This document shows positions 1-64,000 of a stretch of DNA of 64,000 bases, piece after piece. This DNA is from an uncultured Gammaproteobacteria bacterium (GTDB taxonomy: Bacteria; Patescibacteriota; Patescibacteriia; Patescibacteriales; UBA12465), in assembly GCA_964608425.1 (NCBI GenBank), contig CAZSNN010000002.1:251-64250 (forward strand), in the 5' to 3' direction. The notes beneath the pieces are model-generated. The model made no database searches, was not told the origin of the DNA, and saw only the letters and a list, made by a program, of their open reading frames with translations. Position 1 is the first letter of the stretch; every line of letters starts with the position of its first letter. The translations under genes were made by a program, and so were the position numbers.

Positions 1-48
1 CTTTCTTGGCTTTTTTCTTGGTAAATTTTATTTAGTATAATTTTAAAT

Positions 49-76
49 AGAGCGTTTATATATTCGCTCTTTTTTA
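49..76 (+). terminator. Rho-independent terminator-like hairpin
   Basis: AGAGCG (49-54), 10-nt loop, CGCTCT (65-70), then a T5 run. It follows a possible 3' gene end (in-frame TAA at 22-24) at the window edge. Confidence 0.45.
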
Positions 77-82
77 TTATGC

Positions 83-111
83 TTGACATTAATGTTAGAA
101 TAACATAACAT
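83..111 (+). promoter_or_regulatory. Candidate sigma70-type promoter for the DUF2178/XRE pair
   Basis: TTGACA at 83-88, 17-nt spacer, TAACAT at 106-111 (4/6 match to TATAAT). The near-repeat GTTAGAATAA / GTTAGAAATAA lies downstream. Confidence 0.35.
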
Positions 112-140
112 ATAAATAGTTAGAAATAATTAACAATAAT

Positions 141-539
141 ATGAAAATCAAACAATACAAAATTTGTCGTTTAGCAATTATTATATTGCTTTCTATGTCC
201 ATTAGTGTTTCTATGACTATGGAAAATTATTATCTTCCTATCATTTTTACCATTAGTGCTATAGCTGGAATGTATTATTGCAAAAAACAACTCAATGCTA
301 AAAAGGTGATGGTTGATGAAAGGGATTATCAAATTGCGGGAAAAGCATCACGCTATTCTATCTATGTTTATTCTTGGATAGGTGCTATTGGCACCTTTGT
401 TTTAATGGCTCTTTCTAAGGACAATCCAATTCTTTTTGATTTGGGTCAATTTTTGGCTTTTAGTGTCTGTTTTTTAATGTTGTTAAATGCTTTTTTGTTT
501 AGGTATTTAATTAATAAACAAAATAATGATAAAGAATAA
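141..539 (+). CDS. Small integral membrane protein, DUF2178-like
   Basis: 132 aa with 4 hydrophobic helices and a central DERD motif. It overlaps the downstream XRE regulator by 14 nt, which is the usual DUF2178 + YozG-type HTH gene pair. Confidence 0.6.
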
Positions 540-717
540 AATAAAAGTCAGGCGACTTGAGGCTGGATTAACTCAAGAAGAATTAGCGGAAAAAGTGGGG
601 ATTAGAAGAGAAACAATTGTTTTTTTAGAGCAGGGAAAATACAATCCATCCCTTAAGTTAGCCATGGATATAGCTAAAGTTTTTAAAATTAAGGTTGATG
701 ATTTATTTTTTTTCTAA
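526..717 (+). CDS. XRE/Cro-C1 family helix-turn-helix transcriptional regulator (YozG-like)
   Basis: 63 aa. The stretch [44 protein letters not shown] is a textbook HTH_3 domain. Confidence 0.85.
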
Positions 718-724
718 GCTTCTG

Positions 725-753
725 TTGACATAATATTTTAGTTGATATATAAT
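725..753 (+). promoter_or_regulatory. Consensus sigma70-type promoter of the MarR gene
   Basis: TTGACA (725-730), exact 17-nt spacer, TATAAT (748-753). This places the ORF-track start at 753 inside the promoter, so the CDS start moves to the ATG at 786. Confidence 0.7.
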
Positions 754-764
754 TGACATATCAA
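742..764. promoter_or_regulatory. Inverted repeat overlapping the -10 box; candidate MarR operator
   Basis: TTGATAT (742-748) and ATATCAA (758-764) are perfect reverse complements with a 9-nt spacer. The repeat straddles the -10 hexamer directly upstream of a MarR-family gene. Confidence 0.45.
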
Positions 765-785
765 TTAAATATTAAATTTAATCTT

Positions 786-1223
786 ATGGTAAAAATAAAT
801 CAAAAAGTTAAACTCATTATTAATTTAGCTAAAACTCATTCCATTTTTGTTAAACGTTTTGAAGGGGGGCTGGGGAATGGTTTAGGTCTTAATGAGTTTT
901 TAATTTTATTTCATTTAAACCAATCAATAGACAAAAAAATGCGTCGTATTGATTTAGCTGAAAAGATTGGCGTGACAGCCTCGGGTATAACTAGAATGCT
1001 TTTACCAATGGAAAAAATTGGTTTAGTAAAAAGTGATTCTTTTTCTGTGGATGCTAGGGTTAAGTTTGTAAGCATTTCAAAGAGTGGAGAAGAAAAAATT
1101 AAGGAAACTTTAGAAAGGTTCAGTGATTTAATTGAAGAAATTTTATTTTCAATTAAAGACAGCGAAATAAAAAAAGTTTCAGATTTATTATTAGAAATAG
1201 GGGGAAAAATTTTGATAGCTTAA
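786..1223 (+). CDS. MarR-family winged-helix transcriptional regulator
   Basis: The pattern LNEFLILFHL...MRRIDLAEKIGVTASGITRMLLPMEKIGLVK...DARVKFVSISKSG matches a MarR wHTH. The start is set at the first ATG (MVKINQK) downstream of the promoter. Confidence 0.75.
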   Translation: MVKINQKVKLIINLAKTHSIFVKRFEGGLGNGLGLNEFLILFHLNQSIDKKMRRIDLAEKIGVTASGITRMLLPMEKIGLVKSDSFSVDARVKFVSISKSGEEKIKETLERFSDLIEEILFSIKDSEIKKVSDLLLEIGGKILIA

Positions 1224-1233
1224 TAATAATTTT

Positions 1234-1878
1234 ATGAAGAAGGAAAAAACACAAATAATTTTAATTCATGGAGGCCAAACTTTTAAAAATCATCGTGATT
1301 ATTTAAATTTTTTAAAAAATCTTGAGGTTTCCATAGAAAAGAAGGTCAAATGGAGCGGAAAATACTTAGATAAAAAACTAGGAAATGATTTTGATATTAT
1401 TAAACCCAGGATGCCCCTGGGATTAAATGCTAAATATGAAGATTGGAAAATATATTTTGAAAGATATTTTCCTTTATTAAAAGATAATATTATTTTAATT
1501 GGTAATTCTTTGGGTGGAATATTTTTAGCTAAATATTTGTCAGAAAATAAATTTCCTAGAAAGATTTTATCGATCTATTTAATTGCGGCTCCTTTTGACG
1601 ATACTTTACCTAAGGACGATTTAGCTGGAGGTTTTAAATTAAAATCAGATTTATCAAAGTTATCAAAATTTAATAATTTAAATTTATTGTTTTCTGAAAA
1701 TGATGATGTTGTTCCTCTTTCTCATTCTAAAAAATATCGCAATAAATTACCAAACGCTAATATTAGAGTATATAAAAATAAAAATGGTCATTTTAAAGTT
1801 AAAACCTTTCCAGAGCTAATAAAAATGATTAAAAATGACAAAAAATTTAATATTGACAATAATAAAAAAAAGTGTTAA
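1234..1878 (+). CDS. Alpha/beta-fold serine hydrolase (YdeN/RBBP9-like)
   Basis: IILIHGG near the N-terminus, nucleophile elbow GNSLGG, and later DDVVP and GHF, consistent with a Ser-Asp-His triad. Confidence 0.6.
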   Translation: MKKEKTQIILIHGGQTFKNHRDYLNFLKNLEVSIEKKVKWSGKYLDKKLGNDFDIIKPRMPLGLNAKYEDWKIYFERYFPLLKDNIILIGNSLGGIFLAKYLSENKFPRKILSIYLIAAPFDDTLPKDDLAGGFKLKSDLSKLSKFNNLNLLFSENDDVVPLSHSKKYRNKLPNANIRVYKNKNGHFKVKTFPELIKMIKNDKKFNIDNNKKKC

Positions 1879-1907
1879 TATTGCTGGTTAATATAGATCT
1901 TTAAAAT

Positions 1908-2543
1908 ATGAAAAAAATTATTGGTACTACTAGGGTAGTCTTTGTTGGAAGAATGTTGGTTTTTAAATTTCCTAGAATCAATTTAAGAGAAATAAAAAAT
2001 CTTTTAATGTCGGAAATTTCTTTATTTTTTGAATATTCTAAAAGAGATGGTTTTAAAAAACATTTGTCTTCTCATATTAAAAAAAAGCGAGAATTGTCTA
2101 AATATTTAAAAACATCAGCTAAAGAAAAAAACTTGTCTAGAGGCTTAAGGGTATTACCTCATCGTAGGTATGAATTTGTTGCTCTGAATGTTGAAATGTT
2201 TGGAGGGTTTATGGCCAATTGGAACGAGTTTATATTCTTTGTAAAAACTAGAAATAAATTTCTTCTTCCAACGTATTTCTCTTTTTTTGGTTTAATTAAT
2301 ATTCAAAAAAAGGGAAATGTCCTGAACTGGAAAGATGGAGATTTCTTTGTCTTTTTGCAAAATAATAGCAAAATTAAAGATCAGATTTTTGTTGATGCTC
2401 ACTCCTTTGACAACCCTCAAAACTTTTACTTAGATAATGGCAAACTAAAAATGATCGACTATGGAAGTCGTCATTGTAGGTCGTTTATCTTGGAAAATTG
2501 GGAACAAATTCAAAATAATTTCCCAAGACCGTCTAAAGAATAG
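1908..2543 (+). CDS. Hypothetical protein, possibly with a protein-kinase-like fold
   Basis: 211-aa ORF. It has VFKFPR (lysine strand-like), HSFDNPQN (catalytic-loop-like) and MIDYG (DFG-like). The spacing is not canonical. Confidence 0.4.
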   Translation: MKKIIGTTRVVFVGRMLVFKFPRINLREIKNLLMSEISLFFEYSKRDGFKKHLSSHIKKKRELSKYLKTSAKEKNLSRGLRVLPHRRYEFVALNVEMFGGFMANWNEFIFFVKTRNKFLLPTYFSFFGLINIQKKGNVLNWKDGDFFVFLQNNSKIKDQIFVDAHSFDNPQNFYLDNGKLKMIDYGSRHCRSFILENWEQIQNNFPRPSKE

Positions 2544-2562
2544 GCGGTTTTTTGTTTCTAAA

Positions 2563-3714
2563 TTATAACCGAAGCATTGGCTTTCTATCCACTCGAAGAA
2601 TTTTTTTACCTTCTAGCCAAAATTTTTTGTTGATAATATTGTAATAAGCAGCTATTCCAATCATTCCAGCATTATCGCTACGGAATCTTTTTTCTGGAAT
2701 TAGATATTTTTTATTTGATTTTTTAGCTAATTTACCAACTTCTCTAATTATATATTTATTATTAGAAACACCGCCGCCAATAATTATTGATTTTATTTCT
2801 GGATAAAGTTGTATGGTTTTTTTAAGCTTTGCTAAAAGGGAAGCGGAGACAGCATTAATAAATTCCCTGGAAAAATCATAAGACCAATCATTGTCTTTTT
2901 TATATTTTTCTCTAAGATCTTTAATTTTATATAAACAAGCGGTTTTTAATCCTGAGAAACTAAAATTTAAGTCCTTAGAATGAATCATGGGGATTGGTAA
3001 TCCAAATCTACCCGCAATAGCCGATTTGGGTTTTTTATCATTTCTTTCTTTTATTCCCATTTCGGTGTCAGACCATTTTTTAGAGGCTTTATCAGCCAGC
3101 ATAGTTAAGATTGGTCCACCGGGGTATCCAATATTCATCATTCTGGCCACCTTATCAAAAGCCTCTCCAGCAGCATCATCAAGAGTCTCTCCTAAAATCT
3201 TATAATTATTTATATTTTTGACATAAACTATTTCAGTGTGGTTTCCTGAGACTAATAAAGCTAAGGCTGGAAAAATAGTTTTTTCTTGTTTAGTTAAAAC
3301 CGCCCCGTGTTCTTTTTTGTTAAGGATAAAAGAAGCTAATAAATGTCCTTCCATGTGATTGATAGGGACTAGTTTTTTCTTTCTTTGGTAGGCGAGGTCT
3401 TTAGCAAAATTAACACCCACCTCTAAGGCTATAGCTAGCCCAGGTCCATAAGTTACGGCTATAAATTCAATATCGTCTTCTTTTATCCGAGCTCTTTTAA
3501 GGGCCTCTCTGTAGACCTTATCAATATTGTCTTGGTGAGCTCTTCTGGCTATGTCAGGAACAACTCCACCCCATTTTTTATGCAATTCTACTTGAGAGGA
3601 TATAACACTAGATAAAACAACTCTTCCTCTCAAAACCGCTACCGAGGTGTCGTCGCAACTGGTATCTATTGCCAGAATAATTGGATTTTTACTAATTTTA
3701 TTATCTTTATTCAT
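2563..3714 (-). CDS. tsaD: tRNA N6-adenosine threonylcarbamoyltransferase TsaD
   Basis: ILAIDTSCDDTSVAV, GPGLAIALEVG, metal-binding HMEGH and GGVSNN. The upstream tsaC-tsaE ORF overlaps it by 8 nt. Confidence 0.9.
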   Translation of the reverse strand: MNKDNKISKNPIILAIDTSCDDTSVAVLRGRVVLSSVISSQVELHKKWGGVVPDIARRAHQDNIDKVYREALKRARIKEDDIEFIAVTYGPGLAIALEVGVNFAKDLAYQRKKKLVPINHMEGHLLASFILNKKEHGAVLTKQEKTIFPALALLVSGNHTEIVYVKNINNYKILGETLDDAAGEAFDKVARMMNIGYPGGPILTMLADKASKKWSDTEMGIKERNDKKPKSAIAGRFGLPIPMIHSKDLNFSFSGLKTACLYKIKDLREKYKKDNDWSYDFSREFINAVSASLLAKLKKTIQLYPEIKSIIIGGGVSNNKYIIREVGKLAKKSNKKYLIPEKRFRSDNAGMIGIAAYYNIINKKFWLEGKKILRVDRKPMLRL

Positions 3715-4807
3715 ATATATTTATATCTCTAGTTTCTTCGTCTAAATATTTAAAGATTATATTTATTATTTTTCCACCGGCTTTATTAATCTTGATTTTT
3801 AAATCCTTTAAAAATTTATCGGCCCATTCTATAACTATAATATTTTCTGGTATTAAATATTGGTCTAAGCCAATTGTTTCTAAGTCTTTTAAGCTATCTA
3901 TTCTCCAGGTATCAATATGAATAAATTGACCTTTTCTTGAACCAAATTTGTAGTCATATTCGTTTAAAATCGTAAAGGTGGGTGATTTTATTAAATTTTT
4001 TATCTTTAATTTTTTGGCCAAACCTTTAGAGAATTGGGTTTTACCAGCACCTAATTCTCCTGACAAGAAAAAAACTAAAGGTTTATTTAGCGGTTCGTCA
4101 ATATATTTTAACATCGTCATCTCGCCAAAATTAATCGTTTCTTGGTCTTTTTTGGTTTGAGCTGACATAATTATCTTTTTGTTAGACAATTGTTTTTTTA
4201 GGTTAATTTGCCCAGGTCTCATAATATTTAGGTTGTTCATAGTGGTATCAACTACAGTAGAGGTTTCTCTCTTTGGTAAATTTCCCGCGTCAATTATGAG
4301 GTCAATTAAGTCTTGACTTTTTTGAGGGCAGTCTTTGAGCAAATTTTTTATACAGTAAGGCTTTGGTAAATATGATATGTTGGCTGAGGTGGCAGTAATT
4401 GGTTTACCAAATTTTTTTATTATTTCTATTATTAATTTAAAGTCAGGAAGGCGAATTCCTAGTGTTCCATACTCTGATTCTACGTCCGGAGCAACTTTTT
4501 TTAAGCCTTTGGATACAATTGTAATTGGACCAGGAAGATAATTCTGGTATAGATTCTCGGCTATTTCATTGATTTTTACATATTTTTTGGCCATTTCAAT
4601 GTCGCTAACTGCAATTGAGAGAGGCTTTCCTTCACGTCGAGCTTTGTATTTAAATAGTTTTTTAATAGCTTGGGGATTGGTAGCGTCAGCTCCTAGTCCA
4701 TAACAAGTTTCAGTTGGGAAAACTAAAAGACCACCAGATTTTAGAACTTTTAAAGCCTGGTTAATAATATCCAATTCATTTTTAGGGTTATATTTTAAGA
4801 TTTTCAT
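3707..4807 (-). CDS. Fusion protein: L-threonylcarbamoyladenylate synthase (TsaC/YrdC domain) + TsaE (YjeE P-loop ATPase)
   Basis: Residues 1-200 carry the YrdC signature (VFPTETCYGLGADA, KPLSIAV, TSAN, STVVD). Residues 215-366 carry the TsaE signature (GELGAGKTQF, SPTFT, HIDTWRI). It is a single uninterrupted ORF. Confidence 0.8.
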   Translation of the reverse strand: MKILKYNPKNELDIINQALKVLKSGGLLVFPTETCYGLGADATNPQAIKKLFKYKARREGKPLSIAVSDIEMAKKYVKINEIAENLYQNYLPGPITIVSKGLKKVAPDVESEYGTLGIRLPDFKLIIEIIKKFGKPITATSANISYLPKPYCIKNLLKDCPQKSQDLIDLIIDAGNLPKRETSTVVDTTMNNLNIMRPGQINLKKQLSNKKIIMSAQTKKDQETINFGEMTMLKYIDEPLNKPLVFFLSGELGAGKTQFSKGLAKKLKIKNLIKSPTFTILNEYDYKFGSRKGQFIHIDTWRIDSLKDLETIGLDQYLIPENIIVIEWADKFLKDLKIKINKAGGKIINIIFKYLDEETRDINIYE

Positions 4808-4948
4808 TAAAAATTTTTATTTTTTACCATTTAAGTATAACAAAGTTTATAAAAAAAACAACTTTTATAAGTAAAATTTTGCTTTTTTTTGAATAATGAT
4901 ATATTATTATTGATAATAAGTAGATTTTAATATTAATTAATAATAAAA

Positions 4949-5515
4949 ATGAAGATAATTTCAGCAGAATTTGTTAAAGGTGTGGTCGGTGAAGATAAGG
5001 CCCTAAATACCCCTAGACCCCAATTAGCTTTTATTGGTAGGTCTAATGTTGGAAAATCAACTATTATTAATGCTTTAACTGGGCAAAAAAAATTATCTAA
5101 AACCAGCGCCTCTCCAGGAAGAACTAGAGAAATTAATTTATTTTTAATCAATAGCTCTATATATCTAATCGATTTGCCGGGTTATGGCTATGCGAAATTA
5201 CCACTAGAAATTAGGGATCAAATCGAAAGACTTATTAATTGGTATTTATTTCTTTCTGATTATCAACAAAAGAAGATTTTTTTGATTATTGATGCTAAGG
5301 TTGGGCCAACAAAAGATGATTTAGAGATGTTGATGGCTCTAGAGGAACATAATAAGGAAATTGTGATTATTGCCAATAAAATTGACAAGGTAAAGAGCTC
5401 TGAAAAAGATAAACAAGTTAAAAAAATTAAAGATTTAACAAATGGTCATAAAATAGTCTTATGTTCTGCTAAAAATAATTTAGGAATATCGGAAATAATC
5501 AAAGAAATTTTTTAA
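4949..5515 (+). CDS. engB: Ribosome biogenesis GTPase EngB/YsxC
   Basis: G1 GRSNVGKST, G3 DLPGYG and G4 NKIDK, with typical EngB length and order. Confidence 0.85.
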   Translation: MKIISAEFVKGVVGEDKALNTPRPQLAFIGRSNVGKSTIINALTGQKKLSKTSASPGRTREINLFLINSSIYLIDLPGYGYAKLPLEIRDQIERLINWYLFLSDYQQKKIFLIIDAKVGPTKDDLEMLMALEEHNKEIVIIANKIDKVKSSEKDKQVKKIKDLTNGHKIVLCSAKNNLGISEIIKEIF

Positions 5516-5536
5516 TAATTATATAATCATAAAAAT

Positions 5537-6991
5537 ATGGCCGAAGAAGTAATTTTGAGGTTTGACAATGTAACTTTTGAATATGTTCATAAAAAACCCT
5601 TATTAGATGAGGCTAGCTTTAGTGTTAGAAGGGGTGCTAAAATAACCCTAATGGGTCAAAATGGAGCTGGTAAGAGTACCATTTTTAATTTAATTAAAGG
5701 GGATTTAAAGCCAAAAAGTGGCTTCATATCTATTACCGGAGAAGCAACTATTGGGACAGCTCGACAAACAATTGCTCGCGAAGACATGGGTCTTAGTGTG
5801 GAAGAATATTTTTCCAAAGCTTTTGATATTATTCCTGGGAATATAAAAGCTAAAATCAATAAAGTATTGGAGGCGGTTGATTTTGTTACCCCCTTAGATA
5901 AAATAATTAGAGAGCTTTCTGGCGGTCAGCAAGCTCGATTACTTTTAGCTTATTCTCTTATCCAAAATCCCGATATATTATTATTAGATGAGCCCACTAA
6001 TAATTTAGATAAAGCCGGAATTAATCATTTAATAAGTTTTTTAATCATGTATGAAAAAACTGTTATAGTTATATCCCATGATGCTGATTTCTTAAATTGT
6101 TTTACCGAGGGTGTTGTTTATCTAGATATCTTCACCAGGAAAACTGAGTTATATGTTGGTGATTATTATTCTGTGGTAGAAGAAATTAGCCGAAGAATAG
6201 AGAGAGAAAAGATGAAAAATGCTCAATTAGAAAAAAGAATCAAAGACAGAAAAGAAAAAGTTAATTTTTTTGCTAATAAGGGTGGTAAAATGCGTAAATT
6301 GGCTAAAAAAATGAAAGATGAAACCGAGGAACTAGAGGAAAACAAGGTCGACGTTAGAAGAGAAGATCGAACTATTAGAAAATTTGAAATTCCAGTAGGA
6401 GAAAATATCAACGGTGATATTGTAAGTATAAAAAAAATAAAGATAATAAAAAATCATGAGCCCGTTATGAAGGACGTTAATAAAGTTTTAGGAAAAAAAG
6501 ATCGATTGATTATTAGTGGTCCCAATGGAATTGGAAAAAGCACTCTATTAAGATCTTTAGTAGCTGGCGGACAGGAAGGATTGGAAATTTCTCCAAAGGT
6601 TAAAATTGGTTATTATAGTCAAGATTTTTCGGCCCTAAATTTTTCGGACAAGGTTTTTGATTCTCTAAAAGAGTCTTTGGCTGATGGTATTGATGAGCAA
6701 ACCATGAGGGCCGTGGCAGCTGGTTTTTTAATTACCGGAGAATTAATGGATAATAAAATAGCTGATTTGTCTGAGGGACAAAAAGGATTATTGTCTTTTG
6801 CTAGATTAGTTTTGATGCAACCATCTTTATTAGTCTTAGACGAGCCAACCAATCATATCAATTTCCGTCATATTCCAATAATCGCCGAAGCCATCAATAA
6901 TTATGAAGGAGCAATAATCTTAATTAGTCATATGGAGGAATTTATTAAAGAAATTGATATTAATGACACGCTTGATTTAGGAGTTCTTTAA
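5537..6991 (+). CDS. ABC-F family ATPase (two ABC cassettes, no transmembrane domain)
   Basis: Two Walker A sites (GQNGAGKST, GPNGIGKST), two signature motifs (LSGGQQ, LSEGQK), two Walker B sites (LLLDEPTN, LVLDEPTN) and a charged interdomain linker. Confidence 0.85.
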   Translation: MAEEVILRFDNVTFEYVHKKPLLDEASFSVRRGAKITLMGQNGAGKSTIFNLIKGDLKPKSGFISITGEATIGTARQTIAREDMGLSVEEYFSKAFDIIPGNIKAKINKVLEAVDFVTPLDKIIRELSGGQQARLLLAYSLIQNPDILLLDEPTNNLDKAGINHLISFLIMYEKTVIVISHDADFLNCFTEGVVYLDIFTRKTELYVGDYYSVVEEISRRIEREKMKNAQLEKRIKDRKEKVNFFANKGGKMRKLAKKMKDETEELEENKVDVRREDRTIRKFEIPVGENINGDIVSIKKIKIIKNHEPVMKDVNKVLGKKDRLIISGPNGIGKSTLLRSLVAGGQEGLEISPKVKIGYYSQDFSALNFSDKVFDSLKESLADGIDEQTMRAVAAGFLITGELMDNKIADLSEGQKGLLSFARLVLMQPSLLVLDEPTNHINFRHIPIIAEAINNYEGAIILISHMEEFIKEIDINDTLDLGVL

Positions 6992-6999
6992 TATTTGAT

Positions 7000-7350
7000 T
7001 TAATATTTTTTAAAACGAACGCTAAATATTGGTTCATATTTATTATTATATTCATCAATTATTTCCACCGGTTCACCCTTTAATAATTTTGTTAGAGTGG
7101 CCTGACTTAAAATCTCCTTGTCGGACTCAATATCAGACTTAATTGAATATAATTGTTCCATTTCCGATTTCAAATCATTTTTTAGAGTCTCTTCTAGCTT
7201 TTTCTTTTTTAGTTTTAAACTTTCTAATTCTTCTAATACATTTTGATATTCTTGGGAATTAGCTAGAACGTCTCGATACATTTGTTTAATAGTTTTTTGC
7301 TCTTTTTGTTTCTCTTTAATTTTTGAAAAAATTTCTTGAACGTTAACCAT
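7000..7350 (-). CDS. Hypothetical coiled-coil protein
   Basis: 116-aa ORF rich in E/K/L heptad-like sequence. No recognisable motif. Confidence 0.5.
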   Translation of the reverse strand: MVNVQEIFSKIKEKQKEQKTIKQMYRDVLANSQEYQNVLEELESLKLKKKKLEETLKNDLKSEMEQLYSIKSDIESDKEILSQATLTKLLKGEPVEIIDEYNNKYEPIFSVRFKKY

Positions 7351-7419
7351 AAGTTTAAAATTATTTTTTAATTATAAAAATAATATACACTAAAAATTTT
7401 TTAAAGTAAAATTTATTTT

Positions 7420-8646
7420 ATGAATTATGATATTGCAATAATTGGTGGTGGTCCAGCTGGATTAATGGCTGCAGTTAGATCCGGGGAATTAGGTTTTAGT
7501 GTTATTTTATTGGAGAAAAATGACAAATTAGGTATAAAATTATTAGCCACTGGAGGGGGGCGTTCCAATATTACCAATCTAAATGATAATAGAAATATTG
7601 CTCAGAGCTTTGGCAATAATGGCAAATGGTTATTGTCAGGTTTGAGTCGATTTGGACCGGAGGATGTTTTGAAGTTTTTTAATAATAATAATTTACCAAC
7701 CAAAGTTGAAGATAATAGTCGAGTATTTCCTGAAAATAATTCTTCCCAAAAAGTTTTAGATGTTTTCTTATTTCTTTTAAAAAAATATTCCATTGAAGTA
7801 AAAACGAAAGCTGAAGTTAAAAAAATAATAAAAAAAGAAAACAAAATTGAAAAAATAATTTTATCTAATGGGGAAAAGATCGTAGCTAAAAACTTTATGA
7901 TATGTACTGGCGGAAAATCTTATCCGAGTACTGGGTCGACTGGTGATGGCTATACCTGGTTAAAAGAAATGGGGCATGATATTATTAAATTACGACCAGC
8001 TTTAGTCCCTATAAAGATAAAAAATCCTTCTATTAGGGAGCTAGAGGGTTTAAGTTTGTTGGATGTAAACACTTCTTATTGGCGTAAAAATAAAAAAATT
8101 TGTTCCGAGAGGGGAGATTTAATTTTTACCAGCAATGGCTTAAGTGGTCCTGCTATACTTAATCTTAGTGGAAAATTGGATAATTTAGAAGATCAATCAG
8201 GAGTAAAAATATCAATTGATCTTTTTCCTGATTTAGATTTTTCTGAATTAGATAAAAAAATACAAGATAAATTTAGTTCTGAAAATAGATTTTTAAAAAA
8301 TGCTTTAGTGGGCCTTGTTCCGCCAAAACTAATTCCAGTTTTAATTTCTTGGCTTAAAATAGATTCAGAAAAAAAAGCTAATTTAATTAGTCGGACTGAA
8401 AGACATAATTTAGTTAAGTTATTAAAAAAACTGGAATTTAATGGTGCTGGCTCAGAGGGATTTGATAGAGCTATGATAACTGCCGGAGGAGTAAATTTGA
8501 AAGAAGTTGACCCTAAAAATATGAAATCAAAAATAATTAATAATTTATATATAGCTGGTGAAATTTTAGATTTAAATGGTCCAACTGGTGGTTATAATCT
8601 GCAAGTTTGTTGGACAACTGGATATATTGCTGGCCAATTATTATAA
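7420..8646 (+). CDS. FAD-dependent oxidoreductase, HI0933/YhiN (BaiN-like) family
   Basis: N-terminal dinucleotide fold DIAIIGGGPAGLMAA, LATGGGRSNITN, and C-terminal GEILDLNGPTGGYNLQ, typical of the HI0933-like family. Confidence 0.75.
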   Translation: MNYDIAIIGGGPAGLMAAVRSGELGFSVILLEKNDKLGIKLLATGGGRSNITNLNDNRNIAQSFGNNGKWLLSGLSRFGPEDVLKFFNNNNLPTKVEDNSRVFPENNSSQKVLDVFLFLLKKYSIEVKTKAEVKKIIKKENKIEKIILSNGEKIVAKNFMICTGGKSYPSTGSTGDGYTWLKEMGHDIIKLRPALVPIKIKNPSIRELEGLSLLDVNTSYWRKNKKICSERGDLIFTSNGLSGPAILNLSGKLDNLEDQSGVKISIDLFPDLDFSELDKKIQDKFSSENRFLKNALVGLVPPKLIPVLISWLKIDSEKKANLISRTERHNLVKLLKKLEFNGAGSEGFDRAMITAGGVNLKEVDPKNMKSKIINNLYIAGEILDLNGPTGGYNLQVCWTTGYIAGQLL

Positions 8647-8651
8647 AAAAT

Positions 8652-9863
8652 ATGAAAGAAAAATTTAAAAACAATATAGTACCAAAGAACACAGAAGAAG
8701 TCGCTTCTTTTGATATGGAAAAAGAATTAGAAGAAATTAAAAAGAAATATCATGGACAGGAAGGTTTGGATAAAATTAGAGAGCTAAAAGATATGTGGCG
8801 TTTCCAAAAACTTGGTTTGGCTGAAATTCAAAATAAGGCCCTGGCTCAGATTATAGAGAATAAAGAAAATTTTAGAGCCGCTAGTTTTTTAAGAGAAAAT
8901 GAAAATTTGTTTGAAAAATATTTGCTAACAGAAGAAATAATAAAAAAAATAAAAAAAGCTTTAAATATTTGTGAAAAAAGAGTTAAAAAAATAAAATCAT
9001 TAAAAGAAGAATGTTCCGACGAAGAAGGGGGCATTGATAATAAAAAAATATTTACTAAAGTTTTTCAAATTGAGCCAGAGGGTGAAGTTGAGGCTATTAT
9101 TAGACCCTTAAATATTTATTTTAAAATGAATAGTGAAAATGATTTTGCTTCAATTTATACTGGTAAAAATATTAGCAAGAAAAAATTAACTCCAATAGAT
9201 TTAGAAACTTGCAAATCTTATGCTGGGGCTAAATTAGAAAAATCTATTTTCCCAGAATTAAAAGGAGCTATTGTAATTGAATCTCCGGCTAGTTTTGATG
9301 ACTATGAGTTATTCAGAAAAATTATAAAACACGAAGAACAGCATGTTGTTAATGATGTGGTTTTTCGAATTCATTCTTCGGACGAAGATTATGTTTTAAA
9401 GATGATAAAAAAAGTGAATCCCGGCTCTAATATGGAAAAAATACTTGACTTGGTCAAAAACGCAGAAGTAGAAGAAAGAATTAAGAATGAAATCTCAGCT
9501 CATTTTGCTGAAGATTGTTTTGTTAAGGATATTAGTCCGTCCTTATTAATGCCCGATACAGTATATAGTTATGGTTATGAGTATAATATCTCCGAAACAG
9601 ACAAAGAAGATATGCATTCCGAATATTTTAAAGTAGTGCAAAATGGAATCATTGCTTTTGCCAATCTATTAAAAGCTGGTTATGAGCTCGGGGATGTTCA
9701 AGCTGTTTTGGTTCCTGAACCTTTATTAACTTGGCCAAAAGTATCAGAGAGAATCATTGATAAAGTAAGATCTTCTTTTGATAAAAAGAGTGATACAAAA
9801 AAATACATTGATGAAAAAATAATAAAATTATCCAACGAAGCTGAAGAGTTATTTAAAAAATAA
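8652..9863 (+). CDS. Hypothetical protein with an HExxH motif
   Basis: The start is moved to the ATG at 8652 (MKEKF), because the ORF-track start at 8607 overlaps the upstream gene. HEEQH is encoded at 9330-9344. There is no signal peptide. Confidence 0.5.
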   Translation: MKEKFKNNIVPKNTEEVASFDMEKELEEIKKKYHGQEGLDKIRELKDMWRFQKLGLAEIQNKALAQIIENKENFRAASFLRENENLFEKYLLTEEIIKKIKKALNICEKRVKKIKSLKEECSDEEGGIDNKKIFTKVFQIEPEGEVEAIIRPLNIYFKMNSENDFASIYTGKNISKKKLTPIDLETCKSYAGAKLEKSIFPELKGAIVIESPASFDDYELFRKIIKHEEQHVVNDVVFRIHSSDEDYVLKMIKKVNPGSNMEKILDLVKNAEVEERIKNEISAHFAEDCFVKDISPSLLMPDTVYSYGYEYNISETDKEDMHSEYFKVVQNGIIAFANLLKAGYELGDVQAVLVPEPLLTWPKVSERIIDKVRSSFDKKSDTKKYIDEKIIKLSNEAEELFKK

Positions 9864-9873
9864 TCTTTAAATT

Positions 9874-10554
9874 ATGAAAAAAAAGAAAAAAATTTAAAAC
9901 AAAAATTACAATGGTTTAGGGAAAATATTTGGATAGATGTTTCTATCGTATTGCTATCACTTTTGAGTGTTGGGTTGTTGGTTTATGAATTAAGCGCTGA
10001 TTTATTAATTGAGCAATTAAAAATAATACATACAATAGATTTAATTATAGCTATTCTTTTTTTTGTCTGATTTCATATTTGGCTTATATTTATCTGATAA
10101 CAAGAAAAGATATATTAGAAAGAATTGGGCCGATCTTTTAGCTTCAATTCCTGTTTCGCATGGAATTTATCGTTCCTTTAGGTTTTTGCGTCTAATTAGG
10201 GTTATTAGGGTTATAAGAGTTATTGCTCGTATAAATAGAGTTGGACATATTGCCGATAAAATAGCTCAGGATAGCTCTAAGTATGTTTATATGGGAGCAA
10301 TTACCTCAACCATAGTTTTATCTGGGGCTGTTTTATTTTTTTCTATGGAATTGGGTATAAATTCGCAGGTTAATAATTTTTTTGATGCAATTTGGTGGGC
10401 TGTTGTTACTACCACCTCTGTTGGTTACGGAGACATTTATCCTATAACTTGGGAGGGGAGAGTAGTTGGAATGTTGTTAATGATTTTCGGAGTTGGGTTG
10501 GTAGGCGTCACCGCCGGAATTGTTGGTGGTAATATTTTAAAAAATAAAAAATAA
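9874..10554 (+). pseudogene. Voltage-gated-type 6-TM K+ channel, reading frame interrupted at two homopolymers
   Basis: The C-terminal ORF (10063-10554) has S4 [20 protein letters not shown] and selectivity filter TTTSVGYGD. The S1-S2 part (WIDVSIVLLSLLSVGLLVYEL...[10 protein letters not shown]) is in another frame (9878-10068). The frames meet at a T8 run (10057-10064). The only ATG (9874) is out of frame across an A8 run (9877-9884). Confidence 0.65.
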
Positions 10555-10629
10555 ACAAATTTTATCTCCTATTGCTTTTTAATTAATAAAAAGATAAAAT
10601 ATCAGTATTAATAAAATAAAAATAAAAAA

Positions 10630-11229
10630 ATGAAAAAATTTAATCAAGGCAGAGATCGTGGTTTTAGTCGTGGTGGTGGATCGGGTAGAGATTTTGGTAG
10701 AGATGATCGAAGAGGTGGTTTTGATGGTAGAAGTGGTGGAGGCACTACTATGCACAAAACAATTTGTTCTGAATGCGGAGTAGAGTGTGAGGTTCCTTTT
10801 AGGCCAACTGGAGGGAAACCGGTTTTTTGCAGTAATTGTTTCGAAAACAAGAATAGATCTGAATCTAGATCCGATTCTAGATCTGAGTCTAGATTTGATG
10901 ACAGAAGACCATCTCGTCCTCGATTTGATGATAATAAGTTCTCTGGCAATAAATTTAGCGAAAATAAAAAACCAGCTAATGATGCTAAATTAGACGAAGT
11001 TATTTCTCGTTTAGATAAAATTGTTAGATTATTAACTCCTGTTATTGACTTGAGAGAAAATAATACTAAATCAGAAAAGCTTCCTGTTGTAGAAAAAAAA
11101 TCTAAAGAGGTTGCTAAAAAAGAAGTTAAAATTCCAGAAATAAAAGCAAAAGCTGAAGTTAAAAGTGCTAAAAAGGGTGCAAAAAAAGCAGCTAAAGCTC
11201 CAGTTAAAAAAAATAATAAGAAGAAATAA
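10630..11229 (+). CDS. CxxC-x17-CxxC domain protein with RGG-rich N-terminus and lysine-rich C-terminus
   Basis: CSEC, then 17 residues (GVECEVPFRPTGGKPVF), then CSNC. Flanked by GRD/RGG repeats, SESRSDSRSESR repeats and a K/A-rich tail. Confidence 0.75.
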   Translation: MKKFNQGRDRGFSRGGGSGRDFGRDDRRGGFDGRSGGGTTMHKTICSECGVECEVPFRPTGGKPVFCSNCFENKNRSESRSDSRSESRFDDRRPSRPRFDDNKFSGNKFSENKKPANDAKLDEVISRLDKIVRLLTPVIDLRENNTKSEKLPVVEKKSKEVAKKEVKIPEIKAKAEVKSAKKGAKKAAKAPVKKNNKKK

Positions 11230-11264
11230 ATTTTTTATAATAAATATAATTTAAGTAAAAACTT

Positions 11265-12325
11265 ATGTTTGTTGTGAGTATTATAGTCTTACTTCTATCT
11301 TTTTATTTATTAGCGGTAGTTTGCGATCGTTATTTCGTCAATTCGCTTGATGCTATTTCTGAAAAATTAAAAATCAATTCTGACGTGGCTGGGGCTACTT
11401 AATGGCTATTGGGTCTAGCGCTCCAGAATTATTTGTATCTTTTATAGCCTTGTTTAAAACAGGAAACGAATCTTTGGGGGCCGGAACCATTGTGGGGTCA
11501 GCCCTTTTTAATATTTTAGTTATTATTGGAGCCTCGGCCATGGTAAAAAAGGCTTTTATCGCCTGGCAACCAGTTATTAGAGACGTTATTTTTTATTCCC
11601 TTAGTATTATCATTTTAATTTTTTCTTTCAAGGACGGGATTATTACCATGACAGAGGCTGGAATATTCCTATTGCTTTATGTCGTTTATGTTCTAGCAGT
11701 TTTAAAATGGAAAAAAATATTGCCATACAAAGAAGAAACCAAGGATGTGGTGGCTGATTTGGAAGAATCCTTAGAAAGGGAAACTAAGAAAAAAACATTA
11801 TTAGGTAAAGTATTGGGTTTTGTAGAGCTTGGGCTGGATAAGCTTTTTCCTAATGCTAGGCATTATTGGTGGGTTTTCTTTATTTCTATATTGGTGATTG
11901 CTGGTTTGAGTTGGACATTAGTAGAAAGTGCGATTATTATTGCAGAATTTTTACATATTCCTGCGGTTATTATTGGACTAACTGTTTTAGCTGCTGGAAC
12001 TAGTATTCCTGATTTGATGTCTTCGGTTATTGTGGCTAAACAAGGTCGTGGTGGTATGGCCATCTCTAATTCAATTGGTTCTAATATTTTTGATATTTTA
12101 ATTGGGCTTGGTTTGCCATGGATGTTTATTTTGGCTTTTACCGGAAAAACAATTCATGTTGCTACGGAAAATCTTAATAGCTCTATTATTTTATTATTTG
12201 CCACTGTTCTAGCAATATTATTTTTATTATTGTTGAGAAAATGGAAGATAGGAAGAAAATCTGGTTTGATATTGATAGGACTATACGTAGCTTATTTAAT
12301 TTGGGCAATTTTACAAGTAGTTTAA
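11265..12325 (+). pseudogene. Ca2+/cation antiporter (CaCA, YrbG-like), split into 45-aa and 307-aa ORFs
   Basis: The N-terminal ORF (11265-11402) ends ...DVAGAT-stop. The second ORF starts MAIGSSAPELF at 11402. Together they rebuild the conserved alpha-1 repeat G-A-T-x-M-A-x-G-S-S-x-P-E. The second alpha repeat (AAGTSIPDL) is present. The junction is ACTTAATGG. Confidence 0.65.
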
Positions 12326-12378
12326 TAAAAATATAAAGGTCGATTTTATTTTTTTTAAAAAAATAATTAAATTTTTTT

Positions 12379-12585
12379 ATGAAAAAATTAACAATCTTAG
12401 ATGTGTTGGCCCTAATTTTAGTGATTGTTGGAGGACTAAATTGGGCGTTAGTTGGAGTTTTAAATTTTGATTTAGTTGCTACAATTTTTGGTGATATGTC
12501 AATTGTCTCTCGAGTAGTTTATTCTTTGGTAGGTTTGTCAGCTCTTTATCTTTTAGTTTGTCTACCAAAATTGGCTAGAAAATAG
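12379..12585 (+). CDS. DUF378-family small membrane protein
   Basis: 68 aa with two TM helices and the GGLNWALVG motif characteristic of DUF378. Confidence 0.7.
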   Translation: MKKLTILDVLALILVIVGGLNWALVGVLNFDLVATIFGDMSIVSRVVYSLVGLSALYLLVCLPKLARK

Positions 12586-12596
12586 TATTTCTTCTT

Positions 12597-12646
12597 AAAA
12601 ATCTCATTATTTTCTTTGTAGATAGTAATGAGATTTTTGTTTTTTG
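12597..12646 (+). terminator. Rho-independent terminator
   Basis: AAAAATCTCATTA (12597-12609) pairs with TAATGAGATTTTT (12626-12638) and is followed by a T-rich run. Confidence 0.7.
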
Positions 12647-12673
12647 TTTAATATTAGTTTATTTTTGAACGGT

Positions 12674-12701
12674 TTGAATTTTTTAAAAAATAAGGTATAA
12701 T
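12674..12701 (+). promoter_or_regulatory. Candidate promoter of leuS
   Basis: TTGAAT (12674-12679), 16-nt spacer, TATAAT (12696-12701), 26 nt upstream of the leuS ATG. Confidence 0.5.
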
Positions 12702-12727
12702 AACCTGGTAATAATTCAAGCGAAAAT

Positions 12728-15187
12728 ATGAATAATGATATAGAAAAAAAAGAGGTTTCTCGTTTTGATTTTGAAAAAAAATGGGAGGAAAAATGGAGGA
12801 ATATGGGATTATATAAAACCCCAGAAATCACCGATTTAAATAAAAAATTTTATTGTTTAGATATGTTTCCTTATCCCTCGGGGTCAGGGCTTCATGTTGG
12901 TCATGTTGAGGGTTACACAGCTTCTGATATTTTAAGTCGTTTTAAAAGAATGAACGGCTTTCAAGTTATCCATCCTATGGGATGGGATGCTTTTGGCTTG
13001 CCAGCAGAAAACTACGCTATTAAAACCGGCGTTCATCCAGAAAAAACTACTGATGAAGCTATAAAAAACTTTATTACTCAAATTGATTCTATTGGTTTGT
13101 CATACGATTGGGATTTGGAAATTCAAACTAGCAAACCAGAATATTATAAATGGACCCAGTGGTTTTTTCTTTTATTGTATAAAAATGGTTTAGCTTACAA
13201 GAAAAAAGCCAAAGTTAATTGGTGTGATAAATGTTTTACAGTTTTGGCCAACGAACAATCTGAGGGTGGAGTTTGTGAAAGATGTGGTAGTCAGGTTGTC
13301 CAAAAAGATTTAGAACAATGGTTCTTTAAGATTACTGATTTCATAGAAGATCAAGAATATCAAGGAAAAAAAATAAAAGGATTATTGAGTGGATTAAATG
13401 ATATTGATTGGCCAGAATCAACTAAATTAGCTCAATCTAATTGGATCGGAAAAAGCTCCGGAGCCAAGGTTGTTTTTAAAATTAAAGATCAATCTAATAT
13501 TGTATATGATTTAGAGGTTTTTACTACTCGTCCAGATACTTTATTTGGTTGTACTTATGTAGCTATAAATCCAGAACATGAAATATTAACTAAATTTAAA
13601 AATAATATTGAGAATATTTTAGATATTAATAAGTATGCAGAAGAGGTTAAGATGAAAACCGAAATAGAAAGAACTAATTTAAGCAAAGATAAGACTGGTT
13701 ATGAGATTAAGGGATTAAAAGCTATTAATCCAGTAAACGGAAAAGAGATGGCAGTGTTTGTGGCTGATTATGTTTTATCTACTTATGGCTCTGGGGCAGT
13801 TATGGCAGTGCCAGCCCACGATGAAAGAGACTTCGAGTTTGCCAAAAAATATGATTTAGAAATAATAGAAGTGGTTAGCGGGGGCAATATTTCTCAAGAA
13901 GCCTATACTGGCGATGGAAAATTAATCAATTCTGATTTTTTAAATGATTTATCGGTTTCAGGGGCCAAAATTAAAATTATTCAATGGTTAGAAAAAAATA
14001 ATTTAGGACAAGAATCGATTAATTATCGTTTGCGTGATTGGCTAATTTCTCGTCAAAGATATTGGGGGGCTCCTATCCCTATAGTTTATTGTGATGAATG
14101 CGGTGAGGTTCCGATTCCAGAAAAAGATTTGCCAGTTATTCTTCCAACCGATGTAAATTTTAGACCAACTGGTGAATCACCTTTGTCGGACTCAAAAACT
14201 TTTCATGAGGTAATTTGTCCAAAATGCGGATCTAAGGCTAGAAGAGAAAATGATACCATGGATACTTTTGTTTGTTCTTCTTGGTATTATTTTAGATATT
14301 TTGACTCTAAAAACGATAGAGAATTTTCTAGTAAAGAAAAAATAGATAAAGTTATGCCAGTGGATATCTATATTGGTGGAGCCGAGCATTCCGTTATGCA
14401 TCTTCTTTATGCTCGATTTTTTACTAAAGTTTTGCAAAAATATGGATATATTGATATTAATGAGCCCTTTCAAAAATTGAGACATCAGGGCACTATTTTG
14501 GCCGAGGATGGCAATAAAATGAGTAAATCTAAGGGTAATGTTGTTAATCCAGATGATGTTATTTTGGAATACGGAGCTGATTCTCTTAGAATGTATGAAA
14601 TGTTTATGGGAGCCTTTGATGATTCCAAGCCTTGGAATACTAAAAATATTGCTGGGGTTAGAAGGTTTTTAGATAGAGTTGAGGGCTTAATAGAAAAAAT
14701 ATCGATTGAAAAAAATTTTTCAGATAATAATTTTTTAGTTTTAGAATTAAATAAGTCTATAAAAAAAGTTGGGGAAGATATTGAGGATTTAAAATTTAAT
14801 ACTGCTATTTCTCAGTTAATGATTTTAGTTAATGCCTTCTCTCAACAAGAAAATTTTTCTAAAAATTCTTTTGAAAAATTTTTATTAATATTGGCTCCTT
14901 TCGCTCCGTTTTTAACCGAAGAATTATGGGAACAAATTGGCAATGGTTTTTCTATCCACCAGCAAGTCTGGCCATCTTATAATGAAGCCTTGCTGGCTAC
15001 CGAACAAATTTCTTTAGCCGTGCAATTCAACGGCAAAACCAGGGGGGTTATTCAAGTTGATAGAGATATTACCGAAACAGATGTTATTAACTTAATAAAA
15101 AATGATGAAAAATTAAAATCATATTTAATTTCCGATTCAAAAAAAATTATTTATATTAAAAATAAAATTATAAATATTATAATCTAA
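12728..15187 (+). CDS. leuS: Leucine--tRNA ligase
   Basis: Class I HIGH-type motif (PYPSGSGLHVGHVEGY), KMSKS, a CP1 editing region and Zn-type CxxC pairs. 819 aa. Confidence 0.95.
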   Translation: MNNDIEKKEVSRFDFEKKWEEKWRNMGLYKTPEITDLNKKFYCLDMFPYPSGSGLHVGHVEGYTASDILSRFKRMNGFQVIHPMGWDAFGLPAENYAIKTGVHPEKTTDEAIKNFITQIDSIGLSYDWDLEIQTSKPEYYKWTQWFFLLLYKNGLAYKKKAKVNWCDKCFTVLANEQSEGGVCERCGSQVVQKDLEQWFFKITDFIEDQEYQGKKIKGLLSGLNDIDWPESTKLAQSNWIGKSSGAKVVFKIKDQSNIVYDLEVFTTRPDTLFGCTYVAINPEHEILTKFKNNIENILDINKYAEEVKMKTEIERTNLSKDKTGYEIKGLKAINPVNGKEMAVFVADYVLSTYGSGAVMAVPAHDERDFEFAKKYDLEIIEVVSGGNISQEAYTGDGKLINSDFLNDLSVSGAKIKIIQWLEKNNLGQESINYRLRDWLISRQRYWGAPIPIVYCDECGEVPIPEKDLPVILPTDVNFRPTGESPLSDSKTFHEVICPKCGSKARRENDTMDTFVCSSWYYFRYFDSKNDREFSSKEKIDKVMPVDIYIGGAEHSVMHLLYARFFTKVLQKYGYIDINEPFQKLRHQGTILAEDGNKMSKSKGNVVNPDDVILEYGADSLRMYEMFMGAFDDSKPWNTKNIAGVRRFLDRVEGLIEKISIEKNFSDNNFLVLELNKSIKKVGEDIEDLKFNTAISQLMILVNAFSQQENFSKNSFEKFLLILAPFAPFLTEELWEQIGNGFSIHQQVWPSYNEALLATEQISLAVQFNGKTRGVIQVDRDITETDVINLIKNDEKLKSYLISDSKKIIYIKNKIINIII

Positions 15188-15204
15188 TAATTAATTCTAA
15201 AATT

Positions 15205-15957
15205 ATGAGTGGTGTTATTATCTTGTTAGCTTTTGTGTTAGTTTTTTTCTTTGCTTCTTTAAAGCAAATTAATCAATACGAAAGAGGTGTTAAATTTACT
15301 ATGGGAAGATATTCGGAAATCATGAATCCGGGCTGGAGATTCTTATGGCCAGTTTTTCAAACTTTTAAAAAAGTGGATATTAGAATCAAGGCGGTTGATG
15401 TTCCTGACCAAAGAGCTATTACTCGCGATAATGTTCCCGTAACAGTTAATGCTGTTTTGTATTACAAAATCTCCGATGCCGCTAAAGCTGTTATTGAAGT
15501 AGAAAATTTTTATTATGCCGTTAGTCAATATGCTCAGACTACCATGAGAAATATAGTTGGAGAAATAACCTTAGATGAGCTTTTAGCTGAAAGAGATAAG
15601 ATTGCTGAAAGAATCAGGGAAATTGTTGATAAAGAGACCGATGAATGGGGTCTAAAGGTTAATAACGTAGAGTTAAAGGATGTGGTTTTACCAGAATCAA
15701 TGGAAAGAACTATTGCTAAGCAAGCTGAGGCCGAGAGAGAAAAGAGGGCAGTTATTATTAATTCTCAAGGAGAATTAGTAGCAGCTGAAAATTTGGCTAA
15801 AGCAGCCGAGACATTATCAGCTTCAAATGGGGCCCTTCATTTAAGAACCTTACAGTCTATCAATGACATTTCTTCTGATCAATCTAACACAATAGTATTT
15901 GTAACTCCAGTTGAAATTTTGAAGGCTTTTGAAGGTTTTACTAAGAAAAATAATTAG
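15205..15957 (+). CDS. SPFH/Band 7 (stomatin-like) membrane protein
   Basis: N-terminal TM anchor, then INQYERGVKFTMGRY...DVPDQRAITRDNV...EAEREKRA, typical of stomatin/HflC-like proteins. Confidence 0.85.
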   Translation: MSGVIILLAFVLVFFFASLKQINQYERGVKFTMGRYSEIMNPGWRFLWPVFQTFKKVDIRIKAVDVPDQRAITRDNVPVTVNAVLYYKISDAAKAVIEVENFYYAVSQYAQTTMRNIVGEITLDELLAERDKIAERIREIVDKETDEWGLKVNNVELKDVVLPESMERTIAKQAEAEREKRAVIINSQGELVAAENLAKAAETLSASNGALHLRTLQSINDISSDQSNTIVFVTPVEILKAFEGFTKKNN

Positions 15958-15980
15958 AACAAAAAAAATAAATAGAAAAT

Positions 15981-17543
15981 ATGGCAGTTCTATATCAAAA
16001 ATATCGTCCTCAAAATTTTTCCGAAATAGTTGGACAAAATAATATCAAGACAACTTTGCAAAATGAGATTTTACATAATAAAGTTTCTCATGCTTATTTG
16101 TTTTGTGGTCCTAGGGCGGTTGGAAAAACTACCTTAGCTAGGGTTTTAGCCAAAGCTATAAATTGCCAAAATAGAACCAGCGATAATTTTGAGCCTTGTA
16201 ATGAATGTGATAATTGCTTGAGTATTAGTAATTTTAGTAATCTGGATGTTATTGAAATTGATGCTGCCAGCAATACTGGTGTTGATAATGTGAGAGATAA
16301 TATTATTGCCTTAAGTCGGGTAAAGTCATCAAATAATAATTTTAAAGTTTTTATTATTGATGAAGTTCATATGCTTTCTTTGTCAGCTTTTAATGCTTTG
16401 CTTAAAACTCTGGAAGAACCTCCAAAAAATGTTATTTTTATATTATGTACTACTGAAATCCATAAAGTTCCAGCAACTATTATATCCCGTTGTGAGAGAT
16501 TTGATTTTAAAAGAATTAGTATTAATGATATGGTGACAAAATTGGAGCATATTATTAAAAATGAGGGACTAGAAGTTGATAGAGATGTTTTAGAGCTAAT
16601 ATCTTTGAAGTCAGGCGGACATTTGCGTGATGCCGAAAGTTTGCTTAGTCAAATTATTGCCGTAAGTGGAGATAAAATTAATATAGATAGCGCCAACTTA
16701 ATTATTCCTTATAATAATATTGAAGAGAATATAAATTTTTTAGAGGCCTTAAGTCGAAAAGACGCTTCTTTGGCCATTAAAATGATTAATGATATTTCTG
16801 GTAGCGGAGTTAACTTAAAAAACTTCCTAAATGATTTGATTGAGCTTCTTCGAAAGATGATCTTAAATAAAGTTAGTGATTCCTTATCAAGTAGTTTAGG
16901 CCTAGATTTAAATGAAAAACTGGAAATTAAAATTAATAATGTTAATAAAAATTTTTCTCTAGAGAGCTTAGTTGATATCACTGAAGAATTAATGCTAGCC
17001 TTAAAAGAATTGCCGACCTCTTTCATACCTCAAATGCCGATAGAGTTAGCTATTATTAATATTTCACATATTAATAGCCCTAATAACCCATCTTCTTTTG
17101 AGCCAATTAAAAATATTTCTAATATTTCCGTTAAAACAGATTCTAATATAGAGGATGCTTCTATTAAAAAAGAAAAAGTGTTTAAAAAAAATACTTCAGG
17201 GGTTAATTTAACCGAGATAGAAAGTCATTGGTCCGAATTTTTGAATAAATTAAAACCATTAAATCACTCTTTGTCTTTTGTTTTACAATCTTGCAATATA
17301 GATGGAGTCGATGGCAAGAAGATTTGTTTATCTTTTAAATATAAATTTCATAAAGATCGCTTAGATAGTCCAGAGATCAAAAAAATGATCGAAGATGTTT
17401 TACGGGATGTTTATAAAACTGATTTAAGCATCGAGGCTTTAGTTAATGAAAATATAGAAATTAATAAAGATAATAATGATAAAAATGGTGGGGAAGTGAT
17501 AGATAATTTACTAAAAACTTTTGGTGGTCAAATTATAAATTAA
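15981..17543 (+). CDS. dnaX: DNA polymerase III subunit gamma/tau
   Basis: YRPQNFSEIVGQ, Walker A GPRAVGKTT, Zn module CQNRTSDNFEPCNECDNC, DEVHML and SRCERF. Confidence 0.9.
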   Translation: MAVLYQKYRPQNFSEIVGQNNIKTTLQNEILHNKVSHAYLFCGPRAVGKTTLARVLAKAINCQNRTSDNFEPCNECDNCLSISNFSNLDVIEIDAASNTGVDNVRDNIIALSRVKSSNNNFKVFIIDEVHMLSLSAFNALLKTLEEPPKNVIFILCTTEIHKVPATIISRCERFDFKRISINDMVTKLEHIIKNEGLEVDRDVLELISLKSGGHLRDAESLLSQIIAVSGDKINIDSANLIIPYNNIEENINFLEALSRKDASLAIKMINDISGSGVNLKNFLNDLIELLRKMILNKVSDSLSSSLGLDLNEKLEIKINNVNKNFSLESLVDITEELMLALKELPTSFIPQMPIELAIINISHINSPNNPSSFEPIKNISNISVKTDSNIEDASIKKEKVFKKNTSGVNLTEIESHWSEFLNKLKPLNHSLSFVLQSCNIDGVDGKKICLSFKYKFHKDRLDSPEIKKMIEDVLRDVYKTDLSIEALVNENIEINKDNNDKNGGEVIDNLLKTFGGQIIN

Positions 17544-17553
17544 AAATAAAAAT

Positions 17554-18810
17554 ATGCTAGATATAAAAAAAATTAGAGAAGAAAAAAGCGAAGTTGAAAA
17601 ATCTTTAAGAAAGAGAATGGGGGACAAAGTCGTTCTAAATTTAGATTTAATTATTTCTTTGGACGATGATAGAAAAAAGATTATCCCTGAGTTAGAGGGT
17701 TTACAAGCTGAGAAAAATCAATTATCAAAAGTTAAGCCCGATGAAGAAACTATTAAAAAAATAAAAGAAAATAATGTTAATATTAAAAAATTAGAAGAAA
17801 ATTTATCAGAAATTGAAAATAAATTAAAAGAAGAATTGTCCTCTTTACCAAATCTAGTATCTGACGACGTAATTGCTGGAGGAAAAGAGAATAATAAGGT
17901 TACCTATACTTTTAAAGAAAAACCTAATTTCGATTTTAAACCAAAAAATCATGTTGATTTGGCTGAAGATTTGGATATTATAGATTACAAAAGAGCGGCT
18001 AAAATGTCAGGGGCTGGTTTTTGGATATATAAAGGTGACGGCGCTTTATTGGAATGGGCCTTATTAAATTATTTTATAAATTTTCATGTCAAAAATGGTT
18101 ATACTTTTTTAATTCCACCATTCTTATTAAATGAAGCCTCTGCCTATGCCTCTGGTCATTTACCAAAATTTGGCGAAGATCTTTTTTGGCTAAAAGATGA
18201 AAAAATGTGCTTAAATGCTACCGCCGAAATGATGTTAGGAAATTATCATCGTGACGAGGTTATTAAAGAAGATGATTTGCCTTTTAAATATATTGGTTAC
18301 TCAGCCTGTTTTCGAAGGGAGGCTGGTAGTTATCGTCAAGAAGAAAGAGGTATGATCCGCGGACATCAATTTAATAAAATTGAAATGTTTCAGTACACTA
18401 AGCCGGAAAACTCTTGGGAAGCCTTTGATGAAATGAAAAATCAGGCCATTGAATTATTACAAGGACTTGATTTGCATTTTCAGGTTAGTGATTTAGCTGC
18501 TGGAGATTGCTCCGCCGCTATGGCTAAGACCGTTGATTTGGAGGTTTATATTCCAAGCATGGAAATTTATAAAGAAGTTAGTTCCGCTTCTAATGCTCTA
18601 GACTATCAGGCTCGCCGAGGGAATATTAGGGTTAAGGGTGGTGATGGAAAAAACTATTTCCCTCATACCTTAAATGCCTCTGGTATGGCAACTTCTCGCT
18701 TAATTCCAGCCATATTAGAGCAGAATCAACAAACCGATGGTAGTATTATAATCCCAGAAGTTCTAAGGCCTTTTATGCCCGGCAATATTTCTATAATTAA
18801 GAAAAAATAA
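17554..18810 (+). CDS. serS: Serine--tRNA ligase
   Basis: N-terminal coiled-coil arm and class II motifs (FRREAGS, GHQFNKIEMF, TLNASGMATSR). Confidence 0.95.
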   Translation: MLDIKKIREEKSEVEKSLRKRMGDKVVLNLDLIISLDDDRKKIIPELEGLQAEKNQLSKVKPDEETIKKIKENNVNIKKLEENLSEIENKLKEELSSLPNLVSDDVIAGGKENNKVTYTFKEKPNFDFKPKNHVDLAEDLDIIDYKRAAKMSGAGFWIYKGDGALLEWALLNYFINFHVKNGYTFLIPPFLLNEASAYASGHLPKFGEDLFWLKDEKMCLNATAEMMLGNYHRDEVIKEDDLPFKYIGYSACFRREAGSYRQEERGMIRGHQFNKIEMFQYTKPENSWEAFDEMKNQAIELLQGLDLHFQVSDLAAGDCSAAMAKTVDLEVYIPSMEIYKEVSSASNALDYQARRGNIRVKGGDGKNYFPHTLNASGMATSRLIPAILEQNQQTDGSIIIPEVLRPFMPGNISIIKKK

Positions 18811-19748
18811 TGTTAACCAGAGTTATTTTAATTATTTTTTATTACAGTTTTTATTTATTATTTCCTTTCTTGGGTTTTTTATTTTGGAAATTGTTTCAGA
18901 GTAAAAAAATATCAATAGAAATAATTATTTTAATTATAATTTCTCTAATCTTAATTTGGTCTAGATTTATTGAGCCCAGCTACTTAAGTATAAAAAAATA
19001 TGATTTTAGTACCAAAGAAAAAGAATCTTTATCGAAAGAGTTAAAAATGGTAGTAATTTCTGACCTGCACCTTGGAGCTTATAATAATGATTTTTTTCTA
19101 AAAAGGGTTGTTAAAAAAATTAATAAAATAAATCCAGATATTGTTATTATTCCCGGTGATTTTAGTTATTATTTAGACGACAATAATATATATTCTACAT
19201 TTTCTGAGTTGAAAAATATTAAGGCTATTAAATTAGCGGTTTTAGGAAATCATGATTATGGAAAAGGGGAAAAAGATGTTTCCCAAAAATTAACCTCAAA
19301 TTTGGAAATGATAGGAGTGCTAATGTTAAATAATAAAACTAAAACCATTGAAATTAATGATTCTATTGTTAGATTGGTAGGGCTGGAAGATATTTGGGTG
19401 GGCTTACCAGATTATAGTATTTTAGAAAAAAATGATTTTGATAAACAAATAGATTTATCTGTTTTGGTTGCCCACAATCCTGATACTATTTATGATATTA
19501 AGGATTATTGCTCTGAAGAAAAAAAATGTTTTCAGTCTGATCTGATGATTTCTGGACATACTCATGCTGGGCAAATTAGATTGCCTTGGCTTTATAAGCA
19601 TGTAATTCCAAGTGCCTATGGCTTTAATAAGGGTTTTTATAATATTTTTGAAACCAATATTTTTGTTACCCCCGGAATAGGCAATGTTGTTTTACCACTA
19701 AGATTGTTTAATTTTCCTGAAATATCGGTAATAAATTTAAGATATTAA
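18810..19748 (+). CDS. Membrane-anchored calcineurin-like metallophosphoesterase (YkuE-like)
   Basis: N-terminal TM helices, then DLHLG, GDF, GNHD and GHTH motifs. Its start overlaps the serS stop (TAATG). Confidence 0.8.
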   Translation: MLTRVILIIFYYSFYLLFPFLGFLFWKLFQSKKISIEIIILIIISLILIWSRFIEPSYLSIKKYDFSTKEKESLSKELKMVVISDLHLGAYNNDFFLKRVVKKINKINPDIVIIPGDFSYYLDDNNIYSTFSELKNIKAIKLAVLGNHDYGKGEKDVSQKLTSNLEMIGVLMLNNKTKTIEINDSIVRLVGLEDIWVGLPDYSILEKNDFDKQIDLSVLVAHNPDTIYDIKDYCSEEKKCFQSDLMISGHTHAGQIRLPWLYKHVIPSAYGFNKGFYNIFETNIFVTPGIGNVVLPLRLFNFPEISVINLRY

Positions 19749-19758
19749 AAATTTAATC

Positions 19759-19787
19759 TTGCCAAATTTGTCTTTTTGTGTTATATT
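19759..19787 (+). promoter_or_regulatory. Candidate promoter
   Basis: TTGCCA (19759-19764), 17-nt spacer, TATATT (19782-19787). Confidence 0.45.
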
Positions 19788-19822
19788 GACTTAATATAAT
19801 TGATTAATTTTATCTTTTTAAA

Positions 19823-21877
19823 ATGACTAATTTTTTTAAAAAAATCGCTCCAGTAGCTCTATTATTAGTCTTTTTTTTGTTGCCAGAAAAATCTTCAGCT
19901 ATTACTACGACAAATATTTATCCCAAAACAGCTAATTATTTCTTAAAATGGAATATTGCTGATTATGAAGTCCCAGAATTGGCTAAATGGGATCTTTTAA
20001 TTTTGGATATGGAAGTTCAAGAAAATAGCCGATCCAATTTAAAAAAAATTAGGCAATTGAATCCAGATGTCATAATTTTGGCTTATATTACTTCGCAGGA
20101 GGCTAATGCTAATATTTATTCAAATCAATGGAGCCAATATGCTAGTTTAAGAAAAAAATTGGTAAATAATATTGATAGTGGTTGGTGGCTCAAAGATAAA
20201 AATGGTAATAGAACTAGTTTTTGGGATGGAACCTATTTATTGAATGTTAGCGATGGGGCTAAAACCAATTCTAAGGGTCAAAGATGGAATGATTATTTAC
20301 CAGAATTTGTAAAAAACGAAATAATTTCCACTGGCCTATGGGATGGGATTTTTTATGATAATATTTGGGGTGATATTTGTTGGGTTAATGGAAATTTGGA
20401 TATAAACAACGAAGGACAAGTTAAATCTATAACTTATATTAATAATAGTTGGTCAGATGGAGTAAAAAAAATGCTCAAAAAAACTAGAGATTTGATTGGT
20501 AATAATTATTTAATTTTGGGCAACGGTAAAGTTTATGATGGCTATCAAGGCCTTTTAAACGGAGTTATGTTTGAAGGTTTTCCTCCTTCTTGGGAGAGTA
20601 ATGGTGATTGGGGTGGAATAATCTCAACCTATTCTCGTGTAAAAAATAGTAATAATAATCCTAATATTACTGTTATCAATTCTTATAGTAGCAATAGGCA
20701 AAATTATCAATTAATGAGATTTGGCCTAACCAGCACTTTAATGGAAAATCATGGATATTTTAGTTTTGACTTTAGCAATTCCGACCACGGACAAGTTTGG
20801 TGGTACGATGAATACGATGTTAATTTGGGCCGGGCTCAATCAGCTCCCTATAATATCTTGGACAGAGGTAATACTACTTATAAAAATGGTTTATGGCGAA
20901 GAGATTTTGAGGAGGGTATAGCTATAGTTAATTCTACTAATAAAGAACAATTATATGTTTTTAGTCAGGAAGAATTTGAAAAAATAAACGGAACACAGGA
21001 TCGAAGTGTTAATAACGGAAGTATTATAAATTATGTAAAGATAAAACCAAACGACGGAATTATTTTATTAAAAAGATCGTCTAGCGTTGGTACAGTAAAA
21101 AATAATAGTTTTAATAATGGTGATTTTATTAGGGTTTTTGGTCAAGATGGAAAGCAAACTCGTTCTGGTTTTTTTGCTTACCTAGATGCTTATCCAGCCA
21201 ATTCCCAAATTTTAATTAGTGATATTGATAATGATAAGCAAGAAGAAACTCTCGTTAATAGTCGTGGAGTTATTTCTATCTATAAAAATAATATTAAAAT
21301 TAGAGAATTTAGACCGTATGATGGTAAATTTACTGGAGAAATTTCCTTTGCTGTGGCAGATTTAGATGGTGATGGTCACAAAGAAATAATTACTGGAGCT
21401 GGACAGGGTGGCGGGCCTCACGTTAGAGTTTTTAATAAAGATGGTAAGCCATTAATCGGTGGTTTTTTTGCTTATGATAAAAATTTTCGAGGTGGAGTTA
21501 GAGTAGCTGTGATGGACTTGGATGGAGACGGAACTAAAGAAATAATTACGGCTGCCGGGACCGGTGGCGGACCTCATATCCGAGTTTTTAATAAAGATGG
21601 TAAATCCTTAATTGGAGGTTTTTTTGCTTATGACAAAAATTTTCGAGGAGGAGTTTCTCTGGCAATAGGTGATATTAATGGAGATGGACAGAAAGAAATA
21701 ATAACTGCCCCTGGACCAGGGGGAAGTCCTGAAGTTAAAATTTTCAATAAAGATGGGCGGTTTTTAAAATCTTTTTTAGCTTATGAAACCAGCTTTACTT
21801 CCGGACTTAGAGTAATGGCCGATGATATGGATAATAATAAAATTGATGAGATTTTGGTTGGAACAATAAGCTTTTAA
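19823..21877 (+). CDS. Secreted protein: glycoside-hydrolase-like TIM-barrel N-domain (GH114/GHL15-like) + FG-GAP/VCBS repeats
   Basis: It has a signal peptide. The N-terminal pattern WDLLILDMEV...NPDVIILAYITSQEA resembles GH114/GHL families. The C-terminus has at least 3 repeats of DLDGDGxKEIITxAGxGGGPHVRVFNKDGK (FG-GAP type). Confidence 0.6.
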   Translation: MTNFFKKIAPVALLLVFFLLPEKSSAITTTNIYPKTANYFLKWNIADYEVPELAKWDLLILDMEVQENSRSNLKKIRQLNPDVIILAYITSQEANANIYSNQWSQYASLRKKLVNNIDSGWWLKDKNGNRTSFWDGTYLLNVSDGAKTNSKGQRWNDYLPEFVKNEIISTGLWDGIFYDNIWGDICWVNGNLDINNEGQVKSITYINNSWSDGVKKMLKKTRDLIGNNYLILGNGKVYDGYQGLLNGVMFEGFPPSWESNGDWGGIISTYSRVKNSNNNPNITVINSYSSNRQNYQLMRFGLTSTLMENHGYFSFDFSNSDHGQVWWYDEYDVNLGRAQSAPYNILDRGNTTYKNGLWRRDFEEGIAIVNSTNKEQLYVFSQEEFEKINGTQDRSVNNGSIINYVKIKPNDGIILLKRSSSVGTVKNNSFNNGDFIRVFGQDGKQTRSGFFAYLDAYPANSQILISDIDNDKQEETLVNSRGVISIYKNNIKIREFRPYDGKFTGEISFAVADLDGDGHKEIITGAGQGGGPHVRVFNKDGKPLIGGFFAYDKNFRGGVRVAVMDLDGDGTKEIITAAGTGGGPHIRVFNKDGKSLIGGFFAYDKNFRGGVSLAIGDINGDGQKEIITAPGPGGSPEVKIFNKDGRFLKSFLAYETSFTSGLRVMADDMDNNKIDEILVGTISF
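21356..21840 (+). repeat. Tandem 174-bp (58-codon) coding repeats (FG-GAP units)
   Basis: Units start near 21356, 21530 and 21704. The first two are highly similar at DNA level, for example GGACCTCATATCCGAGTTTTTAATAAAGATGGTAA versus GGGCCTCACGTTAGAGTTTTTAATAAAGATGGTAA. Confidence 0.8.
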
Positions 21878-21925
21878 ATTGATTTAAATCATTAAATAAA
21901 CTATAATATATATAATAATAAAAAT

Positions 21926-23815
21926 ATGAAAAAAGAAAAAAATAACAAAAAGATGGACGAAAAATTTGTTAGTCAAGAAAATGGAGGTTTAGAAGTTATT
22001 CCACCAAATAGTGATATCGGAGCAATTAATTCTAGTATTATTGAACCAGCCGAATCTGATAATGCTGTTAGTATTGATAAAGAGAAGGTTAATGTTAAAA
22101 AAAGCGGTAATTTAGTTGTAGGAAATTTGAATTTAGTTTTAAATCCAATTAAAAAAAGGAGTGAAAAATATTATAAAGAAAATATTTGGCACTTAATTGC
22201 TGATATTTTTTTAGTTTTACTGATAACTGCTTTAATTTTATTTTTATTTCTTTTTAACAAAACTAAAAACAGGGATAATATTTCGTTGAATGTTAAGCCT
22301 AGCTCCGAAGAAATTGTGACTGGCTCTTTAATTACTTTTGAATTAGGATATAAATCTAATATTGAAGCCAGTAATAGTGTTGTGAGCGTCTCATTGCCAG
22401 AAAATTTTATACTTGAGTCGGTGTCTCCTAATAACTTATTTGATGCGACTAATAATTCCTTTAACTTAGGTAATTTAGACGTTAATTCAAATGGGAAAAT
22501 AAAAATAAATGGCTTAATACAGGGGGATATAAATGATCATCAAACTATTTCTTTTAATTTTAATTGTGCTCAGTGTGGCCGCAATGGTTTTAATAACTCT
22601 TATATTTATAGTATAGAAAAACAAGCCATCGATCTCTTGGCTGATGTTAGTAAAAATCTATACCTAAATGCTGAATTTGATGGAAAATTATTAATAAAAA
22701 ATAATTCCAATAATATACTAGAAAATATAAAAATAAATTTTGGAAATGATATTGAAATTAAAAAATCTGATTATTTAATTGAAAAAGGGGAAATGATTAT
22801 TGATAATTTAGCAGCTCAAGAAGAAAAAACTATTGATTTTATAGCTATTCCTAAAAAAGAGGGAGAAATTATTGTAATTCCTAAAATAAACTTAAATTCC
22901 TTTGAGCAGGAATTCTCTTTATTGGGGCAGGAATTTTCTTCTCTTGTTAAATCTCCTAGTTTAAGTTTGTCGATAAATAGTGATAAAAAAAATATAGTTT
23001 TAGGTGAGAAAATAAAATATTCTATAAATTACAAAAACGAAGGAACGGAATCTTTGAAAAATATTCAAATAAATTTAATTTCTGGTAACCCTAATTTCTC
23101 TATAGTTTCAATAAATAGCGACAACTTGAAAAATTCAAAAATAAATAATAATTCTCTCGTTATCTATGATCTATTACCACAAGAGTCTGGCTCTATTAAC
23201 CTAGAGGTTTTGTTTGACCAAAGGCAGGTTAATGCTAATCAAGAATTGTTTTTAAAAGCCAACCTAGAATATCAGATTGCTGACCAGGTTATTAAATATT
23301 CTTTAAATTCGGAAAAAAACAAGATGATATCTCAGGTTTCAGCCCTGGTTGGAGTTTATTATTATAGCCCTCAAGGAGATCAATTGGGTGTTGGACCTCT
23401 ACCTCCTGCTATTGATATGGCTACAAATTATTGGGTTTTTTTAGAATTTAATAATTCTGGTAATGATTTAGAAAATTTTTCTTTAACAGCCGAATTACCA
23501 GAGAACGTTTATTTTTCCGATAATAAAAGAGTCTTGGATGGTAGTTTGATATATGGAGAAATTGGTAAGAGATTAATTTGGGAAATACCAGAAATGTCCG
23601 GAGGAACTAACAAATATAGGGCTAGTTTTGAAATAACTTTAATCCCAGAAGAAAATAACTTAGGAAAGGTTTTAAATTTATTAGAAAATATTAAATTTAC
23701 TGTTAATGATAAATTTGTTGGGCAGGAATTGTCAGGTAATTTAAAAAATCTTGATACTAATTTGGAAAGCGATAAATTATCTAGCGGAAAGGGGCGAGTT
23801 GTAAATATAAGATAA
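21926..23815 (+). CDS. Membrane-anchored surface protein with DUF11/CARDB-like beta-sandwich repeats
   Basis: 629 aa with one TM helix (LIADIFLVLLITALILFLFLF). The ectodomain has repeated segments of the type Y-x-I-x-Y-K-N-x-G. No catalytic motif. Confidence 0.5.
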   Translation: MKKEKNNKKMDEKFVSQENGGLEVIPPNSDIGAINSSIIEPAESDNAVSIDKEKVNVKKSGNLVVGNLNLVLNPIKKRSEKYYKENIWHLIADIFLVLLITALILFLFLFNKTKNRDNISLNVKPSSEEIVTGSLITFELGYKSNIEASNSVVSVSLPENFILESVSPNNLFDATNNSFNLGNLDVNSNGKIKINGLIQGDINDHQTISFNFNCAQCGRNGFNNSYIYSIEKQAIDLLADVSKNLYLNAEFDGKLLIKNNSNNILENIKINFGNDIEIKKSDYLIEKGEMIIDNLAAQEEKTIDFIAIPKKEGEIIVIPKINLNSFEQEFSLLGQEFSSLVKSPSLSLSINSDKKNIVLGEKIKYSINYKNEGTESLKNIQINLISGNPNFSIVSINSDNLKNSKINNNSLVIYDLLPQESGSINLEVLFDQRQVNANQELFLKANLEYQIADQVIKYSLNSEKNKMISQVSALVGVYYYSPQGDQLGVGPLPPAIDMATNYWVFLEFNNSGNDLENFSLTAELPENVYFSDNKRVLDGSLIYGEIGKRLIWEIPEMSGGTNKYRASFEITLIPEENNLGKVLNLLENIKFTVNDKFVGQELSGNLKNLDTNLESDKLSSGKGRVVNIR

Positions 23816-24969
23816 TGTCTATGATTGAATCTCTAAAAAGAATAATAAAACCAAGATATCAAACTCTAAACAAGATTGAAATATTAAAAGATAATTTAAT
23901 ACATAACTTAAATTATCTTTATTCTTTGCAAGAGCAAGCTGAAATTTTTCCAGTTTTAAAGTCCAACGCTTATGGCCACGGATTAAAAGAGGTTTCCAGT
24001 ATTTTAAATAAAACCAGGGTCAAGATGGTGGCAGTTGATTCTTTTCCAGAGGCTCAAATTGTTTATAAACACTTCAATAGAAATGTATTAATACTAAACG
24101 AAATGCCTCTCAGGGCCTATAAATATTCTAAGCTTCAAAGAACTGAGTTTGTAGTTTATAATCAAGAGACTTTAAAACATCTAGCTAAAAAATTTGGTAA
24201 AAAGATAAAAGTACATTTATTCTTAAATACCGGAATGAATAGAGAGGGGATTGATGATTTAGATATTTTTATTAAAGATAATCTAAAATATTTAGAAAAG
24301 GTAAATATAACCGGATTTTGCTCTCACTTAGCCGAATCTGACAATCCTAATAGTGATTTTAATAAATATCAAGAAAAAATCTTCTTATTGGGACTAGAAA
24401 CTCTAAATAAGTATAAAATTTACCCCAAATGGGTTCATTTAGGTAATTCTGGTGGAGTATTTTTACTAAAAAACAATCGACTTAATTCTTTTAGGCCTGG
24501 CCTATCTTTTTATGGATATAGCCCTTTTGAGGGTGAGAATCTTAGTAATCTAACAGCTAATTTAAAACCAGCCCTAAGGGTCTTCTCCACTATAACATCT
24601 CTTCATAAGATTAAGGCCGGAGAAAGGGTTTCTTATGGCGACAGTTTTAGAGCTGAACAAGATCTAAACATAGCCATAATACCTTTTGGATACTTTGAAG
24701 GCCTGGATAGAAGATTTTCTAATTGTGCAAAATTTTTATTCACTAATAAAAACGAGGTTTTTTGGGGTAAAATAGCTGGAAAAGTTTGCATGAATCTTAC
24801 TTGTATAAATTGTTTGGACAGGGAAGTGAAGCTCGGTGATGAAATTAAATTGATTTCTGAAATAAAAGATATGGACAATTCTATAGAAAGCTTAAGTAAA
24901 AAAATAGATATTTTAAATTACGAAATGCTTATAAGATTAAATTCTGGAATAAAAAAAATAGTTATTTAA
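23815..24969 (+). CDS. alr: Alanine racemase
   Basis: PLP-lysine motif VLKSNAYGHGL, later SHLA and a C-terminal beta-domain. Its start overlaps the upstream stop (TAATG). Confidence 0.85.
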   Translation: MSMIESLKRIIKPRYQTLNKIEILKDNLIHNLNYLYSLQEQAEIFPVLKSNAYGHGLKEVSSILNKTRVKMVAVDSFPEAQIVYKHFNRNVLILNEMPLRAYKYSKLQRTEFVVYNQETLKHLAKKFGKKIKVHLFLNTGMNREGIDDLDIFIKDNLKYLEKVNITGFCSHLAESDNPNSDFNKYQEKIFLLGLETLNKYKIYPKWVHLGNSGGVFLLKNNRLNSFRPGLSFYGYSPFEGENLSNLTANLKPALRVFSTITSLHKIKAGERVSYGDSFRAEQDLNIAIIPFGYFEGLDRRFSNCAKFLFTNKNEVFWGKIAGKVCMNLTCINCLDREVKLGDEIKLISEIKDMDNSIESLSKKIDILNYEMLIRLNSGIKKIVI

Positions 24970-24980
24970 ATATATAATTT

Positions 24981-25982
24981 ATGAGGCCAAAAACTAAAAC
25001 AAATTATTCTTTTTCTGAAAGAAATAAAAAAACCTTTTCTGGATCCTTTAGAGGGCCCAAAAAAGAAAGTGAATTTAATATTCTTTGGCTTTTTTTAGTG
25101 GCCATAATAGCAATACTAATCATGCCAATTATCTTAATATTCTCTAATTTTTTTAATATTAAGAATATTAGTATAAACGGATTAATAAAAATAGATCAAA
25201 AAGAAGTAGAAAATATAGTCTTAGAGCAAAAAAACAACAAAAAATTCCTTATAAAGCAAGAAAATCTGGTATTTTTTAATAAAAATGACCTAATTAAATC
25301 ACTGGAAGTATATAATTTCAAAAACGTTTATGTTCAAAAAAAACTTTTAAAGAGATCTTTAAATATAAATATAGAGGAAAGAACTCAATCTTTTATTTTT
25401 CTTGAGAATAATATTTATTTTTTTACTGATTCTAATGGTTATGTGATAGACTATTCTTATAATTGTAATTATATAGCTGATCTTAAAAATAGAGTTAATC
25501 CTGTTATTGAGCTTAATTCTTCTAGTACTGAAGAAAATACAATAGTTGACCAAGTTGATGACAGCGCTAATAATGAAGAATATGAGCAAATTATCGCTAA
25601 AAATTCTGATAATTGTTTATTGATAGATGAAAATTATAAGAAAGAAAATTTATATCCAATAATAGAAAATATTGGTAAAGATAAGGTTAACGATGGCAAA
25701 AAAAATATTAAATTAGATCAAGAATATATAGATTTTGTTGTTAAATTATACAACGATATTGATATTAGCGGCAATTTTGGCCTCAAAAACGTCATTTTAG
25801 ACGAGGAGTATAATACTGTCAAAATTAAGCTAAATAACGACCTAGAGGTCTATTTTAGCTTTAAAAATGAGTATTCCGACCAGATATCTCGCTTTTTTGT
25901 GTTAAAAAAGGAGCTAGGGGAAGGTTTAAGTGGTAAAAAATACATAGATTTAAGATATGGAGATAAGATTTTTTATTATTAA
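24981..25982 (+). CDS. ftsQ: FtsQ/DivIB-like cell-division protein (POTRA domain)
   Basis: Basic cytoplasmic N-terminus, a single TM, then a POTRA-like IKNISINGLIKIDQKEVENIV. The C-terminal domain is divergent. Confidence 0.5.
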   Translation: MRPKTKTNYSFSERNKKTFSGSFRGPKKESEFNILWLFLVAIIAILIMPIILIFSNFFNIKNISINGLIKIDQKEVENIVLEQKNNKKFLIKQENLVFFNKNDLIKSLEVYNFKNVYVQKKLLKRSLNINIEERTQSFIFLENNIYFFTDSNGYVIDYSYNCNYIADLKNRVNPVIELNSSSTEENTIVDQVDDSANNEEYEQIIAKNSDNCLLIDENYKKENLYPIIENIGKDKVNDGKKNIKLDQEYIDFVVKLYNDIDISGNFGLKNVILDEEYNTVKIKLNNDLEVYFSFKNEYSDQISRFFVLKKELGEGLSGKKYIDLRYGDKIFYY

Positions 25983-25993
25983 TTATAAATAAT

Positions 25994-26137
25994 ATGGGTG
26001 AAGGAGCTTTTAAATTTGTTTTTATTTTGGCTATTTTTATTTTTTGTTTAGTCACAATAGGAATATTTTTAATTATTTTAAAAATATTACTTTTATTTAC
26101 TCCAGAAATAAATATAATGGGATTAAGTATAGTTTAG
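25994..26137 (+). CDS. Possible 47-aa small membrane protein (below the ORF-track cutoff)
   Basis: The ATG at 25994 gives MGEGAFKFVFILAIFIFCLVTIGIFLIILKILLLFTPEINIMGLSIV, with a stop at 26135-26137. It has one strong TM helix and lies 11 nt after ftsQ. Confidence 0.3.
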   Translation: MGEGAFKFVFILAIFIFCLVTIGIFLIILKILLLFTPEINIMGLSIV

Positions 26138-26155
26138 GCACGAGAAGCTTAAAGC

Positions 26156-26184
26156 TTGAATTAATTGTATTAATTAGGTATTAT
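26156..26184 (+). promoter_or_regulatory. Candidate promoter of the Xer recombinase gene
   Basis: TTGAAT (26156-26161), 17-nt spacer, TATTAT (26179-26184). Confidence 0.45.
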
Positions 26185-26237
26185 ATAATATATAAGGTTA
26201 ATTAATATACATAATAAGAAGTAAGAGATATCAAATT

Positions 26238-27209
26238 ATGTCTACTACCCCAGGCACTAAGCCTATAATAAAACATTTAACTGACTTTTTAAACTATTGC
26301 GAGATAGAGAAAGGTTTGGCTAATAAGACTCAAGAAAACTATTCTAGATTTCTAGGAGATTTTTTTTCCTGGTTAAAAAATAATAGACTCGAAACTTTAA
26401 AGCCTAAGGATTTATCCGATGAACACATTTGGAGATATCGATTATATCTATCTAGGAATAAAAGTATTAGAACTAAAACCGAATTAAAGAAAGTTACGCA
26501 AAATTTATATTTAATTGCCTTAAGATCGTTATTGGAATATTTTTTAGAAAAGGATATTACCTCCCTGCCTCCTAGCAAAATAAAATTAGCTAAAGATACC
26601 AGAGATAAAGAGATTAATTTTTTAAATTTATCACAAGTAGAAAAATTATTAGATTCTCCTGATATTAGCACAAAGCAAGGAATGCGTGACAGAGCTATAC
26701 TTGAAACATTCTTCTCTACTGGATTACGTGTTCAGGAATTGGTTAATTTGAATAGAGATCAAATTAAGATTGATAAAAACACAGAAGATCTAGAAATTGT
26801 TGTCGTTGGCAAAGGTGGTAAAGTTAGAACTGTTTATTTTTCAAAAAGGGCCGTTCATTGGTTAAAAAAATATCTTGATTCTAGATTTGATATCGATGAA
26901 GCTCTATTTATTAATTATTGGAAACCAGCTCAAAATTCAGACAAATCAAGAAGACTAACTGTCAAAAGTGTTGATAATATAGTTAAAAAGTATGTAAAAA
27001 TAGCTGGATTACCAATAATGACAACCCCTCATACCCTTAGACACTCTTTCGCCACAGATTTACTCTCCCAAGGAGTTGATTTAAGATTAGTCCAAGAATT
27101 TTTAGGCCATAAAAATATCGCTACTACTCAAATATATACCCATGTTACAAAAAAACAATTGAGAGATATACATAGAAAGATTCACTCTCAAAGAAGTTTT
27201 GAAAAATAA
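26238..27209 (+). CDS. XerC/XerD-family tyrosine recombinase
   Basis: N-terminal SAM-like domain and catalytic residues in RDRAILETFFSTGLRVQE, HTLRHSFAT, LGHKNIATTQIYTHV. Confidence 0.85.
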   Translation: MSTTPGTKPIIKHLTDFLNYCEIEKGLANKTQENYSRFLGDFFSWLKNNRLETLKPKDLSDEHIWRYRLYLSRNKSIRTKTELKKVTQNLYLIALRSLLEYFLEKDITSLPPSKIKLAKDTRDKEINFLNLSQVEKLLDSPDISTKQGMRDRAILETFFSTGLRVQELVNLNRDQIKIDKNTEDLEIVVVGKGGKVRTVYFSKRAVHWLKKYLDSRFDIDEALFINYWKPAQNSDKSRRLTVKSVDNIVKKYVKIAGLPIMTTPHTLRHSFATDLLSQGVDLRLVQEFLGHKNIATTQIYTHVTKKQLRDIHRKIHSQRSFEK

Positions 27210-27262
27210 TATTTTTAAACTAAAAAATAATTTATAAATTTATCATAATTAATTAAAAATCT

Positions 27263-27958
27263 ATGTTTAATAAAAAATTATTTTTGTTATTATTCATAAC
27301 AATTTTTCTATCTGCTTGTTCTGGCAATAGAGCAAACAACAACCTCTCTTCTTACAATCTTTTTAATGATAATTCAGAAGAATTAGCTTCAGGAAGTGAT
27401 TTTGTAGGAATAGAAGAGAATCGGGAAAGTAAATTAACTAATGAAAATATAAACCAACTTAAAGATTATCAAAATATTTATGTTTCTAAAAATTTAAATA
27501 TTAGATTTCTTTATGCCAAAAAAGACCCACTTTATAATCAAGATTGTGAAATATCAGAAAAAGATAATACTATTTATAATTCTTGTGGATATAGCGTAGA
27601 AGTGGCAAGGAAAGATCCTGAATTAAGCAACTTGGAAGTTGTTAACAGCCTCATAAAAACAGAAAATCAAGATTATTGTGAAATATTAGAAAAATATGAC
27701 AATAATTTTAAAAATACCTACCAAATATTACCAATTTATGATAAGATACCTGACAACTTGAGTGATATTTTTGATATTTGCGGAAAATATACTAGTCATT
27801 ACTTAAGTAATCAATATAAGCTTTTTTTTGATCCCGAGTATTTAAATTATTTTTTAATAATTAAATATGGAGGTCATGAGCCACAGGGGGTCTTGGATAT
27901 TCTAGATGATGGTTCCCTAAAATATTGGTTTGAAACAATAGAATTTATTAATAAATAA
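27263..27958 (+). CDS. Lipoprotein, function unknown
   Basis: Signal peptide ending in the classic lipobox FLSAC. 231 aa. Confidence 0.6.
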   Translation: MFNKKLFLLLFITIFLSACSGNRANNNLSSYNLFNDNSEELASGSDFVGIEENRESKLTNENINQLKDYQNIYVSKNLNIRFLYAKKDPLYNQDCEISEKDNTIYNSCGYSVEVARKDPELSNLEVVNSLIKTENQDYCEILEKYDNNFKNTYQILPIYDKIPDNLSDIFDICGKYTSHYLSNQYKLFFDPEYLNYFLIIKYGGHEPQGVLDILDDGSLKYWFETIEFINK

Positions 27959-27981
27959 CAATAATAATTAATATAACAATT

Positions 27982-29466
27982 ATGAAATTTTGTAAAAAAA
28001 ACTTTTTTCTATTTTTAATTTTTGGAATTATCTTTTTATTTTCCACTAATAATGTTTTTGCTCAATCTATAGAAATCAAAGAAATCAACTCCCCTACTAA
28101 CAAAAATTTGAATTCTGTTCATGTTAACGATAGTAATATCTATATATTTGGTGATGATTGTTTTGCGGCTAAATCTATTAATAATGGTGTTTCTTGGGAA
28201 ATTCTTAATATACCTAATTGTTCAGGTGATATAAAATCTGCTTATATAAACTCTTCTAATGACGATATAATAATAATAGGAGATAATTTTATAAAAAGAA
28301 AAAATACTCCTTATGCTCCTTGGGGAAATTTTTCTAATTTTACCGAAAGTGGTGAATTCGGTTCTATTTTATCTGATTTTAATAATAATATCTATTTATT
28401 TCCAAAGAATAATAAAGGAAATGGGACTAGACTCTCAGCACTAAACAATAGCCCGTATAATTTTTATTTACCAGCAACAAAAAATTCACCTAGAATAAGT
28501 GACTTTACTTATAGAGCAACCTCGTTAAGTGGTAATATCTTGGTTACTTTTTTGCACAATTTAAGTAATAGCGGAATTTTTTCCTCTGTTTATATATCTG
28601 ACAATAACGGACAATCATGGAAGACTGGTAAGATAGAAGCAGATCCATCTAAATTAATGACTTATGTTGTAGCATCTTCTTTTAATAATAATAATGGTTT
28701 TATGGCCGGAGTTCATTATGGTGGGTATGGAATATTCTTGTATAAAACCAGTGATAATGGAAACAATTGGAGTTTCGTTAGCTCGAAAAATGAAAATCTT
28801 AATCCGAAATCTATATACACAATTGATTCTAATAATTTTATAGTCGTTGGCAGTAAATTAAGTGTTAACAAATGGGATAAAGGATTTATAATGGATAAAA
28901 ATGGAGAAATTGTTGATTTCAACTCTCCTCTTAATTATATTTCTAGTTCCAAAGATGATAATAAAAAAATAATAGCCGTTGGTGATAACGGAAAAATTAT
29001 TGAAATTATTTTTAATGCTCAGACAAGCTCAAATTTATTTATTGATAATTTTATTAACAATGGAGTGGATTATAATACCAGGAAATTAGGCAAAGGAGAA
29101 AGAATGGCTGTTATAAGTTCTTATCAATTAGCTTTTGGAAAAACACCAGAAAGTGATATGGAAATAAATGATATTATTAAAATTGCTAATGGCCGATGGC
29201 TCTCTATTACTAGTTCTAGTGCTGAAAATAGAGCTAATAATGAATTTGAAAATATTTATAAAAGAAGAGCTAATATGAACAATACGAATGATAACGCTGC
29301 TATAACTATTATAGCTTATGGCCTAAGACAAAAAGCTGAGAATAGAAGCTTAAATAGTGAATCAGCCGGTTTAAAAATATTTAAAGCTATCTATAATAGA
29401 TTGCCTCAAAATACTAGTGATTGGAATATACTTCAGGCCATAACTTATTCTGGTGCTACTAGATAA
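27982..29466 (+). CDS. Secreted BNR/Asp-box beta-propeller-like protein with a conserved C-terminal module
   Basis: Signal peptide (VFAQS). Asp-box-like motifs SINNGVSWE, SDNNGQSWK and SDNGNNWS. The C-terminal 128 aa are homologous to the C-terminus of the 1360-aa protein. Confidence 0.6.
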   Translation: MKFCKKNFFLFLIFGIIFLFSTNNVFAQSIEIKEINSPTNKNLNSVHVNDSNIYIFGDDCFAAKSINNGVSWEILNIPNCSGDIKSAYINSSNDDIIIIGDNFIKRKNTPYAPWGNFSNFTESGEFGSILSDFNNNIYLFPKNNKGNGTRLSALNNSPYNFYLPATKNSPRISDFTYRATSLSGNILVTFLHNLSNSGIFSSVYISDNNGQSWKTGKIEADPSKLMTYVVASSFNNNNGFMAGVHYGGYGIFLYKTSDNGNNWSFVSSKNENLNPKSIYTIDSNNFIVVGSKLSVNKWDKGFIMDKNGEIVDFNSPLNYISSSKDDNKKIIAVGDNGKIIEIIFNAQTSSNLFIDNFINNGVDYNTRKLGKGERMAVISSYQLAFGKTPESDMEINDIIKIANGRWLSITSSSAENRANNEFENIYKRRANMNNTNDNAAITIIAYGLRQKAENRSLNSESAGLKIFKAIYNRLPQNTSDWNILQAITYSGATR

Positions 29467-29519
29467 AAATCAAAAATACAATAAGATATAACGTTTTTAT
29501 TGCTATTTTTCTTAAAAGC

Positions 29520-29548
29520 TTGACATTTCTTTAATTTTATGATATAAT
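29520..29548 (+). promoter_or_regulatory. Consensus sigma70-type promoter
   Basis: TTGACA (29520-29525), 17-nt spacer, TATAAT (29543-29548). Confidence 0.7.
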
Positions 29549-29591
29549 TAAGATATTAAAATATTATTAATAATTAATTGTAAAAAAAATT

Positions 29592-30086
29592 ATGAAAAAA
29601 ATCAAGTTGTTATCAATTTTTGTCGTAGCTGGGTTAATTCTTACATACTCCCCTGCTTTAGCAAAAAATGAACAGATACTAAAACCGCAAATTGAAAAGA
29701 GAAAGGTTGATTTAACAGTAACAAATATCAATTTTTCAAGTCATTCGACGAACAAAATAGGAAAAATGTCAGTAACAGTTAAAAATGTCGGAAATAAATC
29801 TTTAACAAGTACTCAGGGAATTTTAAATACTTATTTTAATCTACCCTCTCAGCAACCTGATTGGCAATTCTATGGACAATCTTCACCAATGAATTTTTTA
29901 ACAAGCAGACCATTACCAAGCGCCAATAACCCTTTATTGCCTGGAGAATCAATATCTTTTATTTGGTTAGGTCGATTTACTGAAGCCGGAAATTATTATA
30001 TTCACTACAAAACTGATAATGCTAACGAACTAAATGAGCTAAACGAAAATAATAATAGTTTGTCAACTGTAATCTCAATTAATTAA
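29592..30086 (+). CDS. Secreted CARDB-like domain protein
   Basis: Signal peptide (ALAKN), DLTVTNI...VTVKNVG, and the terminal NELNELNENNN motif typical of CARDB domains. Confidence 0.6.
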   Translation: MKKIKLLSIFVVAGLILTYSPALAKNEQILKPQIEKRKVDLTVTNINFSSHSTNKIGKMSVTVKNVGNKSLTSTQGILNTYFNLPSQQPDWQFYGQSSPMNFLTSRPLPSANNPLLPGESISFIWLGRFTEAGNYYIHYKTDNANELNELNENNNSLSTVISIN

Positions 30087-30103
30087 ACAATAATTAAAAA
30101 AAT

Positions 30104-30140
30104 AAAACCCTCGCTAATTAAAAACGAGGGTTTTATTTTA
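30104..30140 (+). terminator. Rho-independent terminator
   Basis: AAAACCCTCG (30104-30113) pairs with CGAGGGTTTT (30125-30134) and is followed by a T-run. Confidence 0.8.
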
Positions 30141-30164
30141 TTATTATTATTATTATTGTTGTTA
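30138..30164. repeat. Trinucleotide microsatellite (TTA)6(TTG)2TTA
   Basis: Read directly from the sequence. It is intergenic, between two terminators. Confidence 0.9.
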
Positions 30165-30184
30165 TTTATCTTTAGATATAAAAA

Positions 30185-30203
30185 ATCGGACTTATTGTCC
30201 GAT
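30185..30203. terminator. Bidirectional terminator hairpin
   Basis: ATCGGAC-TTATT-GTCCGAT, flanked by an A-run on the left and a T-run on the right. Confidence 0.65.
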
Positions 30204-30208
30204 ATTTT

Positions 30209-30502
30209 TTATAATTGAGTTATTGTTAACTCTAAGTAATAATTTTCTTTCAAATCTATTTTTCTAGATTTTTCAGAACGATTATCACCTTTTTTAATAA
30301 CCCACCTAAAGGGCTCTTCCTTTTTATGAAAAAGTTGATTTTTTAATCCAACTTTTTTTAATCCACGAAAAGAAAGAGGAATTTTTTCAGAATCTCTAAT
30401 CCCAAAGACTCTTCTTGACCCCAAAAATCTTGAGGCCGTCTTCCCTGTTATAAACGGATACCACTGGAAGACATTTAAAATAAAAAATTCTAAAGTTCTC
30501 AA
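30209..30502 (-). CDS. Doubtful 97-aa basic ORF (TTG start only)
   Basis: This is the only long ORF in the 300-nt gap between the M23 peptidase stop and the terminator. It has no ATG, no SD and no motif. Confidence 0.2.
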   Translation of the reverse strand: MRTLEFFILNVFQWYPFITGKTASRFLGSRRVFGIRDSEKIPLSFRGLKKVGLKNQLFHKKEEPFRWVIKKGDNRSEKSRKIDLKENYYLELTITQL

Positions 30503-30513
30503 AATATATAAAT

Positions 30514-31779
30514 TTATGGTAAATAATTTAAAGGATTAACCGGAATCCCATCTTTTCTAATTTCAAAATGTAAATGAGGCCCTGTAGAGAAAGGACCAGC
30601 CCCCGGAGTTCTAGGCGCACCTCCAGTTCTTCCAATTACTTGTCCTTGGGTTACATATTGGTCCTCTTTAACACTTACAGCTGAAACATGACCATAAACA
30701 CTAGAATAAGTGTCATCGTGTATTATCATAATATATCCATAGTTAGTACTGCCATCAAATTTAACCCTAGCAACATAACCAGAAGCAGTAGCCATTAAGG
30801 TAGAGCCCTGAGAGGCTCTAATATCAACCCCAGAGTGTTCTCCAATTGATTTCCTAAAAGGATAAGATGGATCATGAAAAGTGGCTGTAATGGTATTTTT
30901 AGTTACTGGCCAAGCAAAATCACTTACTTGTTCTTGAATTCCGCTATCTCCTTTTTTAGCCAATTTTTCTCGAACAGTCCTTTCCAACGAAGAAATATCA
31001 GCCATAGCTTGATCATTTTCCTTTTTAGCCCTATCCAATAATTTTTTATATTCCTTTTCTGATTGCTGTGTTTCTGACAAAATAAATTCTTTATTAGTTA
31101 TTTCGCCGTCTAAAATATTTTTTTTATTTTCTAATTCTTTTTTTAATTCGGCTAATTTATTTTTTTTCTCCTCTAAAATTTTCTTTTGTTCATCCATTTC
31201 TTCTTTTCCGGTTTTTAAAGTAGCTAAACTTTGACTTATTTCCTCGTTAGTATTTTCTAAATAAGTTAATTGATTTATAAAATCAGCCAAAGAATTATTT
31301 AATAAAATAACCTCTAGAGGACTAGTTTCTCCTTGTTTATAAATTAATTTTAGTAAAGTGGCAATATGCTTCTTTTCTTTTTCTATTTGCTCAGTTTTGT
31401 TTTCTAAATCTATTTCAATTTTCTTTATTTCCAAGTTATTTTTGCTTATTTCTAAAGTAGCTTCGTCAATTTCTAATTCCGATTGCTTTAATCTAGTATC
31501 TAAAATTTCTAATTGATTTTGTAAGCTATCTTGTTCCTGCTCTTTGTCTTTAATTAATTTGGCATATTCAGCTTGTTTTTTTTGCAAAGCCTCCATTTGC
31601 TTTCTTTGCGTTTGGATTTGACTGTTTAAATCTTCGATTTCGGAATCAATACTAGAATATTGTCCAATGGCAGAATCTGATTTTAATAAAAAAAGACCTG
31701 AAACTAGAAAAAGTCCCAAGAAATAAATTAAAAATTTTTTATAATTTTTATTCATATTTTTGTTAATAAACAATAACAT
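30514..31779 (-). CDS. M23 family peptidoglycan metalloendopeptidase with N-terminal coiled coil (EnvC-like architecture)
   Basis: Signal/TM, a coiled coil of about 230 aa, then M23 motifs HSGVDI, GHVS and GPHLHFEIR. An alternative start is at 31755 (MNKNYKK). Confidence 0.85.
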   Translation of the reverse strand: MLLFINKNMNKNYKKFLIYFLGLFLVSGLFLLKSDSAIGQYSSIDSEIEDLNSQIQTQRKQMEALQKKQAEYAKLIKDKEQEQDSLQNQLEILDTRLKQSELEIDEATLEISKNNLEIKKIEIDLENKTEQIEKEKKHIATLLKLIYKQGETSPLEVILLNNSLADFINQLTYLENTNEEISQSLATLKTGKEEMDEQKKILEEKKNKLAELKKELENKKNILDGEITNKEFILSETQQSEKEYKKLLDRAKKENDQAMADISSLERTVREKLAKKGDSGIQEQVSDFAWPVTKNTITATFHDPSYPFRKSIGEHSGVDIRASQGSTLMATASGYVARVKFDGSTNYGYIMIIHDDTYSSVYGHVSAVSVKEDQYVTQGQVIGRTGGAPRTPGAGPFSTGPHLHFEIRKDGIPVNPLNYLP

Positions 31780-31802
31780 ATTTTTGATAAAAAGGCAAGG
31801 TC

Positions 31803-34280
31803 TTAAAATTCTTCTATAAATTTTTGATCTATTAAATTAAGCAATTGACTTTTGGAGGCTGGATAATCTCGATCAAAACGCCTATTAAAATTACTATAAG
31901 AAAGAAAAACCTCTTGTTTGGCCCTGGTTAGAGCTACATAAAACAAACGTTTTTCCTCTTCCAAATTATCGCTTCTAAATAATGGAAAATTACCTTCATT
32001 TAAGCCTAATAAAAATACATAATCGAATTCTAGGCCCTTAACCTGATGGATTGTTACTATTGGAATTTTGCCTTGTTCTAATCCTAAAAAATCAATATTT
32101 TTTACCAGCCCAGAGAAGTGGATTAAATTATGTAAAGAAGTTTTGATAGGCAAAGAAGCATCATCTCTTCCCTGAAAAAAGGTTTTTAAAGTCTGGAAAG
32201 ACCTATCTCTTTGTTCGAAGTTTTTATCTTGATAATAATGTTGTTTTAATCCAGATTCTTCCCACAAAAATTCTAACATATCAGCTGGTCTTTTTTTATC
32301 TAATTCTTTTTCCCAATTATTTAAATTGGAGCTAATATTTATAAACTTATTTTTAAATTTATTCCACAAAGCAATTCTTTTTTCTATTCCAGTTTTTAAT
32401 ATTTTTATTAAATGTATCAGCAAATCTATAGTGGCAGCCACATCATCATCAGCGCTATGAGTAGCATTTTTAAAATTCAAATGCTTGGCAATATTACTTA
32501 ACTTATAACTATCTAAATTCAAAAATCTTCTAGATAAATCCAAAGTGTCATAATAATTCTTGAAATCAATATCAATTTTATATCTTTTTGAATTTTCTTT
32601 GATCATATTTAAATCAAAAACTACATTATGACCAGAGATAATAGAGTCTCCAATAAATTCTTTTAATTCTTTTAATATTTTTTTTGGATCTTCGCCCTTC
32701 TCTTTTAAAAATTCATCACTAATTTTATGAACAAAATAAGCCGAACCGACTGACTTAGTATTTTTTAAATAATGATGAAATTCTTGACCTAATTTACCAT
32801 TAATAATTTCTCTAGCATAAATCTGAACTATTTCATCGGAAGCCGGATTAATACCAGTGGTCTCTGTATCTAAAACAACAATTCTACCATTATCATGTTG
32901 TTCAATCAATTGATTATACGGCTCTATAAAATTATAATTTTTAAAACTAAGAAAGTCTGATAAATTTAAACCACATTCTCGGCCCTCTTCATTAATTTTA
33001 TTTAAAGTTTCTTCCCCAATATTTTTAGCTGGTCTCTCAATTAGTCTTTTGGCAGAAAATAAATCTGATTTGTTAACTAATATTTTTAGGTAAGCAAATA
33101 TATCTTTTATCTCTTGTCGTTTAAAAAAATCATATTGATCAACTGTCAAAAAAGAAATATTATTTTGAGAAAATATTTGAGCCACTTCCCCAATAGCTCG
33201 ATTGGTTCTATTTAAAACAGCAATTTTAGCCTTAGGATTTTTTTCTTTAATTTTCTTAATATTATCTATAGCCCATAAAACTTCTTCAGAAAAATTATAT
33301 CCCCTAAATAATTTAATACATTTGTCTCCATTTTTTTTATCATAATCTTGTCCGTAGTCATTTAATTCCTTGGTTTGAGAATTCTCCATATTACCTAGAA
33401 CTGATAAAAAAGCTTTTATTAAATTGGGGTTAGATCGGTAATTAATTTTTAAGGACAATTCTCTGACTGGAGCAAAATGTTTTTTAAATAATTGAGCAAT
33501 AAAGATTGGACGTGAGTCTCTAAAACTATAAATAGTCTGATCAATATCTCCAATAAAAGAAATATTTTTATGCTTTTTCGCTAATTCTTTAATTACCAAA
33601 TATTCAGATAAATGAGTATCTTGAAATTCGTCTAGCTGAATAAAACGAAAACGATCGGACCATTTGTCACTAATTTCCTGATTAAAAACTAAAGTTTTTA
33701 AAGTTAATAAAACTAATTCGTTAAAATCTAAAGCATTTTGTTTTAATAATTCTTCTGAATACTGTTCGCTAAAATTAATCAATTCGGGTTCCAATTCTTT
33801 AATCTTGATATTGTGTCCCATTTCTGACTGTATCAAAGATATTCTATATTTATAAATAGATTCTAAAATATTAGAGATATCTCTATTATTTTCAATAAAT
33901 ATTTTCTTATCTTTAGCTAGAATATTTTTAGCAATATCAACCTGTTCATCTTCGTCTATAATTATAAAATCAGGATTTATTTCTATATTTTTTGATTCAG
34001 CTTTAATAAAATAAGCGCAGAAACCATGAAAGGTATTAATAGACAAAGCGTCATAATCATTTTTATCATCAATTCTTTCTTTGATTCGACTTTTCATTTC
34101 CTCCGAGGCTCTATTAGTAAAAGTTAAGGCCAAAATCTCACTCGGTTTTATTCCCTCTTCCATAGCCCTAACTATTCTTTCGGTTAAAACTGTAGTTTTT
34201 CCAGTTCCAACTGGAGCATTAATCAAATAAGACCCAAAGACATTATTGATGATTTCTTGTTGTTCTTTATTGAAAGTCAT
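31803..34280 (-). CDS. UvrD/PcrA-type superfamily 1 helicase with embedded DEDDh (DnaQ-like) 3'-5' exonuclease domain
   Basis: The start is moved to MTFNKEQQ (ATG at 34280). The ORF-track N-terminal 78 aa overlap rnhB and look like non-coding translation. Helicase motifs: APVGTGKT, LDEFQDT, VLNRTNR, TIHQVKGLEF, YVALTRAK. Exonuclease motifs: DTETTG, GHNVVFDL, HSADDD (nt 32400-32885). Confidence 0.85.
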   Translation of the reverse strand: MTFNKEQQEIINNVFGSYLINAPVGTGKTTVLTERIVRAMEEGIKPSEILALTFTNRASEEMKSRIKERIDDKNDYDALSINTFHGFCAYFIKAESKNIEINPDFIIIDEDEQVDIAKNILAKDKKIFIENNRDISNILESIYKYRISLIQSEMGHNIKIKELEPELINFSEQYSEELLKQNALDFNELVLLTLKTLVFNQEISDKWSDRFRFIQLDEFQDTHLSEYLVIKELAKKHKNISFIGDIDQTIYSFRDSRPIFIAQLFKKHFAPVRELSLKINYRSNPNLIKAFLSVLGNMENSQTKELNDYGQDYDKKNGDKCIKLFRGYNFSEEVLWAIDNIKKIKEKNPKAKIAVLNRTNRAIGEVAQIFSQNNISFLTVDQYDFFKRQEIKDIFAYLKILVNKSDLFSAKRLIERPAKNIGEETLNKINEEGRECGLNLSDFLSFKNYNFIEPYNQLIEQHDNGRIVVLDTETTGINPASDEIVQIYAREIINGKLGQEFHHYLKNTKSVGSAYFVHKISDEFLKEKGEDPKKILKELKEFIGDSIISGHNVVFDLNMIKENSKRYKIDIDFKNYYDTLDLSRRFLNLDSYKLSNIAKHLNFKNATHSADDDVAATIDLLIHLIKILKTGIEKRIALWNKFKNKFINISSNLNNWEKELDKKRPADMLEFLWEESGLKQHYYQDKNFEQRDRSFQTLKTFFQGRDDASLPIKTSLHNLIHFSGLVKNIDFLGLEQGKIPIVTIHQVKGLEFDYVFLLGLNEGNFPLFRSDNLEEEKRLFYVALTRAKQEVFLSYSNFNRRFDRDYPASKSQLLNLIDQKFIEEF

Positions 34281-34302
34281 AATTATGTTAAAATAATTAA
34301 AT

Positions 34303-34932
34303 ATGAATCTAGAAAAAGAAAAAGAATTATTTAATAATGGCAATAGCTTAATTGCTGCCATTGATGAAGTTGGTCGTGGACCCTTGGCTGGCCCAGTAGT
34401 TAGCGCTTGTGTTATTATTGATAAAAACTTTGAAATAACCCCAGATTTAGAAAAAGTAAGAGACTCTAAAAAATTAAGTGCTAAAAATCGACAAGAGCTT
34501 TTTTCGATTATCAAAAATAACGTTAAAGCTGTGGAAATTGGGGTTTGTAATCATCAAATAATTGACAAGGTTAATATTTTGCAAGCCACTTTCATTTCTA
34601 TGCAAAAAGCCTTATTGAAAACAAATCTTAATCCCGATATTATTTTAGTTGATGGAAAATTTTCTATTCCAAAAATTAAAATTCCTCAACAAGCTATAAT
34701 CTCCGGGGATAATTCTGTCTTCAGTATTGCTATGGCCTCTATTATCGCTAAAGTCAGTCGAGATTTTATGATGGAAAAATTTCATCAACAATATTCTCAA
34801 TATGGCTTTGATAAACATAAGGGGTATGGAACCAAATTTCACATGGAAATGATTAGTCTTTATGGTCCCTGCCCTATTCATCGACTCAGTTTTGCCCCTT
34901 TTTCTATTAAACCGGAAAAAACTAAACAATAA
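34303..34932 (+). CDS. rnhB: Ribonuclease HII
   Basis: IAAIDEVGRGPLAGPVV, DSKKLS and ASIIAK motifs. 209 aa. Confidence 0.9.
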   Translation: MNLEKEKELFNNGNSLIAAIDEVGRGPLAGPVVSACVIIDKNFEITPDLEKVRDSKKLSAKNRQELFSIIKNNVKAVEIGVCNHQIIDKVNILQATFISMQKALLKTNLNPDIILVDGKFSIPKIKIPQQAIISGDNSVFSIAMASIIAKVSRDFMMEKFHQQYSQYGFDKHKGYGTKFHMEMISLYGPCPIHRLSFAPFSIKPEKTKQ

Positions 34933-36376
34933 CCTTTTGTATTCTCTTTAAGCTTTTTTCTTTTCCCAATGCCCAAGCTAACTCAAAAGGACTAGGGCTA
35001 TTTTTTTGTCCCGATAAAGAAACTCGAAGTGGCCACAAATAATCGCCATTTTTTTTATTATTTTCTTTTAAATATTCAATGATTGTTTTTTCTAGATATT
35101 CTTTATCCCAATTATCCTCTTTAATATTATCAAATATCTGATAAATTTCTCTTAAATTATTTTTAACTTCTTCAATAGTTAATTCTTTCCAAATTAATAA
35201 ATTTTCCTCATAAACAATTTCTTCCATAAATAAATAATGAGTTAAGCTGGCAATATCTTCGATCTTTTTTAACCTATCTCGGCTTATCATCACCACTCTG
35301 TCAATTATTTCATTTTTAGTTTCTTTGGTAATTAGGCCTTCTTGTAATAAATATGGTCGACACAATTCTCTTAATCCTTCGATACTTCTTTGACGGATAT
35401 AATGCCCATTTAAATAATCTAATTTTTCTAAATCAAACACAGCTGGAGAAACACCCATTCCTTCAATTGAAAATTTCTCAATAATTTCATCGAGCGATAA
35501 AATTTCTTGATCATCCTTGGGATGCCAGCCCAATAAGACGCAGAAATTAATAATAGCCTCTGGTAGATAACCTTTTGTTCGATAATCCTCTACAAAAACA
35601 TCCCCCTGTCTTTTACTTAATTTTCCACCTCCTTTGTTTAGTATTAGTGGTAAATGAATGTATTTAGGCATTGTCCAACCAAAAGATTTATATAATAAAG
35701 CATTTTTTGGGAAACTAGCCAACCATTCATCACCTCTAGTAACATGAGTTATATTCATTAAATGATCATCAACTATGGCAGCAAATTGATAAGTTGGAAT
35801 CCCGTTAGATTTTATTAAAACGTGATCGTCTAGGTCGGCTGATTTAAAGATAATTTTACCTCGAAGTTCATCATAAACCTCCACGCAACAATTAGTTGGA
35901 ATCTTTTGTCTAATGACATATTTTTCTCCATTTTTTATTTTTTCAGCTACGGCTTCTTTAGTTAGATGCCTGCAATGGCCATCATATTTAGGAGCTTCCT
36001 TATTAGCCTGCTGTTTATTGCGCATCTCTTCTAGTCTTTCTTCGGTGCAAAAACAATGATAAGCCTCTCCTTTATCTAATAATTCTTGAACATATTTTTG
36101 ATATATATCTAATCTTTGAGTTTGGATATATGGACCATAATCACCTCCGACATGAGGACCTTCGTCAAATTTTATCCCTACCCAACTTAAAATATCTATT
36201 AAGCTATCAACTGCCCCTTGGACTTCTCTTTTTTGATCAGTATCTTCAATTCGCAAGATAAAAGATCCATCCAAGCTCTTAGCTAATAAATAACCGAATA
36301 AAGCAGATCTTAAATTGCCGATGTGTAGAAATCCGGTTGGCGATGGAGCAAATCTTAATCTAATGTTTTCATTCAT
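34922..36376 (-). CDS. gltX: Glutamate--tRNA ligase
   Basis: RFAPSPTGFLHIGNLRSALF (HIGH region) and KLSKR. 484 aa. Confidence 0.9.
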   Translation of the reverse strand: MNENIRLRFAPSPTGFLHIGNLRSALFGYLLAKSLDGSFILRIEDTDQKREVQGAVDSLIDILSWVGIKFDEGPHVGGDYGPYIQTQRLDIYQKYVQELLDKGEAYHCFCTEERLEEMRNKQQANKEAPKYDGHCRHLTKEAVAEKIKNGEKYVIRQKIPTNCCVEVYDELRGKIIFKSADLDDHVLIKSNGIPTYQFAAIVDDHLMNITHVTRGDEWLASFPKNALLYKSFGWTMPKYIHLPLILNKGGGKLSKRQGDVFVEDYRTKGYLPEAIINFCVLLGWHPKDDQEILSLDEIIEKFSIEGMGVSPAVFDLEKLDYLNGHYIRQRSIEGLRELCRPYLLQEGLITKETKNEIIDRVVMISRDRLKKIEDIASLTHYLFMEEIVYEENLLIWKELTIEEVKNNLREIYQIFDNIKEDNWDKEYLEKTIIEYLKENNKKNGDYLWPLRVSLSGQKNSPSPFELAWALGKEKSLKRIQKVIV

Positions 36377-36395
36377 ATTTGTATATAATTAATTT

Positions 36396-37715
36396 TTATT
36401 TTTTTCCTAAAATATATTCTTTAAATTTGGCAAAAAATATTTCAGCGCCTTTTCTTCTTAGTAAATGAACTTCATTTACTAAATCAGTAGCCTTAACCCA
36501 TTTCCAATCAGAGTGATCCCAATAATTTATCTTAATATCACTATCATCACCTTTGAATTCAGCTAATAATAAGCTTTGTTGCTGACCCTTAAATCCATAA
36601 CGCCCCTTTCTATTAGCTCGATATTTAAATAAATTTTTATATATTTTTTTAGGAGTAAAATTAGTTACGCCTAATTCTTCATATAACTCTCTGCTACCAG
36701 CTAACTTTATTTTATCCGATTCTATTCCCCCTTGAGGTAATTGCCAATGACCTGGCTCTTCACTTCTTTCTACTAATAATATTTGATAATTTTCTAAGGG
36801 ATCCCGAGTCTTGTTTTCTAAGGCAATATAAGGAATATTAAATTTTCGATATAATATGCAGGCAACGTTTTTTCTATAAAACAAAGGAGAAATAAATTTC
36901 CAATAAAAAAATTTCCAAGCAAAAACTAATACTGCCTGATACATTCTTTTATATCTCCAAGGCTGTCTAAAAAATCTCCATAACCATTCTAGTCCCATTC
37001 TTCTCATAATTTTGGGAGCTCGCTTAATTTTGCCTGTTAAAAAATCTAAAGCTCCGCCAATACCTATAGCTAATTTTATAGAAGGTATTTTCTTAAAATT
37101 ATGCCAAATAAATTTTTCTTGATAAGGAGCACCAAAATTACAAATTAAAATATCGGGCTCAAATTCTAATAACTTGTTATGAACTAAAAATTCCAATTTA
37201 TCATTTATTTTTTTTTCAATTTTTTTGGCAAATCTAGTAAAAAAATTGTTTTTTTGCCAATTAAAATTAATTAGTTCTTTGGGTTGATTATCAATATTAT
37301 AACTTAAATCACAATCTTCTATTAAAAATTCTAAGCCTGGATATCTATTAGTTAAGGCAATTGATATTTCCGAAGAAGAAGATAGTCCATTTTTATTATT
37401 AATAATTAAAACTTTCTTCTTTCTATTTTGAGCAATTTCAAAAATATCTAAAATAGTATCAGCTCCAGTAAACCTATTTAATTTTTTACCATTTAAAAAA
37501 GCAGCTATCTTCAAACCAAAGCCGTCAGCTAAAGACAAATCGGCTTTATTCAAAATATAAAAAAGTTCCTCATCCTTAGAGGCTTTTAATATTATTTCGG
37601 GATTGGGTGTTACTATATAATTTTGCTTATCAGAGTCTAAAAAATCATTAATTTTCAAAAATAACTCCTCCCTATTTAAATTATTATCAATATCAACTCC
37701 TAAAATGTTAATCAT
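36396..37715 (-). CDS. Fusion protein: WecG/TagA/CpsF (GT26) glycosyltransferase + C-terminal Nudix hydrolase
   Basis: GT26 signatures: VTPNPEI, LADGFGL, GAPYQEKF, IGIGGALDFLTGKIKRAP, GLEWLWR. Nudix core from about aa 283: LPQGGIESDKIKLAGSRELYEELGV (REUxEExGU intact). Confidence 0.75.
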   Translation of the reverse strand: MINILGVDIDNNLNREELFLKINDFLDSDKQNYIVTPNPEIILKASKDEELFYILNKADLSLADGFGLKIAAFLNGKKLNRFTGADTILDIFEIAQNRKKKVLIINNKNGLSSSSEISIALTNRYPGLEFLIEDCDLSYNIDNQPKELINFNWQKNNFFTRFAKKIEKKINDKLEFLVHNKLLEFEPDILICNFGAPYQEKFIWHNFKKIPSIKLAIGIGGALDFLTGKIKRAPKIMRRMGLEWLWRFFRQPWRYKRMYQAVLVFAWKFFYWKFISPLFYRKNVACILYRKFNIPYIALENKTRDPLENYQILLVERSEEPGHWQLPQGGIESDKIKLAGSRELYEELGVTNFTPKKIYKNLFKYRANRKGRYGFKGQQQSLLLAEFKGDDSDIKINYWDHSDWKWVKATDLVNEVHLLRRKGAEIFFAKFKEYILGKK

Positions 37716-37775
37716 ATACTTAATATCTATTTTTATTGATTATATAATAAATAAAGTTTTTAGTAAACCTAGCTA

Positions 37776-37804
37776 TTGACAAATTATTTTTTTTATAGTA
37801 AGGT
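37776..37804 (+). promoter_or_regulatory. Weak candidate promoter for GC-rich cassette 1
   Basis: TTGACA (37776-37781), 17-nt spacer, TAAGGT (37799-37804). The -10 box is poor. Confidence 0.3.
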
Positions 37805-37860
37805 TAGCACAAAAATAGTTCTTAAACAATTAAAATAAGTTTCACTAAAAATTAGAAATC

Positions 37861-38997
37861 ATGAAGAAAATGTTGTTTTTTGCGGGTATCGCAGTAGTAT
37901 TAGTAGCTTTGACAATGCTCGGCACCTCGTGCCAAAAAGAAGTCAATCGGCCAGATATGCCGGAAATTATAATGAGTTATGAAAGAACAGTGGACGGAGA
38001 AGTCATCACTGAAAGGCAGGCTGTGGCTAACGGACAGGTAATATTTCTACCGGATTCAACTTTGAATGCAGCATTCTGGACCAATCCACTTACATCGGTA
38101 ACCTGGACCCTATCAGGCCCACAAACTGGAGAATGGGTTTCGGATCAGTTAACGATTCAGTTCATGTACACCGGGACCTACACTTTGGCAATAACCTCGT
38201 TTGGGGTTAACTGGAATATAACAATTATTGTTGGTGGAGATCCAACCGCTTCGCAAGTTGGAACCAGATTCGTTGGCTCAACTTTTGATGGGAGTTTATT
38301 TCACTATACCTTTAGAATCAACCGACCAATCTATGTATTGGATACGGACGTTCTCTTTCGTATAACTGAATTAGGCGATGATGTTGATGCTACTTATCTT
38401 CCACAGTTAGATGGAGTTTCTTTTGTTGGGACAGACAGTATTGACATTACATTCGCTTATCCGCCCAGCGGAAATGAAAGTTTGAACGTAAAGTTCATTG
38501 CTGGTCGCATAGAAGGTACAGACCCAATTTGGTTCAATGCCGACCCTGATGATCCTTATAAATGTCAGGATGCGCCTCCCGCGCTTGATGACATTTTACA
38601 GGCTAACTTAAAAAATGGTTTAGCTCTGCCTCCGGGACAAACTTTTACTGTTCCTGCTGGCGTTTCAAATAGTTCAGCTGATTACGGCGAAGATTTGCCA
38701 GTTGTGCTCATGTCTGTTAATCCTGGCACAGGATTATTGCATTTATGGTTTTTTACTTTAAGCGAGAATCCAACCTTTCGTTACAAAACGGAAGATGCTG
38801 ATTTAAGCTTTAGTGAGATCGCTCCAACTTCGGCTGGCAGCGGTTATTGGCATGTGTCATTACCGCTGGCCCCAGCAAATGGGTATTATACTTTTGATTT
38901 CGGAACCGGTACTGGCCTTGGATTTGTTCAGGATCAGTTTGTTCCAACCTCAACCCTGTATTATATCCCAACCAGCACACTTAAACTTCATTTATAA
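37861..38997 (+). CDS. Lipoprotein of unknown function, compositionally atypical (GC-rich cassette 1)
   Basis: 378-aa ORF. The signal peptide ends LGTSC-QK. Hand-counted G+C is 30/60 in lines 38101-38160 and 38521-38580. The protein is rich in T/G/P/D and poor in K/N/I. Confidence 0.7.
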   Translation: MKKMLFFAGIAVVLVALTMLGTSCQKEVNRPDMPEIIMSYERTVDGEVITERQAVANGQVIFLPDSTLNAAFWTNPLTSVTWTLSGPQTGEWVSDQLTIQFMYTGTYTLAITSFGVNWNITIIVGGDPTASQVGTRFVGSTFDGSLFHYTFRINRPIYVLDTDVLFRITELGDDVDATYLPQLDGVSFVGTDSIDITFAYPPSGNESLNVKFIAGRIEGTDPIWFNADPDDPYKCQDAPPALDDILQANLKNGLALPPGQTFTVPAGVSNSSADYGEDLPVVLMSVNPGTGLLHLWFFTLSENPTFRYKTEDADLSFSEIAPTSAGSGYWHVSLPLAPANGYYTFDFGTGTGLGFVQDQFVPTSTLYYIPTSTLKLHL

Positions 38998-39014
38998 GTT
39001 TTAAATGTATTGGC

Positions 39015-39046
39015 AAAGCCCTTCAACAAGAAGGGCTTTTTTATTT
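39015..39046 (+). terminator. Rho-independent terminator of cassette 1
   Basis: AAAGCCCTT (39015-39023) pairs with AAGGGCTTT (39031-39039) and is followed by a T-run. Confidence 0.8.
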
Positions 39047-39101
39047 TCTAAAAATCTGTTAAAATTAAATTATAAATATCTCTAAAAAATAAAAAAATAT
39101 T

Positions 39102-40073
39102 ATGGATAATTTTGAACAAATATCTAAAAAAATTAAAGTCCTTACCATAGACAATCCCCGAGATGCTAAAAAGATAAAATGGTATAATATTGTTAATCCT
39201 GAAAATAAAGAAATCAAATATTTAAAAAAAGAATTTGACTTCGAAGATAAATACTTAAAAGCTTCTCTTAAAAAAATAACAGCCCAAAGACCAATTATAT
39301 ACCAAGGCAAGGATTATCTTTTTGTAATTTTACACTTCCCCGTCTTAAATAAAGAGCAACAAGTTGTGCCTGGAGAAATAGAATTTTTTATTGGGCATGG
39401 ATATCTGATAACTCTTCATGATGGTAAAACTAAATCTTTAAATGACTTCTTTGATTATTGCCAAAAAGATACTATTTTTTTAGAATCATATAAATCAGAA
39501 TCATCAGCAATACTTTTATATGAAATATTAGAAAAATTAATTCAGGATTCATATGAATTATTAGACCAAAACAATATTGAAATAAACGAAGTTGAAGATA
39601 TTATTTTTTCTCAAAAACAAAAAATTATCACCGCTCAATTATTAAAATTAAAAAGAAATATTATTAATATTCGTCGCATTATTCAAAATCATAATAATAT
39701 TATGAAGAAACTAACTGAAATGAAAAGCAGTCTAGTTTCAAAAGAACAAATTGTTAACTATTATGAAAATTTAGCTGCTCACAGTCAAAGAATTTGGGAA
39801 TTTTCCGAAACTCAAAAAGAAATTATTGAGTCTCTTCATGATACTAGTGAATCAATAACTAGCTACAAAATAAATAATATAATGAAAACCCTAACCGTTG
39901 TTTCTATTATATTAATGCCTCTAAACCTCATTGCCTCCATGCTGGGAATGAATTTAGAGCCAAATCCCCTAAAAAGCAGAAGTGGGCTTCTTGGTTTTGT
40001 TGTTATATCAGTAATTATGTTGATATTAGGCTTGATTATGTTAATATTTTTTAGAAGAAAAAAATGGCTATAG
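39102..40073 (+). CDS. corA: CorA-family Mg2+/Co2+ transporter
   Basis: Cytoplasmic domain plus two C-terminal TM helices with the GMN motif (MLGMNLE). Confidence 0.8.
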   Translation: MDNFEQISKKIKVLTIDNPRDAKKIKWYNIVNPENKEIKYLKKEFDFEDKYLKASLKKITAQRPIIYQGKDYLFVILHFPVLNKEQQVVPGEIEFFIGHGYLITLHDGKTKSLNDFFDYCQKDTIFLESYKSESSAILLYEILEKLIQDSYELLDQNNIEINEVEDIIFSQKQKIITAQLLKLKRNIINIRRIIQNHNNIMKKLTEMKSSLVSKEQIVNYYENLAAHSQRIWEFSETQKEIIESLHDTSESITSYKINNIMKTLTVVSIILMPLNLIASMLGMNLEPNPLKSRSGLLGFVVISVIMLILGLIMLIFFRRKKWL

Positions 40074-40103
40074 TAATATAAAATACAAAAGATAACTCTT
40101 GAC

Positions 40104-40130
40104 AAAACCTCATATTTTATGGGGTTTTTT
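40104..40130 (+). terminator. Rho-independent terminator of corA
   Basis: AAAACCTCA pairs with TGGGGTTTT (8/9) and is followed by a T6 run. Confidence 0.6.
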
Positions 40131-40147
40131 GCTTTTAATGTTATCTA

Positions 40148-40176
40148 TTGACATATTTTAATAAATATGATATAAT
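40148..40176 (+). promoter_or_regulatory. Consensus sigma70-type promoter
   Basis: TTGACA (40148-40153), 17-nt spacer, TATAAT (40171-40176). Confidence 0.7.
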
Positions 40177-40195
40177 ATCACCATAAAATAAACAT

Positions 40196-41302
40196 ATGAA
40201 AATATACATAGTAGGACAAAAAGGAATACCAGCTGTTGGTGGTGGAGTAGAAACTCACGTTGATAATTTAGCTACTAAATTAGTTAAATTGGGACATGAG
40301 GTTCATGCTTATACTCGATATAATTATACTGACAAAAAATTAAAAGAGTATAAAGGAGTTAAGCTTATTTCCCTTCCCAGCGTTAAATCTAAAAATTTAG
40401 ATGCTATTAGTCATACATTTTTAGCTTGTTTAGATTTTGTTTTCAAACGGAAAGCTGATGTCATACATTTTCACTCTATCGGACCATCTTCTTTAATTTG
40501 GTTAGTAAAATTATTTCGCCCTAGAGTAAAAGTGATATTCACTTTTCATAGTCAATGTTATTACAATACTAAATGGGGTAAATTAGCTAAATCATATTTA
40601 GCTTTAGGAGAAAGAATTGGCTGTAAAATGGCTGATGAGGTTATAGTTGTTTCAAAAAGTTTAAAGAAATATGTAGAAGAAAAATATAATCGTTCAGTAA
40701 ATTACATACCTAATGGAGTTAATCTACCTAATATAGTAGAGGCTGACAAAATAAAAACAAATTGGGGATTAGAAAAAAATTCTTATATAGTTTCTGTTTC
40801 TCGCTTAGTAAAAAATAAAGGTTTGGAATATTTAATTGAGGCTTACAAAAACTTAGATACTGATAAAAAATTAGTAATAGTTGGTGATGGTGATTTTACT
40901 GACAAGTTAAAAGAGTTAGCTAAAGAAAATAATAATATAGTATTCACTGGCAGACAAAGTGGTGATGTTTTGAATGAATTATATTCTAATGCTGCTTTAT
41001 TTGTTCAGCCCTCAGAAGCAGAAGGACTATCTATTTCCCTATTAGAGGCTGTTTCATATAAATTACCAGTACTGATAAGTGATATTGATGCTAACGTTGA
41101 GGTTATGGGTGAAGATGCTTTTTCCTTTGTCAATAAAGATGTGGTTGATTTGGAAAATAAATTAAAACTATTTTTAAGTGGAGATAATAAAGAAAGTCTT
41201 GACAAAAATTTAGAAATGGTGTATAATAAAGTGTTGTCTGAATATAATTGGAATAATATTATAAATCAGACAATAGATTTATATAGAGGTTCTCTTAAAT
41301 AA
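40196..41302 (+). CDS. GT4-family (GT-B fold) glycosyltransferase
   Basis: N-terminal GGVETHV and a C-terminal EAEGLSISLLEA (E-x7-E region). Confidence 0.8.
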   Translation: MKIYIVGQKGIPAVGGGVETHVDNLATKLVKLGHEVHAYTRYNYTDKKLKEYKGVKLISLPSVKSKNLDAISHTFLACLDFVFKRKADVIHFHSIGPSSLIWLVKLFRPRVKVIFTFHSQCYYNTKWGKLAKSYLALGERIGCKMADEVIVVSKSLKKYVEEKYNRSVNYIPNGVNLPNIVEADKIKTNWGLEKNSYIVSVSRLVKNKGLEYLIEAYKNLDTDKKLVIVGDGDFTDKLKELAKENNNIVFTGRQSGDVLNELYSNAALFVQPSEAEGLSISLLEAVSYKLPVLISDIDANVEVMGEDAFSFVNKDVVDLENKLKLFLSGDNKESLDKNLEMVYNKVLSEYNWNNIINQTIDLYRGSLK

Positions 41303-41314
41303 GATTATTTAAGC

Positions 41315-41364
41315 TTACCTGTCTATCCTGTTAATAAAAATTTATTAATAGAATAGACAGGTAA
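41315..41364. other. Long perfect inverted repeat (11-bp arms, nested palindrome in the loop)
   Basis: TTACCTGTCTA (41315-41325) and TAGACAGGTAA (41354-41364). The loop contains TTAATAAA/TTTATTAA. No T-run follows. It lies between the GT4 stop and GC-rich cassette 2. Confidence 0.7.
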
Positions 41365-41399
41365 ACAATTAGTAATTTAAAAAAATGGAGGACTAAAAT

Positions 41400-41912
41400 A
41401 TGAAAAAGCTCTTTTTATTAATCGCAATCGTAGGAGGATTAATCATCCTCGGCACGTCGTGCCAAAAATATGAGTTTAATCCCGATGGTAGCTCAAATGT
41501 TGATCCGGTAAACCCTGGAACAACTTATACCTGGCCAGGATGTAATCCTAAGCCGGTAGAATTTCTTGGAAAAACTGAAGCTCAAGGATGGCCAAATTGT
41601 TATGACTACTCATTTAGACTAAGTCTGGATGGAAGTCAAATCGATCCTAACCCGCTAACGGCAGAATCATTTTCGATTCCCCATGTGGGACCAGGTGGAG
41701 TAACAATTTACGAAAACGTAGAGAATGACGCTACTTACACTATTACAAAAGTGTCTGATAGGTACATTTACTACACAATCCGATCTGAAAGAGGCCACAC
41801 TCTTAAGTACAACATCTCCAAAAAAGATGGTTCAAGGGAAGTATGGTTTCTTCGCTACGGATTAACGGTTGACGATGGATCGAGTAATATGGTAACGTTT
41901 ACAGCTGACTAA
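41400..41912 (+). CDS. Small lipoprotein of unknown function, compositionally atypical (GC-rich cassette 2)
   Basis: 170-aa ORF with a strong SD (GGAGG at 41387-41391). The signal peptide ends LGTSC-QK. G+C is 25/60 in line 41521-41580 and 32/60 in line 41641-41700. Confidence 0.7.
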   Translation: MKKLFLLIAIVGGLIILGTSCQKYEFNPDGSSNVDPVNPGTTYTWPGCNPKPVEFLGKTEAQGWPNCYDYSFRLSLDGSQIDPNPLTAESFSIPHVGPGGVTIYENVENDATYTITKVSDRYIYYTIRSERGHTLKYNISKKDGSREVWFLRYGLTVDDGSSNMVTFTAD

Positions 41913-41945
41913 AGTCGCTACAAACGAACCGCCCATCATAAACCA

Positions 41946-41976
41946 AAGGGTTGTCAAAAATGACGACCCTTTTTTA
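41946..41976 (+). terminator. Rho-independent terminator of cassette 2
   Basis: AAGGGTTGTC (41946-41955) pairs with GACGACCCTT (41962-41971, one G-T pair) and is followed by a T-run. Confidence 0.75.
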
Positions 41977-41982
41977 ATTTAA

Positions 41983-42006
41983 AAAGCCATCAATTAAGAT
42001 GGCTTT
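41983..42006 (-). terminator. Terminator hairpin downstream of pyrG
   Basis: AAAGCCATC-AATTAA-GATGGCTTT, flanked by A/T runs on both sides. Confidence 0.6.
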
Positions 42007-42041
42007 TATTATATCTAAATTTATATTGCTTTTTGAAAAGT

Positions 42042-43706
42042 TTATTTTGCTTTTTTATTCTTTATTACTCTAACAAATTCAACAAATAAAGGATGTGGAT
42101 CTAAAGGTCGAGAAATATATTCAGGATGAAATTGGACCCCCACAAAAAAAGGATGATTTTTTAACTCTATAGCCTCAACAATTTCTCCGTCTGGAGAAGT
42201 TCCTGAAATTACCAAACCTTTTTTAGCAAACAATTCACGATAATCATTATTAAATTCATAACGATGACGATGACGCTCTAAAACAGTATCTGCTTTTTTC
42301 ATTTTTTTATAAGCTTGTTGCAGAGTTGTTCCCTTTTGTAATTTACAAGGCCAAGCTCCTAAACGAATAGTTCCTCCATATCCTTTCTCTCTAATAAGCT
42401 CAGCTTGTCCGGGCATAATATGAATAACTAAATTTTTACTATTCGGATTAATCTCTTCCGAGACAGCATCTTTTAACCCGCAAACATTGCGAGCAAATTC
42501 AATTACAGCCATTTGCATTCCATAACATAATCCAAAATATGGAATCTTTTTTTCTCGACAATATTTAATAGTGGCAATTTTACCCTCGGAACCCCGACTA
42601 CCCCAACCCTGAGGGACAATTATTCCATCCAAATTTTTCAGACATTTAACACCCCTTTTTTCAACATCTTCGGTATCAATCCATTCTAATTTTGGCTTCA
42701 CTTTATTAAAAGCTCCGGCGTGTTTAATAGCTTCAATCACTGAAATATATGAATCACTTAAAGAAAAATCTCCGGTAGCAAAATATTTTCCAACAATACC
42801 AATTTTAATTTCTTTTTTAGAATTTTTAATATCAGAAATCATTTTTACCCATTTATTAGCATTTTCTTTTGATTCTTTATTTTCTTTAGATTTTAATTTT
42901 AATTTTTTTAAAACCTTTTCTCCTAAATTATTTTTTTCAAAATTAATAGGAACTTCATAAATAGAATCGATATCTGGGGCAGCAATAACATCTTCATTGG
43001 AGACGTTACAATGAACAGCAATTTTTCCTCTTCTAATATCGTCAATATCTTTTTCTGACCTAGCTACTATAAAATTCGGTTGAATTCCGGCAGTATTTAA
43101 AGTTCTAACAGCATGTTGGGTCGGCTTAGTTTTCATTTCTCCAACTTTGCTTGGAATTGGTAAATATGAAACCATCACAAACAAAACATCATTAGGATTT
43201 TTTAATTTCATAACCCTGGCAGCTTCTAAAAATAGTAGATTTTCATATTCTCCAACAGTTCCTCCAATTTCAATCACCATTATTTCAGCTTTAGTTTTTT
43301 CAACCGCCTTATATATTCTCTCTCTAATTTCTCGAGGAATATGAGGAACAACTTGAACACATTTACCTTCGTACTCTAAATTTCTTTCTTTATTAATAAC
43401 AGTTTGATAAACACGACCTGTGGTCATGTAATTTTCTTTATAAATATTTTTATTCAAGAATCTTTCATAATTTCCAACGTCTTGATCAGTCTCATCGCCA
43501 TCTTCAGTTACAAAAACTTCCCCATGCTCTACTGGGTTCATAGTACCAGCGTCAACATTAATATAAGGATCAATTTTAATAGCACTAACATTATATCCCT
43601 TATTAGACAAAATTTGACCAATAGAAGCAGCTGTTATTCCCTTACCAACTCCAGACATAACTCCACCAACTACAAAAATAAATTTAGTATTTTTTTTACT
43701 AGACAT
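42042..43706 (-). CDS. pyrG: CTP synthase
   Basis: N-terminal GGVMSGVGKGI and a C-terminal glutamine amidotransferase domain with GLCYGMQ and HRHRYE. Confidence 0.95.
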   Translation of the reverse strand: MSSKKNTKFIFVVGGVMSGVGKGITAASIGQILSNKGYNVSAIKIDPYINVDAGTMNPVEHGEVFVTEDGDETDQDVGNYERFLNKNIYKENYMTTGRVYQTVINKERNLEYEGKCVQVVPHIPREIRERIYKAVEKTKAEIMVIEIGGTVGEYENLLFLEAARVMKLKNPNDVLFVMVSYLPIPSKVGEMKTKPTQHAVRTLNTAGIQPNFIVARSEKDIDDIRRGKIAVHCNVSNEDVIAAPDIDSIYEVPINFEKNNLGEKVLKKLKLKSKENKESKENANKWVKMISDIKNSKKEIKIGIVGKYFATGDFSLSDSYISVIEAIKHAGAFNKVKPKLEWIDTEDVEKRGVKCLKNLDGIIVPQGWGSRGSEGKIATIKYCREKKIPYFGLCYGMQMAVIEFARNVCGLKDAVSEEINPNSKNLVIHIMPGQAELIREKGYGGTIRLGAWPCKLQKGTTLQQAYKKMKKADTVLERHRHRYEFNNDYRELFAKKGLVISGTSPDGEIVEAIELKNHPFFVGVQFHPEYISRPLDPHPLFVEFVRVIKNKKAK

Positions 43707-43726
43707 ATAAATATAATTATTTTAAA

Positions 43727-44995
43727 TTATTTAATAAAAAAATTAATAGCTTCTTCTAATTGTGGATCACGATTATTCTCAAAATCATCATAAGTTAGTT
43801 CAACTTCTTGGTCTGGCTTAATTCCCTCTTCGTCAATATTTTGTCCCTTAGGTGTTAACCATTTAGCTACTGTAATTTTTACCGCTGAACCATCTGTTAA
43901 GTTTTTAACCATCTGGACTGATCCTTTTCCATAACTTTGCTCCCCAATAATTGTAGCTTTATTATAATCCCTTAGAGCCCCAGCTAAAATTTCTGAAGCT
44001 GAAGCACTTCCTCCATTTATTAGTATTACTGTAGAATAATTTTTTAATCTATTTAAACCATCAGCCAAATATTCAGTAGTTTTTCCATTAGCAAATTGTT
44101 CAATAACAGCCACCTCTCCATTAATCCATTCTCCCAACATCATAACAGCCACTTCTAAATACCCCCCCGGATTATTTCTTAAGTCAACGATAATTCCATC
44201 AGGATCCTGGGTTAAAACCTCTCTAATAGCCTGAGAAAATAAATAATTTGTATCACCATTAAAGGAATTTATTTTTATTAAAAAAAGATTATTGTCCAAT
44301 TTCTCGTAAGAAACACTTTTAATGGAGATGACATCTCTAATTATTTTAAATTCTTTAATATCATCGAATCCGTTTCTAAAAATACTTAAAACAACTTCGG
44401 TCCCTTTGGGGCCTTTTATTTTACTAACAGCTTCATTAATATCCATCCCTTGGGTTGACTCCCCGTTTATTTCCAAAATTTTATCTCCGGCCATTATTCC
44501 AGCTTTCTGGGCGGGAGTTCCCTCTATTGGAGAAATAACCGTTAAAAGATCATCCCTAATACCGATTTCTGCACCGATTCCCTCAAAAGTTCCGGACATA
44601 TCTTCTTCAAATTGCTTGTTTTCTTGAGGATCCATAAATTCAGAATAAGGGTCGTCCAAAGACGAAACCAACCCCTCTAGGGACCCATAGAATAATTGTT
44701 TATCAGCTAAACTATCTTTGTTGACATAATCACTTTTTAATAAATCCCAAACCTCCCAATACAAATCAAAGTTGGCATTTTGTACCCACTTGCCATCCTG
44801 TTTTTCGTATTTTCCGACAATACTCCCTAGATATAAAACTTCTTTCTCAGCAATTTGACCAATGACATTATTTTTAGTAGCTAGGTATGCGCCAGCTAAA
44901 AAAACAATCATGAATATAATTATTCCGGCTAGTATTTTTAAAATTATTTTTATTATCTTCTTCATTTTTATTTTTTTTATTTTTAAAACAAACAA
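43727..44995 (-). CDS. S41 family C-terminal processing peptidase (PDZ-containing)
   Basis: TM anchor, a PDZ segment (GDKILEINGES), catalytic GSASASEI and a later K. The start is more likely at 44965 (MKKIIK). Confidence 0.85.
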   Translation of the reverse strand: MFVLKIKKIKMKKIIKIILKILAGIIIFMIVFLAGAYLATKNNVIGQIAEKEVLYLGSIVGKYEKQDGKWVQNANFDLYWEVWDLLKSDYVNKDSLADKQLFYGSLEGLVSSLDDPYSEFMDPQENKQFEEDMSGTFEGIGAEIGIRDDLLTVISPIEGTPAQKAGIMAGDKILEINGESTQGMDINEAVSKIKGPKGTEVVLSIFRNGFDDIKEFKIIRDVISIKSVSYEKLDNNLFLIKINSFNGDTNYLFSQAIREVLTQDPDGIIVDLRNNPGGYLEVAVMMLGEWINGEVAVIEQFANGKTTEYLADGLNRLKNYSTVILINGGSASASEILAGALRDYNKATIIGEQSYGKGSVQMVKNLTDGSAVKITVAKWLTPKGQNIDEEGIKPDQEVELTYDDFENNRDPQLEEAINFFIK

Positions 44996-45055
44996 CCTCT
45001 ATATTTTAATTAAAAATAATAAATTTAGCAAACTTTATATTCTAATTCTAATAAT

Positions 45056-45574
45056 TTAACGAATAGCTGAATCCAATAGTCTTAAAGCTTCTGGAACGAG
45101 CGGAGTTATCCAATTAATACTCCCCATAAAAATAGGCGCGACATCAGAACTAACTACTAAATTATTTAAAAAATCGTTTGTTATAGCGTATCGAGACATT
45201 ACAAAAATAATAACTCCTAAAACAAATAAACCCTGAACTAAACCTAAAATCCCGCCTAAAAATCTATTTACAAAAGAAATAATTGGAAGAGAGGTTATAA
45301 TTTTTAAAATTTTAGCAGCAAATTTAAAGGCAAAGCTTAAGGCATAACTTAAAATTATTAAAACCAATATAAATGAAATTGTTTTACCCAAGCTTTCGGA
45401 GCCAAAGCCAATAAAAGGAATTAATTCATAAACCTTTAAATAAATATTTACGGAGATAATTATAGAAATAATAGATGACCCTAAATTTAAAATCATTCTA
45501 ACTAGCCCTATATAAAATCCATAAAAAATAAAACCGCCTAAAAATATTATTAGAACTAAATCAAAAATTGGCAT
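45056..45574 (-). CDS. cvpA: CvpA-family membrane protein
   Basis: 172 aa with 4 TM helices. The N-terminal DLVLIIFLGGFIFYGFYIGLV pattern is typical of CvpA. Confidence 0.7.
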   Translation of the reverse strand: MPIFDLVLIIFLGGFIFYGFYIGLVRMILNLGSSIISIIISVNIYLKVYELIPFIGFGSESLGKTISFILVLIILSYALSFAFKFAAKILKIITSLPIISFVNRFLGGILGLVQGLFVLGVIIFVMSRYAITNDFLNNLVVSSDVAPIFMGSINWITPLVPEALRLLDSAIR

Positions 45575-45580
45575 AAAATT

Positions 45581-47041
45581 TTAATTAATTAATAGTTTTG
45601 GAAATAAAATTTCCCCCTTTATAATTTTGTTAGCATTAAATTGAGTAATAATTTTATTAGCTGAGTCAGGTATAAAAGAATAACTCAATAAAGCAATATT
45701 TAAAATATTTTCAGCTGATTTCTGTAAAATCTGCTCTTTTTCTGCTCCTTCTTCCATTTTCCAGGGGGTCTTTTGACTTAGATATTCATCAGTTTCTTTT
45801 ATTTTAGAAGCAATTACAGAAATTGCTTCATTTAATTTATAATCTTTCATTTTTTCTTCAAATAAAACAAAAAAATCGTTTTTTTCCTCTATTAAGGGAG
45901 CCCCTTCCTGATATTTTATTTTTTCTAACACTATATTACTGTTAGACTTTTCTATCAAATTAGAAACCCTGGCCACCAAATTACCAAGTCCATTTACCAA
46001 ATCACTGGTATACAGCTTTTCTAGTTTTTCATAAGAAAAATCACCGTCTTCAAAAGTAGAAATTTCTTTAGTCAAATAATACCTAACCGTATCGGCTCCA
46101 TATTTTTCAACTAGCTCCACTGGGTCAACAGTATTACCAGAGCTTTTAGAAATTTTTTGTCCATTAACAGTCAAAAATCCAAAAATTAAGACCTGCTCAG
46201 AGATATTCAAGCCAGCCGACATCAACATAGCTGGCCACATAGCAGTTTGTGGTCTCAAATTATCCTTTCCACAAACTTGAAGGCCTGGCCAGAATTTATT
46301 AAAATTATCTAAATTATCAGGCCAGCCTAGACAGGAAATATAATTGACCAAAGCATCAAACCAAACATACATAACCTGACTATCATCACCTGGAACAGTT
46401 ATACCCCAAGGCATTTTTTCTCTAACTCGAGAAATAGAAAAATCATTTAAACCTCCCTCCACAAAACTAATGATTTCATTAAATTTGCCTTTTGGTTTTA
46501 CAAAATCAGGATTGTTTTTATAAAAATCTAATAATTTATCTTGAAATTTAGAAAATTTAAAAAAATAATTCTCTTCTTTTATTAATTCAATCTTCTGGTT
46601 TGGATGCAACGGACAAATCCCGCTTTCTAGCTCGGAATCAGTCTTTTCCATTTCACAGCCGACGCAATATTTAACTTGATAATCCTTTTTATAGATATCA
46701 CCATTATCCAAACATCTTTGCCAAAAATTTTGCACAGCCTTAATATGATCCTCATCTGTTGTTCTAATAAAATTATTAAAACTTAAATTTAAAGTTTCTT
46801 TTAATTTTAAAAATTTATCAGAAAAATTAGAACAATATTCCAGAGGGTCAATACCCATTTCAACAGCTTTTTGATAAATCTTTTGACCATGCTCATCGGT
46901 TCCAGTATTAAAAAAAACATTAAAACCTAATTGTCTCTTGAATCTGGCTATAATATCAGCATTAATAATCTCTTTGGCAAACCCTAAATGAGGGTCTGAA
47001 TTAACATAGGGCAAGGTCGTGGTTATATAGAAATTTTTCAT
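45581..47041 (-). CDS. metG: Methionine--tRNA ligase
   Basis: TTLPYVNSDPHLGFA (HIGH-type), KISKSSGN (KMSKS) and a Zn knuckle (CVGCE...CPLH). Confidence 0.95.
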   Translation of the reverse strand: MKNFYITTTLPYVNSDPHLGFAKEIINADIIARFKRQLGFNVFFNTGTDEHGQKIYQKAVEMGIDPLEYCSNFSDKFLKLKETLNLSFNNFIRTTDEDHIKAVQNFWQRCLDNGDIYKKDYQVKYCVGCEMEKTDSELESGICPLHPNQKIELIKEENYFFKFSKFQDKLLDFYKNNPDFVKPKGKFNEIISFVEGGLNDFSISRVREKMPWGITVPGDDSQVMYVWFDALVNYISCLGWPDNLDNFNKFWPGLQVCGKDNLRPQTAMWPAMLMSAGLNISEQVLIFGFLTVNGQKISKSSGNTVDPVELVEKYGADTVRYYLTKEISTFEDGDFSYEKLEKLYTSDLVNGLGNLVARVSNLIEKSNSNIVLEKIKYQEGAPLIEEKNDFFVLFEEKMKDYKLNEAISVIASKIKETDEYLSQKTPWKMEEGAEKEQILQKSAENILNIALLSYSFIPDSANKIITQFNANKIIKGEILFPKLLIN

Positions 47042-47059
47042 AAAATATATAAAATAATA

Positions 47060-47728
47060 TTAATAAATTATTACCGTAAACTCTCCCTTGGTTGAGTTTT
47101 CATCTTGTTCAAATTTTTTATACAAAGAATCAATATCTTCACTATAAAAACTATAATGCATCTTAGTCATTTCTCGAAAAATCATTATTTTCTTATTAAA
47201 ATTAAGGTCTCCCAATTCTTTTAATAACTTTAAAATACGATGTTTTGATTCGTAAAATATCACCGGATATTTATTTTCTAGTACTTCTCTTAGCATAGTT
47301 AATCTACCCTTTTTATGTGGTAAAAAACCAAAAAAAGAGAATTTGTCAGCTTTAATGCCGGAGACCGATAAGGCTGTAGTAATAGCTGAAACACCAGGAA
47401 TTGGCTCAATATTGGCCTCAGGCATCTTTTCCCTGATAAACTCCACCAATTGACCACCAGGATCTGATATATTAGGAGTTCCAGCATCACTTATTAAAGC
47501 TATTGTTTTCCCCTCTTCTAATAAATTCAAGACTTTTGAATATTTATCATTCCCCGAATGATGATGAAAAGAAATTAATGGTTTTTTAATTTTATAATGA
47601 CTTAATAATTTACCAGCCACCCTAGTATCCTCGGTCAAGATAAAATCAACCTCACCAAGTATTCTAATTGCTCGTAAAGTAATATCTTCCAGATTTCCAA
47701 TTGGCGTTGCCACTATATACAAACTCAT
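47060..47728 (-). CDS. rsmI: 16S rRNA (cytidine1402-2'-O)-methyltransferase RsmI
   Basis: LYIVATPIGNLEDITLRAIRIL, TEDTR and SDAGTP motifs of the tetrapyrrole-methylase-fold RsmI. Confidence 0.85.
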   Translation of the reverse strand: MSLYIVATPIGNLEDITLRAIRILGEVDFILTEDTRVAGKLLSHYKIKKPLISFHHHSGNDKYSKVLNLLEEGKTIALISDAGTPNISDPGGQLVEFIREKMPEANIEPIPGVSAITTALSVSGIKADKFSFFGFLPHKKGRLTMLREVLENKYPVIFYESKHRILKLLKELGDLNFNKKIMIFREMTKMHYSFYSEDIDSLYKKFEQDENSTKGEFTVIIY

Positions 47729-47733
47729 ATAAG

Positions 47734-49443
47734 CTAATTTACTAGATTATCCTTTCTTTCTTTCATATACTTTAACCAATCATCAAATATTTCTACAAAA
47801 ACCTTAAAAGGAGCTTCAATAATAAAGTCTAAAATAAAAACAAAAATATTAACTTTAGAGGCATTATCTGATAAAAATTTACCTGTAGCTATTATTGGAG
47901 TGTAAAAAAAGTCAAACAAGAAGCCCAGCAAACCCTCTTTTGGCTCAATAATAATAAATTTTTTAATTTCTCTTTTAATCCTAAAGCTAAAAAAGCTGGC
48001 AAAGGTTAAGAAAAATAAAAATATAACAATACTAACCCAATTAAATTCAATAAAATTTAGCGCCTTAATAATAAAATAAATGGTAATAAAAAAACCTCCA
48101 ATATACAAAAGATTAAAGATAAGATCCATCATCCAGTTTCTTCGGGGTGGTTTTCTGAGTAAAATGGCATGTTTTCTTCTTCTTTCACTAAAAACAATCT
48201 CTTCAACTCCATCAATTATTTTTTTAGTATTTTCTTGGGCTGGTGACCAAGTAAACAAAATCATCATAAACAACAAAAAGGCCGGAAAAGCAATGTTTAT
48301 CGCTAGAGAAAAAGGATTTATTTCCTCTCCAAACCATTTAACCGCTGGAATTTCTATCAATAAAACAAAAATAGATTTAGTTAAGAAAATATAAACAATA
48401 CTACGAAAACCAGACTTCCATAGCTTATTTTTAATTCGCTTGTATCTCCTCTCGCAAGCCTCTTTAACAAGGTTTATAAAAGACTTATAGTTATTCATAG
48501 CCTGATCATAGACTTTTATAGGATTGTCCTCAACAATTTCTTTTAAAATAGAAAAATACAAAGAATAAGATTTTATTATTTTATCTAATTGTTTTTTTAG
48601 AGGATGTTCTAATTGCTGTTCTATAGCCAAATATAAAACATCAATTTTTTCTGAGACAGCCTTAATTTTTTCATCAGAATTATCTCCATCCATTTTTGAC
48701 CAATCTTTATCATAATACTTAAATAATACAAAGCTTAATGAATCCAAATCAAAATTTAAAAAATTTCTAGCAATGGCTAAATATATTTGAATATCAAGAT
48801 CATTCTCGAATGGCAAATCCCTGGGAAGCTTAATATTGTCTTTTAAAATATTAAACATATCACTAACAATTTCGTTCTCAACGTCATCTTTAGTGATATT
48901 ATCTTCAATTTCAGCAGCCGCTAACGATATAATCCAATTTAATAATTTGTTTTCAGCTTTATTATTTCTTTTATTCTTGTTTTTCTTAACAAAAAAATTA
49001 AAAGAAAAATTTTCTTTTTGGAAGCTATAATATTTTAGTTTAATATATTTTTCCAAAATATTGGCTACTTCATAAATTTTTTTCTCAGGAATAGCATTAT
49101 TTTCTAAATAACCAGCTTGAATTAACTCAGTTAAAAGATGAATAGATAATTCTTTACTTTTTGTTCCCTTAACCAAGCCCTCAATAACAATTTGTCGCTT
49201 AAAAATACGCTTAATAGCATTTTTTCTCAGTAAATGATCATCTTCATAATCAACAGCATTTCTAATCTTTTCATAAAAAAAGGCTAACTTAGAAACCATA
49301 GTAGATACCGTTATTTTTGACTCTCCAGAGGGATCACTTTCGGGTTTATTTTTTTTAATATAAATAAGCTGAAATAATTTTTTAGCACTAATATTTAAAT
49401 TAAATTTTCCTTCTTTTTTCTTAATTAAATGGGGGCTAACCAT
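47734..49443 (-). CDS. Hypothetical integral membrane protein (soluble N-domain of about 340 aa + 5-6 TM helices)
   Basis: 569-aa ORF with hydrophobic C-terminal helices. No recognised motif. Confidence 0.55.
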   Translation of the reverse strand: MVSPHLIKKKEGKFNLNISAKKLFQLIYIKKNKPESDPSGESKITVSTMVSKLAFFYEKIRNAVDYEDDHLLRKNAIKRIFKRQIVIEGLVKGTKSKELSIHLLTELIQAGYLENNAIPEKKIYEVANILEKYIKLKYYSFQKENFSFNFFVKKNKNKRNNKAENKLLNWIISLAAAEIEDNITKDDVENEIVSDMFNILKDNIKLPRDLPFENDLDIQIYLAIARNFLNFDLDSLSFVLFKYYDKDWSKMDGDNSDEKIKAVSEKIDVLYLAIEQQLEHPLKKQLDKIIKSYSLYFSILKEIVEDNPIKVYDQAMNNYKSFINLVKEACERRYKRIKNKLWKSGFRSIVYIFLTKSIFVLLIEIPAVKWFGEEINPFSLAINIAFPAFLLFMMILFTWSPAQENTKKIIDGVEEIVFSERRRKHAILLRKPPRRNWMMDLIFNLLYIGGFFITIYFIIKALNFIEFNWVSIVIFLFFLTFASFFSFRIKREIKKFIIIEPKEGLLGFLFDFFYTPIIATGKFLSDNASKVNIFVFILDFIIEAPFKVFVEIFDDWLKYMKERKDNLVN

Positions 49444-49544
49444 ATAAGTATTTAATAAGTAAATTAAAAATTTTTGCCACTTTTGACACTATAATTATAA
49501 TATAATAAATAAAATAAAAAATCAAACTAAATTCAATAGATCCC

Positions 49545-49573
49545 TTGACTTATTTTAGCTAATTTACTATTAT
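49545..49573 (+). promoter_or_regulatory. Candidate promoter of the secE-nusG-rplK-rplA operon
   Basis: TTGACT (49545-49550), 17-nt spacer, TATTAT (49568-49573). Confidence 0.55.
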
Positions 49574-49621
49574 ATAAGCATAGCCAAATAAGGCTGTTTT
49601 TAATTTAAATAATTATAGAAT

Positions 49622-49807
49622 ATGGGAAAAATTAATAATTATATCAAAGAATCGGTTATCGAGTTAAAAAAGGTAACTTGGCCAACAAAGAAAGAAACTT
49701 ATCGATATACTTTTATGGTTATTGGACTAAGTTTATTAGTGGCTATCTTTTTGGGTGCCCTAGACTTTGTTTTTAATTTAGGGTTAGAAACCTTAATTAC
49801 AAAATAA
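49622..49807 (+). CDS. secE: Preprotein translocase subunit SecE
   Basis: 61 aa with ELKKVTWPTKKET followed by a single TM. It occupies the conserved position upstream of nusG. Confidence 0.85.
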   Translation: MGKINNYIKESVIELKKVTWPTKKETYRYTFMVIGLSLLVAIFLGALDFVFNLGLETLITK

Positions 49808-49817
49808 TAAAAACACT

Positions 49818-50363
49818 ATGGCTAAACAAAATTTAAATCAAGGCAAGCGCTGGTATGTTTTGCACACCTACTCAGGATATGAAGAAAATGTAGCTCACAA
49901 CTTAAAACAAAGAATAGAGACTTTAGATGCTGGAGACAAAATCTTTAACGTCTTGGTGCCGATTGAAAAGAAAATAAAAATTAAAAATGGAAAAAGAAAA
50001 ATTGTAGAAGAAAAAATATTCCCAGGCTATGTTTTAGTGGAAATGGTTGTTACTGATGAGTCTTGGTATATTGTTAGAAACACCCCTAACGTTACTGGTT
50101 TTATTGGAGTTGGAACAGTCCCTACCCCAATCAGCGAAAAAGAAGTTCAAGGCTTAATGAAGAGAATGGGAGTGGAAGAGCCAAAATTCAAGATCGATAT
50201 TGAGATTGGTGAAATCGTAAAAATAAACGACGGACCTTTTAAAAATTTTGAAGGAAAAATAACCAATATTGACGAAGCCAAAGGAAAGGTTAAGGTAAAT
50301 GTTTCTATGTTTGGCCGAGAAACTCCTGTAGAATTAGATTTTTTACAAATTAAAAAAATATAA
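49818..50363 (+). CDS. nusG: Transcription termination/antitermination factor NusG
   Basis: WYVLHTYSGYEENV, FPGYVLVEM and a C-terminal KOW domain (GEIVKINDGPFKNFEG). Confidence 0.95.
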   Translation: MAKQNLNQGKRWYVLHTYSGYEENVAHNLKQRIETLDAGDKIFNVLVPIEKKIKIKNGKRKIVEEKIFPGYVLVEMVVTDESWYIVRNTPNVTGFIGVGTVPTPISEKEVQGLMKRMGVEEPKFKIDIEIGEIVKINDGPFKNFEGKITNIDEAKGKVKVNVSMFGRETPVELDFLQIKKI

Positions 50364-50422
50364 TAAAAAAATAATTTGATATCATTCTATAATGATTTGC
50401 TTCTTCAAATTATTAAAAAAAT

Positions 50423-50848
50423 ATGGCAAAAAAATTATTAACCAAAATAAAATTACAGATAAATGCTGGACAAGCTAATCCAGCTCCTCCGGTTGGTCCA
50501 GCCTTGGGTCAACATGGATTAAATATCCAAGATTTTTGTTCTAAATTTAATGATGCTAGTAAAGATCGAATGGGAGAGGTTGTTCCCGTAGAGATTAGTG
50601 TTTATGAGGACAGAACCTTTGATTTTATCATGAAATCACCTCCAGCTGCTGAATTAATAAAGAAATACGCTAAAATTTCAAAAGGTTCTGGAAAACCATT
50701 AACTCAAAAGGTTGGTTCCTTAACCAAAGAACAATTAGCTGAAGTAGCTAAGGCTAAGATGTCAGATTTAAATACCGAGGATCTAGATCAAGCTATGAAA
50801 ATAATTGCCGGCACTGCCAGACAAATGGGAGTAGAAATAAAAGATTAA
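50423..50848 (+). CDS. rplK: 50S ribosomal protein L11
   Basis: [26 protein letters not shown] is diagnostic. Confidence 0.97.
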
Positions 50849-50899
50849 ATTAATTAACTAAGGTGGGAGAATAATATTCGCTATAACCACCACAAAACT

Positions 50900-51553
50900 A
50901 TGGAAAAAACATTTGATAAAGAAAAAAATTATTCAATTAGCGAAGCTATTGAATTATGTAAAGAATTAAAAAAGGCTAAATTTGATGCTTCTATAGAAGC
51001 GCATTTCCGCCTAGGAATTGATACTAAAAAAGGAGATCAACAGGTTAGATCAGCTGTTAGTCTTCCTCATGGAACTGGTAAAACTGTAAAAGTGGCCGCT
51101 TTTGTATCAGCCGATAAAGAAAAGGCTGTCAGAGAAGCCGGGGCTGATATAGTTGGCGGAGAAGATTTAATTGAAGAAATCAGAAAAACCGAAAAAACTG
51201 ATTTTGAAGTAGCCATCGCCGACATGGATATGATGAAAAGCTTAGCTAAAATTGCTAAAATTTTAGGTACCAGAGGCCTTATGCCCTCACCTAAGAATGA
51301 AACAGTCACTAATAACCCTGTAAAGGCCGTAGAAGAGCTTAAAAAGGGCAAAATAAGCTTCAAGAACGACGATACTGGCAATGTTCACGCTATTGTTGGA
51401 AAACTAAGCTTCGACAATAAAAAGTTAGAAGAAAATTTAGAAACCCTAATTGATGCTATTAAAAAATCTAAACCGACCTCATCTAAGGGTATTTACATCA
51501 AGAACCTAAGTATTAACTCTACTATGGGCCCAGGAATAAAAATTTCTTTATAA
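50900..51553 (+). CDS. rplA: 50S ribosomal protein L1
   Basis: FDASIEAHFRLGID...VSLPHGTGK...GTRGLMPSPK. Confidence 0.95.
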   Translation: MEKTFDKEKNYSISEAIELCKELKKAKFDASIEAHFRLGIDTKKGDQQVRSAVSLPHGTGKTVKVAAFVSADKEKAVREAGADIVGGEDLIEEIRKTEKTDFEVAIADMDMMKSLAKIAKILGTRGLMPSPKNETVTNNPVKAVEELKKGKISFKNDDTGNVHAIVGKLSFDNKKLEENLETLIDAIKKSKPTSSKGIYIKNLSINSTMGPGIKISL

Positions 51554-51570
51554 TAATATTGTTCGGATAT

Positions 51571-51604
51571 AAAAAAAGTCATCATTAATTTGATGACTTT
51601 TTTG
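51571..51604. terminator. Bidirectional terminator between rplA and uppP
   Basis: AAAGTCATCA (51575-51584), loop TTAATT, TGATGACTTT (51591-51600), flanked by A and T runs. Confidence 0.8.
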
Positions 51605-51626
51605 TTTTACCAATTTTTAGCTACTA

Positions 51627-52439
51627 TTAAAAAGCGTATAAAAATAAAAATAATATTACTCCCAATAATATTCTATACCAGCCAAATATAGAAAAATTAT
51701 TCTTTTTAATAAACTTTAATAAAAACCTAATACTAATCCAGGCAACTACAAAAGAGGCCACAAATCCGATTATTAAAAAAATAATTTCCTCTGAATTAAA
51801 ACTAAAGCCAGTTTTAACCAAATCCAAAGAAGAAGCTGCTAGCATTGTTGGAATGGCCAATAAAAAAGAAAACTCTACTATTACTAAACGACTAATACCC
51901 ATTGATAATCCTCCTAAAATTGTGGCAGCTGATCGAGAAACTCCTGGCACTATAGCCAAAGATTGAAAAATACCAACAATAAAACATTGCTTATAGCTCA
52001 TAACGCTAATATCAACCTCGGAATTATTGCTTTGAATATCCTTTAATTCCCTATTTTTTTCTTGATATTTTCTCTCCAAAATAACGATAGCAATACCACC
52101 CAAAAATAAAGCCAAGGCAATTATCTCTAAACTCTCTTGTAAGAAGTTTTTAACCAAGCCATAACTCAATAAACCTATTATAGCCGTTGGAATAAAGGCA
52201 ATCATTAATTTTTTAAAATAAATAACCTTATTATTCCAAAGCTTTTTCCAGTACAAAATAATAACCGCTAAAATAGATCCAAATTGAATTATAATAATAA
52301 AGCTTTTTAGAAATTCTGACATCTCCAACTTCAACAAACTAGCACTTAAAATAAGGTGAGCTGTTGATGAAATTGGTAAAAATTCGGCAAAGCCTTGTAT
52401 TATTCCTAATACAAGGCTTTTTATAAAAAAGATAATCAT
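51627..52439 (-). CDS. uppP: Undecaprenyl-diphosphate phosphatase
   Basis: GIIQGFAEFLPISSTAHL and PGVSRSAATI motifs. 8 TM helices. Confidence 0.9.
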   Translation of the reverse strand: MIIFFIKSLVLGIIQGFAEFLPISSTAHLILSASLLKLEMSEFLKSFIIIIQFGSILAVIILYWKKLWNNKVIYFKKLMIAFIPTAIIGLLSYGLVKNFLQESLEIIALALFLGGIAIVILERKYQEKNRELKDIQSNNSEVDISVMSYKQCFIVGIFQSLAIVPGVSRSAATILGGLSMGISRLVIVEFSFLLAIPTMLAASSLDLVKTGFSFNSEEIIFLIIGFVASFVVAWISIRFLLKFIKKNNFSIFGWYRILLGVILFLFLYAF

Positions 52440-52441
52440 AT

Positions 52442-55400
52442 TTATTTAACAGCCAATTCAAAGAATTTATCCAATAATTCAACTGTAATTTCTGAATTTT
52501 CCGAAGCAACGGAATTAATCCAATCCAAGTTGTTTTCGACCTGGCTAATTAAAACATTTCTATAAGCCCAAGAATTAACTATTCTCCACTCCCCGTCAGT
52601 TTGAGGCAGTTTGTTATAATTCTTAACAAATAATTCTATAGCCCATTTTTCTTTAGCAATACTTCTTTCCATTGGTAAAATTCCATAAGAAAATCTCAAA
52701 AATTGATTTAATTCTAAGATAAAATTATCCTCATCAATCTTTGTAATATCATTTTCTTTAATGATATTATTTAGTCTATAAAAATTTCCTAAAAACTTCG
52801 GCTCTAATTCAGAATTTCTAATTAATGGAACCCTATTATTGGCAATCTTTAAAACATCTTCAATATCAGATTCTGTTTGTGGAATATTACCTTTAACGCT
52901 AGTATAATTTATTACGGTAGCCGCTCTTTGTCCCTCACCTAAACGAACAGTACTTTCTGTTCCATAAGCTAAATAATTCTTTAAAGATGTTTTTACTTCT
53001 GGAGTACTAGCTCCAACAAATAAGCTTTGGTGTTTAACTTCGACCTTCTTTTCTAATTCTGAGTCTGATTTTTCAACATTTACCGATCTTAATAATAACG
53101 TCTTAATCTCTTCTTTTGGACTCTTATGAACCATTTGAGCTTCGGTTAATAATTTAGCATCAACAACTTTAGCAGCCTCTTTAGACGGGGTTGTTAAATT
53201 TTCTTTTTCTGGATTAATCTTTTCCCTAATTAACTCTCCTGTAACCGGATTATAAACCTCTTTATACTCTGGTTCAATTGGCTTTGTTTCTACAACAGGA
53301 GTAGATGGATTATCTTTATACTGAAGGATTGGTTTAGAGATTATTTGAAACTTTGCCGGAAAAATATTGCAATAACTATCTACAAAATTTAAAATTATTG
53401 ACTGATCAACGGGATAAGAAACTAATTTACCAGAAGAATAACTAAAAGCTGGGATATATAAAGAGTTACCTTTAATAATAAAATTACGATATTTATCACT
53501 ATCTTCAATATTTATATAAGCAATCCTATTTGTTTCAGTTTTGTCGATTACATCAATTTTTTCATTAATTTCAGAGACTACATCGGTTTTTAATTTTTCA
53601 TCTCCAATAATAGCAGATTCTTTTTCAGAAACTACATTAGCTTTTTGATCATATTCAGTAGCTCCATCATATTTTAATTTTTCATCTCCAATGATAGTAG
53701 ATTTTTCCCCAGACATCACGTCAGTTTTTTGGTCATACTCAGTAGCTCCATCATATTTTAATTTTTCATCTCCAATAATAACAGGCTCTTTTTCCTTAGA
53801 ATTATCTAAATTAAAATTTATTTTAAAATATCTTAAATTCTTTAAACCAGAAAAAGAAGAAATATTTTGATTAATATATTTTTTTTGAATTTCTGAATTA
53901 ATTAAATAATTAAAATACAAAACTCCAATCTTTTTCTGGCTATATTTATTTAGATATTCATCATCAAAAGAAAAAATCTCAATCGGCAAACTTATTAATT
54001 CATTATTTTTTTTACAAACTCCAGAAAGATTTAAATTTACATTAAAATAATATTGATAATTATTTTTGCTAAGCTCGTCCAAATAATTGATTTTCCATTT
54101 ACTGTTAATAGGATTATTTTTCCAATAATTACCGGTCTCTCCTTTTAGATAACAAGTAACTGGGTAATAAAAATCAATTTCTTGATTCCTATTGAACACA
54201 TAAACGGAATTATTATTTTGATCTAAAAAATTATAATCATAATCCTTACCACCAACATCATATTTTAAAGAGTTTAATTTTGGTTTTTCTGAATTTAAAC
54301 TTAAAGTAAATCTAATATAACGACAACTAGGACTTAATTCTTTCATATATTCCAAGTCTTTAGGGAAAAGATATTTGTTATTTAATTGTGAATCAACTAA
54401 ATAATCACCTTTTTCCTGTTGATAAAAGAAGGTGTTAGAATTAAAGCCAATTTGACCATTTGATGACACTAAAGCTTCGTTATTAAACAAAAATTGTTTA
54501 GCTGGAAAAGCTTTTATGTCCGAATGAGAGGATCCATCAGATAAAGAAAAGGAAGTAGAAATAATTTTTTCCATTATTATTAAACCACTACTATCTTTAA
54601 TCCTGGTTATTAAAGAGAAATCTTTTAAAACTTGATTATAATAAGGGATAAATTGCTTAGAATCATCTAATTGAGCTACAGCAAAATAAAATTTAATTAA
54701 TTTATTTTCTTGGTCATATTGTATCACAAAATCTTTGCTATTTGGGTTATAAGGAGATCCATTTATTAAAAAAGAAAGACTAGCAACATCACTGGCCTCC
54801 TCGTCCGTTAAATTAAAGGAGGTGTCCAGATATCTGAACTGATGATCTCCCACTCCCTGCTCTTTTGATAAATTTAATTCTTTATAATTAGTAGAACCAT
54901 CTTTATTTAAAATAATATCACTAACTTCCATCCTGCCGTCATAAATTTTTGTTAATGTATATGGAATTAATTGACTAGAAATATAACTTGAAATTACATT
55001 TGAAGGTTGTTTTTGTTTAATATCTTCAAATAAAACATTAACTTCTTTTTCCCCCACAAGACCACCCTCGCTATCAAAAAATTGAATTAATAATTTTTGG
55101 GAATTATTTTCTAATGGAGTCCAATTAATTTTGTCACCCCTAGAGGCTAAGGCAAAATCAACTGAAATACTAGAACCAGATGAAGAAAAATCATGATAGA
55201 ATACCTTGCCTCCATCTATAGTCCAAGAGGCAGTCATGGCTTCTGGATAGGGATTGGAGATTATAGCAGTAAAATAGCCAATATCTTCTCCTAATTGACC
55301 CATGGCTTGGTTATTAAAAGAAAAATTTAATAAATTTGAAAAAGTTCCATTATAATCTAGTTCCCCTAAATTTTTTATAACGATTAAGCCATTAGAAATT

Positions 55401-56524
55401 TCTGCAAAATTACTCAACTCCTTGGGATCTTTCACAGAAATAAACTCTTTAGCTAAAGCATTGGATTCTTTTATAATATTAAAAGAAAAATTAACTTCTT
55501 GCTCGCCTATTATAGAGTTTTTCTCATCTATTAACCTAACTACTAAATTAAAATTCTGAGCACCTTCATAGTAAGGAGAAAAATTTTTAGAAAAATCTTC
55601 CTTAGCAACAGCAAAATAAACATTAATCTTTTCTTTTTCAGAGTTAATTAAAAAAACATCATTATTTACTTGAAGCTCTTGCCCATTAATAAAAAACTTT
55701 AAGGAAGAGTAAGCTTGATTAAGTTTTAGAGAAAAATCAAAATATCTATTAGTTGATAATCCTATCATCTGCTCTTTTGATAATATCAAGTCTTTATTAT
55801 CAGTGGTTCCATCAGTCTTTAACACGATGTCACCAAAATTAATTGATCCATCTAATATTGTTGGGTTTAAAATCTCTAATGGAAAAAGCATCCCTGGATT
55901 AATATCAGCAGCAATAAAATTAGTTGGTTTTTGTTGTTTTAAAGAGCTATTAGAAATAACCAAAGTTTTTATCCCTAATTCATTGCCATCCTTATCAATA
56001 AACTTCATTAATAAATTTTGTGTTCCCCAATCAATTGGAGTCCAATTAACTCCATCTTTTTTTTGGGCTAAAGGATGATCTATTTCAAAAGCTCTATCAA
56101 CTAAATTATAAGTAAATTGTTTGTCATTATTTATAACATATACCACGCTTTCAGCCTCTGGATATGGAGATATAATATTAAATCTAAAATAACCAATATT
56201 TTTTCCGTAAAAACCTTCTTTTTGTTCAGAAAAAGTATAAGTAGGAAGCTCCTTAGGAACCCCAGCGTAACTTAATTCGGATATACCCTTAATATTAATC
56301 ATTCCATTAGAAAGTATGGTAACTTTATCAGCTACACTTGGATCTTTATATTTAATAAACTCAACCGGCAAAAGGTCATCAGCGGCTCGAGCACTAAAAT
56401 TTTCAAAAGCAAAAGGATTATTAAAACGACTTTCAATCATCGCTTTAATGTTAATAAAATGAATAGAAGAAACCACTAGAATCGAATAAAAAAATATTCG
56501 AAGAAAAAGATTTTTTGTTGTCAT
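52442..56524 (-). CDS. Giant secreted/surface protein (1360 aa) with internal module duplication, 28-aa tandem repeats and a conserved C-terminal module
   Basis: N-terminal signal anchor. Two paralogous modules of about 320 aa (aa 35-345 and 350-665). IIGDEKLKYDGATEYDQK repeats. C-terminal region homologous to that of the 494-aa protein. Its stop lies 2 nt from the uppP start. Confidence 0.75.
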   Translation of the reverse strand: MTTKNLFLRIFFYSILVVSSIHFINIKAMIESRFNNPFAFENFSARAADDLLPVEFIKYKDPSVADKVTILSNGMINIKGISELSYAGVPKELPTYTFSEQKEGFYGKNIGYFRFNIISPYPEAESVVYVINNDKQFTYNLVDRAFEIDHPLAQKKDGVNWTPIDWGTQNLLMKFIDKDGNELGIKTLVISNSSLKQQKPTNFIAADINPGMLFPLEILNPTILDGSINFGDIVLKTDGTTDNKDLILSKEQMIGLSTNRYFDFSLKLNQAYSSLKFFINGQELQVNNDVFLINSEKEKINVYFAVAKEDFSKNFSPYYEGAQNFNLVVRLIDEKNSIIGEQEVNFSFNIIKESNALAKEFISVKDPKELSNFAEISNGLIVIKNLGELDYNGTFSNLLNFSFNNQAMGQLGEDIGYFTAIISNPYPEAMTASWTIDGGKVFYHDFSSSGSSISVDFALASRGDKINWTPLENNSQKLLIQFFDSEGGLVGEKEVNVLFEDIKQKQPSNVISSYISSQLIPYTLTKIYDGRMEVSDIILNKDGSTNYKELNLSKEQGVGDHQFRYLDTSFNLTDEEASDVASLSFLINGSPYNPNSKDFVIQYDQENKLIKFYFAVAQLDDSKQFIPYYNQVLKDFSLITRIKDSSGLIIMEKIISTSFSLSDGSSHSDIKAFPAKQFLFNNEALVSSNGQIGFNSNTFFYQQEKGDYLVDSQLNNKYLFPKDLEYMKELSPSCRYIRFTLSLNSEKPKLNSLKYDVGGKDYDYNFLDQNNNSVYVFNRNQEIDFYYPVTCYLKGETGNYWKNNPINSKWKINYLDELSKNNYQYYFNVNLNLSGVCKKNNELISLPIEIFSFDDEYLNKYSQKKIGVLYFNYLINSEIQKKYINQNISSFSGLKNLRYFKINFNLDNSKEKEPVIIGDEKLKYDGATEYDQKTDVMSGEKSTIIGDEKLKYDGATEYDQKANVVSEKESAIIGDEKLKTDVVSEINEKIDVIDKTETNRIAYINIEDSDKYRNFIIKGNSLYIPAFSYSSGKLVSYPVDQSIILNFVDSYCNIFPAKFQIISKPILQYKDNPSTPVVETKPIEPEYKEVYNPVTGELIREKINPEKENLTTPSKEAAKVVDAKLLTEAQMVHKSPKEEIKTLLLRSVNVEKSDSELEKKVEVKHQSLFVGASTPEVKTSLKNYLAYGTESTVRLGEGQRAATVINYTSVKGNIPQTESDIEDVLKIANNRVPLIRNSELEPKFLGNFYRLNNIIKENDITKIDEDNFILELNQFLRFSYGILPMERSIAKEKWAIELFVKNYNKLPQTDGEWRIVNSWAYRNVLISQVENNLDWINSVASENSEITVELLDKFFELAVK
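53592..53785 (-). repeat. 84-bp tandem coding repeat, about 2.3 copies
   Basis: Units at 53592-53675 and 53676-53759, plus a partial third copy from 53760. They encode IIGDEKLKYDGATEYDQK(T/A)(D/N)V(M/V)S(G)EKS(T/A). Confidence 0.9.
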
Positions 56525-56577
56525 AAAATAAAATTTAATACTAATTTTTATATTTAATTATTTTTAAATTATATCAC

Positions 56578-59097
56578 TTAGTTTATAGAACGTAAAGCTA
56601 TTTCCTTTAAAATAACATCCCGATCTTTACCATATTTGTAGCGACTCAATTGCCTAATAGCGTCAGCCAAGCCATCCTTTTTTTCTCCCATTAATGGCCA
56701 AATTGTCTGAAAAGAAAAAGGTCGAACTGATTGTCCATCAACTAATAGCTTTACAAAACCACCCCGGCCCACATTAACTAAATCATATTGATTGAATACT
56801 GGACCAAATTCTTTAACTAAAAACTCAGCATCTTCAGAACCAACTCTAAAACTTGCCATAGTTCCAACGTTTCCAAAAACAGCGTCCTTTATCTGGGTGT
56901 CTTGATTCTTGCTAAGCTGACCAATGTATTGATGAGCTATATTTAAACATAGGGCATATTTTCTAGCCTCTGATAAAATCTGACAAATAGAATTAGTAGT
57001 AAAGTTTTGAAACTCATCGATATATAAATAAAAATCTTTTCTTTGTTCTTGTGGAATATCAGTCCTAGATAGAGCTGCCATTAATATTTTTCCTACAATA
57101 ATCATACCTAAAAGATAAGCGTTTGATTCTCCAATAGATCCCTTGGGTAAATCCACCATTAATATTTTTTGACTATCCATTAAATCCCTGAAATTAAAAG
57201 CACTATTTTGTTGACCAATAATTGGCATCATCATATCATTGGAAACAAAGGGGGTTAATTTCGAAGTAATATAAGGAACCATATTAGCTAAGGCTGCCTC
57301 TCCCCCGGCCTTTTCAGCCTCTTTCTGCCAAAAATCAACTACCGTTTTATTTTTGCAAAGATTTAATTTCATGCGACGAAAATCTTCATCCGCTAGCACT
57401 TTGGATATTTCCATTAAAGTTGACCCTGTTTCTGGACTATCCATAATCAATAATAAAGCATTTCTCATATACTGCTCAAACATTGGTCCTCCGGTAGCCT
57501 TGAGATCATACAATTTATCAAAGATTCCAATCATTTCATTAATAACAAAAGTTTTTTGTTCTGGATACCTAGGATCATATTCTAACAAATTTAATCCAAT
57601 AGGTCTTTGAGTGTCAGCCGGCGAAAAAATAATTACATCCTCAGCTCTCTCTGGCGGAATACGATTTAAAATATCTTCAATTAAATCACCATTAGGGTCC
57701 ATAACGCAGACTCCATGACCATTTTGAATATCTTGAATAGCTAAATTATTTAACAACACAGATTTACCAGTACCAGATTTACCAACAATATACATATGAC
57801 GACGGCGATCAACCGGCTTAATTCTAACATCAGTTTTAATTCCTCGATAAACATTGTAGCCAAGAATAATTCCATCCTTAGGAATATTACTTGGAGCTGG
57901 AGCTGTCTTTGAGGTTAGCCAGTCAATGTTAGGGGTTTCAGTGTGGGGTAAAGGAAAATGAAACATACTTACCAATTCTTGAGTACTTAATAAAAAACTT
58001 TGTCTCTCAATAAAGCGTCGATAAATAAAATTATTAATAATGTCCTCTTGATTTAATTTTTTTACCTTTCTAAAATAATTTCCATATTGATAATAAGTAT
58101 ATTCACTAAAAGCATTAGTAATATTATCAAAAAATAATTTTGTTTTTTCTTCGCTGTCAGAACTGACCACTATTCTAAGATTAACATCCAGCCCTGGCTT
58201 AGCATTTTTGTCTTCCATTTTTTTTAACATTTCCCTTTCTTTTTCGGTTAATTCTTTTTTATTTCCCTCCATCTCTGGTCCTTTTTCAGCCTTACCCATA
58301 CTAAATAAACCCAAAACAATATCGTAAACTAAAAAATTAACTGTATTATGAAAAGCCGAGCTACTACTTCTGAAAATTTCACTAACATCATTCTTTTTAT
58401 AAGCATTTAAAACAGATCTCTTTAATTTGGCGTGCCAGTCTTTTTTAGCACTTCTAACCACATATTGAATAGCAATATTTTCATCATTTTCTAGCTTTGA
58501 CATTACATTTATCAAAGAATCCATGGGATCGGATTCCATATCCTTGTAGTCTAAAAATGGGAAAATAAAACTACGGCCAGCTTTGAAACGACCAGCCTTA
58601 ATGTGGCCTTTGGGATTAAAAGCATTATAATCTTCTATTGGTTCAACCGAAGCTTCTGGATAATAAGCATGAATTTGTTGCTCCATATAAAGAGCCTTAT
58701 CCTTGGGAGCAGTAACATAAAAAGAAATTTTACTCTTATTAGCAACTATTTCAAAGGAAAAATTATCATTTCTACCAAAAAACCAATCAACAATACTTTT
58801 TTTCACCCTCAACCCGCCAACACTGGCAAAAATATTTTCTCCCTTAGAAATCTCTTCTTGTAATTGCTGAACAGTTAAAGAAGAATCTTGATCTTTTGGC
58901 TTTTCCTTAGGCAATCTGATCAAAAAAATAGAATTATTATTATTTTTATTTCTAACCGAAAAATATTTTATAAAATATCTAACTACAAACAAAGCAATCA
59001 AAAGAAACAAAAATATACCTATTAGATATAAATAATCTAAATTTCTCTCTACTATCAGCTCCCCTTCTAGGGCCAATTGATTGCTAAAATCGTTCAT
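56578..59097 (-). CDS. Membrane-anchored FtsK/HerA-superfamily ATPase, TraD/TraG/VirD4 (type IV coupling protein)-like
   Basis: N-terminal TM. HMYIVGKSGTGKSVLL (Walker A) followed by VCVMDPNGD, YLYIDEFQNF (Walker B) and ARKYALCLNIAHQYIGQL (coupling-protein-type RK...Q..QL). Confidence 0.65.
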   Translation of the reverse strand: MNDFSNQLALEGELIVERNLDYLYLIGIFLFLLIALFVVRYFIKYFSVRNKNNNNSIFLIRLPKEKPKDQDSSLTVQQLQEEISKGENIFASVGGLRVKKSIVDWFFGRNDNFSFEIVANKSKISFYVTAPKDKALYMEQQIHAYYPEASVEPIEDYNAFNPKGHIKAGRFKAGRSFIFPFLDYKDMESDPMDSLINVMSKLENDENIAIQYVVRSAKKDWHAKLKRSVLNAYKKNDVSEIFRSSSSAFHNTVNFLVYDIVLGLFSMGKAEKGPEMEGNKKELTEKEREMLKKMEDKNAKPGLDVNLRIVVSSDSEEKTKLFFDNITNAFSEYTYYQYGNYFRKVKKLNQEDIINNFIYRRFIERQSFLLSTQELVSMFHFPLPHTETPNIDWLTSKTAPAPSNIPKDGIILGYNVYRGIKTDVRIKPVDRRRHMYIVGKSGTGKSVLLNNLAIQDIQNGHGVCVMDPNGDLIEDILNRIPPERAEDVIIFSPADTQRPIGLNLLEYDPRYPEQKTFVINEMIGIFDKLYDLKATGGPMFEQYMRNALLLIMDSPETGSTLMEISKVLADEDFRRMKLNLCKNKTVVDFWQKEAEKAGGEAALANMVPYITSKLTPFVSNDMMMPIIGQQNSAFNFRDLMDSQKILMVDLPKGSIGESNAYLLGMIIVGKILMAALSRTDIPQEQRKDFYLYIDEFQNFTTNSICQILSEARKYALCLNIAHQYIGQLSKNQDTQIKDAVFGNVGTMASFRVGSEDAEFLVKEFGPVFNQYDLVNVGRGGFVKLLVDGQSVRPFSFQTIWPLMGEKKDGLADAIRQLSRYKYGKDRDVILKEIALRSIN

Positions 59098-59100
59098 ATA

Positions 59101-59619
59101 TTATTCTTTATTTTTATCTTTTTTTAGTTTTAATATTTTATCGGTTTTTATTTTAGCTTCTTGCTCTAAAAAATATTTATTAACTTTAGGGATATTTTTT
59201 AACCATCTTCTTATTAAATCAATTATTTTTTTTACTCTAATTTTGGTTTGTCCTAATAATTTATTTATTTTATTAACTGTCTCAATGCCTTCTTCTTGAA
59301 ATTTTTTTTGTTGTTTAGGTGTCATACTTAAAAAAACATCATTTAAGCCATCAGACAAAATCATATCAATTTGTTTTCTTCTCTCTTCTTCGGAGCTAAT
59401 TATGATTGGAGTTGGAGTAGCAGAAGAAGAAATTATTTTCTCCTCTTCTTCTTTTTGATCCTTTTTTTCTGATTTCTTTTCAGTATCAACAACCTCTCTT
59501 TCGAAAGAAGACTCTTTGGTTTTTTCTCCTTTTTCTAAGTCAAAACCACCATCCTCAAAAGAAGACGGAGTTATATCAATTTTTTCTTGTTCAAACCCTT
59601 TATTTAAATCTTGAGCCAT
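59101..59619 (-). CDS. Hypothetical acidic/lysine-rich protein
   Basis: The start is moved to MAQDLNKG (ATG at 59619), because the ORF-track start at 59676 overlaps the ferredoxin gene. Its stop lies 3 nt from the ATPase start. Confidence 0.5.
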   Translation of the reverse strand: MAQDLNKGFEQEKIDITPSSFEDGGFDLEKGEKTKESSFEREVVDTEKKSEKKDQKEEEEKIISSSATPTPIIISSEEERRKQIDMILSDGLNDVFLSMTPKQQKKFQEEGIETVNKINKLLGQTKIRVKKIIDLIRRWLKNIPKVNKYFLEQEAKIKTDKILKLKKDKNKE

Positions 59620-59623
59620 ATCA

Positions 59624-59800
59624 TTATTCAACTTTAATAGCTTCAACCGGACAACTATTGGCAGCATTTCTAGCACAATCAGTGTCTTGTTGGCTAATAA
59701 CCTCAGACTTACCCATAGAATTCATTTTAAAAATTTTAGGGCACATATTAACACACATACCGCATCCAATACATTTATTTTGATCAACTTTTATTGACAT
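59624..59800 (-). CDS. Small monocluster ferredoxin (58 aa, below the ORF-track cutoff)
   Basis: Translation: MSIKVDQNKCIGCGMCVNMCPKIFKMNSMGKSEVISQQDTDCARNAANSCPVEAIKVE. It has the CxxCxxC...CP motif plus a distal C...CP..AI. The stop lies 4 nt before the next start. Confidence 0.7.
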   Translation of the reverse strand: MSIKVDQNKCIGCGMCVNMCPKIFKMNSMGKSEVISQQDTDCARNAANSCPVEAIKVE

Positions 59801-59867
59801 AACAATAATAATTTATAAGCAAAAAAATCACCTATAAATTGAATTAATTTTATTAAACTTCTTAATA

Positions 59868-59896
59868 ATTATAGTACATTTTAAAATAATTGACAA
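59868..59896 (-). promoter_or_regulatory. Promoter of the ferredoxin-ATPase-giant protein-uppP operon
   Basis: On the minus strand: TTGTCA (59896-59891), 17-nt spacer, TATAAT (59873-59868). Confidence 0.6.
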
Positions 59897-59918
59897 GTAA
59901 AAATAACTTTGTTATATT
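59890..59918 (+). promoter_or_regulatory. Promoter of rpmA, sharing its -35 region with the divergent promoter
   Basis: TTGACA (59890-59895), 17-nt spacer, TATATT (59913-59918). Its -35 box overlaps the minus-strand -35 box by 5 nt. Confidence 0.6.
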
Positions 59919-59961
59919 ATATTAGTAAAAAACAAATAATAAATACTAAAATTTAAAAAAT

Positions 59962-60237
59962 ATGGCACATAAAAAGGCTGGAGGATCGACCACCTTAGGT
60001 CGTGATTCCCAAAGTAAACGTTTAGGAGTTAAATTAGCCGATGGACAAAAGGCTAAAACTGGCTCCATTATTATTCGCCAACGTGGAACTAAATACCATC
60101 CTGGTGAAAATGTAAAAAAAGGAAAAGATGACACTTTGTTTGCAATAACTACCGGAACAGTAAAATTTAAAACTAAAAAATCAAAGAAATTTGATGGACG
60201 ATTAGTTAATACTAAAGTAGTTAACGTAATAAAATAG
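59962..60237 (+). CDS. rpmA: 50S ribosomal protein L27
   Basis: [24 protein letters not shown]...[13 protein letters not shown]. Confidence 0.97.
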
Positions 60238-60256
60238 CACTAAGAAATATATTAAA

Positions 60257-60286
60257 AAGACAAGATTAGATTCTTGTCTTTTTTTG
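60257..60286 (+). terminator. Rho-independent terminator of rpmA
   Basis: AAGACAAGA (60257-60265) pairs with TCTTGTCTT (60272-60280) and is followed by a T-run. Confidence 0.8.
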
Positions 60287-60310
60287 TTGCTTAATATTAG
60301 GTAAAATAAA

Positions 60311-60346
60311 AACCCCCATGTTCTCTTTTTGAGAAACACGAGGGTT
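60311..60346 (-). terminator. Imperfect GC-rich terminator hairpin of cassette 3
   Basis: On the minus strand AACCCTCGTGTTTCTC pairs imperfectly with GAGAACATGGGGGTT and is followed by TTTTTATTTT. Confidence 0.55.
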
Positions 60347-60371
60347 AGCCTATGACAGACACACAACTTTT

Positions 60372-61181
60372 TTACTTCAGGGCCAAATAAACGGCCGTGG
60401 GGTTTATTGAAATAAATACCCCTTCAACACCCATTGGCGACCTTTCTCTGAAATACCCCACTTTTACAATATTAGCTCTAACATTGTAATTTCCAGAAAT
60501 TTCCACCCCCACCTTATAGATCGGATTCAAAGTCATTTCTGACTTTTCAAATCCAACAACAGGAGAGATATAAAATTCCGGTATCGGTAGAATAACTCTA
60601 ACCAGAGAAACATCAGCTTTTAAAGAAAGTCCTCCATTTTCGAAATAATTACTACTATAGCTATTGGTGAACCCAAATCTTTGTGTAGCACTTATTTCAA
60701 TTCTAGGAAAAATTCTAGTTTCAGGTGTCAGCAAAATTGAACCCGATAACAGAATTCCTGGCTTAACTGTTTTCACCGAGAAAGTATCGGTTGTTCCAGT
60801 GATATAGCCATAGTCTTTCTGATTGAAGCGATAATAACCAGCACCAATTTTCAATTCACCTAAACTAAAGTTTTGGCGAAAAGAAAGGCCAAAATTAAAT
60901 CCGGAAAGATCGCGAGCGCGGTAGGTTTGAACCAAGGCATTGCTACTTTGATAACCACCAAATACTCCCACTTGGGAATTTGACGCTCCGAAAAAGAATT
61001 CTCCTTGAACACGGTTAGAGCTAAAAACTCCTACCTTCACAAGAGTGTCCCCTTCAGAATTTAAAAATTGATCGCGAAAGGTTGTTTGACCATCATAGGT
61101 CAATGAAAATTTTTCAGTTTCGGTTTGTGCCAAGACCACAAAGGGTAGCACTACAATTAATATCAACAATATTCTTTTCAT
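60372..61181 (-). CDS. Predicted outer-membrane-type beta-barrel protein, compositionally atypical (GC-rich cassette 3)
   Basis: Sec signal ending VLAQ-TE. About 12-14 amphipathic strands with alternating hydrophobic residues (VKVGVFSS, GEFFFGAS, FNFGLSFRQNF, LKIGAGYYRF, YKVGVEISGNY, IVKVGYFRE). G+C is 31/60 in line 60901-60960. Confidence 0.55.
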   Translation of the reverse strand: MKRILLILIVVLPFVVLAQTETEKFSLTYDGQTTFRDQFLNSEGDTLVKVGVFSSNRVQGEFFFGASNSQVGVFGGYQSSNALVQTYRARDLSGFNFGLSFRQNFSLGELKIGAGYYRFNQKDYGYITGTTDTFSVKTVKPGILLSGSILLTPETRIFPRIEISATQRFGFTNSYSSNYFENGGLSLKADVSLVRVILPIPEFYISPVVGFEKSEMTLNPIYKVGVEISGNYNVRANIVKVGYFRERSPMGVEGVFISINPTAVYLALK

Positions 61182-61226
61182 ATCTGTAATTTTTATTGGT
61201 TTATATTTTAAAAGAACTAACTGAAT

Positions 61227-61255
61227 ATTATAACATAAATAATTTTATATGTCAA
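61227..61255 (-). promoter_or_regulatory. Consensus sigma70-type promoter of cassette 3
   Basis: On the minus strand: TTGACA (61255-61250), 17-nt spacer, TATAAT (61232-61227). Confidence 0.7.
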
Positions 61256-61278
61256 GAGCTCTGACTAGCAGAGCTCTT
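61254..61278. promoter_or_regulatory. Twin palindrome AGAGCTCT-N7-AGAGCTCT (also a 10-bp-stem hairpin) abutting the -35 box
   Basis: AAGAGCTCTG (61254-63), loop ACTAG, CAGAGCTCTT (61269-78). Each AGAGCTCT is itself palindromic. No T-run follows on either strand. Confidence 0.6.
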
Positions 61279-61308
61279 AAACTAATATCATTATATATTT
61301 TTATGGTT

Positions 61309-62100
61309 TTATTGGAATAAATTATCAATATCACCCGATTTTTTAACATTTTCATAATTATTTTCATCCTCTTTTTCGGGCATTTTCACTCCCCTATTTT
61401 CTTCTATATTTCTCATAGTAGAGGCCACTCGATTCATTGGGGGTAAATTTTTATTTTTTGGAATTCTGCTTTTATGACCAAATAGATGAATATCATATTT
61501 TTTTTCTGGAAATAAATAAATATAAACTAATCCAAAGAATAAACTACCAGCAATAATAATAAGTAAAGCATACATCAAATTTGGTTTAGTCGGATAAGTA
61601 GAAGTAATTGGTTGATCAATAACATTGATTTTTACTGAACTACCCAATCCATGAAAATTTTGGTGTTTAGTTATTAAAACATGATTGACAGCTAAAGCAA
61701 TTTGAGTAGCTTGATAATTATCTTTATGATAAACACTAATGTTAATAATTCCAGAGTCCTCTAAGCTCTTAGCCGAAACTGTTTTTTTCCAAGCCTTGCT
61801 TTGTTTAATAGAAGTATCACCAAAATAATTTTTATCAATATTAAAATCTGACTCCATTACTGATTCATAAAAAGAATTGGAGTAAACTACTCTAGTTAAT
61901 AAATCGGATAAATATTCCACTGACCTAGAAACTGAATATGGGTCAACTCGACCAGCCCCTTCTTGAATAACTAATATTTTTGACTTAGTAGTATATTTGA
62001 AATCTTGAGTTAATAGAACCAATAATCCTACTACCAAAAAAACTAAAAAAATAGAAAATAAAGTCTGACGTTTTTGTTTAATTAAAGCAATTAAATCCAT
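61309..62100 (-). CDS. Wzz/CpsC-like polysaccharide chain-length determinant family protein
   Basis: N-terminal TM after LIALIKQKRQTLFSIFLV, a periplasmic-type middle region and a second TM near the C-terminus (LMYALLIIIAGSLFFGLVYIYLF). Confidence 0.6.
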   Translation of the reverse strand: MDLIALIKQKRQTLFSIFLVFLVVGLLVLLTQDFKYTTKSKILVIQEGAGRVDPYSVSRSVEYLSDLLTRVVYSNSFYESVMESDFNIDKNYFGDTSIKQSKAWKKTVSAKSLEDSGIINISVYHKDNYQATQIALAVNHVLITKHQNFHGLGSSVKINVIDQPITSTYPTKPNLMYALLIIIAGSLFFGLVYIYLFPEKKYDIHLFGHKSRIPKNKNLPPMNRVASTMRNIEENRGVKMPEKEDENNYENVKKSGDIDNLFQ

Positions 62101-62176
62101 ATAATTTTTTTTAAAAAATTAATTTTATTTATTCTGCTCATTATTATAACATAATGAGCAGATAAGTAAAACTAAA

Positions 62177-63547
62177 TTAATTATTTTCAACGATAGCATC
62201 TTTTATTTCTAATCCGATGCTATATGTATAATTAGAATCATTTCCAGTAACCTTAATATCGGTTCTTTCAGAGATATTCCTAATAACCATGCCATTATCA
62301 TTTTCGCTCTGAACAAGTACTTTATTTCTAGAATTACTATTTGATAATTCCGGAGCGTTTAAAACCTTAAAGAATCTTCCTTCCATATCAGCTTTAACCT
62401 GATATTTTTGATTGTAAAAATCAACAGTTAATTCCTCGTTAGGCAAGAATCCGCCGCCGGTAACTTGAACTTGGGTCCCGCTATCAACGATAGCCGAGCT
62501 TAAATTTAAAAACAAATTTTCTTTAGCATATGTTTTTTCGTCTTGACCAGCAACAGCATAACCCAGCACCTCTAAATCGCTATTCATGATTAATACACTA
62601 GAATTATTAAAGACAACTACCCTTTCTCCTCCAGCCATAGCTACGGCCTTAAGACCCATAGCCCAACCTTCATCAACAGTAACATCTCCAGTTCTTCTAG
62701 ATGTCACTACTGACATATCAGATTTTTTTAATTTGACTACGCCAAGTCCATTGGCAAAATATAAGTATTCATTACCAGTTGAGCTAACATCGTAGCCAGG
62801 ATATCCAAGGTGTTCAAAGGTTCCTTTTAAAGAGCCATCTAGACCAACCTTTTTAACCGAACGATCATCAGAAAAATAAATATTATCATCGTAAACATCG
62901 TAATAAATAGAACGATTATTATTGCCTCCGTAGAAATTAATTTGTAAATTTCCAGTTATTTTTCTTTGTGACTTATCAAAAATTTTAATTTCATCGTTGT
63001 CTTCACTCAAACTAAAAATTAAATTTTCATTTCCGCCAGAAGAAATATTATAAGGAATTTCGTTAGTTAATTCGTAAGAATCAATAGTTTCCAAGTCCTT
63101 ATTATATACTTTTACCCCCTTGGCGCTAACTGTAACTATATTGTCACCAAATTTATCAACCTTATTATACCACTCCCAATAAGTATTTTTCATTTCCTTA
63201 ACCAAAACTGGATTGCTTAAGTCGGAAACGTCATATTTATAAAGAGTGAAACCAGAAATAGCATAAGCATATAAACGACCGCTTTCAATACTAAGCTTTA
63301 CCCCATAAAAACTGTCATTTTTGTTAAAACGCTTATCAAACGGCTTCCAAGAAGATCTTCTTTGTAAGCCATCCTCACCTAGAGAGAAAAGCTCTAGACC
63401 TTCACTATCCGTAGAAGCTACTACTAAATTATTATTAAAATTTAAAGCATCTCCGGAATAATAAGATTTAACTTTTGTTTTGGCTGGAATTGAAGTAAAT
63501 AATACTACTCCAAACACTAAAACAAGAAATAAAAGGATTTTTTTCAT
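62177..63547 (-). CDS. Secreted beta-propeller-like protein (LVIVD-type repeats) with C-terminal Ig-like domain
   Basis: Signal peptide, repeated segments such as GRLYAYAISGFTLYKYDVSDLSNPVLV, and a C-terminal VQVTGGGFLPNEELTVDF segment. Confidence 0.45.
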   Translation of the reverse strand: MKKILLFLVLVFGVVLFTSIPAKTKVKSYYSGDALNFNNNLVVASTDSEGLELFSLGEDGLQRRSSWKPFDKRFNKNDSFYGVKLSIESGRLYAYAISGFTLYKYDVSDLSNPVLVKEMKNTYWEWYNKVDKFGDNIVTVSAKGVKVYNKDLETIDSYELTNEIPYNISSGGNENLIFSLSEDNDEIKIFDKSQRKITGNLQINFYGGNNNRSIYYDVYDDNIYFSDDRSVKKVGLDGSLKGTFEHLGYPGYDVSSTGNEYLYFANGLGVVKLKKSDMSVVTSRRTGDVTVDEGWAMGLKAVAMAGGERVVVFNNSSVLIMNSDLEVLGYAVAGQDEKTYAKENLFLNLSSAIVDSGTQVQVTGGGFLPNEELTVDFYNQKYQVKADMEGRFFKVLNAPELSNSNSRNKVLVQSENDNGMVIRNISERTDIKVTGNDSNYTYSIGLEIKDAIVENN

Positions 63548-63651
63548 AATATTTTGTTTTAAAAAACTTGATTTTAAACGAAAAAGACAAGTTTTTTAGT
63601 ATTTTTTAATATTTTTTAATTTTTATTTAAAATATCTTTAATTACAAACAT

Positions 63652-63681
63652 AATTGTATCATAAATAAAAAAAAATGTCAA
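63652..63681 (-). promoter_or_regulatory. Candidate promoter of the 62177-63547 gene
   Basis: On the minus strand: TTGACA (63681-63676), 18-nt spacer, TACAAT (63657-63652). The -35 box lies inside the 21-nt perfect palindrome TGTCAATAGCTAGCATTGACA (63676-63696). Confidence 0.5.
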
Positions 63682-63738
63682 TAGCTAGCATTGACATATA
63701 TATAATATAATTGTAATAAATTAATTAAAATTCGATAA

Positions 63739-64000
63739 TTATTTTTTTAGAATATAATTATAAACATCTAATAATTCAATTAAATGCCTTTCTATCTTCA
63801 AATTTTCTACTGATTCCTTAGCCTTAAGTCCCATTTTAATCAAATCATAATCATAAGAATCATCAATAATTTGAGCCAATTCTTTTATATTACCGTTTTC
63901 AAACAAAAATCCAGTCTCTTTATCTTTTATTAATTCGGGCAACCCCCCAGTTCTAGAAGCAATAACCACCTTTCTTAAATTTAGTGATTCCAATAAAGTT
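63739..64000 (-). CDS. C-terminal part of a GT4-family glycosyltransferase (5' end beyond the window)
   Basis: ESLNLRKVVIASRTGGLPELIKDKETGFLFE matches the GT-B E-x7-E / nucleotide-sugar-binding region. The ORF is open to the window edge. Confidence 0.7.
   Translation of the reverse strand, partial: TLLESLNLRKVVIASRTGGLPELIKDKETGFLFENGNIKELAQIIDDSYDYDLIKMGLKAKESVENLKIERHLIELLDVYNYILKK

What the first reader, a model, noticed from the sequence alone, without database searches (positions are those of the whole stretch)
29080..29463. A C-terminal module of about 130 aa is shared by two otherwise unrelated secreted proteins
**The two copies.**
- The last 128 aa of the 494-aa BNR-like protein: RKLGKGERMAVISSYQLAFGKTPESDMEINDIIKIANGRW ... 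AYGLRQKAENRSLNSESAGLKIFKAIYNRLPQNTSDWNILQAITYSG.
- Residues 1193-1323 of the 1360-aa protein (nt 52556-52948, minus strand): VRLGEGQRAATVINYTSVKGNIPQTESDIEDVLKIANNRV ... SYGILPMERSIAKEKWAIELFVKNYNKLPQTDGEWRIVNSWAYRN.

**Conserved positions.** LG-G-R-A, Y, G-x-P, D-x-x-KIAN-R, YG, (E/N)RS, F-x-x-x-YN-x-LPQ, W-x-I and Y.

**Internal structure.** The module itself looks like two copies of a motif of about 35 aa: A-x2-(I/F)-x3-(F/Y)-(G/N)-(K/R)-x-P-x4-5-(D/E)-(W/I)-x2-(I/V)-x2-I-(A/T)-x-(G/S/N).

**Interpretation.** I cannot assign it to a named domain. Its C-terminal position on two exported proteins suggests a cell-surface anchoring, sorting or partner-binding function.
Basis: seen in the sequence. 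Interest (0 to 1): 0.55.

Follow-up and report, generated by a model that had tools for sequence, protein, structure and literature searches.

The report
Unnamed C-terminal surface-protein module of Patescibacteria
Two unrelated exported proteins in this window share a real, about 140-residue helical end-piece that belongs to a large, unnamed domain family of ultra-small (Patescibacteria/CPR) bacteria and most likely holds surface proteins on the cell envelope.

Summary
The last ~141 aa of the 494-aa protein (nt 29041-29463, +) and aa 1181-1321 of the 1360-aa protein (nt 52562-52984, -) are homologous: BLASTP E=1e-12. A profile built only from outside sequences scores them at 203 and 75 bits.

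The module is not a private duplication. It belongs to a family of at least 1,359 clusters at 50% identity, seen in Patescibacteria/Parcubacteria-group genomes and always annotated "hypothetical protein". It has no match in Pfam, NCBIfam, PDB sequences or Foldseek searches of PDB and BFVD.

AlphaFold2 predicts a confident all-alpha domain (pLDDT 93.6).

In 149 carriers it ends the protein in 99 and is followed only by a short tail, mostly a ~46-aa Ca-binding TSP3 tail, in 43. Carriers have N-terminal signal-like segments, acidic extracellular domains (CARDB, FN3, Ig-like, subtilase, Kazal), and no LPXTG or C-terminal membrane helix. The module itself is basic (pI ~9).

Best reading, inferred and not shown: a non-covalent envelope-retention module, functionally analogous to the SLH or CWB2 triplets but not homologous to them. 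It is moderately interesting as a new domain family with a probably new fold.

The parts
27982..29466 (+). Carrier 1: gene for a 494-aa exported protein. It has a signal-like N-terminus (MKFCKKNFFLFLIFGIIFLFSTNNVFA), a weakly BNR/Asp-box-like domain of ~320 aa, and the C-terminal module.
   Evidence: ORF. N-terminal hydrophobic segment with Kyte-Doolittle 3.2. Only sub-threshold BNR hits. A syntenic ortholog of 500 aa is present in L006. The identical protein was found on a Logan contig from run SRR8925811.
29041..29463 (+). Module copy 1 (aa 354-494). It ends the protein with the family's signature ...AITYSGATR-stop.
   Evidence: BLASTP E 1e-12 to copy 2. 203 bits against the external-only HMM. 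AF2 pLDDT 93.6 with 8 helices. 85% identity to the L006 ortholog, against 74% for the N-terminal part.
29083..29208 (+). Repeat 1 of copy 1 (aa ~368-409): LGKGERMAVISSYQLAFGKTPESDMEINDIIKIANGRWLS. It forms a helix-loop-helix ending in the invariant K-I-x-N-x-R columns (KIANGR in this copy).
   Evidence: hhalign R1~R3 probability 94%, E 1e-7. Helices 18-32 and 39-49 of the model. Invariant columns P36, K47, I48, N50, R52.
29209..29331 (+). Repeat 2 of copy 1 (aa ~410-450): ...SAENRANNEFENIYKRRANMNNTNDNAAITIIAYGLRQK. It forms a helix-loop-helix ending in YGLR.
   Evidence: hhalign R2~R3 probability 93%, E 4e-7. Helices 59-73 and 82-93. Invariant columns E62, F69, Y93, G94.
29332..29463 (+). Repeat 3 of copy 1 (aa ~451-494): AENRSLNSESAGLKIFKAIYNRLPQNTSDWNILQAITYSGATR. 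It forms a helix-loop-helix ending in YSGATR.
   Evidence: Repeat comparison. Helices 104-118 and 125-136. Invariant columns R102, E107, F114, P122, W128, Y136.
52442..56524 (-). Carrier 2: gene for a 1360-aa exported protein. It has an N-terminal hydrophobic segment, a duplicated ~300-aa unit (aa 52-350 and 357-661), a 28-aa tandem repeat, and a divergent module near the C-terminus.
   Evidence: ORF. N-terminal hydrophobic segment. Internal duplication at 37% identity, E 2e-51. 84-nt tandem repeat at 53588-53794. No Pfam domain.
52562..52984 (-). Module copy 2 (aa 1181-1321). This is a divergent member: ANNR replaces ANGR, YGIL replaces YGLR, there is a 6-8 aa insertion in repeat 2, and the YSGATR end is missing.
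   Evidence: 75 bits, E 1e-22 against the external-only HMM, covering profile positions 1-133 of 138. tblastn coordinates. The AF2 model has the same helix order, but repeat 2 is of low confidence (overall pLDDT 69.5). No close relatives were found by the word-index search.
52445..52561 (-). Tail of 39 aa after module copy 2 (VLISQVENNLDWINSVASENSEITVELLDKFFELAVK). It is predicted helical and is unrelated to the TSP3 tail that follows the module in other carriers.
   Evidence: The TSP3 tails of other carriers are seen.
29592..30086 (+). Neighbouring 164-aa exported CARDB-domain protein. It is not part of the module, but CARDB is among the module's commonest fusion partners elsewhere, after the TSP3 repeat and level with Pur_ac_phosph_N (for example P0030).
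   Evidence: Pfam CARDB E 1.7e-10. CARDB found in 30 of 140 carriers. P0030 architecture. The gene order is conserved in L006 and L085.

Best explanation
The module is a lineage-specific, non-covalent cell-envelope retention domain of Patescibacteria (Parcubacteria-group) surface proteins.

**Proposed mechanism.**
1. The carrier is exported by Sec through its N-terminal signal peptide.
2. Its variable, acidic ectodomain faces outward. In this window that is a BNR-like domain or a duplicated domain of unknown type. Elsewhere it is CARDB, FN3 or Ig-like arrays, subtilases, or Kazal inhibitors.
3. The conserved, basic C-terminal module is a compact bundle of three helical hairpins. It binds a conserved component of the organism's own envelope. 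The most likely ligand is peptidoglycan or a wall-linked anionic glycopolymer; membrane lipid or an S-layer/receptor protein is less likely.
4. Binding would use the invariant and near-invariant polar and aromatic residues at the start and end of each hairpin: GER, KIANGRWP, YGLR, NRN-SE and YSGATR.
5. The protein is thereby kept on the cell instead of being released.
6. A conserved coiled-coil segment upstream of the module would act as a stalk. A Ca-binding TSP3 tail downstream of it would be an accessory.

**Shown.** Homology of the two copies, the size of the family, the three-repeat all-alpha prediction, the C-terminal position, the extracellular partner domains, the charge asymmetry, and the absence of any other anchor.

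**Inferred.** Export, retention, and the nature of the ligand.
For: **Real and widespread domain.**
- 1,359 representative proteins with E<=1e-3, of which 909 have E<=1e-30.
- At least 400 confirmed stretches in GTDB species genomes, whose titles name the Patescibacteria group, Parcubacteria, Falkowbacteria, Komeilibacteria, Uhrbacteria and Yanofskybacteria.

**Position.** 99 of 149 carriers end exactly at the module. Another 43 have only a 31-75 aa tail, mostly a 46-aa TSP3 repeat.

**Carriers look exported and lack any other anchor.**
- 101 of 126 Met-starting carriers have an N-terminal hydrophobic segment.
- None has LPXTG or a C-terminal membrane helix.
- Minimal carriers are just a signal peptide, a Pro/Thr linker and the module (P0225, P0197).

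**Partner domains are extracellular.** TSP3_bac 42, Pur_ac_phosph_N 31, CARDB 30, fn3 25, Kazal, Ig-like, PKD, subtilase S8, polysaccharide deacetylase.

**Conserved module on variable carriers.**
- 45-65% identity between modules of different candidate phyla, while the N-terminal parts do not align.
- 85% against 74% identity between the window protein and its ortholog.
- This fits a conserved self-ligand.

**Charge.** Module median pI is 9.0 (net +2). N-terminal parts have median pI 4.6. From general knowledge, a basic module is often seen in wall- or teichoic-acid-binding domains.

**Triple repeat with a near-invariant Arg at each hairpin end**. This parallels the SLH and CWB2 triplets, where conserved surface Arg residues are proposed to contact the wall polysaccharide (review PMC5817068).

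**Several dispersed carriers per genome.** Two in this 64-kb window; several assemblies appear twice; two loci carry two carriers each.
Against: - There is no experimental datum and no homology to any domain with a known ligand. There are no Pfam, NCBIfam or PDB sequence hits.
- There is no Foldseek hit with E<0.3 or TM>0.32 in PDB or BFVD.
- No cell-wall hydrolase or phage lysin carrying the module was found. Such a fusion would have been the classic signature of a wall-binding domain. IMG/VR, INPHARED and PLSDB searches were all negative.
- Helical-hairpin repeats are more often protein-binding than glycan-binding.
- Copy 2 in this window is neutral (pI 6.6) and lacks some near-invariant residues.
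- 25 of 126 Met-starting carriers lack a recognisable signal segment. They are probably truncated gene calls, but this was not checked.
- No conserved neighbouring gene points to a ligand pathway.
Confidence: 0.5

Rival explanations
1. The module is a protein-protein docking or oligomerisation domain. It would bind a conserved envelope receptor protein or S-layer subunit, or it would assemble carriers into oligomeric stalks together with the upstream coiled coil. It would not bind a wall polymer. The outcome may still be surface display, but through a protein partner, as with dockerin-cohesin pairs or WXL proteins and their membrane partner.
For: - The domain is all-alpha with helical-hairpin repeats. 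From general knowledge of TPR and Sel1-like repeats, this architecture typically mediates protein binding.
- A conserved coiled-coil motif ((K/R)EQxxxIxYL) lies directly upstream in 78 of 140 carriers (consensus).
- There are weak sub-threshold Pfam hits to the TPR-like EccA1 N-domain in 4 of 22 members (best E 0.0012).
- WXL proteins set a precedent for a C-terminal surface module that also binds a cognate membrane protein (PMC5817068).
Against: - No conserved neighbouring gene that could encode a receptor was found in 79 loci.
- The coiled coil is absent from copy 1 in the window and from its ortholog.
- Foldseek returned no TPR, Sel1 or other repeat-protein match.
- The strongly basic module on acidic carriers is explained more simply by an anionic polymer ligand.
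Confidence: 0.25
2. The module is an adhesin head directed at something outside the cell, such as the host cell surface of these presumed episymbionts or an environmental polymer. The N-terminal part would then be the tether.
For: - All cultivated Patescibacteria are episymbionts that need host-binding surface proteins (abstract of PMC11623550, listed).
- The conserved Arg, Asn, Tyr and Trp residues would also suit glycan binding in general.
Against: - After signal-peptide cleavage the N-terminal regions have no anchor. Nothing would then tether the protein.
- The module is the conserved part and the N-terminal domains are the variable part. That is the reverse of what is expected for host-specific recognition across many candidate phyla.
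- The N-terminal domains (Ig-like, FN3, CARDB, lectin-like, protease) are the typical outward-facing parts.
Confidence: 0.1
3. The module is a C-terminal secretion or sorting signal that is recognised and perhaps removed by a dedicated machinery. Examples are the T9SS C-terminal domain, or a T4SS signal. The T4SS idea arises because the 1360-aa gene lies next to a VirD4/TrwB-like ATPase.
For: - The module has a strict C-terminal position in most carriers and a very conserved terminus, YSGATR-stop.
- A VirD4/TrwB-like coupling ATPase is encoded directly upstream of carrier 2.
Against: - Carriers already have Sec-type N-termini.
- There is no C-terminal membrane helix, basic tail or sortase-type motif.
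- The module can be followed by a TSP3 tail (43 of 149) or by 178-410 further residues (P0124, P0119).
- Carrier 1 and 79 other loci show no T4SS neighbour.
- At 140 aa and this level of conservation, the module is far larger than needed for a signal.
Confidence: 0.05
4. The similarity is chance or a compositional artefact of an AT-rich genome.
For: - The window has only 29.8% G+C.
- The two copies share only 28% identity.
Against: - BLASTP with compositional adjustment gives E 1e-12.
- An independent external profile gives E 1e-22 and 4e-62.
- Hundreds of homologs from genomes with 27-51% G+C share the same invariant columns.
Confidence: 0.01

Closest known systems
SLH (S-layer homology) domain triplet, Pfam PF00395 (e.g. 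Bacillus anthracis Sap, PDB 3PYW)
   Same: - A terminal module made of three tandem helical repeats.
- It is carried by many otherwise unrelated Sec-exported surface proteins in one genome.
- Each repeat has a conserved Arg.
- It confers non-covalent retention without a membrane anchor. This is shown for SLH (PMC5817068) and only inferred here.
   Different: - There is no sequence match to PF00395.
- There is no (I)TRAE motif.
- The repeats are ~40-45 aa rather than ~55 aa.
- No SLH structure appears among the 50 listed Foldseek PDB matches, none of which is significant.
- The ligand is unknown here, whereas SLH binds pyruvylated wall polysaccharide.
- The lineage differs: Patescibacteria rather than Firmicutes, Actinobacteria and others.
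CWB2 (cell wall binding repeat 2) triplet, Pfam PF04122 (Clostridioides difficile Cwp family)
   Same: - Three adjacent repeats form one anchoring unit.
- The unit is shared by a paralogous set of diverse surface proteins, including proteases and S-layer proteins.
- Conserved Arg residues are proposed to contact a wall polysaccharide.
   Different: - CWB2 repeats are ~90 aa. From my own knowledge they have an alpha/beta fold.
- The repeats here are ~40-45 aa and all-alpha.
- There is no HMM match.
WXL C-terminal domain, Pfam PF13731 (Lactobacillales/Bacillales)
   Same: - A C-terminal domain of ~120-190 aa on extracellular proteins that lack any other anchor.
- It is lineage-restricted.
- It directs proteins to the cell surface non-covalently.
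   Different: - There is no sequence match and no WxL / YxxxLTWxLxxxP motifs.
- WXL genes are clustered with partner genes, whereas the carriers here are dispersed and have no conserved neighbour.
DUF4214 (Pfam PF13946) helix-loop-helix repeat
   Same: From memory only, the motif is alike: hydrophobic-x2-(I/L)-Y-x(n)-R-x-P-(D/S)-x(n)-W-x3-(I/L)-x2-G. Like this module, DUF4214 occurs in tandem in large secreted proteins. Two DUF4214 phage proteins appear among the non-significant BFVD Foldseek hits (E 3.3).
   Different: - No HMMER hit was found, even at E<=10, for any of 22 members.
- As I recall the DUF4214 consensus, the spacing between the Y, P and W positions differs.
- The Foldseek hits are far from significant.
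- DUF4214 has no known function, so membership would not explain the mechanism.

Membership tests
New family defined here (Patescibacteria C-terminal three-hairpin module) | Significant match to a profile built from family members outside this window | tested here: met
   Copy 1 scores 203 bits (E 4e-62). Copy 2 scores 75 bits (E 1e-22) over 133 of 138 profile positions.
New family defined here (Patescibacteria C-terminal three-hairpin module) | Signature motifs KIANGR(W/F)P, AYGLR, NRN-SE, and the terminus (T/A)YSGATR | tested here: met
   Copy 1 has all of them, apart from L in place of the near-invariant P in KIANGRW-L. Copy 2 keeps KIAN-R, YG, ERS-KE, F, P, W and Y, but lacks G51, R96 and the SGATR end, so it is a divergent member.
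SLH domain (PF00395) | Match to the Pfam SLH model | tested here: not met
   No SLH hit for the two whole proteins at E<=1, nor for 22 modules at E<=10.
SLH domain (PF00395) | Conserved (I)TRAE motif in each ~55-aa repeat | tested here: not met
   The alignments show repeat ends NGRWP, YGLR and YSGATR, with no TRAE. The repeats are ~40-45 aa. The motif definition is from PMC5817068.
SLH domain (PF00395) | Fold like the solved SLH triplet (PDB 3PYW) | tested here: not met
SLH domain (PF00395) | Binds pyruvylated secondary cell-wall polysaccharide | not testable with these tools
   This needs binding assays.
CWB2 (PF04122) | Match to the Pfam model, with ~90-aa repeats | tested here: not met
   No hit. 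The model here is all-alpha with ~40-45-aa repeats.
Other catalogued wall-binding domains (LysM PF01476, WXL PF13731, SH3b types, SPOR, CW_7 PF08230, PG_binding_1 PF01471, PGB2 PF08823, CWB1 PF01473, ChW PF07538) | Match to the respective Pfam model (list from PMC5817068) | tested here: not met
   None appears for the window proteins or for 22 modules at E<=10. The only wall-related name is one member's PMBR hit at E 0.35, which is chance level.
DUF4214 (PF13946) | Match to the Pfam model | tested here: not met
   It is not listed for any of 22 members at E<=10. A profile-profile (HHpred) test could not be run because no DUF4214 alignment was available. The BFVD Foldseek hits at E 3.3 are not significant.
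C-terminal sorting signals (LPXTG/sortase; PEP-CTERM-type exosortase/archaeosortase signals) | Short motif followed by a C-terminal membrane helix and a basic tail | tested here: not met
   None of 140 carriers has LPxTG in the last 60 aa. No carrier has a C-terminal hydrophobic segment, and the only internal one flagged lies at residue ~909 of the 1536-aa P0049. The window proteins end in ...YSGATR and ...FELAVK.
TPR / Sel1-like helical repeats | Match to Pfam TPR or SEL1 models, or a Foldseek match to TPR structures | tested here: not met
   No TPR or SEL1 hit. The only related result is a sub-threshold T7SS_EccA1_N hit in 4 of 22 members (E 0.0012). There are no TPR structures among the listed Foldseek matches.

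The most novel reading that the evidence does not exclude
The module is the Patescibacteria-specific counterpart of the SLH and CWB2 triplets. On this reading it is a previously undescribed fold that recognises a conserved, possibly CPR-specific, wall polymer. Its presence would then mark the 'surfaceome' of a large part of the Candidate Phyla Radiation, including the proteins these ultra-small episymbionts display towards their hosts.
Probability: 0.4. Interest if true: 0.65.

Novelty: new variant of a known kind. Interest (0 to 1): 0.5.

Why it matters
**Why the family is useful.** Most Patescibacteria are uncultured, and their cell envelope and host-contact proteins are largely unknown. This domain is conserved, easy to recognise, and sits at the end of hundreds of otherwise unrelated exported proteins. 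It gives a sequence handle for listing their surface proteins directly from metagenomes.

**What follows if it is an anchor.**
- It points to a conserved envelope ligand that could be identified biochemically.
- It provides a tag for displaying or pulling down CPR surface proteins and cells.

**What holds regardless of function.** The family has at least 1,359 clusters at 50% identity, has a confident predicted fold with no significant Foldseek match, and is missing from Pfam and NCBIfam. It deserves a family entry.

Tried and rejected
**Searches that found nothing.**
- Pfam, NCBIfam and PDB-sequence searches with the whole proteins, the isolated module and the family profile gave no meaningful hit.
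- Foldseek searches of PDB and of BFVD gave nothing significant. The top hits, annexins at E 0.37 and TM 0.2, were rejected.
- A word-index homolog search with copy 2 alone found no relatives.
- A full-text search for the peptide motifs KIANGRW and YSGATR found nothing, and AYGLR matched only osteopontin papers. Two topical literature searches found no description of the domain.

**Ideas tested and dropped.**
- I looked for phage or plasmid carriers, since a lysin fusion would have indicated wall binding. IMG/VR, INPHARED and PLSDB all returned none.
- I looked for a conserved neighbouring gene across 79 loci. None was found. The largest 'cluster' was an artefact of antisense ORFs over the module. 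The next were housekeeping genes: a thioredoxin-like membrane protein, MetRS, a CvpA-like protein, RsmH and MraZ, each in at most 10 loci.
- Tandem arrays of carriers are rare, occurring in 2 of 79 loci.
- The DUF4214 resemblance, recalled from memory, was not supported by HMMER.
- A T4SS-substrate idea for carrier 2 (adjacent VirD4-like ATPase) was rejected because carriers have Sec-type N-termini and other carriers lack such neighbours.
- A PDB sequence search with the N-terminal domain of carrier 1 returned only low-complexity hits to protein A constructs.
Full report

Yes. One is 27982-29466 (+, 494 aa) and the other is 52442-56524 (-, 1360 aa). The quoted coordinates translate to exactly the quoted peptides.

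BLASTP of the two whole proteins gives one significant segment. It aligns aa 354-489 with aa 1181-1321, at 28% identity over 144 columns and E=1e-12. Nothing else scores below E=1, so the proteins really are otherwise unrelated.

The stronger test uses an HMM built from 20 family members from other organisms, with both window copies left out. It scores copy 1 at 203 bits (E 4e-62). It scores copy 2 at 75 bits (E 1e-22) over profile positions 1-133 of 138. It finds no third copy in the six-frame translation of the window (tblastn agrees).

The window has 29.8% G+C, but the family occurs in loci of 27-51% G+C. Composition is therefore not the explanation.

The refined spans are nt 29041-29463 (+) and nt 52562-52984 (-).

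**2. What is it?**

*A large, unnamed family.* It is a member of a large and completely unannotated domain family.
- A word-index search with copy 1 found 29 close relatives at 45-68% identity. All were called 'hypothetical protein', apart from one 'thrombospondin type 3 repeat-containing protein'. Their organism names were Patescibacteria or Parcubacteria.
- An exhaustive profile search of 1.84 billion cluster representatives found 1,359 proteins at E<=1e-3 and 909 at E<=1e-30.
- The record titles named the Patescibacteria group, Parcubacteria, Falkowbacteria, Komeilibacteria, Uhrbacteria and Yanofskybacteria. These candidate phyla sit in the Parcubacteria group of NCBI taxonomy.
- 26 of the 79 loci come from bulk third-party bins titled 'uncultured Gammaproteobacteria'. 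Their G+C distribution is the same as that of the rest, and I regard those titles as unreliable.
- A second profile search again returned only 'hypothetical protein' names.
- The module has no match in Pfam-A (2025 copy), NCBIfam (2026) or PDB sequences. This holds for single sequences, for whole proteins and for the profile.

*Source of the window.* The window protein itself is found on a contig from run SRR8925811. L006 is a syntenic ortholog region with the gene order lipoprotein, BNR-like/module protein, CARDB protein, M23 peptidase, UvrD-type helicase.

*Structure.*
- AlphaFold2 on the 22-sequence module alignment gives a confident model (mean pLDDT 93.6, pTM 0.87). It has eight helices and no strands.
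- Profile-profile comparison of the three thirds shows that the domain is a triplication of one helix-loop-helix unit. R1~R3 scores 94% probability (E 1e-7) and R2~R3 scores 93% (E 4e-7).
- Each repeat starts with a conserved acidic residue: GER, AE or SE. Each ends with an aromatic or Asn, then Gly-x-Arg: KIANGRWP, AYGLR or YSGATR.
- Fifteen columns are invariant across the alignment that includes the divergent copy 2. They are P36, K47, I48, N50, R52, E62, F69, Y93, G94, R102, E107, F114, P122, W128 and Y136.
- Foldseek found nothing significant in PDB (best E 0.37, annexins, TM ~0.2) or in BFVD (best E 0.88).
- The model of copy 2 plus its tail is only moderately confident (pLDDT 69.5). It shows the same order of six hairpin helices. 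Repeat 2, which carries an insertion, has low confidence. Extra helices appear in the 39-aa tail.

*Architecture of the carriers.*
- Among the best 149 representatives, the module ends the protein in 99. It is followed by a 31-75 aa tail in 43, mostly exactly 46 aa. It is followed by 2-30 aa in 5. It is internal in only 2, namely P0124 and P0119.
- The 46-aa tail is a bacterial thrombospondin type 3 (Ca-binding) repeat. It was found in 42 of the 140 carriers scanned.
- The other partner domains are all of extracellular type. They include Pur_ac_phosph_N (31), CARDB (30), fn3 (25), Kazal inhibitors, Ig-like, PKD, TIG and cadherin-like domains, subtilase S8, laminin-G/lectin, polysaccharide deacetylase and transglutaminase.
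- Of 126 carriers starting with Met, 101 have a hydrophobic N-terminal segment. None of the 140 has LPxTG or a C-terminal membrane helix.
- Both window proteins have such N-termini.
- Minimal carriers consist of a signal peptide, a Pro/Thr-rich linker and the module (P0225, P0197).
- In 78 of 140 carriers a conserved coiled-coil-like motif, (K/R)EQxxxIxYL, precedes the module. It is absent from copy 1 in the window.
- Two subtypes exist. The 'Q-type' has ...YGLRQxAxNR... (carriers such as P0030 continue ...QAITYSG); there are 94 of these, and copy 1 is one. The 'R-type' has ...YGLRPxxRN... (e.g. P0031...RAIAYSG); there are 46.

*Other observations.*
- The module is basic (median pI 9.0, net +2), while the N-terminal parts are acidic (median pI 4.6).
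- The module is more conserved than its carrier. Between the window protein and its ortholog it is 85% identical, against 74% for the rest.
- Across candidate phyla the modules stay 45-65% identical while the N-terminal parts do not align at all.
- Carriers are dispersed. Only 2 of 79 loci have two carriers, and no neighbouring gene family is shared by more than 10 loci.
- No phage or plasmid record carries the module.

**3. How does it most likely work?**

My best explanation, at confidence 0.5, is a non-covalent envelope-retention module. The proposed steps are these.
- Export by Sec. A signal-like N-terminus is shown. Export and cleavage are inferred.
- The variable, acidic ectodomain is displayed outward. 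This is inferred from the types of partner domain.
- The conserved, basic three-hairpin module binds a conserved component of the cell's own envelope. It would do so through the invariant and near-invariant Arg, Asn, Tyr and Trp residues at the hairpin ends. This is inferred.
- The coiled coil acts as a stalk and the TSP3 tail as a Ca-dependent accessory. Both are speculative.

The logic is as follows. These proteins are exported and have no other retention device. The one element they share is terminal, is conserved far beyond its carriers, and is oppositely charged to them. A triple repeat with a conserved Arg per repeat is also the design of the two best-understood wall-polysaccharide anchors, the SLH and CWB2 triplets (review PMC5817068).

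The ligand is open. I rank it as peptidoglycan or wall-linked anionic polymer first, then an envelope protein or S-layer, then membrane lipid.

The rivals are listed here with my confidence in each.
- A protein-protein docking or oligomerisation domain (0.25). Helical hairpins and the upstream coiled coil favour it. The absence of any conserved partner gene and the charge pattern argue against it.
- An outward-facing adhesin head (0.1). This is contradicted by the conservation pattern and by the lack of any N-terminal tether.
- A secretion or sorting signal (0.05). This is contradicted by the Sec-type N-termini, by the internal occurrences in P0119 and P0124, and by the absence of a membrane-helix tail.
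- Chance (0.01). This is refuted.

**4. Comparison with what is known**

Functionally, the closest analogues are the SLH triplet, the CWB2 triplet and the WXL C-terminal domain. The module is not a member of any of them.
- No Pfam model matches it.
- It has no ITRAE or WxL motif.
- Its repeat length and secondary structure differ from CWB2.
- Foldseek listed no SLH structure among its matches, none of which was significant.

From memory, the repeat motif resembles DUF4214. HMMER does not support this even at E<=10. The two DUF4214 proteins among the BFVD hits are non-significant at E 3.3. I leave this as an untested HHpred lead.

**5. Novelty and score**

The domain family is large, confidently folded, lineage-restricted and absent from the current family libraries and from the searchable literature.

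The kind of thing it most likely is, a shared C-terminal surface-retention module, is well known in other bacteria. I therefore rate it 'new variant of a known kind', with interest 0.5.

It would rise to about 0.65 if it proved to be the CPR counterpart of SLH, with a new fold and a CPR-specific ligand. In that case it would define the surface proteome of a large uncultured radiation.

Noticed in passing
window 29592-30086 (+): A 164-aa exported CARDB-domain protein lies immediately downstream of carrier 1. The gene order is conserved in L006 and L085. In other organisms a very similar CARDB unit is fused in one protein to the coiled coil, the module and the TSP3 tail (for example P0030). This is a possible fusion/fission ('Rosetta stone') link between the two neighbouring genes.
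   Followed up: partly
window 51627-59097 (-): Carrier 2 sits in a tight same-strand run. Upstream is a VirD4/TrwB-like coupling ATPase (56578-59097; Pfam TrwB_AAD_bind E 9e-9). Then comes the 1360-aa carrier. Two nucleotides later is undecaprenyl-diphosphatase UppP/BacA (51627-52439; E 1e-71). This may be an operon linking a T4SS-like ATPase, a giant surface protein and a wall-lipid-carrier enzyme.
   Followed up: partly
window 52442-56524 (-), aa 52-350 vs aa 357-661; nt 53588-53794: The 1360-aa protein contains an internal duplication of ~300 aa (37% identity, E 2e-51) with no Pfam match. It also has a 28-aa (84-nt) tandem repeat of 2.5 copies (IIGDEKLKYDGATEYDQK...).
   Followed up: partly
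window 30514-31779 (-): A 421-aa protein has a long coiled-coil N-terminal part and a C-terminal M23 peptidase domain (E 1e-25), resembling EnvC. It lies on the opposite strand, after the CARDB gene that follows carrier 1, and the arrangement is conserved in L006.
   Followed up: no
loci L007, L014, L019, L027, L029 and 21 others: 26 of 79 related loci come from bulk third-party MAGs whose record titles say 'uncultured Gammaproteobacteria bacterium'. One more is titled Planctomycetota. Protein names include Latescibacteria and Nanoarchaeia. Their G+C content matches the Patescibacteria-titled loci, so these labels look like mis-binning or placeholder taxonomy.
   Followed up: partly
P0232, P0247, P0257, P0250: Several short proteins (153-219 aa) on very long contigs (up to 522 kb) start just upstream of the module and lack a signal peptide. 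They may be truncated gene calls from an internal Met or a frameshifted carrier, or they may be genuine stand-alone modules. The upstream DNA was not inspected.
   Followed up: no
79 related loci, minus strand over the module (e.g. L052 5959-6309): A long antisense ORF runs across the module-coding region in 18 loci. It formed the largest 'neighbour' cluster. This is an artefact of conserved coding sequence, not a gene.
   Followed up: yes
related loci such as L073 and L051: In 6-7 of 79 loci the carrier lies next to mraZ and rsmH, the start of the division/cell-wall (dcw) cluster. This is probably lineage synteny, but it is notable given the proposed wall-related role.
   Followed up: no
window 27263-27958 (+): A 231-aa predicted lipoprotein (signal ...FLSAC, no family match) lies directly upstream of carrier 1, 23 nt away. 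It is conserved in the same position in L006 and L085.
   Followed up: no
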